From positions 124,001 to 188,000 of the forward strand of contig JAHLTZ010000028.1 of the NCBI GenBank assembly GCA_025786725.1: a stretch of DNA of 64,000 nt, read 5' to 3'. The stretch is from Syncephalis fuscata S228 (lineage: Eukaryota; Fungi; Zoopagomycota). Each line of letters starts with the position of its first letter. Within the stretch, counting starts at the first letter, position 1. The position numbers were made by a program, and so were the translations under genes. This document shows, in pieces, positions 1 to 64,000 of the stretch. Below the pieces are notes generated by a model that was given only the letters and a program-made list of their open reading frames with translations, had not been told where the DNA came from and made no database searches.

Positions 1-1511
1 AAAATTTGTGACAAAAAGCTGTTGTTATTTGAATTAAAGGGACAAAATTTGAAATTGAGTAGCTGTTTAAAGTAAAGAAACGAAAGTTGAAAGTAGAATT
101 ATAGCAATATTTAAATTGAAATAAATAAATAAATTAGTTACAGTTGCTTTGTTTGTGAACTAACAGCAATAGAAACAAAGCAGATGTATGGCCTTTGCTA
201 TAATACCTTTGTTTATTAATTAACAACAAACAGAACAAAGCAAAGTGCACAAAGAAACAATGCAGGTTATTCTTGACATTATTGCAACCTTTGAACAATG
301 ACATTACAAAGCTCCAGTATCACAGATACTAAATAAATGAATTCAAAAATTGATATCTTCAGTTTTTTAAACAATTGCAGTGATGTAGTACGTGTGTTTA
401 ATTCTGCACAATATACAGTATCAATTGCTGACAATTGTTATCTTCAGTATTATTATTTTATTTACAAATATGAAGAGACGCAGAGTAATATGCTGATAAG
501 CTAGTATTTGCATTATACTGATAGAGCAGTAGATACAAGTCAACATGGCATAAATGACGTATTTATATAACATTCGAGTACTAGAATGTTCCCCTGAGTC
601 ACTTTCAAGGTGCGGCGTATGCTGTTAGCTGATGTGGCCACATTTAATAATAAGCTAAATATGAACAACGATTACCTAAATACATAGTACTTTACCAATA
701 CTAAAAAATACTAACAAATGTTTTTAATAGTCACTCAAGCATTGGTGTTAGGCAGTAAGTGTATCCGGATTGCATTTGTTATTATGTGCCATTATTTGTG
801 CATATAATTCACAATGCCAATTATTGCCTTCGTCGGCACAAGTACTAGCTGTGGTAGTATACACTGTTGTTGATGCTATTAATTGACATAATTTTTCTAA
901 ATGGAAAGAAATATATACCTATTTGATTTTATTCAGCCAAGTGTTGATTGATATTGCTATAGTATGTTTTCTAATGTATTAGGAAAATAAAGTGGACATG
1001 TTACTATTATCACTATCCTGTACACATACATGCTTTATTAGTCTACAAATTTTGTATCGCACATTCTTTTATTATATATCATTTTATCATATAATGACCA
1101 TATTCTGTTGGTATTTTTGTATTTTTGGCGCTAGCTTAACTCGTTACAAGCTTCAATTAATTACATTTACTTAATTGTATACACCATAGCTTTATTACCA
1201 TTATTTATGTACTATTTTTGTTTGCTCATTTTATACTACTATACATTACATTAGCTACGCCTTATTTATAAGTCTATTTTTTATTGCTAATAATGTTTTA
1301 TTACAGATTTTGGCTATATACAGACACAAAATAAAGTTTATTTTACATAATAAATCTTATAAATTACATATAAACTATGGTAATTTATTGAGTTTGCAAA
1401 ACAGCATATCCATTTTATTAAAATTAAAAAATTACACCATTTGCTAATTTTATAGACTGAAGGTAGGAGTTTTATTGGGATAAAAGCTAAGTGTAATCAA
1501 AGGTAAGAAAA

Positions 1512-2558
1512 TCATAAAATAAAACGAGCCAGTAGTGTTAAACTAGTCAATAGTAAACAGGACTGTATAGCGGCCGTTTGAGTATTTGCGCCAGTGTTGC
1601 TCGCTGCTTTTGTATCATTCGCAGCTGAAATGCCAATAGTGTCGTTAGTTGTGCTATTATTAACGTCTTTCTTAAGGATCTCGCCGTTGGGATTGATTGT
1701 AGATTCTATGGCTGTATTACGATAAAGCGGCTTTGGATAGCCAAGACAATCGGCGACACTCGTAAACTTTAGACCTTTTGCTTTTATTGCTTTGATGATG
1801 GCCGGCACCATGTTTACAGAAAACAAGTGTATATCGTGTTGTAGCACAATAAAGCTTGAATTGATCGTTCCGCCAGCAATGCTTTTGACCACATTGTCGA
1901 AGGCCATATGTTGCAAAGACGAATTATCCCCATATCTCCAGTCTAGTTAAAACAGCTAGTTAACAAACCGAGCTAATGAAGCAGAAATATGTCCTACCAT
2001 TGCTATCGACATCCCAGTTTACAATAGCATAGTCCATATCATTAAGCACTTTGGAGGTGTTCTTGCTTAGTTCACCATATGGAGGTCTAAGTTTCATTTG
2101 GCATGTTTACGGTTAGTAGCTCTTGCTTTGCTTGATGCATTGCTTGATAACACTTACCGAATATAATATGGCGCAGAGCCAATAACTCCCTTGATCAAGG
2201 CTTCGCTTTTCTCTACATCTTTGCGCAAGCTTTCATCCGAGAGTTCCGGTAAATGGTGATGCGCCATTGTGTGAGATGCAATCTGGTGACCTTTATCGAA
2301 TGCTTGCTTTGTGTAATTCTTGATATCAGGATTTTCAAGCTGTTTTCCAAGCACGAAAAATGTTGCGGTTACATTTTCTCGCTCGAGGTCCTTAAGTAAT
2401 ATGGGCGTGTATGGGGATGGACCGTCATCAAACGTTAGTGCCACATAGCCAGCCTTTTTGCATGTTTTAAATGGCTCCACAGCGGCGTTTTGACCAAAGA
2501 CACTGCTTGTGACAGTTGCCAGCGCGACAAAGACGTAAGAAAGCGTTAACAGTAACAT
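1512..2558 (-). CDS. CE4 polysaccharide/chitin deacetylase (NodB domain), secreted, probable GPI anchor; 3 exons
   Basis: Signal peptide; motifs TFDDGP, HTMAHHHL, R|PPYGE (intron), DSN|DW (intron), LQHD; Ser/Thr/Asn-rich linker and hydrophobic C-terminal tail. Confidence 0.92.
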
Positions 2559-3158
2559 GAGAAAGATATGAGATGTTAGCGCTATAGCGTGTCAAGTATT
2601 AGCTAATTGTTGGTATAGGTATGGTAAACTTACGGTAAAGATGGTAGGTGTAGATTGAAATATAAAGATGCTATGCGAATGCTAAAGTTTATGCTTATTG
2701 CTGAAAATGCTTTAAAACTCCTATTCAAATACAATGGAAAAGAATGCGATTACCAAATAAGAGCAATGTCTGTTCTAACTATAGACGCCTTTTTATATAA
2801 CGCCTGGGCTTATTTTCTATGGAAAACACATTAGCCGGATTCTAGAATGCTAACAATGAAGTTCCCATTGTGCAAAATGGACCTAAGTATAGTATTACTA
2901 CAAAACAGTAGATGGTTCATGACTGTTTTGCGAGGTTATCAAGGCCATAAAAAACCAGCTACTTAACTAAGCCATTGTTAATTAGTCCGCAAATGGGAAT
3001 AACAACGAAGTTCACAAGTTAAATTTATCACAGTATTCGTGTGCCGCTGTGACATATTTAAATTTCTTTATTTGTTGACTGGATAAACTTGTTGCTCAAC
3101 ACGAACTATTTTTGTTACTATACGTCCATTCGTGAATAACAATCATAAAAATAAAATA

Positions 3159-4189
3159 TCACAACTGGTAAGATAATATACCAATGGAAATTAGAAGAAG
3201 CTGTATCGATGGCTTCAATAAAGTGGCATCAGATTTAACACTTTGTGCTTTTGTGTCTGCACTCTTTGTAACTACAGAAGATGCTTCATTATCTTTTGAG
3301 CCTTCCTTTGAAGGGTCTTGTGCTACGGAATTCATGAGCTCACGGTAAAGAGGAACTGGATAGCCTGTACATTCACCAACGGTAGCAAAGCCCAATCCTT
3401 TGTTGCGAATAAAGCTAATGATTTCAGGCACTAAATCCACCGAATATGACTTGATATCGTGCTGTAGTACAAGATAATTTGATTGTGAAGTTGCCTTTTC
3501 CATGCTTTTTTGAATGTCGTAAAACAGTTGGCGATGCTGTGACGCTTGAGCTTCGTATCTCCAATCTAATGTCAAATCTAAGTACCAAATATTTACGTAG
3601 TAATACATCAATAAGTCTTACCATTACTGTCCAAATCCCAAATAACCACAGCATAGCCCATTTGTCGTAATAGCTGCATGTCGCCATCATTGATTTCTCC
3701 GTAAGGTGGGCGCATGTAACGAGGTGTATACCCAATTTCATTTCGAATGGCCGTTTCGGTGCGCGACATTTCATCACGCACTTTATCTATGGACAATTCT
3801 GGCAAGTGTGGATGGCTAAATGTATGTGAAGCAATTTGATGTCCCTCATCAAAGGCCCTTTTTACTAAGCCTTTGAATTGAGGATTTGATGTGTTTTCAC
3901 CAAGAACAAAGAACGTAGCCTTTATTTTCTCCTTGGCCAAAATGTCAAGTAGATTTGCGGTACTAGGACCAGGTCCGTCATCGAAGGTGAGCGCAACTAC
4001 ACCCGGCTTTGTACACGCTTTGATCGTTACAGCGGGTGCTGGTACAAGTGTATCTGGTTCTTTTACAGCTGGTGCTGGAGTTGACAATTGCCCGTTCGAC
4101 GGTTGCCCTCCAGCCGTAGACTGAGCATGCGCGGTCCACGCGACTAACGCAGCCATTAAAATAGTTTTAAAAACTGAAAAAACGTGCAT
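3159..4189 (-). CDS. CE4 chitin deacetylase paralog, secreted, probable GPI anchor; 2 exons
   Basis: MHVFSVF signal peptide; TFDDGP, HTFSHPHL, RPPYGE, LQHD; intron at DSN|DW shared with the neighbouring paralog; hydrophobic tail. Confidence 0.92.
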
Positions 4190-4900
4190 AATTATCGTTT
4201 GATTTTGATGAGTTTTAAGTATTTGTGCCACAACAGTCCTTGCTATTAGTATTATATCCTAATAATAGAGTTGTCAATTAACACTTTATGCAAAATTATA
4301 TTTGAGGAAAGAAGAATTATTATTATGTAGCTGATGTTTGGTTGATAGCTGTACTGTTAAGCGCTAATGTCAATGTATTTAAATATGTTGTACTAGTCCT
4401 CAGTGTTTGAAAAGTACTCCTAAATCTTTAGTACTCAGTCATACTCTCTTGTAGATGCCTTAGTTACGTGAAAGGGCAAACAAGGATTGTACACATTGCC
4501 TGCGGCAATAGTTTGCCAAGATTATAATGGACTATGCGTGTTATGACGCAGTTGGCATAATGCTTTACAGCCCTATGTTATTAGTCATTTTAAAACACAA
4601 CTCTGCTTATATTGGTATTTGTTTGCACATCTATTCAACGCACAATGCTACAAGAACAAATAAACACATTAACATAAAGAACTATATAGAAATTCATTGT
4701 ATTCATTGTGTGAAGCACTCTATTTTAGAAAATCGCCACTGAAAACTGTAATACACCCTTCAAGGAGTGTGTAAGACGATGCAAAATGTCGCTGTTGCAC
4801 AACATTCTAGATTCAGCAGAACGAATTAAAAGCAACTATACTAAAAGCACTTGGCCTTTAGTTTTTCTATTTTCGTATCTACATAAGCTCTCTTTTTATC

Positions 4901-6469
4901 ATGTTTCGTTCAGTATCGCAAAACTTGTTCAGTCAGCGCGTACACACCTATTTCGTCAGGTTTACTGCTTTAGCTCTTTGAAATTGACAGCAACAACAGC
5001 AACAACAACAGTATTCATTCCAACAAGTATAATTACTCGAAACATGAGCAATATTATCAACCGTGAAAAACGTATGTACAGTATAATAGCGTGAAGCTAG
5101 AACAGCAATTATTTATGTTTATAATATTAATGCCATCTTTAGAAAGTCCTGTTTGTTCGCTTGATTGGTTGCGCGAACGGATGAGCAACCCGGAAACTGC
5201 ACAGGCAACGGTTATTCTAGATGGGTCATGGCACATGCCGCGGGAAAAACGAAACGCCGATGAAGAATTTCTTGCTGGACATATTCCTGTAAATTCATCC
5301 CTTGAAAACGACGAATCATTAGTAACTATGTGTTATTCAGGGAGCACTGCGATTTAATATCGATAAGATTGCCGACCATTCAACCTCTTTGCCACATATG
5401 CTACCTTCAACGCTGCTATTTTCGGAAAGTATAGGTGTGATGGCTTATGTTTTAGAAAAGCCGATTTATTAACTATGGGTTGTACAGGCACACTGGGTAT
5501 AGGTAATGAGGATCATGTTGTTGTATACGATGACAGCGCTGTTTACTCCGCATTTCGCGTCTATTGGATGTTTAAGGTGTGTATTTGCGTGTATTTGCGT
5601 GTGTATATGTATGAAGAATAGGCCCCTGTGTTTAATGGTAAACATAGAGAAAAGGCCTAATGACCTATAGTTGCTCATTAGTAATGACGATTTTAATAAT
5701 AATACTGCCATTGTTTTGATATCAATTACGGTATAGATTTTTGGCCATAGCCGCATATCTGTGCTTGATGGGGGCCTGAATGCTTGGCGTCAAGCTCAAC
5801 TTCCGTTAGCACATGGTCTAGAACATTTGCCGACAAAAAAGGTAGACTTGCAAACTGGTTGTAAACCAGCGCAAATTAACGTCTTGTTTCACGCCAGCAA
5901 TTTAGCGCGCATCTGCACCCGGAACTGTTAGTGGTCTATGATCAACTACAGAAACACATTGAAAAACAGTCGGACAGTCTGGCCCCTCAGATTGTTGATG
6001 CTCGTGGTTCACCAAGGTATGAGGACCCAACAGTAGTACAGATGTGGCCAGTTAACTATTTTTAACATAGATTTACTGGCAAAGAGCCGGAGCCACGCCC
6101 AGAGCTTTCAAGTGGCCACATGCCGGGTGCATTTAATGTATCGTACAAAGCGGTCGTCGACGATGAGTCACACTCGCTGAGGACGGCCCAGGAAATTTGT
6201 GAACTGTTTGAAAAGCAAGGCGTACAACTTGACAAGCATATTATTACATCTTGTGGTAAGGAGCAACCGAGAGAAATACTATTTAATAGCAAAAAGACCA
6301 ACTGCTGAAATACTGTGTTACAGGAAGTGGTGTAACTGCTTGCGTTTTATATGCGGCACTGGAGAAGGCAGGAGTTCATCAGGTTGCTGTCTACGATGGA
6401 TCATGGTCCGAGTATGCGTCACGTCCAGAAAGTAAGATCGTAAAGGACACAGCCGATGCAGGCAACTAG
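4901..6469 (+). CDS. TUM1: 3-mercaptopyruvate/thiosulfate sulfurtransferase (two-domain rhodanese), multi-exon, probable mitochondrial presequence
   Basis: LDGSWHMP, GHIPGA, VLDGGL, DAR, SGHMPGA, active-site loop TSCG|SGVTAC, YDGSWSEY; start uncertain because of an apparent 1-bp loss near 4920. Confidence 0.9.
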
Positions 6470-7764
6470 CTATGATCAACTTACACAAATCCTATTGTAA
6501 ATAAAGCACAGCTGTCTATTGCCTGCTTTCAGCACAATTAAAATCAGATTACTAGATTATAAATCCATTATAATTGTAAATTATTATTAAATTTGCCATT
6601 CTGTTGCATGTTATTTGTGTATCTCGATATTGCTACTATTTAACATTTACTAAACATGCGCAAGCACTTCACGTAATATATAAGCATAACCATCTAATTT
6701 GCACACTAAGTGATAATCTTAGTTATTTATAGCTATATTTACTTATTCATCACATCTGCACTTTTTAGTTTTCAAGGGCTTTATGACGGATATACCATTA
6801 TTGTAAATGATATAGCCTATAACGGCGTTAAAATAATTTAAAAAACAGTTATTTATTAAATATCGTCATAATAATGGTATTATCACATGGACATTGCAAC
6901 AATCATGGTTTCGAGATAACTTTGAGGCTGTAGCAATTTAATCTGGGTACTAAGAAGCCCAGATGTATCTACACAAGACAATTTTACATTGATCATAACT
7001 GTTGCAAATTTTATTCCAACATTATTACAGAGCGATTGGTCAATAAATAGATTGTTCTATATGTCGGATACAATTTTGATTGCATCTAAAAACTATCTTA
7101 TTGTCTTTAATTTGTAAATAATGCAACACCGCCACTAAATGACATTTTTGCTGATAGTGTTGGCATTTAATACGTCATTGATTGCATACAATATTTTCCC
7201 TTGCATTTGTTGCTACATTGCAACTGTGTTGTTATACAAAGAACACAGGCAAAATCACTTTATTTACTTTGTTCATGACAGAACATTACTATCAAATTAA
7301 CAAATCACAGGCTTGTGCATAAACGTTGTTTGATGACGCGTCACTTTTATGAAAATAGAACATTCCAGCTTTGTCAACTTTTGATAGCGCAACAAAGTTA
7401 CCATAAACACCTTTATTAGCTGGTGTGTATGTGTATTCCCAACAAGACATTGTCAATCTTTACGACTCTTAAGTATAAATAGCTATTCTATTCTCAAATA
7501 AATAAATAAAATTTTATTCAATATATACCAACAAAAGACGAATATATCTATATCAGGCAAAACAGTTCTAAATCCGGAAAAACTCGGTACTAGTTAAAAA
7601 GGAAAAGATAGATCGTGTTTTTTCTCTTTCTGCTTATCTTTCATTAGTACGTTCTATTTACTTACTTTGTTGGTTGCTTAGTAACATAAGCCGGCTTTTT
7701 GGATATCAATACCACTTTTGCTTCGTGTTGGGATATATTCCACTATTCTTGTTTATTGTTCAAT

Positions 7765-8818
7765 ATGTCGCAACCAATTACCCATGAATGTATTGTCGAC
7801 GGCTGGTTCCGAGAAAAGTCGGTGCTTTGGCCAGGACAGGGTAAGTGATTGCGCAAATGGCTTGTGTGCTATTGAATAAACTACGAATCAGCAATACTAA
7901 TAATTGCATTATCGACCCTTTACTGCGATTAATAGCCATGGCCATCCAAGTGGAAGAGGTGCTTCACCACGAAAAATCCTTGTATCAAGATGTGCTAGTT
8001 TTCAAAAGCACCACCTACGGCACTGTGCTTGTATTGGATGGTGTGATTCAAGCAACTGAGCGTGATGAATTTGCCTATCAAGAAATGATTGCTCATTTGC
8101 CAATGATGAGCCATCCAAATCCACGCAAGGTCCTAGTAATTGGCGGTGGCGACGGCGGTGTGATCCGTGAGATTGTCAAGCACGATTGCGTAGAGGAGGT
8201 TGTGCTTTGCGACATCGACGAGGCAGTTATCCGTGTGTCCAAGCAGTATTTGCCCTCAATGGCTGTTGGATTCCAACATCCAAAGGTAACCGTTCATATC
8301 GGCGACGGATTCGAGTTTATGAAAAACAATCAAGAGGAATTTGATGTAATTATTACCGACTCTTCGGATCCAGTAGGCCCAGCTGAATCGCTTTTCCAGC
8401 GCCAATTCTATGAACTGATGAATGCCTCATTGCGCAATGGTGGCATCATTTCTACCCAAGGTAAGCATTCTAATTATTTAATAAACATTGCAAGCAGTAC
8501 CTCACTAACTATCTATTGCTGACCAGGCGAATGTATGTGGCTACATTTGAATTTGATCAAGGAAGTGCTTGACTTTTCGCGTACCATATACCCATCGGTA
8601 GCTTACGCCTATGCCTCTGTGCCCACCTATCCATCGGGCCAAATTGGCTTTATCATTGCCTCGAAGGATGCTTCGTTAAATTTGCGTACTCCTACCCGCG
8701 CTGGACCGCTGAACAAGAAGCCAAACTCTGCCGTTATTATAATGCACGTGTTCATGAAACAGCCTTTGTGTTGCCACAATTTGCTCATGCTGCTCTGTTG
8801 GACGATAAAACCAACTAA
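7765..8818 (+). CDS. SPE3: Spermidine synthase, 3 exons
   Basis: [64 protein letters not shown]; apparent 1-bp deletion near 8700 restores [17 protein letters not shown]. Confidence 0.96.
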
Positions 8819-9528
8819 GCCTCAATTACTAGCGAATACAACCGTCTTTATCCATTTGTTTACTGATTTAAATAGTGTTAATTTACGGTATGATAATTGT
8901 CATTGTGTTTAAATAGCTACTTTTTTGTGTTTATTCCATGATATTTAATAATATTTATTTTCTAATAATAAGCTTTACTTTTATAATATCATGTACCAAC
9001 TAACCACTACCCGTCATATGTCACTGCACTGCTACAATATATTAGACAATTTTGAAGAGTATAAATAATAGTGAAGCTATATTGTGTATATGACTTATTG
9101 ATAGAAGAAAGCAAGCTAAGACAAACTTTGCAACAAATATACTTGGCTATAATAAACAAAATTTACGATTACAGCATGACTATTAGAGCACATAATGTCA
9201 TAAAGTAAAATAAGGAAGCAAAAGAAAGACATGGATGGCAAAGTCGAAATTATAATGACTAATGTCACTCATCACTCAGTATCATCAACTACGCGAATAT
9301 TATTGAAATTGGCCATTGATGATTTTATTTTAATATATTTATGTTGCTTTTATATTCAAGTAAGCATAAAATAATTCATTGCTCTTTTGCAATAAAGAAT
9401 ATACAACATTTTCAACATATATATGCTATGTCTAATGTTCATTTTACGATAATAAAAACTATTTTGCATGCTATAGCTATATTTTAAATGCATTATTTAT
9501 TTTTATGCTGCAAAAAGGGAATGTGTGA

Positions 9529-10359
9529 TTATGCACGATAGGCAGGAGCTCCAACGCATTCGTCCAAACGAACTATGCGCTTGTTATTTGCTCTCAAGAA
9601 TGCAACCACTTCTCTAACGAAACGGGCATTAGTACCTGGCTGTATATCGTGTGCCAAGCTGATGAAAGAGCTTGTAGGCGACTCGTTGAATTGCTCTTTG
9701 AATTCCCTTATCGATGCATTGGTATCATCTGGATGACGCCAGTCATTAGTGTCGATGCTCCAGTTAACGACGTAGTAGCCAAGCTTCTTCATTGTTTTTA
9801 GCATAGCTGGTGAGGTGTTACCGTAGGGTGGACGCATATATACTGGGCGTTTACCAATGGCGGCCTTAATCAGATTGTCAGCATTAACCATTTCTTTTGT
9901 GATTTGAGACTCGTTTAGCGTGGAAAGATCTGCGTGTGAATAGGTGTGCGAGCAGATCTGATGACCGCTATTGTAAGCGTATCTAAGCAAGTTCTTAGCT
10001 TCGTTTGTCCTAAGATCGGCTGCATTGACGCCGTTTACCATAAAGCTGCCTTTTACGCCAAGCTCGTTCAGCGTTTTGACAATTTCCTGGTTATTAATGC
10101 CGGGACCATCGTCAAAAGTAAGAGCTACCATATCTGGCCTGATGCATCGCTCGATAACTTCTCCAGGGACTGGTAGGACTGCTCTAGTAAATAGGTGGTG
10201 CGTCTGTGGCACGCCAGTATTAAAGTGCTCATTCTGGCTTAGCGGAATATCGGCCAAATAAGCGGCATTGGCTTGGAGTGGGTTTTCAGCGGCAATCATT
10301 AAAAAAACGGCTGGCAGGAAAATGCCACAGGTTGCAGATAAAGTAGAGAAAAACCTCAT
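9529..10359 (-). CDS. CE4 chitin deacetylase, secreted, intronless, no GPI tail
   Basis: Single ORF with signal peptide, TFDDGP, HTYSHADL, RPPYGN, DTNDW, LAHD. Confidence 0.93.
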   Translation of the reverse strand: MRFFSTLSATCGIFLPAVFLMIAAENPLQANAAYLADIPLSQNEHFNTGVPQTHHLFTRAVLPVPGEVIERCIRPDMVALTFDDGPGINNQEIVKTLNELGVKGSFMVNGVNAADLRTNEAKNLLRYAYNSGHQICSHTYSHADLSTLNESQITKEMVNADNLIKAAIGKRPVYMRPPYGNTSPAMLKTMKKLGYYVVNWSIDTNDWRHPDDTNASIREFKEQFNESPTSSFISLAHDIQPGTNARFVREVVAFLRANNKRIVRLDECVGAPAYRA

Positions 10360-10773
10360 GATAGATGTTGTTATTATGACAAATTAAATAGCTGGATAGC
10401 AAGGATTTTGAAAAAAAACGTAATAAATTTGTGAATAGTTTGAACGGTTGATAGAAATTATGTGGACGTTGCAATAATAGTGCGACTATTTGTTACTGGC
10501 AAGTCTTAAGGCGTTGACTGAAGATAAAGAAAAATTGCTAGGAAAATTAAGAGCGTAAAATGTGCGTGCTGTAATCAAAGTTATCGTGTAAATGTGCCGC
10601 TATAAATACTCGTTAAGTGAATAGTAGTCTATAGTTATTTCGATGCTAAGATGTTCATTTCTATGATTGGAAGAAGTAATTGTTAGGCAACAATGTCCTA
10701 AAAAGGTAACACTATACTCAAGAAATTACCTCTTGTGATAATGTTTCACATTCAAAAATACCGGATTTGAATT

Positions 10774-11124
10774 ATGAACTGGCAGTGCTATCAGCCAATG
10801 CTGCCTTGTCTTGTTTTCTCGGTAGTACAATTGACTAAAGATGAATTTTAATATCAAAAGCTTCCGCCTCCTCCTATTTGCCAGAAACCAGAATGTTTGA
10901 TTAATGCTTAAGGGCCCTTTACAAACTAGACCTTCGGCCTAACTTACTTCAAACAAAAGTTCTATTTACACCAAATATGGAGAATTTATTAAACGTCAAC
11001 AGGCGATTGTACTATTATTTGTCAAAAACGCTACTGTAAAGCCAAGACATTGTACAAATTTGGCGCAAAAGGACTTGGAGCTCAAAGATGAACACATACA
11101 ATCATCACGATTGCTATCATTTAT
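10774..11124 (+). pseudogene. Possible decayed secreted-protein gene
   Basis: ATG at 10774 followed after a 1-bp shift by signal-peptide-like LAVLSANAALSCFLGSTI, then stop-interrupted YQKLPPPPICQKPEC... Confidence 0.3.
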
Positions 11125-11345
11125 TTAGCTTGATCCCATTTACAAACTACACCTTTGGCCTAGCTTACTTCAAACAGAAATTCTATTAACGCCAAATATG
11201 GATAATTTATTAAACATCAACAGACGATTGTACTATTATTTGTCAAAAACGCTACTGTAAAGTCAAGATATTGTACAAATCTGGCACAAAAGGACTTGGA
11301 ACTCAAATATGAACACATAAAATTATTATGATTGTTACCATTTAT
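10918..11345. repeat. Direct tandem duplication, period 221 bp, 2 copies
   Basis: 10918-11124 aligns ungapped with 11139-11345; about 22 mismatches by hand count (about 89% identity), mostly transitions. Confidence 0.93.
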
Positions 11346-11743
11346 CCAAATTAACGCAAGTATATTGTTTACTTATAGCAGCAATTACTATTTCATAAAT
11401 ATTTATTTTGTAAAAGACTAATAAATAACAAATAAAAAGTTCTATTATTGGTTATTAATAAAACTGTAGCCATTTGTAAATCATTAAAAGTGTAATTTAT
11501 TGTAACGATCGACTACTTTTGTAAAAAAGTCTAATAAGGAATGATAAATTCAAATTCAAATGTTTAATGTTTCGAATGAAAGAAAAAAGAAAAAAAGCAA
11601 ATCAAGTAATTTTGATTGCACCATCATCATTATCGTCATCGTCATCATCGTTATTATTAGCTTTGTTCTATTCTTGTTTTTATCGACTTTACTGTTGCTA
11701 CTGCTTAACGTAACACTGCTACCATTCCGGATAAGCAAACACA

Positions 11744-13749
11744 ATGGCCAACCCAGATTCTATAACAACACTGTCTGACGAGACGACAGAACCGCTATTT
11801 AGCGATATTGATGCTACACAATCAGCCACAGAAGTGGAGAGTTACTGTGTCAACTGTGGCGAAAATGTACGTGAATAGTCAAATAGTTACCCAAACTTCA
11901 TTGCTCACACTATAAACCGACCTCTCGACGATAATAACGGTTATGGCTTGTATCTAGGGTGTTACACGATTGCTATTAACGCGGATTCCTCATTTCCGCG
12001 AGATCGTTCTCTCGGCATTTGAGTGTCCTCATTGTCACACTCGTAATAGCGAGATTCAATCGGTTGGTGAGATTCAAGAGAAGGGCATTAGAATTACATG
12101 TCAGCTAAGTACACGCGAGGTAAGCGGTGTTATATTTATTAGTATACAATTAAGCATTAATGATGCTTGGTAATGGATAGGATTTGAATCGCCAGCTAGT
12201 AAAATCAGACTCGGGCACTGTAAAATTTGTTGAGATTGATCTCGAGATCCCTGCTACTTCTCGTCGTGGGGCACTTACAACTGTAGAAGGTATTATTAGC
12301 AATGTTATTGCTGATTTATCAGAACAGCAGCCAGTGCGTAAGGTAATGAAATACTTTTGCATTTTATGTATTTATTATATTAATTTATTATTATTATATT
12401 TGAATTTATTAGCACACAGATATGCCTAGCTATCTTAAGATTGAAGAGATTCTATCGCATCTCCGTGGCTATACTGAATTGAAAAAGCCATTTACTTTAG
12501 TTGTTGATGATCCAGCCGGCAATAGCTACGTGGAGAATCCGTATCCTTTATAATCTTAATTATTTTGGCTAAATATTGGCATTTTGTTATATTTATTTAA
12601 CTTTGTGGCCCACTTCTTGTATGTCATTGCTATAATAGACATGCACCCAATGAAGATCCTCATATGACGGTAACTCGATACAAACGAACAGCAGCACAAA
12701 CAGAACAACTTGGTTTGGCTCCATCGACCGAGGAACCAGAGACAGCTGAATCCTCTGGAGAACAACACCCACATCCTGACGAAGGTAACAAATCCATATT
12801 TATTTAATCGTTTACTAATACAATACAGAAAATGAATCAGAGGTCATTTCTTTCCCGGCCAATTGTTCAACCTGTGGTAAACCAGGCGCCACACGTATGC
12901 ATATTATTGGTATGTTTATATTGGTGTATTCATTATAGGCTGTGTTAATTAACACTTTAATACGCACTGCATTTATGGCCAACTTTATTCAGAGATTCCT
13001 TATTTCAAAGAGGTAGTCATTATGTCAACCGTATGTGACGAATGTGGCTACAAAAGTAACGAGGTTAAGGCCGGTGGAGCTGTATCTCCTCAAGGCCGTC
13101 GTATCTCATTGAAGCTCACCGATCCCGATGATTTGTCTCGCGATATTCTTAAAGTAGGACTTTATTTACACAATTGAAATATATAGACTAACAGTAATGA
13201 TGTTTGGTTATTAGTCGGAGACTTGCGGCTTATCAATCCCAGATATTGAACTTGAATTGCGACCAGGTACATTAGGTGGCCGATTCACGACCATTGAGGG
13301 ATTATTATGCCAGATCTATGAAGAACTGGATACTAAACTGCCATTTATGAAAGGAGATTCGGCACCCGAAGAACATAGAAATCGATTCAGCAAACTACTT
13401 GCTGATATTAAAGAGGTAAGTAATTAGCAGTATAGCATGACCATTAAACAAAATGCCCATAGTTATAAATGGTATCCATTAAATGAATTAAAACTGATCG
13501 TTTATTGATATAGGTTACAGAAAAGCATAAAGAGGTAACTCTGATCTTGATGATCCTATGGCCAATAGTTATCTACAGAATCTATATGCTCCCGATCCCG
13601 ATCCTAACATGACAATTGAAGATTATGATCGTACATGGGAACAGAATGAAGAATGGGGTCTAAATGACATTAAAGTTGAAAACTATATGGAAGATGGTGA
13701 AAAAACTGAACCAGAAGTGACAAATGTTAAGGAAGAAACGAATGAGTAG
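11744..13749 (+). CDS. ZPR1: Zinc-finger protein ZPR1, multi-exon
   Basis: Two ZPR1 modules: [24 protein letters not shown]; [27 protein letters not shown]; [12 protein letters not shown]; [14 protein letters not shown]. Confidence 0.96.
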
Positions 13750-13777
13750 ACATTTACGGTTTTTGGTTTACAGTGGT

Positions 13778-14222
13778 TTATTCATGCAATTCAAATGTAT
13801 TGCCTGGACATTGTGTTGCTAGTTCCGTGTCATTTGTATAGGCAACACCACACCAAATACAAAATAAATGAGTCTGCCTTAAATAAACAGTGACTTGATC
13901 CAATTGTTCCATAATCTAATATTGGTGTATATGGGCATCATTCATTGTCATCCGCATTAGTTATAGTTATTTATATGTAAAGTTGCACTTACCGGTAAAG
14001 CGTCAAATTCATCCCGTTCACGCTCCAATTCGTCCTTTTCATTCTGCTCTGCTGTTGTTACGGTTTCTAGATCAATGGCTTCATTATCCGGTGATGTTGG
14101 CTCCTTAGTCTCGGCATCAACTAATGCTTCAAGTCGAGTTGTTGGCACGGAAGAATTAGTAGATGGTATTCGCGTCCATAGCACGTGTTCTGTAATATTC
14201 TATCATATTATAAGATTACACT

Positions 14223-14257
<35 letters not shown>

Positions 14258-14992
14258 GCTATATATATATATCTTTTTACCTTAGCTTCATCAAGTTGAA
14301 TACATAGACGACGTGCTTGTCGTATGTCAGCCTCAATACGGCGCCGTTCAAAGGTTAATCGCTGGTGTGTCAAAAACTGCTCTTCTGTCATTTTCTCTTC
14401 GCTATTCTTTTCCTGTAGTGCTTGGGCGATTTGTTCACGTCGCACTTGATCTGCACCTAATCCTTCACGATCTAATAATATTTATTAACAAACAATTAAT
14501 TAATTATATATATATATTGTTTATTAATAATTTCTTACTTGATCGTATTCTACTTCAATTGGTTCAACACGTCCTTTTTCGCTTTTACCAAGTGCTGTGC
14601 CCTCACTATACATATAAAGTATAGAATGAACGTATTCATTGATAGTCAGTTATTATATATAAATAATGAAGCACTCTAGTAACTTACACGTAACCAAGCT
14701 TCTTCAACAGCTGAAAGCCTTTATTACTAGCGTCTATAGCGGCAGTCAGTCCCGTCTCTCGTTGTTCTCGTTCTCGTTCTCGTATCGAAGCTTGTTTTCC
14801 TTTTCTATCCTGCTCCCTTACCGTTCGTCTTCGTTTCTCGGCATAGGACATGGAATTGCGCTGGCTTGTTTTCTTTGACGTCTGTTTTTCTTCTAGTGCA
14901 TTTAAATCCATAGACAAGTAGTCATCACTATCACCGTCATTGTCATTTTCTACTTCTTTTTCTTTGTCTATTGATGCTGCGTCGCGTTTCAT
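13778..14992 (-). CDS. GPATCH11: G-patch domain protein 11 (CCDC75)-like with C-terminal DUF4187-type Cys motif
   Basis: DDYLSM; SNKGFQLLKKLGY G-patch; ARRLCIQLD; terminal exon YLRQTHLFCIWCGVAY...CPG. Confidence 0.85.
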
Positions 14993-15225
14993 ATTGTTAA
15001 TACGTGTTGTTGTAAAGGTTATTGTATAGATAACGTGTTAAATAATTGTAATAATTGCAATACTTGTAATAATTGTAATTATTTAGTGTTGGTAATAATG
15101 TTAATGTGTAGGGATAAAAGAAAATTAGTCTATACTATTACTAAGCTCCTTCTCTCCTCTTTCTTTCTATTGCTTTGTTGCTTTGTCGAGGTTCTTTTTT
15201 GGTTTAAATACAAATATAAACACCA

Positions 15226-16994
15226 ATGCAACAGCAAATCTGTAAAGGCGAAGCATGTGGCCAACCGGCCAAACTACAATGTCCTACTTGTGTCAAATTA
15301 AAGATTGCTGGCTCTTTCTTTTGTTCACAAGATTGTTTTAAAAAGAATTGGGCTCAGCACAAGGCTGTCCATACAGAGTCAACAGGACCAGGTAGATAAC
15401 AACATGTAAAAAAGCAAGAATATGGTATATTAAACATAGTTTATATTATATGAATCAAAATATCACTGCCACTATAGTTACTCAGTTTAATCCATGGCCT
15501 ACATACAACTATACAGGTACAGCTCGACCAGTATATCCAATTGGAGAGCGCCGACATGTGCCAGAGCATATACCACGACCTGACTACGCAGAAGATGGTA
15601 GGTGTATTTTGCTATTTATTATTGTAGCAGTTAGACATCTAGTTATTAATGACTAATTGTTATATCAGGCCTACCTAAGTCTGAAATGAATATACGCGGT
15701 AGTACTAAAATTGAGATACTATCTCCAGAAGAAATTGAAATAATGCGGCACGTATGTCGAGTAAGTAACTGATACTGTATTAAATATAATAAATTATATT
15801 TATTTATTATGCTGTAATATATGTGATGATCAGATGGCACGTGAAGTATTGGATGAAGGTGCACGAGCCATTAAAGTGGGCGTTACTACCGATGAAATTG
15901 GTAATTAGATATGATTTAATATACGTAAATGTAATTACTTGTAAAGCTAACCATTTAACACTCATTGATTAAAGATCGTATTGTTCATGAGGCCACTATT
16001 AGCAGAGACGCTTATCCTTCACCGTTGAATTATTACAACTTTCCGAAATCTTGCTGCACGTAAGTAACAACGATGGTGGTGATGATCTAAAGGATAGCTA
16101 TTATTTATACTATTTATAATTAATAATATTTATTAGGTCAATCAATGAAGTTATCTGCCATGGTATTCCCGATGGACGTCCATTGCAAGACGGTGATATT
16201 TTAAATATTGATGTATCAATTTACTATAATGGATTCCATGCGGATTTAAACGAAACTTATCTGGTTGGTGATGTTGACGAGAAGGGGAAAAAGCTTGTAC
16301 AGAATGCGCGCGAGTGTCTAGAAAAAGCCATTGCTATAGGTAAATACTAGAATCACGAGTGTATTTAAACAATACTAACGATTGGCAATAACAGTGAAAC
16401 CAGGCACCCTTTATCGTGATCTAGGCAGTGTTATAGAAAAACACGCTAAGAGTGCTGGTAATTCGGTCGTGCGTACCTATTGTGGCCATGGTGTTCATCG
16501 GTAGGATATTTAATATGATATTTGTAATATATAGCTAATGTAACTATGATTGATCTAATGACAGCCTATTTCACTGTTCGCCTAATGTGCCGCATTATGC
16601 AAGTAAGAGTTACTAGCTACCGAGTAAACCACTTAGATTGACGGCTGTTACTATAATTAGAAAATAAGGCGATCGGTGTGATGCAACCAGGTCATGTTTT
16701 CACTATTGAGCCTATGATTAATGAAGGTGATTTTTATTAAAATAGTGTGTTTTTAGGAAAAAAAGCTAATAGTCATTTATAAATAATTGTAATTAATAAA
16801 TCAGGTACATGGCACGACACACAATGGCCAGATAACTGGACTGCCGTGACCGCTGACGGTAAACGATCAGCACAGTTTGAACATACGATGGTGGTAACAG
16901 AGACTGGCGTTGAGATATTGTAAGTATAGTAATAGGCCTAAGTTTATATCCTAACAACAATAACAGAACTGCGCGTTTGCAAGATTCACCTTAA
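15226..16994 (+). CDS. MAP1: Methionine aminopeptidase 1, intron-rich
   Basis: N-terminal zinc finger [21 protein letters not shown]; [25 protein letters not shown]; GFHADLNET; YCGHG; FTIEPMIN; SAQFEHT. Confidence 0.97.
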
Positions 16995-17357
16995 AATAAA
17001 CAAGCGTGGTTATAATTAATACAATTACTTGATGATATTGGTTCTATTAAATAGCAATACTAGCATTAAAGCAAGTTAAAACGTTATAGTTAGCCAACTA
17101 GCTAATTGTATATCCGTTTGCAAAAATAGTTTAATTAAAATGTTCCATTCTTTATGTAAATGCTGTAGTAATATATAAACCAATTGTATACAGTTGTTAG
17201 TATTCTGTGTTTATTTTGCTGTATATGTCGATGCGACGTACTAAAAGTATAAAATACACTGAAATTAGTCATTGCTGGTGTATCATTTATATAAGAGTCG
17301 ATACTCATAGCTAGTGCGTTATTTACTAATAAACAGCGGTTTAAACTCTAATAGTAT

Positions 17358-19033
17358 TTATTCATCGTCACTATCGTCGCTACCGTAATTTGCTACCAGG
17401 CCAATAGCTGCCGCACTAGCGGATCGTTTATTGCCGCTGCTACTGCTGTTGCTATTACCATTGCTATTAGTATTAAGTGTCAGTCCTGGTGCTGACGCTG
17501 CAATGGTACGAATAGCCTGTAAGGTCTGTAGTGAAATAATACTGTTTGCCGGCAATGGTGGCTGTGTGTCGGGTGTTGTTGCGGTGCCATTTTCTAATCG
17601 CAATCGTTTAGTAGATGACATGTTTGCTTGATCGCTGTCGTCTTGGCTGGACTGATCTGGCAATGCTTTAAGCGATTCCTCGTATTGATGTTGCAATTCT
17701 ATTTGAGCCTCGTATTCTTTTTGTTGTTGTTCGTGTACTTTCTGCCATTTGTCTTCCATTTCAAATATTTTCTCTGCCGCTCGTTTATCCATGTCCTTTT
17801 GTATTTCCTCCCTTGCCCGTGGATTTGGATCATCAGTGGCCCATCTAAAACAAGCAGTGTCAATATTATAATCCAGTAAGTCGGTTCAATCGCCGTGTAT
17901 TACCGAATGTTAAGAATCTAGTGATATTGATTGATTAATACACAAGTTGTACATTTGTATCATAGCTTACTTCGTTATTGTCCATCGACTGATCCATAAG
18001 CGCCTCTTTGGCAAACTCGGCATTCAAACGGTCGGAAAACGTTACAAATGCCACACCTTTCGATGGCAATAGCTTGACTGTCGGACTATTAGTGTCGTAT
18101 ACGGCCAATAAATCATTGATTATTACGTACTTTTTTCCACTTTTCCAAACTCTTGTACATGTCGTCGTATCATGCCCTATTACATTTAATTTAAACAAAT
18201 AGCACTTATACTTTGGTGCCACTTACTTCAAGATCATCCGATCTTCCTATACGGCCAACGTAAAGTGTATGATTCTCGCGCATAAATGATCCCGCTGTAA
18301 CCCAACGGTTACCACACATCTTATAAACATTAAATTATCACCACTTACTGCCACCCATGTCATCTCGTAGTGTTCTAGATAAGCCACCGCCACCACCATT
18401 ATAGTTAGCGTCCAGTATTTCAGTCTGTTTATCTTTCTTGCACTTACCCCCAGCGATCCCGTCCAAAGCAGTCGCGTGATCGTTCCTTACGATCACCCGC
18501 TCGTGGTATACGATGTAGGAACTGGCATTGGTAGCTATATGATTGTTATAGTTTAAAGATAAATTCGCTTTTTACTTTGGCTGATAACTTGCTACACAGC
18601 TAAACTTACCCTTTAGGACAACAGCCATGCGCAAAAAATACACAAAAATACGCCTCTGGGTTGCGCGAACCAAGTGTCTCTCCCGAATCTCTAGCAACAT
18701 CGACTCGAGTTTCGGCGCGTATTCTTAATATCAATACCGTTACCGACAAACGAGATTCCGGTTAGTTTGTTACTATTACCTACAAACAAGCTATTGCTAT
18801 GTTCCTATTTACCTGTTCTCACCCCAAGTATCGCCGCCAGCCCACTTGTTGTACCATATATTGTAGACAGACCCAGCCTGGAGGTGAGCACGCTGTCGTG
18901 CTGCAAATACGCTAGGATCCACCTAGTCAAGTCAAAAGTATCAAAACAACGGCAAGTAAGTTTAGCACTTGAGCAATAGTCGAGCATTTAACAGTACCTG
19001 GACTCTAGCTTGCCGAGGAGTATCGGAAGCCAT
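17358..19033 (-). CDS. CWC2: Pre-mRNA splicing factor Cwc2 (Torus/CCCH zinc finger + RRM), copy 1
   Basis: RQARVQ, YNIWYNKWAGGD, FCVFFAHGCCPKG..CQFLHRIP, DCFGRD, RDDMGG, TLYVG, AEFAKEAL.DQS, WATDDPNP. Confidence 0.9.
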
Positions 19034-19256
19034 TGATGCAGTATAAACGTGTTGTTAATATGATGGTAATAAATGTGTGTGCAATACAGTAAGACTGGCC
19101 AACAATAATGTGTATAAAGGTTAATGATTTTATTTATAATTATTAAACATTTCCATAGAATTTGGAATCCAATAACCATTCAACTCTGATTAAATATTAT
19201 TATATATTATATTTATACATTTACCATCATATTAACAACACGTTTATACTGCATCA

Positions 19257-20932
19257 ATGGCTTCCGATACTCCTCGGCAAGCTAGAGTCCAGGTACTGTT
19301 AAATGCTCGACTATTGCTCAAGTGCTAAACTTACTTGCCGTTGTTTTGATACTTTTGACTTGACTAGGTGGATCCTAGCGTATTTGCAGCACGACAGCGT
19401 GCTCACCTCCAGGCTGGGTCTGTCTACAATATATGGTACAACAAGTGGGCTGGCGGCGATACTTGGGGTGAGAACAGGTAAATAGGAACATAGCAATAGC
19501 TTGTTTGTAGGTAATAGTAACAAACTAACCGGAATCTCGTTTGTCGGTAACGGTATTGATATTAAGAATACGCGCCGAAACTCGAGTCGATGTTGCTAGA
19601 GATTCGGGAGAGACACTTGGTTCGCGCAACCCAGAGGCGTATTTTTGTGTATTTTTTGCGCATGGCTGTTGTCCTAAAGGGTAAGTTTAGCTGTGTAGCA
19701 AGTTATCAGCCAAAGTAAAAAGCGAATTTATCTTTAAACTATAACAATCATATAGCTACCAATGCCAGTTCCTACATCGTATACCACGAGCGGGTGATCG
19801 TAAGGAACGATCACGCGACTGCTTTGGACGGGATCGCTGGGGGTAAGTGCAAGAAAGATAAACAGACTGAAATACTGGACGCTAACTATAATGGTGGTGG
19901 CGGTGGCTTATCTAGAACACTACGAGATGACATGGGTGGCAGTAAGTGGTGATAATTTAATGTTTATAAGATGTGTGGTAACCGTTGGGTTACAGCGGGA
20001 TCATTTATGCGCGAGAATCATACACTTTACGTTGGCCGTATAGGAAGATCGGATGATCTTGAAGTAAGTGGCACCAAAGTATAAGTGCTATTTGTTTAAA
20101 TTAAATGTAATAGGGCATGATACGACGACATGTACAAGAGTTTGGAAAAGTGGAAAAAAGTACGTAATAATCAATGATTTATTGGCCGTATACGACACTA
20201 ATAGTCCGACAGTCAAGCTATTGCCATCGAAAGGTGTGGCATTTGTAACGTTTTCCGACCGTTTGAATGCCGAGTTTGCCAAAGAGGCGCTTATGGATCA
20301 GTCGATGGACAATAACGAAGTAAGCTATGATACAAATGTACAACTTGTGTATTAATCAATCAATATCACTAGATTCTTAACATTCGGTAATACACGGCGA
20401 TTGAACCGACTTACTGGATTATAATATTGACACTGCTTGTTTTAGATGGGCCACTGATGATCCAAATCCACGGGCAAGGGAGGAAATACAAAAGGACATG
20501 GATAAACGAGCGGCAGAGAAAATATTTGAAATGGAAGACAAATGGCAGAAAGTACACGAACAACAACAAAAAGAATACGAGGCTCAAATAGAATTGCAAC
20601 ATCAATACGAGGAATCGCTTAAAGCATTGCCAGATCAGTCCAGCCAAGACGACAGCGATCAAGCAAACATGTCATCTACTAAACGATTGCGATTAGAAAA
20701 TGGCACCGCAACAACACCCGACACACAGCCACCATTGCCGGCAAACAGTATTATTTCACTACAGACCTTACAGGCTATTCGTACCATTGCAGCGTCAGCA
20801 CCAGGACTGACACTTAATACTAATAGCAATGGTAATAGCAACAGCAGTAGCAGCGGCAATAAACGATCCGCTAGTGCGGCAGCTATTGGCCTGGTAGCAA
20901 ATTACGGTAGCGACGATAGTGACGATGAATAA
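19257..20932 (+). CDS. CWC2: Cwc2, copy 2 (inverted duplicate, possibly artefactual)
   Basis: Reverse complement of 17358-19033. Confidence 0.75.
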
Positions 20933-21295
20933 ATACTATTAGAGTTTAAACCGCTGTTTATTAGTAAATAACGCACTAGCTATGAGTATCGACTCTTATA
21001 TAAATGATACACCAGCAATGACTAATTTCAGTGTATTTTATACTTTTAGTACGTCGCATCGACATATACAGCAAAATAAACACAGAATACTAACAACTGT
21101 ATACAATTGGTTTATATATTACTACAGCATTTACATAAAGAATGGAACATTTTAATTAAACTATTTTTGCAAACGGATATACAATTAGCTAGTTGGCTAA
21201 CTATAACGTTTTAACTTGCTTTAATGCTAGTATTGCTATTTAATAGAACCAATATCATCAAGTAATTGTATTAATTATAACCACGCTTGTTTATT

Positions 21296-21485
21296 TTAAG
21301 GTGAATCTTGCAAACGCGCAGTTCTGTTATTGTTGTTAGGATATAAACTTAGGCCTATTACTATACTTACAATATCTCAACGCCAGTCTCTGTTACCACC
21401 ATCGTATGTTCAAACTGTGCTGATCGTTTACCGTCAGCGGTCACGGCAGTCCAGTTATCTGGCCATTGTGTGTCGTGCCATGTAC
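21296..21485 (-). pseudogene. Inverted copy of the last two MAP1 exons (outer end of the fold-back arm)
   Basis: Reverse complement of 16805-16994 ([21 protein letters not shown]). Confidence 0.85.
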
Positions 21486-22207
21486 CTGATTTATTAATTA
21501 CAATTATTTATAAAATAAGTTATTTGTCACTCATGCGACATACATTCTATATCATTTTAATATTGTTTAAATAAAGTATTTTAGTTTTAGTATTACCACG
21601 TATATTTATTTCAAATCTAGGCAGGCCTGCTATAATAATCAACTATTGATAAATGGCTATATGTACTTTATTTTAAAATGGTATCATATTATTAACAATA
21701 CATTTCGTAGTAACAATTTCTGATATCAAATTATCAATATTTAATATTACTACTATGCTCATTACTTCTATAATGATATGTTTTATGCTTTCAAGTGTGT
21801 TCTTTTCATAATTGTAGGGGTGTATAAAGCGTGAAAAGCTTTAGAACAATCTTAGTGTGTGCCATGCCATTGAATATTATTTTGTGTAACACATGTGTTG
21901 CGTAAATTGCATGCTTTATCTCACCTGGTTGTAAGTTTTTGTTCTCATGTATTATTTCAACATGCAGTCTAAACGCATGAATGTATTGATGTCATGCTCA
22001 ACAAAATAGTCCTTGAATCCTGCATGAAAACAAATAGTATTAATACATGGTCGTATGGCGTATGCTATTTGGACATTATTCTATCACTTTGTATCCGCGT
22101 CAAATATTCATATTATTTGTATCTCTGTTATTGGAGCTGGCAGGCCTGCTTTATCTCATTACCACCGAGCCACATTATCGATTGTTTAAATTCACTCTTC
22201 CTTCAAT

Positions 22208-23731
22208 ATGGTTTTTTCAAATCTTTCACACGAGCCTATTTTGCTTTTAATCGTGCGATTTTTATTTATAGCAGTTTGTTTTATTGTTTTTGGCTGGTCC
22301 ATTGCAAAAGAACTGATTGGTGAATCTAAATTGAAAAATGTTTATCAGACAAAGTATCATACCGAATTAATTGAACTACCAATTATATTAATTCGAATAG
22401 TGTTACCAGTTGGTTCAAACTTTACCCTTTGGCCACCAAATTTTATAGAATCTTCTCAACAAAGTAGATTTAATATGTCGCAGCAGATAATTCCACTTAA
22501 ATGGAATGATAATGTTGTAGATTCCAGCGAGAAGAATTCCATCTGGTCATCAAATCGTGACTTGCCATCTGAGTTGTTTAATAACGGCTCTGCTCTTTAT
22601 TTAAGCCTATAAATCCGGATTTCAACATCACTTTTGCTCCAAAGATATCGGATAAAATCAGCAATGCTAATACAAACAGACTACTTACTACAAATATACA
22701 CTAACTCAGGCAATGCAAGTTATAAACAGACAACCCCGTATTGAAAATTTAGCAACTACCACATTTAAACTCGACGTATTTATAATTGAAAACCCCAAAT
22801 TACTTATTGATGCAATCAATTTTAAAAAACCGGTTGATTTAGCTGAGATCAACGCTAGATCCCGCTTTACTGTGGTAAAGGAACTGATCTTAAGATTGAT
22901 TTTCTTAAAAGTTATAGAGAAATTGATGGCAAAAATGAACCCATATACGATTTCCAGGCCTCTAAAGAACTTTTGCCTGCTTAGGTCATATTGTAATCAA
23001 CATTGCCCCTCGCAACAAACCATCACCCGATATGAATGGCTATATGGTGAAGAAAGAAATTATATATACCCTTTTAATTTTCTTCACGTTTCTGCTGTTA
23101 TTGGTGGAATCTTAAGTCTTATTCTTATCATATACACTTTCCTTTTCGGCCAACGTCGCCTCCGACCCTGGGGAATTATTCAACAGTATTTCATACGTAG
23201 CAAAATACTTGTTGCTTTGTCACGATTCATGAATAATATGAGAACAGCTGGTCAACCTGAATCCAAGAAAGGTGTAGTCAAACATACGGTAGCTACATAT
23301 GTGACAAATCTACAGCAACAAGGCACTTTATTGCAGCCGACAAAACTTATGGGGCCATTAGGTCAACAAACATCATTAATTAGTAGTACGCCATTTATGC
23401 TGCCACCAATAACTAATCTAGGTCAACAACAATCGTATGCCATAGTTCCTCCTGAAGATGAAATCCGCGAACTTAAAACAATACTGACTACTCAAACCAC
23501 AAAAATACAAGATCAGAGGCACAATTGGAAGCACAAGTAAAACAGCTTGCACTAGTATCAAGCCGTCTTGCAGCCCTTGAGAGCAATTCATGTCCAGAAA
23601 ATACTAATGCTATATCAAATGAATTACCAAATAATAATAATGGTAATAATTTATTAAATCCTTTAATGGCACAAAATGTAAATTATTTGAATCGTCAAAT
23701 AATGATACATCCTTTGAAGCCGTATAACTAA
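22208..23731 (+). CDS. Uncharacterised two-TM membrane protein (LFG..PWG..Q motif), interrupted by frameshifts/stops
   Basis: TM1 EPILLLIVRFLFIAVCFIVFGW; long loop; TM2 SAVIGGILSLILIIYTFLFGQRRLRPWGIIQ; C-terminal coiled-coil-like segment; breaks near 22612, 22705 and 23525. Confidence 0.55.
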
Positions 23732-24247
23732 TTTGGAAACTTTCCAAAATCGATTGGGAGTATTCTATTTAGATTCTGGTCTGTTTAAAAATAATTAATT
23801 TACATAATCATTATCATTATTATAATAAATTAGTTATTTAATTAGCTATTATAAAATTATTGAAGTAAATGATAAATACGTACGCAGTGTAAATAATACA
23901 AATGTACTTAAAGTTGCAAATCTATGTCGATCAAACTGGTCAACTATTTAATTAATAACTAAAACCAATATTATATTACCACAACGTATAAACGCTTGCT
24001 AATAAACAACTATAATAGTTATCACGTTTATTCTGAACTTATTATTGTTGTATAATAACAAGACACTACTATATATATATATAGCATAGTTCCTATTTGA
24101 TAACCAAATAAATAGGATACATGGTGCGTAAACATTATTTTCCCAGTCTATTAAGGTAGTTCACTAACTCATTTCTTTATATTTATTTCACTCCTTTTCA
24201 TTATCAATATTGTAGCCACTTACACTGACAACACACACATACACACA

Positions 24248-26240
24248 ATGTCTATTATGAAACTATTCGGCATGGTAAGCATTTATGAACCAATGAGTAA
24301 AGCCGTGATAATAATTCAACTTTAGGGCAATGCCAGTAAACTGTCAACAGCGGAACTATGGCCAGATGAGTCGGAACGCTACTATGGATTAGAGAATGTA
24401 AGTGCGACTAGGAATCCAACCATCGTATAATAACAATGACTTGATGGCTTTCTATATACGCCAAATAGTTTGGCAATACTTGGTAAGTGTATACGCTGAA
24501 CAAGTAAAGAGGCTACTAGTAAACAAGTAAACTTATTGATACTCTATAGCTATTGTAATTCTATTTTACAAGCGCTCTATTTCTGTAAACCATTTCGCGA
24601 TTGCGTTACCAATTACCCGTATGGACCCATTCCTAACTTGTTAAAAGAATCAAATGGAGAACAAGAGGCAAGAAATAGCCTATCTAGCAATACAGCAGAA
24701 CCTTGTAATCAACGATCTGCTTCTGGCTCAAATGGAATAGTCGAAGCGGCAACAAATGCATCACGCGATGTCAACGGTCAGTATAATCAACCAGCAACCA
24801 ATGGACAGGTTGAAGATACGGTTGTAAATCAACGACGACCTGAAATAATGGATAATAGTCTATTTTCAGAGTTACAAAATCTATTCTGGAAGATTAATCA
24901 ACAGAAACGTCAAAGCGGCGTCATGGCCCCAAATCAATTTATAAACAAAGTTAGAAAGGAAAATGGTAAGTTGTATGAAATAGTCATTTAAATATTAATA
25001 TTATTAAATATATATATATGATCAATGTTAGAATTATTCCGAGGCACTATGCACCAAGATGCACATGAATTTCTTATTTATATATTAAATACAGTAGCCG
25101 AGAATGTAATGGATTATGAAAAAAAGTGTTTTGAACAACATCAAGAAAAGCATCCATCAACAATAACCACGAATGGTATTAATGGGCACGTTAATGGTAA
25201 AAGTGAGCTACTTAAAGGCTGGTCCGAATATTTTGAAGATACATCAACAACAATAACAAAAGATTCAAGTAATAATGAAACACAATCAAATGTCACATCA
25301 TCAACAACAACAACGGCTACACCACCCACAACAACATGGGTTCATCGTTTATTTGAAGGTGTTTTAACCAATGAAACTAAATGCCTTACCTGTGAGACAG
25401 TAAGTATTAGTTATATACTAATTAGTTAGATATATATATATATAAAACTAATACTGATATGTAGGTTACAAGTCGTGATGAATGTTTTCTAGATCTATCC
25501 ATTGATATTGAACAACATTCTTCTGTAACAAGTTGTTTACGACAATTCTCAACAAGTGAAATGCTATGTCATAAAAATAAATTCTTTTGTGATTCGTGTT
25601 GTGCTTTACAGGAAGCAGAGAAACGGTAACGATTAATTAACCACCCACTTATCATTAATTAACCTATCTAATTATTTAGTATGAAGATTAAGCGACTTCC
25701 TAAAGTATTGGCACTACATTTGAAGCGATTCAAGTATCAAGAACGTGTGCAGCGTTACATTAAACTATCCTACCGTGTAGTATTTCCTATGGAGCTGCGT
25801 CTATTTGATACAGTAAGTGGTAGCTATAGCCTAATCTATTAATTGATATCATAGTTAACCATTGATTAGTGTGACTCTACTGAGAATCCCGATTGTCTCT
25901 ATACACTATTTGCTATTGTTGTTCATATTGGCGGGTAAGTACTTGATATATATGTATATATACCAAATGTACTGTTCTAATTCTAGTTATTAGTGGACCA
26001 CATCATGGCCACTACGTATGCATCATTAAAAGCGCTGAACAATGGTTGCTATTCGATGATGACTGTGTCCAGGTAAATATCGTAGTTAGTAGAAGACAGC
26101 AACATCAATAATAACTATGGTTCTATTAGATTATATCTGAAGATGATATTCCACGGTATTTTGGTGGATTAACTCAGAATGGATCAGGCTATCTACTTTT
26201 CTATCAAGTAGCAGATGAAGATAAATTGGCCCATGTATAA
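24248..26240 (+). CDS. Ubiquitin C-terminal hydrolase, USP12/USP46 (CreB/Ubp9-13) family
   Basis: GLEN|FGNT|[12 protein letters not shown] Cys box, [54 protein letters not shown]. Confidence 0.95.
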
Positions 26241-26377
26241 TTGATTTAATTAACACATTAATAATTACTATAGTATAATAATAATATAATAATAATATAA
26301 TTAATTAATAGGTGTAAAGTGTTTATTTTCAGTATAAGGAATAAACACACACACACACAATGTTTTCATGATTATTA

Positions 26378-29224
<2,847 letters not shown>

Positions 29225-30009
29225 TGTATATAGGATATATATTTAGTTAATACTTAATAGTAGATATGTAGATACTTACATACACACACACTTAGGCAAA
29301 GTAGAAAGAGAAGAAGAAGAAGAAAGGGAAAGAGCTAGACAGTGGTATTTGTTTAGAGGAAGAAAGGGGGCTGTATTAAACTGATCTCGCTCTCCTCACT
29401 AATCAACATCATAATAAGGACAGTATTCATTATTATAGGATTGAAATGGCCTATTACCAATTCCCCTTCTTTCTCCGCCCATTGTTGTTAGTTTATCCGG
29501 TAGAATGATACAGGTTCGATCTAAGAGAGTAAATAGTATAGATGATCGCTTATTTATCGTCATTTCCCCAGTTAATTTAATTAACTAGCCTGAGAATAAA
29601 CACGTTGAGTATTCTTTTTATGGGAAATAAGCATACAAAGTAAATCAAATTCCGTGACACGTCATCATCATCATCATCATCATCACATTATGGTTATTGT
29701 TATTAACAACACTATTCGTATTTCACACACACACACACACACACAGTATTTTAATAGACTCCGCTCGCCTTTCTCTCCACTCTCTCCTACTCTCTCCACT
29801 CTTTCTTCTCTCCTTTTCCTTTTTGAGTCGTGTCTATACTACGCATATACACACACTCACGCGTGTTTTATAGGTGACGATAACTGTATCGCCTATTCAC
29901 ACTACTCTCCCCTTTTGTCCTATCTTTTCTCTTTACTTCTTATTCTCGTTTGTTTGGACTCTTTCTACCACGCTTACCGCTTCTACTGCTATTTGTATTT
30001 ACTGCAACA
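29225..30009. promoter_or_regulatory. Putative bidirectional promoter shared by PCCA and PCCB
   Basis: 785 bp between divergent ATGs; pyrimidine-rich tracts on each sense strand; (CAT)n and (CA)n microsatellites. Confidence 0.55.
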
Positions 30010-32481
30010 ATGGCTCTACGGTTGTTGTCACGTCAATTGGGCGGAGTGTCAGTCAACACGAGTAAGCGTTTACTCGGTCGTTCTATTATGGCACCAGTAG
30101 CCATTGGTATGTCTAGGTTATCTGTAACGCCAATAGGTCATGCTGGTTATGCAACAGCCACCAGTAAAGAAACGGTATTGTATAGCACATAATGGATACA
30201 GTTACAGTATCTTATTCTATTATTCATATTAGGCAGTATTAGAGCGTATTGAAAAAAAGCGCCAACAGGCACAACAAGGTGGTGGTCAAGCACGCATTGA
30301 TGCTCAACATAAGAAGGTACTGTATATATATGAATATATATATATGGATATATAGATAGATATATATTATTAATATTTATTGAATAGGGTAAATTAACCG
30401 CCCGTGAACGTATTCATCTTTTACTCGATGAAGGATCCTTCCGAGAATATGATACATTTGTTGAACATCAATGTGTTGATTTTGGTATGGACAAGAATAA
30501 GGTAATATTGATTATATATATATGGATATATGGATATATATAATATTTAATGGATATATTCTAATAACAAGTATCATTAGATTACTGGTGATGGCGTTGT
30601 TACAGGCAAGTTATTATTATTTAATTTATTATTAACATTTTACTTACATTATGGTGGTATTGTTAGGCTATGGTACTGTTAATGGACGTACTATCTATGT
30701 ATTTAGTCAAGACTTTACGGCTTTTGGTGGTAGTTTATCTAAAATGCATGCCACAAAGATTTGTAAAGTATGTAATGACTATACCCTATTGTAAATATAT
30801 TTATATTTATTTTATATATCTATATATCTATATATCTATATAGGTTATGGATAAGGCAATGCTAGTCGGTGCTCCACTTATTGGATTGAATGACTCGGGT
30901 GGTGCACGTATTCAAGAAGGTGTTGATTCATTGGCTGGTTATGCCGATATCTTCCAGGTAAGTATAGTTGATTAAAAGATAATTAGAGCCTATTCAATAT
31001 ATTCAATATATTTAACATATATATTAATCATGAGTAATAATTGTATAGAAAAATGTACTTGCATCAGGAGTTATACCACAAATCTCTTTGATTATGGGCC
31101 CATGTGCTGGTTAGTAGACTATTTAATCATTTTTAATCAATTTTAGTTGTAATATTTATATGTAAATACATTTGATTAGGCGGTGCCGTCTATTCACCAG
31201 CTTTGACTGATTTCACTTTTATGGTACGTGATACGTCCTATCTCTTTGTTACTGGCCCGGATGTGGTTAAGGCCGTAACAAATGAGACAGTGACTCAAGA
31301 AGAGTTGGGTGGTGCCAAAGCACATACAGTAAAGTCAGGTAATTAGAACAAATACATACAAATGTATATGATACTTATACTAAATAGGTGTGGCACATAA
31401 TGCATTTGAAAATGATATTGAGGCATTGGCAAAATTACGTGAATTTATTGATTTCCTTCCGTTGTCAAACAATGAACAAGTACCACAGCGATACACAGCT
31501 GATCCAGTGTAGGTTGATTTATCATTGGCATACTGTATATTAAATGGAAATATGATAGAAATCGACATGACGATGCTCTTAACACACTAGTTCCCATTGA
31601 TAGTACTAAGGCCTATGACATCAAGGAAGTTGTTCGTCGTGTAAGTGTAGATAGAAGAAATACAGATTGAGAGAAGGGAGATATATAGCCATGACAATTA
31701 TGGATATACATGTATATATATAATTAAAGTAATATAAAATAAGCAATTCATTAACCATCCTTGTATAACTATTAGTTAGTAGATGATGGAGATTTCTTTG
31801 AAATCATGCCTGATTATGCAAAGAATATTGTTATTGGATTTGCCCGTATGGGTGGTCGTACTGTTTCAATTATTGGCAATCAACCATTAGTGTCATCAGG
31901 TGTGCTTGATATTAATGCATCGGTTAAAGCAGCTCGATTTGTACGATTCTGTGATGCATTTAACATTCCACTTATTACGCTGGTTGATGTACCTGGATTC
32001 TTACCGGGTACTGCTCAAGAACATAATGGTATTATTCGACATGGTGCCAAACTACTCTATGCCTATGCCGAGGCCACTGTACCCAAGGTGACAGTCATTA
32101 CTCGTAAGGCATATGGTGGTGCCTATGATGTTATGAGTTCGAAACATCTACGTGGTGATGTTAACTACGCTTGGCCAAGTGCCGAGATTGCCGTCATGGG
32201 TGCCAAGGGTGCCGTAGAAATTATCTTCCGTCATCAACAAAACCGAGGTAATTGGAGTGATGTAGCTGTGTATATAGTACGATTAACACAATTGAATAGC
32301 TGAAGCGGAACAAGAATATATTCGCAAGTTTGCTAATCCATTACCCGCTGCTCAGCGAGGCTTCCTCGACGATGTGATTCTTCCATCGACGACACGCTCT
32401 CGTATCATTGAAGATTTGAAGGTATTGCGTAATAAGCGTCTTACTAATCCTACCAAGAAGCATGGCAATATCCCGCTTTAA
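30010..32481 (+). CDS. PCCB: Propionyl-CoA carboxylase beta subunit (carboxyltransferase), mitochondrial
   Basis: [80 protein letters not shown]-terminus KKHGNIPL*. Confidence 0.95.
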
Positions 32482-32563
32482 TCAAATATAACATTTGCTG
32501 CTTATTTTACATTTAAATGTGTAGTTATAGTATATTAATGAGTATTACAGTTGGTTAATGTCA

Positions 32564-33498
32564 TTAAACTAAAACACCCGAGTAAATGGCTCGTGGGTAT
32601 TTATCTTTTAATGTTGGCCATTGTACAACAAAACAATCCACTGCTAAATAGAGAATACGGCCTGTAAGTGAAAGTGTTTGTGTTCGAGCAAATGATTCGA
32701 CATAGACTATTTGTGTATTACTTAGACCCAGTGCCTATATTATGAATATTAATATTAATATTAGATTGATATTGCTATTATTGCTTAATTACTTACTCGA
32801 TATATTAATATAATGACACAGACTGGAACACAACTACCTGGCCCATTACAAATAAACTAATTTTGATTATTCATTCATTTAATTAGACTGGCTAGTATTA
32901 TTGATTTATATCATTACCAGATCAGGTGATTGTTGCCAAATAATACTAATAGCTGCTATTGCCGACTTGATAACACTCCATGGTGTAGTTAGAAAGCTTT
33001 GTCCGACCTTACGGGCTCGTGGTAATGAACATATTGTATACTGAATGATGTTAGACGTATAGTTGATCAATTTATACGAATACTTACATTTTTACCGTTT
33101 GTGTTTGTGGTTGGTTTGCTTCCCATCGTATGGTACGCCGCTCACTTAGTGTATCTCCTTCAGTAATAATATAAGTGCGTGGTGTATACCGTTGCAGGCA
33201 AAGTGCCTGTAATAATGCCAACATTTCAGTTGTATGACCACCTATGTGTATACATGTGTATTAGAATAGATAGTCAACTAGTGCTATTGTATTTGCTATT
33301 TAATAGCACAATACTATGCTTAACCTACCTAACCAAGCAGAATTGTTACGCGACAAAAGTGCTTAGTAAGTTGAAGTGGTTCAATGGGTCCTTTGTGCAG
33401 ACCAGATATAATATACCATAGCCGTAATGCTAAAAGCAGTAGACAACATACAACACCGCCTAGTTATAGATTGCCGATATAGGCCAAATAAAAGCCAT
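32564..33498 (-). CDS. ALG14: UDP-GlcNAc transferase subunit Alg14 (not in ORF track; short exons)
   Basis: Hand translation: N-terminal TM, LLG(S)|GGHTTEML, YTPRTYII, LPRARKVGQS, PDL|FICNGPGSCVP, VYVESFARTQTLSLTG, FVVQWP. Confidence 0.92.
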
Positions 33499-33962
33499 TA
33501 TTACTACAACCAGTGCTATGTAATTACAACTAAACCAATGTGAATGAATAAACAAACAAAGAGGAATAGTACTATTTGAATATGATTATCGATATAGATA
33601 GTATTCTATTTATATTGATTGGTGACTTGAATAATAATGATAATAAGGTTGATCAAAATACTACATCATTTATCAAGTAAAGATTTTGAGTTAAATATAT
33701 ATATAATTGTTGTATTTAGCATATTGATACTACATTAATTAGCAATGTAATAGATTTAAAGAGTAACTTCTAATAATGAAATACAATTAAACTCTATAAA
33801 TATATGAATAAACAATTTTATTTGACAAAAAGGTCGTAAATTAAAATTGTCTAACTGTTTTTAAATGATGACGCAAAAGAAAAAAACGTTGAATCGTGAA
33901 AGTTATTTACAAAAATGTTGAAAAAAAACGAAAGAGCAAAAGAAGTGTTGTTGTAGTTGTGT

Positions 33963-36900
33963 TTACCATAGTGCAAAAGTTGCACCAATGGTGCGACAAA
34001 TAAAGCCGCCTAGTTGTGCAAGATAGCTGGGACCGAAGACAACGCCTGCACTGGCTACGCGCAGGCAAATGCCAATGATCACAAGACAGACCCAAAGGAA
34101 GGCCACTAGAATAGTTATTATGAATTAGCATTGGTAAATAGATAAGAATTTGTAAAACTTACAAAAGTGAATAGCTGAAGCGGCCACCAGTGATTGGATG
34201 GATGTTTTTAAGCCTGATTGGCTACGCTTAGGTGCTGACGATGTTGTTTGGGTGGTGTCAGAGCACTATTAATTATAATGATGATGTTAGATAATGAATT
34301 ATGTTATATTATTGCTATTACATACCATTACGTTTTCTATTGTTGTGCGTTGTCGAATTTGATGGTTGTTGGCGGTGTGTATAGATGTGCTATTAGCGAT
34401 GGATAAAGGTTGCGTTTGATGACTATTATTATTAATATTATTGTTGTTATCGATGCTATTATCATCCATAACGGAAGTGGTAGTAGCTGTAGTAGATGTT
34501 GTAAGTGATGCATCATTAACTGTGAACTGAGCAATGTCGGTAATACACTATTAGCGATACCTCGTAAACTTGGACGTCGTGAACGAGGCATTTCAGCTGT
34601 AGCCGTGACAATCTGCGATAAACAGCCCAGCAATGCATCACTCGCCGAATGGGCACGTTGATGTAGTGCCTTGTAGGTTCCAATGATGTGGCCGTCATTA
34701 TTGGTTCGCTGATTTGTAGGAAGTGAACGAAGTCCACCTCCTTGTGAATTGATTCGTCGAATAAATCGACGTGGGCGCGGTGGTAAGGCCGAATATTCTG
34801 GCGCAGAGACAGATCGTTCAATAGTGCTAGTAGTCGTGGTTGTATTGGCATTGCTATTTAAAGCTGTTTCACGCGCAGTGAATGTATCCTTTAAAATTTC
34901 AGATACAATAGGAGACTCAGGACAATCATCAGTCTTCAAAATTTCAAAATCACCAATGGCAACTTCGTCAGGATCAGTCAAAATAGATAGTTGATCCGTG
35001 TTGTACACTAGTTCTAAATAAAATGCTTCAAGAAGTTTATCTTCTACAGCAGCAGTTTTAATACTGCTTTCAGCCGATTCTAGCTGTGTCATAAATGTAT
35101 TTGCTAAATTAAATTGATCCGTCTCGGTAATTTTATCGCAAGTATCTACGGCAATATCGTTGGAAGGTATATCGATGTTCAATACGGTCGTATCCATATC
35201 TTGATCTAATATAAAATTAAATTTAATGCTATCCGACCAATCCATTGAAAATGAACGTTGTAGACGTAGTATAGGTGATGCGTCAGCGTATACCGAAGAG
35301 ATACATGGCATTGAGTGTCCACGTCTTTGTAATGATGGCTTGTTCATTGGAACTGCATCATGTAAAAAGAATTCGTCTGTAGCTTGTATGTCCTCGCCAT
35401 TTGATTCTGGTGTATTTGGGTCGTCAAACACATCATTAGGCAATAACTTCGTAATAGAACTGTTGTCGATTAAATTGTCTTCGAGTACCAATTCTTTAGT
35501 AAATATTTCATCGACTGCCAATTTACTCGTCCCATCTTTTCTTTCTACAAGAGTATCGCCTAACAAATCATCAACTGTACTCAGTTCTGTATTATTACCA
35601 ATGGAAATATTTTTGGCTTCATTGAAACGCTCAGTTTCCAAAGTAAATTCTATTTGTGTTTCTTTAAAGACTAGCTGCACAGGCTCATTTGCTATTGGTA
35701 ATAGCATCTTGTGACACTCAATGTTGGTTGCAGCCTCGATATTACTAATTTGTGGCTTTTTCTCTATACTCGTATCGTAATTGTATGGATTTCTGGAAGC
35801 CGTGTGTAACTCGACTGCTTTCTTTTCATTCTTTTGATCCAATAATAAATTACTGAATCCAATTGGAATAGTAGATAGAAATTCGCTGTGTTCATCAATA
35901 GATGTGTCAACGACGATGGATGACGATCGGGCCGGTGTTGCAGGCACAGCGGGCGCCACTGACGATGCACGACGGCTATCGAGTAGCGTCATTTCTTGAT
36001 CTTCTTCCCTGAACATCAATGGAATTAAATTTGTGACTGTTTCATGATGTGTGTATGGTGCAGTTGGGTCATCTGCATTTGCCAGTGTATTTTCATCACA
36101 AATGTTATTATTGTGAGCAAATATTTCTGATTCCTGGCTACTTCCGCCACTCTGACTGCGTTCACGCTTTGATTGGCCATCGTAGCTGCTACTTTGGCTT
36201 TCACTTGGCAATAGCTCGGCGGCCTCGTCGTTGCCAAGCGCATAGCGACGCAGGTCCCGACCATGCCAATGTAGTCACGTTCTTGATCGCTGTAGTGGCT
36301 ATCCATTGAATCGCGCACTTGAGCCACGGCTTGCCCAAATCGAGGAAATCCTAGACTACTGGTGGGTGTGGTAGCCTGCGATGAATACTTGCTGCTAGTA
36401 TTGGTAATGATGACAGGTGCTTTTCTGCGTTTACGCTTGCTGTTAGAACGCAGATGATGACCAAAGCTCAAACGGGATAATACGGTAGAATGACCATGCT
36501 TGGCTATGGAGCTGGATACCGAGGAGACAGATGACGAAGACGATACAAGTTTATCAGATGGCATGGACGGGCTCCGAGAATTGGATAGATGGAACGTGAT
36601 TTGGTCATGGCAGGCGGTTGGGAATTGGCTTTGTGAATTCTGGATTGCCATATGGTTGTCCAAGTCTGTGGTATCAGAATCGCGTGACATTTGCAGTGCA
36701 TCGTTGCTCGCGTTATTAATGCTTAAACGAGCTGAAGGAAGGGCTCGAAAGCTGGGTGACCTAGACAACGGTTTACCACGTTTGACGCCTTTGCCTCGAA
36801 GTCGACGCCACCACGAAAGGATACGTCCGTCCGTGCGAGTTTTACGCTTACTTACAGAATGCTGTCGTGACAGTGAAGTGCCTACTGTCGTAGTTGCGTT

Positions 36901-37137
36901 GTTTTTTTGTTCGACTGTATTGTTATGTAGCAAACTAGTTGGCAACAAATTGTTTACTTCATGACAATCTGAACGGGAAGTATGATGGTGAGCATTAATG
37001 TCACCAGAAATATTTGTACAAAGTGAATCAGCAGCAGTTGTCGTTTTACTGCTAGATTTTTTGCGGCCAAATATTCTTTTTACTGTGCGCGATACGCTTT
37101 TAGCCAGCCGAACTGGCGCTTTTAGTAGTTTGGGCAT
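33963..37137 (-). CDS. Large low-complexity protein of unknown function with C-terminal hydrophobic anchor
   Basis: ORFs 36025-37179 and 34337-36211 joined by one frameshift; basic/Ser-rich N-terminus, acidic middle; spliced 3' exons end in VAFLWVCLVIIGICLRVASAGVVF...ATFALW*. Confidence 0.6.
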
Positions 37138-37238
37138 GATGGTAATACGGTTAGTAGTGTAATAGTAGTGATTATGCAATAATCAGTGGAGATAGCCTGC
37201 TAGTCGCTGTTGCCTTAATTGGGTAAATTGTAATTGTA

Positions 37239-38904
37239 ATTATTATAATAAAATTGGAGTATCAAAATAAATTGCGAAAGACGGCTTGGTCGTTTGACGG
37301 TGGATTAATAAATAATCATAAATCAGCCAAGAAAATCACAAGTAATCCTCCATGTGATGATATCGATAACAACGACAGCAATACCAAGTAGAATGCAAGA
37401 TAAACAGACACAGATAAAAATAAATAATGTAAGTAGAACAGCGTGCCAGGTAGCTTTCTCGGGGCGTCCTCGACCAGAGCAGCATGACTTTTATTTTAAT
37501 ACTCGGCCAGATGTACGCGTGTCTGCTTGCCTGTGTAGCAACGTTTGCGGCGACATTGCAACAGCGATGGCATTGGTGTTTGAGTGGCGCCTCTGTTTAA
37601 CAAGGATGCCGCTCCTTTGGTGTATCGAATCGCGTTACACACACAAGCACACGCACACAAAGATAGAAAAACAGGCAGATACACACATACATACAGATAT
37701 ACATTATAACAGTCGTACCTTCATAGCTATCCGCCTATGTTAGTAGCTGGTGGTTGGTTATTATTACACATTCCCATTTATGTGAACTATGTCGTTGATA
37801 AGATTGATTGGCTTGATTTCCACTTCCATTCGGACTATTATGACAGTGCCAACTATTATTTTACCGGATCAGATTGTAGTATTGCGCGTTAAACAGACAA
37901 TTGACATGCATAAGCGAGCAATGGTGCAAATGAGTCTTATTGAGATAATTGTACGATGCAAGTAAATTTTAACTGTGACTACGGCGTTAAGCACTATCAC
38001 CGACGTACATAGCAGCAATTGCGTATTATTTTCGCTCAGAGCTAATCTTTTTTCTAGCTGCCGTGCCACCTTTGTATCACCTTACACATTTTGATGGTTG
38101 TGATAAAAAAGCAAAAGTATACTACAATTACTGTTATGTATGTCAGCGAACATTATCGTCAATGTGCTCATGGCCAATGTTACTTGCATCGTACAATTAT
38201 CTCAATAAGACTCATTTGCACCATTGCTCGCTTATGCATGTCAATTGTCTGTTTAACGCGCAATACTACATCTGATCCGGTAAAATAATAGTTGGCACTG
38301 TCATAATAGTCCGAATGGAAGTGGAAATCAAGCCAATCAATCTTATCAACGACATAGTTCACATAAATGGGAATGTGTAATAATAACCAACCACCAGCTA
38401 CTAACATAGGCGGATAGCTATGAAGGTACGACTGTTATAATGTATATCTGTATGTATGTGTGTATCTGCCTGTTTTTCTATCTTTGTGTGTGTGTGCTTG
38501 TGTGTGTAACGCGATTCGATACACCAAAGGAGCGGCATCCTTGTTAAACAGAGGCGCCACTCAAACACCAATGCCATCGCTGTTGCAATGTCGCCGCAAA
38601 CGTTGCTACACAGGCAAGCAGACACGCGTACATCTGGCCGAGTATTAAAATAAAAGTCATGCTGCTCTGGTCGAGGACGCCCCGAGAAAGCTACCTGGCA
38701 CGCTGTTCTACTTCCATTATTTATTTTTATCTGTGTCTGTTTATCTTGCATTCTACTTGGTATTGCTGCGTTGTTATCGATATCATCACATGGAGGATTA
38801 CTTGTGATTTTCTTGGCTGATTTATGATTATTTATTAATCCACCGTCAAACGACCAAGCCGTCTTTCGCAATTTATTTTGATACTCCAATTTTATTATAA
38901 TAAT
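37239..38904. repeat. Inverted duplication: arms 37239-37965 and 38180-38904, 214-bp spacer
   Basis: Mirror ORFs; arms nearly identical, with about 4 differences seen (two 1-bp indels, two substitutions). Confidence 0.95.
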
Positions 38905-39729
38905 CATAACCTGTTGATTAAAATTTATTTAAACCAATTTATTAATATTATCCAATAGTATTATAGCTGTGATTAGACGGCCACAGTTAAAAACAAAGAT
39001 GCACAAACGAAAGAAATTTTAATAATTTAGCTTTTTTACAAGCATTATGGCACTTGGTGGATATTTAATAGTAAGCGTATATTAGTTAGAAGGAGAATGG
39101 TAAAGTCATTATAAAAGCGGTTTACAGTTTTTAACTAAACAGCTTTTATTGCCAATAAGCAGTCTTAAATATACAAAAATAGTGCTATATTTAATTTGAT
39201 AGTAACATAATTTAAGTAACAGTTTTTCAGCTCATAGTAAACGTAAGTGTTTTTTAAGACAGCTGTTGCATAATACGTCTTCGGAAATATATTACAGCCC
39301 TTTCAGTGACTTTAATAGATTTGCGATGTAACGACAAGCTACAAGGCCATAAGTGTGTCACGCCAGATTTGTATTCCAAATATTCTGCTGTAACAGAATT
39401 CCGGTTTACGGGCAACAAACCAGTTAATCAAGTCTATGTATTGACGAAATCGATGTGTTGACACATGCATTCATGCATCAATAGACATTTGGCCATTATT
39501 GCCAACACCATCTTAGTTTACTCCTTAAATTCGTTCTTTTCTGATTTCTTATTTTTGTATTATCAGCGACTGATTTTACTTTTTATATCTACGTAGTCGT
39601 AGCCGTTCAATCACCTTAGCGTTAGTTTATTGAATTAATTTTGTAGTGCATTTAAAATAGCGTCAATTTTAAAATTTGTATCAATTCCTTCGTTCTGTCT
39701 TTCTGCTGGTTGTTCTAGCGTAAATCAAT

Positions 39730-41464
39730 ATGGGATCTAACGATCCGAAGGCTTTCAAAAATGGGAGCAATCGAGGGACGAGATAATAGCCATTTATAGC
39801 TTTTTACTGATTGTATTTTTATTTGGAAATACATCAACAGCAATTGTGTTTTATCGTATGCGCCACCGTCCAATGATTCGATTTCGGACGCCATCATTGA
39901 CACTATTGGCCGTTGCCGCCAGTACAATAATCTGCATTAATATCTGTCTTAGAATGCTTTTCACTAGTAGAATTCCATGCTGGATTCAATTTTGGATCAC
40001 ATTTGTAATGACGCCAATGTACATGCTAGCGCATTGCCTTCGGGCTTGGCGCTTGATTGCACTGTATCGTATCGCTGAGGCAAGCGTTATAGGAGTCCGG
40101 CTTATATCCAAAAGTTCCGATACTCCAAGTTACGATGTTACCAGTGATGGCAGTTGGGCATTTCGAGATAAACATCAAGATTGCCAAAAAATTAATGCCA
40201 AAAATCGCGACAACTATTGCAGCTTTAATCAGTACGAGATGCAAGAGACTTTTCTCGACTATCCACAAACACCAGCTGGCGTAAATCCCATGCCCAAAAC
40301 TTCGACCATTACTCAGTGGATTATCAATCACCGTAATTTAGTACGTACTGCAATGCTATGGCGTGGCATGGCTTTTGTGTTTACGATACTTGTAATTGCA
40401 ATGTTTTTATACAATTATTTTCGAATAATATCAGCCTAGACCGAGTGCCTATAAAATATGAAAGCTTCTGTCATTACAGCTGGGAAATATATCCACTGCT
40501 TGCAACGGAAGGTGGTATTATAATATTGGCCGCTCCAATGTTTATCTTCTTTTTAAAAGGAGTACATGATACATTCGGTATTAAGAAAGAGCTTTTATTT
40601 ATTTGGATATCTTGGGTTGCTGTTTTTTAGCCTATATTCTTGGAACGATGTTCCTAGGAAACAAAGGCATTTTCCCACCTGTTTGCTATGTATTTATAGC
40701 TGCATTTGTAACCGAATTTATTTGTGTCTGCTTTCCAATTATCTGTTCATTACGCGAAAAACGCCAGCAAAAGCAACTGCTCGAGCAAGCTTATGGCAAT
40801 AACACCTCCGCAGAGGCAAATGACAGGCCATCTCTAACTTGTAATAATCGCTATTCCAATGCCGAAAAAGCACTTTCACGTCAGTCTTTTCAGGCATTAC
40901 TTAATGGCAAGACAACCTTTGAGCTTGTAAGTACATCTACAGAGACTAGCTTGCGTTTTGTTTTGCAAATATTTATATATTTACTTACAATCTTATTACA
41001 TTACACAGTTTAAAGCGTTTACTGTGCGTGACTTAAGTGTGGAAAATGTGCATTTTTATGATGCCTGTCGCAAAATACTGAATTACGTTGGAAATTCGCC
41101 AGTACTTCCCGAGGAACAGCAACTGTTGGCTGCATACCAAATAGGACTTGAGAGGCGTCTTGCTTGGCTGCGTGATACTTTTTTATTAGAATCATCCGAC
41201 TATCAAATTAATTTGCCCCATATACAACAACGTGATCTTTTACAGATGATAGACGGCGACATTTCCGACTTCAACCTGAGGGTATTGCAGGCAGCTCAGC
41301 ACGAAATAGAAACACTGATGTTTTTTGATACCTATCTGCGCTATTTGTCCAGTCAGTCTGCTTTGGAGCTATCTAATACGTTAACTTCTGAGAATAATGA
41401 GACAAGGCGCAAAGGGCAAAGTAAATTTGCATCGTTAATTATGCCTATCAGGTCGCTATTATAG
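39730..41464 (+). CDS. 7TM-RGS fusion protein (GPCR-like receptor with C-terminal RGS domain), paralog 1
   Basis: Seven hydrophobic segments; IRFRTP, IPCW, DTFGIKKEL; RGS motifs FKAFTVRDLSVENVHFYDAC, YQINLP, AQHEIETLMFFDTYLRYL; 1-bp breaks. Confidence 0.85.
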
Positions 41465-43115
41465 CTATGTTTCTATAAGAAGCATCTTGAATACAAATAG
41501 TAGTATAGCTACAGCATTACTGCTCTTTTTATCCAACAACTTGTATTTTTATAGCTTTAGATTATACTATCCGCATCAAACACTATCGCTTGTAATATTA
41601 TCCTATTAATAAACACAATGAGCAAAAAGTGAAATACATTTTATAGCACACACATATTCATTGTAAAAAAACACACACAGTAAATTAATTTAGTTATCGG
41701 GTGAATTAAATGCCTCGTTTGGCATGGTTGGCACATGGCACAGCCATGTGACATTCAGCTTGGTAACTCTTTTTGGAAATACTCACGTGGCAAAAATAAA
41801 TCAGCGTGTATGACGAAAATTACAATGGATTTTCAGTCCTATACTATGCCTATCCGCAAGCATATGTATTGTACACTGCCTTGAAACGACACTATTCTAT
41901 ACGCCTTGCGCGCTGGTAGTAAATCACGACAACAGCTACAATAGCATGACTTTATTATTTCTCTACACCTGGAAGCTTACTCGTGTTTATTTGTATTTTG
42001 CTTTATAGCAACAGTTCACAGGCTTTTACTAATTGCCACAATAAATAGCTAATTAATTAGTAGCGAAGTCCCAGGGTAATTAAAACACGTGTGTTGCCCC
42101 ACCACCTAGTTTCCTTTAATTTATTACTTTAACATACCTGTGCCACGTGTCTTAGCAAAGTGGTTGATCAACTGGGAATAGTTGCATGTAGTACTGCATG
42201 TTAAGTACTAATTCGTGTTTGTGTTATTATCATCTTTTACAATAGCTAATTTGGTTCGTTTCTAAACATATATTGAACCACAGCTATTTGGTAAAAGCTG
42301 TTATACAATTATAGTAAAGAATGCTTTATTGATGTAAAATAACATACTTATAAATGTATTATCAACGATCCACCTGACCTGCTAGGCATCAAACAAGGAC
42401 TCAGTGACCGCATGTATAAACTTACACATGGCGGTGCTGCAATCGGTCACAACATGCCGCTCGCACCGTATAATCAGCTAATCTAAATTTTGCCAAAATA
42501 CTGGCATAGCTATTTACTAAAGACACGCGTACTCAATGGTGCCTGACATCCACGTGCGGACTTTCTCCAACTGATATTGTCTATTAGTGTGTTGGTCAAT
42601 ACAGCGTAGAAATAGCGTTTGTATAAATTCCGGGAATCCACTGTGCATAGCGTTATTCCAATGGCATCCAGTTAATCTTCAGTCCATTTTATACATCGCC
42701 ATCACCTGTTTTTCTGGTTGTTATTTGCTTTGCCTTTTGTTTCTTGCAGAACTGCCGGTTCCCTTTCCATCCTTATTATCATTATTATTATTTTAGTATT
42801 TGTGTTCTGTTTGGTGCCAAGGTCTAGATTTGATTTCTGTTTATAGCTGCTACAATATATACTAGAAGCCTTTACCAGCCGCGGACAAACACACCAAATT
42901 CAGCATTTTTATGTAGAAGTTGTTAACGTTTCCTTTTTAAACATAGTATTCTTTTTTGTTTGCTCTTTTGTTTGTTTTGTGACTATCCCTTTTGCGGCAG
43001 TCGATAGGACTATATCTTTGCCAGCATTGAGTGCCAGCATCCTATTATAGTAGCCGTTGACGTATCACTTTTATATATATATACTGTGCTGTTTTAGATC
43101 TGCACCGTAATCATC

Positions 43116-44932
43116 ATGTTTTTAGACGTTGATGCGGCATCGCCCGCGATCTCAATAGTGTTATCCCAGTATGCTATACTTCTTTTCTTAATTATCTTTG
43201 TAGGTATCACTTCCTGGAAGTTTTCGCAGCTACGCTATCATAGCATTATTCGATGCCGCTCGCTGCCTCTTACCATGTTTATAACCTTTAGTGGCTTATT
43301 AGCATCTATCTTTATACTCGGAACAGCACCTTTTATTTCGCAAGTTCCATGCTGGTACCTATTCTGGGTAGGCTATTTCGTATTCCCGCTGTATCCTGTT
43401 TCTGTGTGTGCAATGGTAGTGCGCCTTGCCGGCGAATACTACGTTGGACGTGCGGCAATAGCCGTCATGGATCGCCGTCTTCGGAAAAGCACCTATACAA
43501 CTGTACCCATGCCGTCAGACAATCGTGTAGATGCCACTACTTCAGCACCGGTATCGCCAGTATCGCCAGCCTCCAATGAAGCTCTTTTGTTTCCGTTTCG
43601 TCCCAACTCTCAAGCAGCAACCGCCACTGATAACTGGCTACTTAGTCATCGTTATTTGTTTAGTGTACGATACATTTTTTATGGAATTATTGGATACTTA
43701 ATATTTGCGATAATAACTGGAACAATTAGTTACATTTCATTTAATGGCAAAAAAATGTCCAGTATGCCAGAATATAAACGCTGCTCAAATATAAGCTGGT
43801 GTATCTTTTGACTTCCTGCTTTGCCAGCGCCATCGTTTTAATTCTGCTTCCTTGCCTACTTTTCTCGCTTCGAAAAGTGAATGACGCATACGGAATCCGG
43901 CGTAGTCTTGTAATTGTTTCAGCATCACTTGCTTTTGGTATGGTGACCTACTTTATTCTTGAGTATGTAATTCAAGTTAAAAGTCGTGCTGGATTCAACG
44001 TTGCACATATGATTGTTTTGTGTGTTTTATTCAATCATCTGGTATTTATCTGTTGGCCGTTGTACTTGCTAAGAAACACATCAGTACGCAGTCATAAAAG
44101 ACAGCCAGGTGATTTCGGCAAGTTCTTTGGTGATAATAGCGGTATTGAATATGATTATCCGGAAACCAAAATCAGCCTACAATACGACGCGGGACTTATA
44201 TCGCGAGACGTATTTCGGCAGCTGCTCAACGATCCGGACCGTGTTGATAGCGTAAGTTACCTCGCTAATCTGCTGATTTGCTATTTATTAATATTTGTTT
44301 GTTTATTTGTTTGTTTACTTGTCTAGTTTAAAAAATATACTGTACGAGATCTTAGCGTAGAAAATATTTTGTTCTACGAAGCCTGCCAGGCAATTTTGAC
44401 TACAGTATCGTCGCCTCGCGATGGGCCAGCGCATTCAACCGAACACTCTACACTGCAGCGTCGTGTAGCAATGTTGCATAGCACTTTTTTGGAAACCGAC
44501 AGTGACTTGGAAGTTAATCTTACCGAGGCTACGCTTCATCGACTGTCTAGTTATCTTGATTCAAGCGCTTCTTATGGCGATTTTAAAGCATACTGCGCGC
44601 TGATGGATGCGGTTCGAGCAGCACAAGAAGAGATTTTGGAACTAATGTTTTTTGATACATATCCAAGGTATCTTAATTCTGCCAGTAGACATAGTGAGCA
44701 TATAGCTCTAAACAGCTATCATGCTAAACATTCAACAGATACACAAGAGTTTACTCTTGCTGTACAAGCTCTTACCAGTCAGAAAGTCAAACCAGCACTT
44801 TTTATTTACTTGATCGTTATAAATAAATATTCATACAAATCACAAATACAGATTTTTTTAAATACAACACACAACATTGATGAGTATTTTCTGCAATATT
44901 ACCATTATAAATACAACAATACAACAATATAG
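43116..44932 (+). CDS. 7TM-RGS fusion protein, paralog 2 (3' end uncertain)
   Basis: IRCRSLP, VPCW, DAYGIRRSL; RGS motifs FKKYTVRDLSVENILFYEAC, LEVNL, AQEEILELMFFDTYPRYL; intron at the same position as in paralog 1. Confidence 0.85.
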
Positions 44933-45904
44933 CATAAAAAATAAAGTTTGCTTAGAATAATGACAGAAAATCAGTACTGTGTAAACAGTTTCTAATATCC
45001 GTGATGAATAGAGTAAGCTTTAAACAGTAGTATAAGCTTTTTGCAACTATTGAATTCAGACTATAGGACAAGTTTTATAGTAAGTATTAGCCAATTGTAA
45101 AATATGCAAAATACAATAGTACTTTTTAAATGCAAACGTGCATTAATAAAATTGGCATTTATGCAGCGCAAGATTTGCTAATAGACTTTTTGCTTACTCA
45201 TAAGTAATCTATATCGTGTTATTAATATTCTGATGTTTTGGGTAAGGTCCTACAAAAATATGACTAAAAACTAAATTATATAATAAATAACTTGTTGAAG
45301 TTGCATGAATAAATCACAATAATAATATATATCGAATATCAGCATTAATTACTAGTAAAAAAAACAAGCATTACAAATACAACCACTAAGTATTTGTTAG
45401 TTGTAAACATATAGCAGCTATATGGACTGATATGCTGCGTTAATAATGAAATAGTACAAGGCATTTGGGCTTTACTATTAGCTATGTTTGCCATAAAATA
45501 ATGGCTTCATTTAGTTGCAATTTTTAATTAAAAACGTAACAATATATACAATAAGTCATTAATATTAATTGAATAAACACTGCAGCTTGCCTAATACCAG
45601 TGCGATATTTTACAAATAAACTATGTCCATTATTTCTTAATATGTTCTATCTATGCAAATGCAATATGTTAGTTAAAATACACGTAGTCTATATGAAATA
45701 ACCGTCTTTTGTGTTAATGACTCAATAACTATATGTGCAAGAATGGCTAAAGAAAATATATACCAATGATGCTGAATGATCTGTGATCTGATTTTCAACG
45801 TTTTGTCAAGATTTTGAAATGTACACGGATTCTGGCCAATAAACTTGAATTTATTGCTTCTGAGCCCTTTTAAGGATGATTTTGTTGCAACATAGCCAAC
45901 ACGA

Positions 45905-46604
45905 CATGATGTAGTTATTGTAGTACATCATAAGAGCTTGTGCCGCGCTACAACTATCTCATAAACTAGGTCTGCCATATCGTGAAGGATTTATCAAAAT
46001 CGCTATATAGGACGCACATTTATTATGCCTGGACAAACAATGCGTCGCAAAATGTACGCCGTAAATTAAATGCAATGGTTTGGAATTTGCTGGCAAAAAT
46101 GTTTTGCTTGTAGATGACTCGATTGTACGAGGCACAACATCAAGCGAAATTGTTCAAATGGCACGCGATGTTGGAGCAAAGAAAGTGTACTTTGCATCGG
46201 CTGCACCAGCTATTAGGTGAGTAAATACAATACGAATCGATCGATTGATTAACTAGCCGATTAATTGCTGTTGATGTGCTACAGACATGCCAATGTATAC
46301 GGTATTGATATGCCGACTCACATGAGCTTGTTGCCTACAATCGGAATGATGCCAAATCGCTGAAGCCATCGGTGCCGACTATGTTATCTTCCAGGCCTTG
46401 CCAGACCTCATATCGGCCTGTAATAAGTTTAATCCAGCACTGGAGCATTTTGACACATCAGTATTTGATGGAAAGTACGTTACAGGTGACGTATCGACAG
46501 AATATTTGCGTATGCTCGATAGCACACGCAATGACGAAGAGAAGACGAAACGTGATGCCGATGCGCCAGAGACCATTGGACTGCACAATAATTTTGGCAA
46601 ATAA
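45905..46604 (+). pseudogene. ADE4: 5'-truncated amidophosphoribosyltransferase fragment (PRTase domain only)
   Basis: PYREGFIK(N)[37 protein letters not shown]|HANVYGIDMP, SVFDGKYVTGDV; multiple indels; no glutaminase domain recognisable upstream. Confidence 0.8.
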
Positions 46605-47986
46605 GCTGTCGACTTGTTTATTCGTTTAATAAATGGAGTACCCTTGTGAAGTTGATTTATTTGTGTGCTAATGTTTCGTTAAAATAGCTTGATGCAGCTT
46701 GATGTACTTGGCAATAGAGTGGTACAGCTAACTAGATGCTTGAATGAATGAATAAACAGCAATCTCTCTTTTGGTAATTAAAATAATCCAGCTAAGCAAT
46801 GGCTATCAAACACACAATTAGTATTTATTTACAGAAATATAACATTACGTGCTATTAACATATGAAGTGGCTATTCATGTTAATTTCTACTCAGTTGTAT
46901 TGGATACAAAACCTATTAAAAGAGCAAAGGCGATAACCGTTAATCTCATCATGGATTCACGGATTCAAAAGGCTAGGCCTTTTGGATTCAACAGCATTAG
47001 AAGGTAAAAGATAAGGCCAGAATCAGGCTAACATGGCTGCATATCGGTACATTGCTTGGCTAGATTCCATTGAAATTGAAAATGATGTATAATAATATGC
47101 ATCAACCAATGCACTTGCTACTATGTTTATCCATATGTGCCAAATAACCACCACTCTGGTCTTTTCCTTTTTACACAAACATTATATCTTGAGATTTGTA
47201 GTTTTTAAATGCCAATTCTAATAACGCTTCAATATCTATGCTATTCATTATTAAACTTCAAAATGAACTATAGCATTCGTGTAAATGATAGTGTGTAATA
47301 ATTCTTTCACAGTAGTAACAAGTAAAAGGCTAAGGTGGCGTCAATTATATAAAAATAGCTGATCTTAGTTGAGACCTAATGCGTAATAGGCCTGTTGAGC
47401 CATTGTATTATTCTAAAAATACCATATTACTTACGAGAATAAAGGTGTCTGCTAGTCAAAGATACGTTTTATTTTTGTGATACTTTGGCCACAACCGAGA
47501 TACCATGGCACTTATCACTTAAAATAGCAATGCATTAAGTCTAGACCAGATGTTATGCATCTATTATTGTCTAGATTCACGAAAAACGTGTTTTTGTTGG
47601 ACTTTCAATTGTATTCCAACATCCTTAACAATTTGCACAAGTAAATGGACGAATGTGTTTGTCAATTCCATATCCTAAAAAATAATCTGATTGGACAAAT
47701 GATATGAGATGTTTCAGTCATCCTATTCTTATTCTGCTATGTATCTGTTTGAAAAAGAACGCAGGTTTATTTTCATTGATGTTAACGACATCCAAGCCAT
47801 GGTTTCTATAAATAAATTTGTGCCTGATCTATCTAGACAGCTGCAAATTAGTTTAAATAGCGCGATGTTAAAGCGTAAATTGAGATTCAGTATCACAACA
47901 GCTCTATTCTTTGCATTCCACTTACTACACTTCAACATACGCTCTTTACTTGCTTTTCTATAGCGCTATTTTAACACATCAGCATC

Positions 47987-48235
47987 ATGATGAAGATTTC
48001 CATTGCTACCGTCTTTACTCTTGCCGTGGTCTTTGTGGCTGGCACAGCTATGGTGGAGGCCGATCATAATAAAGACATTTTCGGAAGCAACAGCTGCATT
48101 AAATACACTGAAAATGGTGCCCTGCCCTGCCCCGATTACCAGCCTTCAAAAGATAAAAAATGCAGATTCATACGTGGCAAACGCAACGCTCCATATCCTA
48201 TCTGCTGCTCCACGTTTATTTGTGAAGAAGATTGA
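47987..48235 (+). CDS. Small secreted cysteine-rich peptide (6 Cys, YPxCCxxxxC; SVWC-like)
   Basis: Clear signal peptide ending VEA, 57-aa mature peptide with an even Cys count, intact ORF, downstream AATAAA. Confidence 0.8.
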   Translation: MMKISIATVFTLAVVFVAGTAMVEADHNKDIFGSNSCIKYTENGALPCPDYQPSKDKKCRFIRGKRNAPYPICCSTFICEED

Positions 48236-49241
48236 ATTAAATAACTAAACATGGCATCCTTGACTGTCCTGCCTCCCAGTCTGTGGATGGTAGAAGATCC
48301 AGAGAGTACCTAGTATAAAGGGTATTAACAAACCAAACTAAGGCTGCCGTTCAAGTTATACACAATTCGAATAAATAAGCAATATAAAACAAATGTATTG
48401 AGTGCTATGTTCTTTGATTTACTTATATACAAAGCTTCAGTTTATTCTTAGATCTATTTCACTGACTAATATATAGCATTATTACGTAAATAATTGGACT
48501 GGGTCTGATTTTGCCCACTAATTAACTAATTGTATAGTAAATAAATACACTGTATTTATCATTAACAGTTAAAATATTGCAGCTATTATAGATGTTTACA
48601 GTTAGCTATAAATACAGCATGCTAGATTGCAAACTATAGCAAACATCAAGGCTACACTTATACAATAGTGTTGGATATCAGAGTGCAAATGTTAAAATAT
48701 AACTGTTATTAACAACGAGTTGTTTATTTTGAATACCAAATGATAGCTTTTAAAGATAGTTTAGTATTTAAGGCTGTGTTGATATACTGCCATTGCTTAC
48801 AGACTGACGAAATATACATGCAGTTTAGTACAATTGCCAATTTTATTCCCAGTCTTTTTCTAGCATAAATTGCACATTTTGATAACAGTAATATGCGCGC
48901 TAGGAACAAATTATAATAGCTAATAAAAGAACAAAATCAAATTGAATATAGTATTATTCCTATTTACAGCTTATTTATTTAGTTCAACCAATGTTTTGGT
49001 TACCATATATTTATTAGCTTCTGCCAGCGTATATAATACTTTTGGTTTGTTCGGCGACTTTTTAGTTAGTTACTACATGCAAAAATGTATCAATTAAACA
49101 AATCAATTACAGATATGTTTACTAAATTGTAACGTTTATTGCAGTTATTTAATCTTTGATAACATTATACATTAATACCATATGTTTATTATATTTCATT
49201 TTTATAAAATTTGAACATAGCACAAATATCAAAAGAATAGA

Positions 49242-50688
49242 TTACGACCGTAACTCTTCTTCATCGTCACCGTCATCGTCGTCTTCTTCCTCGTCATCAT
49301 CGTGGTGCTGTACTTGTCGGTGAACATAGGCCGACACATGATCGTCTGCAGAATGATGTACTGAAATCGCACCTGTTGTTAGTGCAACAACATCCGCCTC
49401 TTTAAGATCTATAGAGCCATGCATCATATCGTCGTTAACACCATTAAATGATGCTGAATTGGAAAGCGAGGCCAGCTTTCCTGTCGATGCCGCCTCTAAC
49501 CGCTCACGACGTCGACGCATTCCGTTGACAACACGCTCACGACGTCGTCGACCTTCAGGGCTTTGTATGTGGCGTTCACGCAGTGCTTCAGTTACTTTGT
49601 GCAACGACCCGTACTCTTCTAGCTCATCGATAGCTGCATCGATACCGACATCCTCGGCACGACGCTGAATTTCTTTAACAATGCGCATTCGACGCTGATA
49701 CGATTGGTAATGATCCCGTCGCCATACTGGACCATGCTCCTCGTCCAGCGATTGAATAGAGCGTCGTCCATCAATGCCTTCCGTGTACTCTTTCCATAGT
49801 CGACGTACAGTACGTAGTTCGTAAAATGAAAGCATTTGCGAAGTAGATGCCATTCGTTTTCTAGAGTTCTCGATACGTCGTAGCATGGGCAACGATGTAC
49901 CAGCTATTTCCATTGGCATACGATTTAAACGGGCCGCCAATGAACGCGGTATACAGTCGCTGCGTTCATCACCAAATGCATCGATTGCTGAACGTTTTTC
50001 CGATAATAATTCGCTGATATCCGGAGTATCGCCCAATAGGCCAGAATGATCGGGTGGACTGCGACCATAGGCGGTCAAGCCATTTGGTCCTGCCTTTCCA
50101 TGTTTACGAAAATAAAAGTGTGGTTCATGTCGTGAAGCTATTGCAAGTTGGAATTCATCTTCATCAAAAACATCCACAGGTATATTCTGATGAAAATAGA
50201 ACATTTTATCAAATTGCTGTTCTGCCTGTAAACAATGATAAATAAAAATAAACGTAAAACTGCCTTACAACCTACTTTATGCTCAACAAGTGCCTTAAAT
50301 GCTGCCATTGTAATGTCTGACGATACTAATGCTCGGCGCACAATATCATCATAGTCGTACCGCACTACCATTTTGCTTCCAAGCTCACGCTCGATAAGCA
50401 TAAATGGCGTGTCCAGTAACGACGAATCTAGTTGGTCGTCGTAGCTTTTCCATTTTTTTTCGACAATGCTGCATGTTGTGCCGCTTCATGGCTAGAATCC
50501 TCGTCGCTATCGAGATGTTCACCCTCGTCAGTTTCGTTATTGCTTGATCGTACCGAACGGCCGACCGATTGTATCAAATCCATAGCATTGACTGGATTTG
50601 GATTGGTGCCATTAGCTACGGCGGCTGAGTGCAAGCCAGCCATAATCGAATCCACAACCATATCTACACCACCGGATACTGAGGTCAT
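49242..50688 (-). CDS. Transcription-factor-like protein with GCR1_C domain and upstream PB1-like domain
   Basis: LRTVRRLWKEYTEGIDGRRSIQSLDEEHGPVWRR...YQRRMRIVKEI matches the Gcr1/Hot1/Msn1 C-terminal domain; one intron; an A-run deletion near 50455. Confidence 0.82.
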
Positions 50689-51301
50689 TTTTTTATTTGC
50701 AAGAATGAATACTGTTTGGCAGTATTGTTGCGTTACTAGACGCCGTGTATGCAAAGTAGTATTTACCTATGACACAATGGTATGTTTATAAATACCGACG
50801 TAATAAGCAAATGAAGTAGTGATAATGATTTAGCGGTCGTTAATCATAGTCCGGGTAGGTGGTCGGCGCGTGTACGTTGGTCGTAGTTGATTTAGGAGTG
50901 ACCGGTAGTAACAAGCACAACAGTCGTCAAAATGCAGTGTTATTGGCTAGTGGACTTACTACAGGATTCAGTCAGAATGTAGTCCTACAAGAAAGTATGT
51001 TAACAACGTTGGCGAGTAGAAGAAAAAAAGCGCAGAAACGAGACAAAAAGTTGACCGGATTCCCATCGGTGTTTAGTAGATGAATGCCAGGTCAAATCCG
51101 TGTCAGATTCATACGGCCAAATACAAGAAGAGCCAATGGCAATTGTCCACGCCGATGCTTCATTTACGAAAGGTCCGACTTATTGTACAAGTTGGTCTAT
51201 TCGTCCTGACACTCTTCCCACCTCTACCTCCTTATCATCTATCTACCTACTTTCTCATTGCTATTCTATCTCATCCGTCAACTTCCTGTTTCGTTATTGC
51301 A

Positions 51302-51937
51302 ATGGCACAGCGTCGCTCATTGTCTGCCGCGCTTTTAGCGCTATTTCTATTCGTCTCCATGGTGTTCGTTGGCGTGCCAACAGTCCAGGGCGATTCGGTT
51401 AAGGTCACTGATAAAGTGTTTTTCGACATCAAGCAAGGCGATGAAAATCTAGGCCGTATTGTTATCGGTTTATTCGGCGGAGTCGTGCCAAAGACCGTCA
51501 AGAACTTTCGCGATTTGGCAGAAAAGTCAAAGCCCGAGGGCTATAAAGGCTCCCTATTCCACCGCATCATCAAAGACTTTATGCTTCAGGGCGGCGACTT
51601 TACCAATAGTGACGGCACTGGCGGTAAATCCATCTATGGCGACAAATTCGCTGATGAAAACTTTGATTTGTCTCACACCGGACCTGGCATCGTATCGATG
51701 GCCAATGCCGGTCGCGACACCAATGGCTCTCAGTTTTTCATTTGCACTGTTAAGACTAGCTGGTTGGATGGCAAGCATGTTGTATTCGGCAAGGTGCTCG
51801 AAGGCATGGACGTTGTGAAGAAGATGGAAGAAACTGCAACCAGCTATTCCGACCGTCCCAAGGTTGACATTGTGATTGAAGACTCGGGCGTGCTACCTCA
51901 AGAAGAGTCAAAGGAGCCAGAGCACGTTGAATTGTGA
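51302..51937 (+). CDS. CPR5: Cyclophilin B, ER-type peptidyl-prolyl isomerase
   Basis: Signal peptide, [51 protein letters not shown]-terminal HVEL retention-like signal. Confidence 0.96.
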
Positions 51938-54513
51938 GTAGATTTCAAAATTGTTTATTTAATGCTGCACTTAATAATAGGCAAGTTACCATACCAGCCT
52001 AAGATTAATAAAGTAGCATTTTATGAAAATGCCAACATGGCCCTGTGTATTTACGCGCACTTACTTTTACTACTTTATTTATTGTTCACATTTATAGCCC
52101 ACCAAAGCCCGCCGTAGCTAAGCTCTAAACCTTAATTGCGCAGGCCGTGATTATCATCAGTTCTTGGTTAAATACCGCAGACATTCTATAAGTCTGTCCA
52201 TAATAAATGGCTTTACTGATTTGCATTTTAACAATATCGTTTATTTGCATATTATCATACTCTTATTTATAATATTAATAATAGCCATATGCTATTTTAA
52301 AAACAAAATATATAAATGTATTCAACAGTACTAACATCTTATATTAGATGTATACACTAGAATGACTTTAATAACAACAGAGTGATGATAGAAAAATACA
52401 GTATATTTTATAAAAAGTAGAATGCAAGTATTTATATTATATTATATTATTAAAATGGTAATAAACATATGTTTAATAGCAATTGTGTTTGTAAACAAAC
52501 GGTTAAACTTAATAAAATGCACAAGTACTCGTAAGCTTGCTCAAAAAGTAGAAAAGAGTGAAGAGGAATAGTAGAAATAAACGACAGAAAGGTAATAGTG
52601 TATGTATACATACAATATTAGCAACATCAATTGCATTACACGGATGGCTGTTGAATAAGTTTACAGCATCAGTACAGTATTGCGACTTGCTACTATTGGA
52701 ATTGCACAGTCATTACCAATAGCTAGTTCAACTAATTAAGCAAGTGTCAACCAAAAGTGGATCGCACAATGCATCGGCTTTTCAACAAGCCAGTCAAGTA
52801 TATGGAATTGTTTTATAAACAAAAAACAAAACAAAAGTAAAAGGCATGTAGTAATTTCAATAATAATTCCAATAATAAATACCAGCAATTGTTGTAATAA
52901 TTAACACTACTAAATATAATAAAGTATATTGATTATATCGCAGTTAATTACAGATGTATTATAACAAGTTGCAAAGTTAGCTGTCGGTATCAGAATTTAA
53001 AATTATGTATAAAAAGATAGTATCTGGTTGTTTATAAGTAGATAATGGTATATGTAAAGTTAGTAATTTTATTTGCAGTTTGTCACATTCTTTTATCTAA
53101 CTCAAAGATCTCACTTTCTAGAGCAACTACTTCATTTTCTCGGTTTTGTTTACATCATGTCAGCGCAAATAACACTAAACTGGCAAAAAGCTAGTTGTTG
53201 AAATAGTGGATTGTATATCATTGTCTAGTGGAGCAAATACTACGCTTGCTTTGACACGCACTTGCAAAACATTGTATATATTTATCATAGGCTGCAATAG
53301 TCTATGGGCAAGTTATACCAACATAATTTTCCTCGTGATATCAACACCGTATTGGCTGGATTATAGCGACAATACATACTATATTATTGATGCCATAGCG
53401 GGTAGCGTTGAGTACTCATTTATTTTCAATACCAAATGTACAACATTGTATATTTGCATTTAGTCACATGCTATTGATGAATAAGGACACAACATTTATT
53501 GCAAATTTTATACCAAAATTACTGAATAATCTCGGTAGGTTATAGTTACAATAGTAATAATGCATTTAATCATTATTGCTATACTTAGACTATGCAGATA
53601 ATGGGAAGATTTATAATATAATGGATGTAGCAAAATAAATAAATAAATATCATTTTACACTAATGATAAATATAATAATAGAATATATCGGTTTTTAAAA
53701 CACCATCGATACAAATTAATGGCTTAAAATGCCAAAAAAACAGACAAATGGCCATTTTTATTATTAAATGTCAAAATTGATTTGCTTACTAATGGCACAT
53801 GATAGCAATGTTGTATTGAAAGCGAAACAATGACTCGCAAATTCAATAGAGACATATTTAAAAAACTGTATTGAACTCAAACTCTAATGCACTTTAAGGT
53901 GCTTAGCTATGCCGTTATCATCGAATAAATAGCCATCGTCAGATACACGTGGTCTACGTGCAATATGGGGAAAGGTTTCAAATTTCTATAAGAACATCTT
54001 GAGCAAAATAATTATGCCGCAATCCCATCTGTTGTTACACACTAGTTTTAGTATACCCCGCATTGCCTAAGGACTTTGGCATTAAGAATATTACCATAAT
54101 GGATTATGGCAATATAAGTTACTAAGCATAAAACATTGTAAGGCGTATACGGGTTGCGGCGTTTCACGAATGGTCGGCACTTACCAATTGCTATCAAAAG
54201 ACAAGCACGTGTTACAGAAAACTGAGGCTGCTCTCTGTATACAAGAAACTGACTGCTAAAATCAAAGCCACAGAGGTCTTTCATTGAAGAAACGGTTTGA
54301 TATGCCGGACATTTGAGAGATTATAGCGAGTACGAGCGAGAACTTAATTTGATTTAAAAACAGCGCCAGTTGATTGCAATCGACATGTTTTACATTGCCA
54401 TCGCTACTCACTACTCATCACACAAGATACGCAAACATCTAACAGCAGCCGGTCTGCTTTTCTACGAATTTTTAACTGAATAACAGGCTTTTTTACAAAG
54501 TTACTTTAACGAC

Positions 54514-55565
54514 ATGCTTTCCTTAACCAAGATTATCGGTGTTGTTGCGCTTACTCTTGGCGTAAGCCATTATGTAACTGCACACATGCAAATGTATTCT
54601 CCTATCCCTCGTGGCGATATACGCAACAAAGAATATAAGGTTCCATCACATAAAATTGATGCTCCATTGAATGGCCGCAAGAATCCAGGCAAATACCCGT
54701 GCCGCTATCAAGAGAAAGGTCCAATTACTGGCCAATATACTGCTGGCAAGAATTTCACCGTTGAATTTATGCAAGGCAGTCCACACATGGGTGGTCATTG
54801 TCAGTTTGGCGTGTCCTACGACAACGGCCAGACATGGGTGGTGCTAAGAACTATTACTACAATGTGCTTTGAAGGCAAGGCACCTTATCAATATACAGTT
54901 CCATTGCCTAAAGGAGCACGCAATGGCAGAGCTTTATTGGGCTGGGCATATCTCAATGCAGGTGGCAACGCTGAATTTTATATGAACTGTGCTGATATTG
55001 AGATTTCTGGCGGCAAGGTTGACGGCAGTCTTACTGGGCCGGACTATTTGTGGCACGTATGGAAGGTACCCCTCAACTACAAAAATGGGCAAACCGGGAT
55101 GCTACAAAGCTTGATGGTCGAAAGTATTTCGTTGACCGTAAGATTGTCACCATTCCTGCCAACGCTCAGTCATCGCCTGACGGCACTGTCGTTGGCCAAT
55201 CAGGTGGCGGTAAAGTAGGAATAGAACAGCCGCCAGCCATTATTCCATGGAAGAACTTTATTGCCAGTAAATATATTTCATATGCAAATGGGCCAGAACT
55301 GATCGAAGGTCTTGGTGAATTTGGTGACTTTAAGACGTTCTACATCTCAACTTCCGATAATCCAAGAGGATCAGGTATTACCAAGCCTAAAAGCGTATAC
55401 GGTGATGAGAATAAGCCTTCTGGTAGTGGAGATAAGCCTTCTGGTAACGAGAAGAAGCCTGTTTATGGTGAAAAAAAGCCTTCTAGTAATGAAAAAAAGC
55501 CTTCTGGTAATGAAAAAAATAAGAAGGCTCCAAGTTATGAAGAGGCCATAGAGGAAATGTATTAG
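54514..55565 (+). CDS. AA11-like lytic polysaccharide monooxygenase, paralog 1
   Basis: Signal peptide then His1 (HMQMYSPIPRG), YPC, HMGGHCQF, SYDNG, EFYMNCADI; 1-bp deletion near 55045 restores colinearity with paralog 2. Confidence 0.85.
55406..55520 (+). repeat. Coding 21-bp minisatellite (about 5 x EKKPSGN-like)
   Basis: ENKPSGS GDKPSGN EKKPVYG EKKPSSN EKKPSGN. Confidence 0.8.
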
Positions 55566-56819
55566 CATTAACGAGAGACTGCTCAATAATGAATTGAACA
55601 ATAAATACTCCTCATTATCTAGTTAAATTGAACATCATGTACTAATAGTTATTTTTATAGTATTCCAACATTTTAGCATTCAGTAATTAAATATTCTGTT
55701 GCAAGTTTTTAATTAATTAGTAATTTTTATTCAAAAAAACTGTTTATTAGTTTGCCTGTACATAAAAGTAACTTAAATAATATTATCTCAATTGATGTTG
55801 AAAATAATAAACTGCAATAGTCATGCTCAATTATGTATTTCTACTTAATCTAAATTGCTGTTTTATATAAATAAAATGTATCTCAAAAAACTTTGTTGTA
55901 ATAAAACAGTGTATTATTTTATTGATAATAACACGCTGCAATAAACAATTTATAAATGAGCAGAATATAGCAGCATGATAAAATTTGACTAAATAACAGT
56001 GAAATGGCACTAACAAAAATACCAATTTTTATCAAAAGATAGACAACCATGTGTGTAGTTATTATTAAGCGTATGTTACCCATGTATTCAGAAATGGAAA
56101 TCATATACCTTTTAAGGACCAATGGCCAATTGAGCTTTTAATTCAGCTTACAACAATAGAAAAAGTCTAATAAAATGCTTAATTAGTAAATACATAACGC
56201 TATTACTAAATATGGTAGTAAAGATTTCCAGATTTTCCCACTATTACAATTATATGGACATTTATATCTATATTCCCAATGGCATTTCTCCGTCTATCTA
56301 AAGCCATCCATGTAACAGATTAGCTTTTTTTAACAAACAACGATAGTAGTCTTTTTTCTACTTTTACACGTATATAGATTTATATTATTACATTTCATTG
56401 CTTAAACATGATCATTTATTGCACTTGACATATCTGTGATTTAAAATGTCTGTTTTTTACTATTGTACAATGACATATTTAGTATATTTATTTAATTATT
56501 ACTAATGCACGGAATGAAAGCTAGCAATCTGCCATCACAATAAACGAACGAGAAAGGAAGTAAACTTTTCAAATTAAAAGTCAGTTCCGACTAAAAAACC
56601 CCTTATTTCCTTTTTTGCCCTTTAATAATTTCCAAACTATTCGTCGACCATTTATAAGAGTGCAGTCCATGTACATGCCGCTGTATATACATTATCTCTC
56701 TGCTATTATCTTGCTCTTGGTCATAAAAAACTTACTTTGATTATACAGCTGGTCTGTATTCTATTTTACTTTTTATTCATTCCATTATCACTGGGTGATA
56801 TATCTCCTTACTTTTCATC

Positions 56820-57938
56820 ATGTTATGGGCTAAGCTTGTTTGCCTTGCGTTTGTTATTGCAGGAATGTTTCAATATACGTCTGGACACATGTCTGTCTTC
56901 TCTCCTATTCCCCGTGGTGACAAAAGAAACAAAGAGTACAAAGTTTCGTACTATGGGATTGACGCGGCTATCTACGGTGGCAAATTTAATGGCAAATACC
57001 CGTGCCGCTATCAAGAGAAAGGTCCCGTTACTGGCAAGTATACTGCCGGCAAGAACTTTACCGTCGAGTTTATGCAAGGTAGTCCACACATGGGCGGCCA
57101 CTGCCAATTTGCCTTGTCCTATGACAACGGCGAGACATGGGTGGTGCTAAGAACTGTCATAACTATGTGCTTCCAAGGAAAAGCACCTTATATTTACAAT
57201 GTGTTTCTTCCCAAGGGCGCGCTTGGTGGCAATGCACTATTTGGATGGACTTATATTCCATCAGGCGGCAGAAAAGAATTTTATATGACCTGTTCCGACA
57301 TTGAAATCGAAGGCGGAGCTAACGATGGTAGTATTACTGGTCCTGAAATGCTTCTCGCTCGTATGCCAAACACAATTCAATGGCCAAGCTGGCAGCATAA
57401 GGATGGTACAAAAGACGGGCGAGAGCACTTTAACGATCGAAAGGTTATTACCATTCCGTCCAACGCCACATCAACGACAGAAGGCACAGTTGTGGGAGAA
57501 GCATGTGGCGGCAAGCCAGGTGCTATTGTACCGCCAATGCAAATCCCATGGGACACGTTTATTGCAAGCAAATACGAGGATAACAATGGTGCAAGATCAA
57601 TTAAGCAAACAAATTTAGGCGTGACCGGCAAAAACCTTACTTCATTTTTCATTGCAACCTCGGATGATTATCGCGGCGGAACTGGTGATGCTACGCAAAG
57701 ATCACCAACTCTTGAGGGTGGCTTACCTTACAGCTCAAGTGGCTCCAAATCAGAAAAATCTCCCAGCGGTGATAAAACGACAAGTACTATGAAGAAAGAT
57801 GACACTAGCGATACTACTACTGAAACTGATAGTACTAGTGATACGACTGAAACTGACAGCGAAGAAAAATCAAAGAAAAAGTCCAAAAGCAGCAATAAGA
57901 CATCAAAGAAGGATACTGGTGCTAATGAAGAGGAATAA
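56820..57938 (+). CDS. AA11-like LPMO, paralog 2
   Basis: Intact ORF; His1 (HMSVFSPIPRG), HMGGHCQF, EFYMTCSDI; Ser/Thr/Lys/Asp-rich tail. Confidence 0.88.
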   Translation: MLWAKLVCLAFVIAGMFQYTSGHMSVFSPIPRGDKRNKEYKVSYYGIDAAIYGGKFNGKYPCRYQEKGPVTGKYTAGKNFTVEFMQGSPHMGGHCQFALSYDNGETWVVLRTVITMCFQGKAPYIYNVFLPKGALGGNALFGWTYIPSGGRKEFYMTCSDIEIEGGANDGSITGPEMLLARMPNTIQWPSWQHKDGTKDGREHFNDRKVITIPSNATSTTEGTVVGEACGGKPGAIVPPMQIPWDTFIASKYEDNNGARSIKQTNLGVTGKNLTSFFIATSDDYRGGTGDATQRSPTLEGGLPYSSSGSKSEKSPSGDKTTSTMKKDDTSDTTTETDSTSDTTETDSEEKSKKKSKSSNKTSKKDTGANEEE

Positions 57939-59049
57939 TAACAATAAATAGTTAATTGTTCAAACATATTACTAGTTTAGATAGTATTTCATATTGTTTT
58001 ACAATGGTAAATTTTATTTTATTTTATGTATTAGGTGCTATTGTGTTTTGCCTTCTATATATTTTATTTACCCGTTTCACTCTTTTTTCTTAATACCTTT
58101 AAATATAATTAAACATATATTCATCACTATTTTATGTATAATATTTGTAACGAAATCTATTTGTTACGGAAAAGAATTGTATAATTTTATAAGAATATGC
58201 AATTGTTTTCCCACGACACCTAAATTTAATCTCCGCAAAGTCTATATATTGTTGCACATTTTAAATCTAATAAAAGTTATCTTTATTCCATTATACCTTG
58301 TTTTACAGTTGTTACAATATTACATCCAACATTAGCCAATTCATGTATAATCATTGGTACAATAATGTGATTAATTAGTTATCTTTATTATTGCTTTAAT
58401 ATATATATATATTCTTCATTTAGTCAGATTGGCTATAGAAGAAGTGGCTGTTTAATAAACGACATTTATACCAATTAGATTAATTTTGATCTTACATCAC
58501 AAATATGCCCAACATGCAATAGTAGAATATTAGAAAATAGAAAAGATTATTCAGATGCAATAATCCATGCTGTACATAGATGCAATAACAACAAATGTGG
58601 AATGACATGGAATTACAATCATATAGCTTCTATTAATATTTGATCAATTTTTCTACACATGGCCAACAATAATAATCAACCTCAAATATCTCAATGAAAT
58701 CAAATAGTATGTTACATTGTTTATTTAAATCAATTTATTAACAACATTTTAATAGAAAGTAACATATTTTTTATTATATATATTACTAATGTTGTTTTCA
58801 TTTAAATAAAAAACAATTATATAGCATAGTATTTTTTTACAAATAATTGCTACTTTTTATTGAGTATCGTACCATTATTTATTTTAAATTATAAAGAAAA
58901 AAATTAAATAAAAATACACAATGTCTATTTGTAATAATCCAAGTATAATTTTGTTAATTTCTGGCTATTTATTGCATATAACAAGTATGCTACAAGCCAC
59001 TGTAACACTAACAGGATGATTAATACTCAAAAACTTATGCAACTAATAT

Positions 59050-60361
59050 TCATATAGTATAAGCACCATTTGGATCAATGACACATTCTGCAACCGTAAC
59101 TGGATGAACACCAGCTACTGTTATAGTATCTATAACACTATTGGTTATACGTATACTTTCTGGTACAGTATCATGCTGTAGTTGAATGGCACCATTTTCC
59201 AATCCCGGGCCAAGCTCTCCCTTGATACCCAATTGCTCATTTGCAGTTTCTAGATTAACTGTTCCAGCTGCCACAGCTAGGCCAAATGAACTACCTGTAA
59301 CGTATCCTCACCCGTATGTCCTGCCTCGAAATCTTTGGTATCGACGTTCCAAAGAGTGGCTATCAGTCCAAGCTCGCGGCACACATCTAGTACAAATCCG
59401 CCGCATTCACCATAAGGACAGCGGAAATAACGAGGCTTCACACCAATGATTCCCTGAACCATGTCTAGATTTCCTTTAATTTCTGCATAAACTTGGTCCC
59501 GAGTAAGATCAGCTAGATGTGCGTGTGTTTGAGAGTGCAATGCAATCTGATGTCCTTCTCTATAAGCACGTCGCAATGTCTCAACTCTTCCCGGGCCCAT
59601 TAGAGCTAGCTTTATTCGTAAGTATATAGAAATGAATACATATTTACAACTTACAATCGCCAACAACAAAAAATGTTGCCTTTACATTACGGGCAGCTAA
59701 GGCATCAAGTAAGGTGTTTGTCATGTCACTAGGTCCATCGTCAAATGTTAACGCCCACAATCCTGGTTTTCTACATCCTTCAATAATTTCACCAGGTTGA
59801 AGGGTGACATTAGCCGGCGGATCGACTTGTAATTCAACTGAATCATCAATTTCATCAGTATTGTCAGACACGTCACTTAGCAATCCAAATGACTTTCTAA
59901 ATACAAAAGTTGGATAATAGATGTTGGCGATGCTGTGCCATAATCTAGTTGAGAATTGATTTTTGTTGTGGTGGTTTTGCTTGGATAAACTGCTGCATCT
60001 TTTGTTGGAGTAATGGCCTGCAATGACGAATTTTGAAATGGTGTACTGGATTTTAATTTATTAAAATGTTTTTGAATATATTTATTTGCTTCATTAGAAA
60101 TTAAATTTAAATTCTGTGCAGAAATCAAGTTTGAAAAGCCAAAGCTAATTGGCATTTGAGGCGCCGGGAGCGAGTGAATCGTTTCTGTGAGTAACACTCG
60201 GCTCTGGGCGCTATCTTGGTGTACATCTGGTACAATTTCTGTGTTTTGAAAAGTTGGTAAATAAGGGGATGGAACCACAGCGCCACTCGTTATTGAAGTA
60301 GTAGCAGCAGCCATGAGAAGCAGCGAGGCAGCCGCTATCTTTTCTACTACCCTTTCGGCAT
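59050..60361 (-). CDS. CE4 chitin deacetylase with long N-terminal Ser/Thr/Pro-rich extension
   Basis: Signal-like IAAASLLLMAAA; WALTFDDGP, HSQTHAHL, RCPYGE, DTKDF, LQHD; 2 introns plus frameshifts. Confidence 0.85.
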
Positions 60362-61578
60362 GGCAGTATATATATAAAATAATAGTACAAAAGTATTTGA
60401 ATAGGACAGTTGGCCAATTATTCACGCCCTTGGTCATACGTCTGGCGCAATGGTGTGTTATTATAGCATTTTAACGGCCTTGAATTATCGTCACCAAGGG
60501 GCTGTGTTATGTACTAAATATCCAAGTGACACAATGAATACACAGTTTACTTGGTGACTACGTGTACATGTAAAGCTTTCTTTTGTTTACACTTAAGCTC
60601 GCATATAGAAGCACGAGTATAGCTTGTTTAATAAACAAAAATGCCTATAATAAATGCTACTAAAATTTTATTCTACTGAATTGAAGCGCAACGTTATTTT
60701 GTGTATCTAATAATAATAACAGTTTATTACGCTCTGCTCAAATAATGTATAAGCAATTTCATTTTTCTATTTTAACGTTGGCCACTAATGGACATCGACG
60801 TTGTCGTCAACAAGTATGCAAAATGCTGTCACATGCTTGCCAGTATCTAATGACGACAAAATCATAAAGTAAGCATAATGTAATACATGAAGCTAAAGGC
60901 TTTGAGAATGGATTGCTGTTTTTTGACAGTGCTCATGCGTGTAAGCAAACCAAAAAACAACCATTGTCATGCTTCACTATAAATTGAGTGGCAATCGTAA
61001 GCTCAACGCAATTTTTCCAGCTTGTTTACACGTCACTATTTCTTCATTCGATTGTAGCTTTGATTAAATTTCTTACACACGAATTTATTTAGTAAGCATC
61101 GTGTTGCTCGTACGTCCGTTCTATCTATCGCTGGCTTCTATGGTCAACCTCGCTATTGCTGGCTGGTCATCGACTGATTTGGGCGTAGAAGGTCGGCCTA
61201 CTGGTAAGCTACAATACTGCGCGTTTAAACGTTCTAACTTTGATTAATGCCAATAAAAAGAATCAGCAACGCAAGACGGCGTAAGAGTCAATAGTGTCTC
61301 AACACGGGAAGGAGTTCGTGTTAACTAAGGTTTTGTACTCGCTGGTGTAAAAACAAAGAAGCCAGCACTAGCGCTATACCACTTGGCTTTTGGATAATAG
61401 TTTCAATTAGTCTTGTGGCATATGGACACACACAGAATATCATGGTTGTTTCCAGCTGCTTGAATCAACACAGATATTGTAAATAAACAATCTTTAACAA
61501 CAATTGTATTCAATTAGAATTTTTCTAGCCCCATTATTTATTAATGATGCTATGTAATAGGCTAATTTGCTAGTTGAA

Positions 61579-62700
61579 CTATTGTTGTTGACGAGCATAG
61601 TGTGCCGCTACCGCTTCTTGCACTCTACGTTCCATTTCGTAGGCAGCTGTTAAATAACGTTTACGTTGCTTACGCATGTAATTGTACATTCCCCACAGGC
61701 CTAGTTGTGCAAATTATTTGCAATTAATCAGCCGTTGATTTTTTTTAATTAGCATCCACCTACCAAATGGATAATACATCAGTATGGCAATGGCCGCCAC
61801 ATAAGATACAAATCCATAGTCGGCCTTGATATAGTTGAGGCCAGTATAGATTTGCATTGCTTCGCCAAAAGCACCAATAGGATATAGTACATAAAATAGC
61901 GAATAGCTAATATCACATCAATGCTTATCAACAAGGTGTGCTTTATTCATCGTCTAGCACTTACCGACACCAAGTAAGCGTCAAAGGCGGGCCGGCATCA
62001 GTAGCATTGAATATATAGTAGAAATATCTTACTATCTCGGAGATGGACCATGTAATGGCCATCATCGTATAGGACCAATGTTGTTGCACCTCAGCCGCGC
62101 CCAAATTACGACTGATCAACATTACAACCAAAAAACGCACCAGTGTTTGCATAGCTGTAGTGGCCACGCCTGCCTTTACCAATCCTAAATAAAATTAGTT
62201 GTTAACCAAGCCATTTGTCTATACTATTGTCTTGTTTACCAAATCCTGCATGAGCAATCTGTGAATACACAAACCAACAATAAAGCACCACGATTAGCAG
62301 TTAATAGCAGTAACCTATAGCGCTATTTACCTCTAAACAGGCAGTAAGAGTAAGAAGCTGAACCCAGCTACTAATGACACTATAAGATGTCCATATGGCT
62401 TCTCAAGCCCGGCCGATTGCACATAGCCGCAAAACACGCCAAAAACAAACAGCCAACCAAACACGAAAGACCGTTGTAGCCGACCAAATATATACGAGCT
62501 GTATAACAAAAGGTTTGTATTATAGATTCATTTATGAGCTAGCAACTTAGACACTTTGGCTTACCAGTGTTGCTATTAAACCAGGAACTAAAAGGATTCT
62601 TTTTGAAGTTGGGAACAGGACGTTCCTCGTTCATTAGAGCCGATATAACATCAGACTTGGAGGTCGGTGCCGGTGTTTGTTGGGTTTTCCGTTGTGACAT
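61579..62700 (-). CDS. PHS1: Very-long-chain 3-hydroxyacyl-CoA dehydratase (PTPLA/HACD)
   Basis: LEIAHAGFG|LVK, WSISEIVRYFYY, LTWCR|YSLFYVLYPIGAFGE, YYPFG|LWGMYNYMRKQRKRYL. Confidence 0.9.
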
Positions 62701-63008
62701 GGTGAATAGAAAGTATAGGCGATGTACAAACAAGCACACAGATACGCTATAGTAGCTATAACTACGTATATAACTAATACATGGATAGACGTCATTTTTT
62801 GATCACGTGAGCATCTTGCTCAGTATTGCGCAAATAAGCAGCAAGATCCAGCTTGTAATCTTTGCACTACATATTACTTATTGCATAATTAGTACTAGCT
62901 AATATTGATGCTGTTATTTAATGATTACTATTTAGTAGTTTAAAATAAAATACTATCATTATTGGTTATAATATTTTTGATTTTAAAGTTGATAAACTCC
63001 AAGAAATA

Positions 63009-64000
63009 TTAGCTTCTTTGAAACCGATCCGGTATAATACCACTCAATGTAGACTACCAAGAATATGTTTAATTCAAAGCAGCAGCCAAGTCACGATTCC
63101 ACAATTTTGCGCCGATAAAAGTTTCATAAGTTTTTTTACAATCTTGGTTTGCGCAGCTACAAGCAATTTAGATGCAAGAATAAAATATTTATTTTGTGTT
63201 CAGTCTATAAATTATAGTATCATAGAAGCCCATGACACTTTACTTTTGGATTATTGCAACGCTGATACGACGTGGATTATCGACTATTTTAAATGTTTCT
63301 AAACTTTGAGATTGACAAGTAGGACAGGTCTTAGAGCTGTTGTATTTATCAGTTAAAAGCACATTAAAACACTCTTTTGAAGCATACGCTTAAGCCAGCA
63401 CCTCAAATAGGTTTTTGAAAATTTACATGACTTGTAGACCAGCTACCAAATACCAAGTAGCATTACTATCAAACTTTGATTTAAACTTATTGACAAGCTT
63501 TTGGTCAGCTTGCTGTCGTTAATGTACAAAAATAGTTTTAGTTTTTTGAACAGCTAGTTTTGTTGATAGGATCTATATTTGTTTGATAAGTGTAATATGG
63601 TGCAAGATATTGGCTGGCAACAGCACAGACGGCAAGATATTCTTCAAAATTAGATAAATTAACAGATCTGGTTTGACATTAAGACAATAATATTTTTTCT
63701 TTGAACATCGGGATAGTTTGCCTTCAATTCCAATCTGATTCTGCAATACTTCTTGTCCCCCGGTAGCAAAATGCCTTTGATTTGAAGTATCTCTGTAGGT
63801 CATTGGGTCTTGAATGGTGCCGGATTCGTGCATCCAATACATCAAGTCTCTTCTTTCGGTATCAATTAATAAACACTTGTTAGCAGTTAATTTTATATTA
63901 TTTCTGTCAATGTCGTTAATATACTGATATCATATCTATCTTTTTTGAATTTCTTTTTGGATTATAGCCTGGTTTGAATCTGTCTTTGGTGCTCTTGTTC
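63009..64000 (-). mobile_element. Decayed Fanzor (eukaryotic TnpB-family RuvC nuclease) gene, transposon relic; 5' part outside the window
   Basis: Hand translation across frameshifts: KCLLIDTERRDLMYWMHES (RuvC-I), FKKLKL..YINRQQAD..L, VFGSWS, PI*G.GLKRML, LTDKYNSSKTCPTC (RuvC-II + Zn), NPR, KCHGLL[intron]CANQDC, WNRDLAAALN (RuvC-III), IPDRFQRS*. Confidence 0.85.

Follow-up and report, generated by a model that had tools for sequence, protein, structure and literature searches.

Fungal Fanzor1 genes, including genomes that carry both full-length and partial copies, have already been published (PMC3627910, PMC10432273, PMC10711439), and partial or decayed fungal Fanzor loci have been described (PMC10432273, PMC3627910). 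SpuFz1 is encoded by a solo Fanzor ORF in an element of ~2.1 kb that carries no transposase, and the host genome holds full-length and partial copies; the loci have 30-nt inverted repeats and encode intact proteins that are ~82% identical, and ghost loci are also present (PMC10432273). The catalytic residues of SpuFz1 are D383, E541 and D606 (PMC10432273). PpFz1, an intact protein, cuts DNA using a 5′-ATN TAM (PMC11423790). TnpB (IS200/IS605, IS607) and Fanzor2 share a split RuvC domain with a TNB zinc ribbon between RuvC-II and RuvC-III.

We analysed a 64,000-nucleotide stretch of the Syncephalis fuscata genome (hereafter the window). Its minus strand at 62960-64000, continuing past the window end to ~64945, is very probably a pseudogenised solo Fanzor1 element (probability about 0.93). 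An earlier note on this DNA had reported a string of TnpB/Fanzor-like motifs here, and three-frame translation of the minus strand of 62900-64000 reproduced all of them with the same order and coordinates, those of the two Asp codons included: CLLIDTERRD, LFKKLKL...YIN / RQQADQKL, YLVFGSWS, PI*G, TDKYNSSKTCPTC, KCHGLL and WNRDLAAALN. In this reading LFKKLKLFLYIN is followed, in another frame, by RQQADQKLVNKFKSKF. The longest start-to-stop minus-strand ORF overlapping the stretch has 90 aa (63573-63845), which confirms that the ORF track holds only a 90-aa fragment.

A Pfam search of the relic pieces gave a sole match, that of the CPTC piece to PF07282 (Cas12f1-like TNB domain), at 17.8 bits and below the cut-off of 26.3; the identity of the locus was therefore pursued through relatives. 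The longest open piece in any family copy, 175 aa at L002:1590-2114, matched 357 proteins at E≤1e-3 in a library of 1.84 billion proteins, aligning with residues ~350-550 of fungal proteins of 550-800 aa whose sources include S. plumigaleata, Coemansia, Halteromyces and Bifiguratus. The full-length homologues matched PF07282 below threshold only, and they carry PF26935/DUF8286 in precomputed tables. Profile A1, an alignment of 25 full-length fungal homologues, has the consensus motifs IDPGRRD, GxWSA, HEPxRGxG, IDExxTSxxCPxC, CHGLLxC and NRD. When the window and the 8.5 kb beyond it (72.5 kb) were searched as six-frame pieces, 3123 in all, A1 matched 16 collinear stop-free minus-strand pieces running from 64817 down to 63072 (best scores E 4.4e-15, 4.4e-10, 1.3e-7, 4.7e-7 and 4.1e-7), which span profile positions 5-76 and 210-615. 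Besides one other, unrelated relic, no A1 match with E < 0.3 was found among the six-frame pieces elsewhere in the 72.5 kb. The absence of a RuvC/TnpB/Fanzor profile match had been named beforehand as refuting the assignment; a search of the genome with A1 returned the window locus at E 4.9e-40 on read-through, with the N-terminal part at E 1.6e-10.

Searches against the PDB placed the family within Fanzor1. A1 matched PpFz1 of Parasitella parasitica (9cf0, E 6.4e-222), SpuFz1 of Spizellomyces punctatus (8gkh, 7.3e-137) and GtFz1 of Guillardia theta (9cer, 1.2e-44), and no Fanzor2 or TnpB chain in the PDB was matched at E≤1. With phmmer, PpFz1 was the best PDB match for the relic's own 118-aa (E 0.02) and 49-aa (E 0.0029) pieces; the 175-aa sister piece matched PpFz1 at 5.6e-14 and SpuFz1 at 9.9e-10. 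Similarity to characterised Fanzor1 proteins along WED/REC, RuvC and TNB was thus found by way of A1, from relic to profile to structures. In the alignment with SpuFz1, D383, E541 and D606 fall on an Asp (63861-63863), a Lys (63345-63347) and an Asp (63090-63092) of the relic. The profile and PDB matches and the alignment of catalytic residues indicate that the locus is a Fanzor1 gene remnant; the TnpB/Fanzor architecture proposed earlier holds, and is specifically that of Fanzor1. The features of the window copy are as follows.

63919-64000 (minus strand, on to 64065 past the window end): WED-domain piece, FQGSIQTDSVVVSIL; A1 positions 321-356, E 4.7e-7
63576-63929 (minus strand): longest open piece, 118 aa, with RuvC-I, KCLLIDTERRD; A1 362-416, E 4.4e-15
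63541-63678 (minus strand): RuvC helical segment, SVNLSNFEEYLAV...; A1 446-478, E 3.8e-4
63406-63553 (minus strand): three overlapping frame pieces, LFKKLKLFLYIN, RQQADQKLVNKFKSKFDSNAT and YLVFGSWSTSHVNFQKPI; A1 486-535, E 5.4e-4 and 0.013
63403-63405 (minus strand): TGA stop where PxRG has its conserved Arg (PI*G), by direct reading; A1 consensus ePiRGvG
63243-63389 (minus strand): RuvC-II and first zinc-ribbon Cys pair, LLTDKYNSSKTCPTC; A1 546-583, E 4.4e-10
63223-63276 (minus strand): end of exon 1, NPKVKCHGLL, in another frame; A1 582-597
63157-63220 (minus strand): degenerate spliceosomal intron, 64 nt, from a 10-copy alignment
63072-63167 (minus strand): second Cys pair and RuvC-III, CANQDC...KLWNRDLAAALN; A1 601-615
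63009-63071 (minus strand): decayed C-terminal tail, with stops at 63069-63071 and 63054-63056, then SGIIPDRFQRS
62960-63008 (minus strand): remnant of the 3′ non-coding tail, from alignments of 12 copies

In the WED piece the TDG motif of Fanzor1 is altered to TDS. The RuvC-I Asp is kept in LIDTERRD, where the family DPG has become DTE (PG to TE). The RuvC-I piece and the helical segment lie in different frames and are therefore separated by a frameshift, and two more frameshifts part the three overlapping pieces that follow. The RuvC-II Glu (motif DE.xTS) is not kept: the relic reads TDKYNSS, with Lys (AAA). Sister copies on contigs C68 and C223 have GAG (Glu) at this position, so the change from Glu to Lys is a loss in the window copy and not a family trait. 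Two Cys pairs of a zinc ribbon lie between RuvC-II and RuvC-III, the first as CPTC (63300-63320) and the second, once the intron is removed, as C-C-ANQD-C. The RuvC-III Asp is kept in WNRD. The ancestral stop is at 63009-63011; other copies and A1 run in the same frame to ...P.rFqR.

Removal of 64 nt joins the KCHGLL frame exactly with the CANQDC...WNRD frame, and the joined reading HGLL-x-C-x-N-x-x-C is that of PpFz1 and SpuFz1. Among the 10 aligned copies the donor GTACTA is kept in eight, and most have a TTCTAAC or TTTTAAC branch site and end in TAG or CAG. The conserved splice signals, the exact frame join and the PpFz1/SpuFz1-like reading identify the 64 nt as an intron. In the window copy its signals are mutated, the donor from GT to AT and the branch site from CTAAC to CTTGC. 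The S. plumigaleata homologue is intronless (a gene of 1896 nt for 631 aa), and the S. fuscata relics thus document a zinc-ribbon intron of one Fanzor1 lineage that is absent from an intronless congeneric homologue.

The relic is cut by the window end. The extent given earlier, 63009-64000, needs correction here, because homology with the C223 copy continues to the equivalent of 64945 (C201:188945). The relic is ~1.97 kb long, with ~945 nt past the window end, and the first A1 profile position falls at ~64817. A1 positions 77-209, present in C68, are absent from both the window copy and C223, which share an internal deletion of ~400 nt; it takes out ~130 REC residues. Reading along the pieces requires at least 12 frame changes, of which seven fall within the window, and in-frame stops occur at 63403-63405 (the conserved Arg), 63069-63071 and 63054-63056. 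With these frame changes, stops and the deletion, there is no open frame for a complete protein, and the window copy is non-functional. The earlier description of it as dead was borne out by direct reading of the Glu-to-Lys change, the Arg-to-stop change and the many frameshifts.

The relic is flanked by a PTPLA gene on one side and a 7TM-like gene on the other. The former, of the PTPLA family (3-hydroxyacyl-CoA dehydratase-like), occupies 61572-62750 on the minus strand and has several short introns; the two share a strand, and the relic stops ~250 nt upstream of the gene. RNA data came from the only public run that contains part of the stretch, a small one kept as contigs, which are spliced, so the run is RNA-derived. 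For the two flanking genes the coverage by spliced contigs is free of mismatches, and it is strong for the PTPLA gene. The relic has traces only, in the form of one low-depth, mismatching 151-nt contig that probably comes from another copy. This coverage pattern agrees with a silent relic, although a run of this size cannot show silence.

Fanzor1 relics are common in the S. fuscata genome, where the family of the window copy alone has 29 or more DNA matches (80-87% identity). All family copies are broken and all contain stops. This number, together with the deletion and 5′ boundary shared by the window copy (contig C201) and C223 in unrelated 5′ flanks, upholds the earlier claim that the family was once active in the lineage; the pattern of these two copies is consistent with a deletion derivative having been mobilised in trans. 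The suggestion that intact copies may lie elsewhere in the genome gained no support: no intact gene of the window relic's clade was found in the S. fuscata assembly, and the 120 best full-length relatives retrieved for the closest intact homologue included no S. fuscata protein. Substitutions between copies, from pairwise comparisons only, are mainly transitions (ts/tv 3.8), and the CpG observed/expected ratio is 0.56-0.84 in the copies vs 0.97 for the window, indicating CpG-depleted relics. An S. fuscata protein annotated as 'hypothetical protein' (KAI9593358.1, P0001, 151 aa) is 100% identical to the L002 piece (L002:1590-2114, C190:176221-176745); it is an open relic fragment and not a usual gene product.

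Other Fanzor-like sequences were seen in the same genome. A more distant sister family of Fanzor1 relics is represented by L026 (C24:576686-578532, minus strand) and L027 (C316:40546-42359, plus strand), both broken, with longer open pieces of 137-144 aa, IDPHRRD/IDSHRRD and the N-terminal REC region kept. A second, unrelated Fanzor-like C-terminal fragment lies in the window at 58479-58640 (plus strand), reading LTSQICPTCNS...HRCNNNKCGMTWNYN; it has degenerate catalytic positions (A1 558-616, E 0.0025) and resembles a 131-aa ORF in L031. PF07282 has 87 matches in the S. fuscata genome, mostly short C-terminal-only pieces. L014-L025, L030 and L031, which carry such matches, were considered as intact genes and rejected, because only the C-terminal 80-90 profile positions match; nothing was found upstream of these fragments within 1.5 kb, and these short relics form a set of their own.

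After the stop, other copies share a tail of ~150-200 nt with a short palindrome near its end. In alignments of 12 copies the window copy departs from this tail after ~50 nt, and its BLAST homology to other copies stops at 62975-63005. No other copy contains the segment 62760-62960, which lies immediately upstream of the PTPLA gene and does not belong to the repeat. When the ORF end and tail of seven copies were folded together with RNAalifold, the covariation term was -0.07 kcal/mol and lent no support to an omega-RNA. The 5′ boundary at ~64945 is common to the window copy and C223, and 3′ ends differ between copies. No convincing inverted ends or TA duplication were seen at the 5′ boundary or the 3′ ends; no more than a short GCATTGC core is common to the two ends, directly oriented and perhaps a chance match. 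Copies were compared with ~1.5-kb flanks, so that element ends and outer cassette limits are incompletely defined. Alignment of the copies, which the earlier note had proposed as a route to element ends and TSD/TAM, yielded none that could be defined for the S. fuscata family. The partner transposase envisaged beyond 64000 did not materialise, as only the N-terminal half of the same relic lies there. The interval from the 5′ boundary to the next gene contains neither a transposase nor any ORF of at least 90 aa, and the transposase model tested, Tc1-type DDE_3 (PF13358), had no match in the S. fuscata genome.

At other loci the relic has a different setting. A 5′ truncation point equivalent to 63816-63820 of the window is common to at least seven loci, where a subtilase-like gene that has an fn3_5 domain is followed ~180 nt downstream by the truncated relic. 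Because homology between loci runs on through the gene, gene and relic were duplicated as one unit; most other copies are segmental duplicates, not independent insertions. The units and the inverted arms found are listed here.

L005-L008 and L010-L012 (C109, C13, C317, C66, C235, C2): units of subtilase-like gene and relic
L003 and L004 (C112, C35): units of subtilase-like gene and relic
C13, 331893-332595 and 335436-336138: inverted arms, 99.9% identical
C112, 756097-756764 and 760493-761157: inverted arms, 98.2% identical
C318, 22854-24405 and 72458-74003: inverted arms, 97% identical, 48 kb apart

The duplicated unit stops near the end of the relic's 3′ tail, and similarity falls to random within one 150-column alignment window just past it. 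Between loci the gene part is 59-88% identical, and relic plus tail are mostly 83-96% identical. For the gene exon, Nei-Gojobori dS is ~0.37 and dN/dS 0.56-0.85; the relic distance is ~0.13-0.19. The relics are thus more alike than adjacent synonymous sites. Simple neutral co-duplication predicts otherwise, which leaves room for conversion or constraint. Two near-identical cassette pairs were also observed, C109 vs C13 (99.3% over 2.4 kb) and C66 vs C317 (99.7% over 3.6 kb); whether they stem from recent duplication, haplotigs or assembly redundancy, such contig pairs inflate the copy count.

The subtilase-like gene of C13 and C112 has a partial relic in inverted orientation on its upstream side and a 5′-truncated relic downstream. 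The arms of these two loci are ~85% identical between loci and have the same inner boundary. Near-identity within a locus combined with divergence between loci is concerted evolution of the inverted arms, for which gene conversion, later spread, a composite mobile cassette or selection may account. It is conceivable, though improbable, that dead Fanzor1 sequence was recruited to form the arms of cassettes that enclose subtilase-like genes. If this were so, the loci would represent a composite mobile or invertible protease cassette made from Fanzor ends, or targeted conversion seeded by an old element, and the window copy would be an unrecruited sibling.

Several other explanations of the locus were weighed against decay of a Fanzor1 gene. 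Single motifs are short and the Pfam match is below threshold, as a chance resemblance in AT-rich DNA would have it; however, 16 collinear profile matches on the same strand, with E down to 4e-15 per piece and 5e-40 on read-through, and the lack of any comparable match elsewhere in the 72.5 kb speak against chance, a reading already refuted by the profile and PDB matches. A Fanzor2 or prokaryotic TnpB relic was rejected because A1 hits only Fanzor1 chains in the PDB at E≤1 and no TnpA-like ORF lies nearby. It is hardly credible that the locus is a live, intron-rich Fanzor1 gene whose frameshifts are unrecognised introns or assembly errors. The family does have one real intron, and one sister copy is annotated as a protein of 151 aa (KAI9593358.1); however, pieces that differ in frame meet or overlap, in the DNA as well as in the profile, so that there is no room for introns. 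An Arg has become a stop, the catalytic Glu a Lys and the intron donor AT, and ~130 residues are gone. Transcript contigs agree with the flanking genes over hundreds of bases, with 0 differences, indicating that the assembly is accurate here, and the relic is without meaningful transcript coverage.

We also considered co-option of the relic or its family, either as cis-regulatory DNA of the PTPLA gene or as recombinogenic arms or ends of the subtilase-like-gene cassette. The window copy ends ~250 nt upstream of a well-covered PTPLA gene, relics at other loci are conserved beyond the synonymous sites of the adjacent gene, and arms that are 98-99.9% identical within a locus and ~85% identical between loci keep the same inner boundary. 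The window copy, however, has neither an inverted partner nor an adjoining subtilase-like gene, and it has lost the tail that others keep. Conservation between copies is even along the relic, with no focus on motifs, and gene conversion alone could explain the pattern. Co-option is therefore highly improbable, and a decayed Fanzor1 copy is the preferred reading of the locus.

The history of this decayed copy may be outlined as follows. The ancestor encoded a protein of ~630 aa with WED/REC, a split RuvC and a zinc ribbon. By homology with PpFz1 and SpuFz1 we infer that its activity was RNA-guided: like these two proteins, it would have bound an omega-RNA transcribed from the 3′ end of the element and cleaved DNA beside a short motif, acting as an omega-RNA-guided, TAM-dependent endonuclease on a non-autonomous transposon (PMC10432273, PMC11423790). 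The family spread in part as a mobile element and in larger part passively with the subtilase-like gene. The window copy has been disabled by loss of ~130 REC residues, by frame changes and stops, by the Lys in RuvC-II, by decay of the intron and by loss of all but ~50 nt of the tail, and is now inert DNA between the PTPLA and 7TM-like genes.

These results add a species of Zoopagomycota to the fungi with known Fanzor1 debris, and for annotation they define ~30 loci to be masked as one decayed Fanzor1 family. The relic family in S. fuscata offers nothing usable for genome-editing tools; intact relatives occur in S. plumigaleata, Coemansia and Mucorales. Wider interest attaches only to the co-duplication and concerted evolution of relic arms at subtilase-like genes, outside the window.

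In comparison with known systems, the relic differs from TnpB and Fanzor2 in that no Pfam TnpB-family model reaches threshold on the pieces tested and the N-terminal WED/REC is of the Fanzor1 type. In contrast to SpuFz1, the S. fuscata family yielded neither an intact copy nor clear inverted ends. The nearest intact relatives among named genomes are the S. plumigaleata proteins KAI8056096.1 and KAI8056028.1 (631-632 aa), intact solo Fanzor1 ORFs of the same homologue set with only ~35% identity to the S. fuscata family. Their elements, ~4.2 kb long and 93% alike (L058:3319-7514 and L059:3301-7537, JAIXMF010000003.1), have 37-nt inverted ends starting CAGTG/CAGGC with TA on both sides and contain no transposase ORF; they look like non-autonomous Tc1/mariner-type carriers. 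They also hold ~1.7 kb of non-coding sequence upstream and an acidic repeat ORF right after the stop. Ends of this type were not recognised in S. fuscata. PpFz1 (PDB 9cf0-9cf3) is the best solved relative, both by its match to A1 and as the top PDB match of the relic pieces. Its large RuvC insertion (FRI domain) is a gap in the profile alignment, and the window copy differs from it in being broken, in its RuvC-II Lys and in its zinc-ribbon intron. PpFz1 and the relic family nevertheless share the same motif order, IDPGRRD ... GxWSA ... IDE.xTS.xCP.C ... CHGLL.C ... WNRD, and the host of PpFz1 is, like S. fuscata, a mycoparasitic early-diverging fungus.
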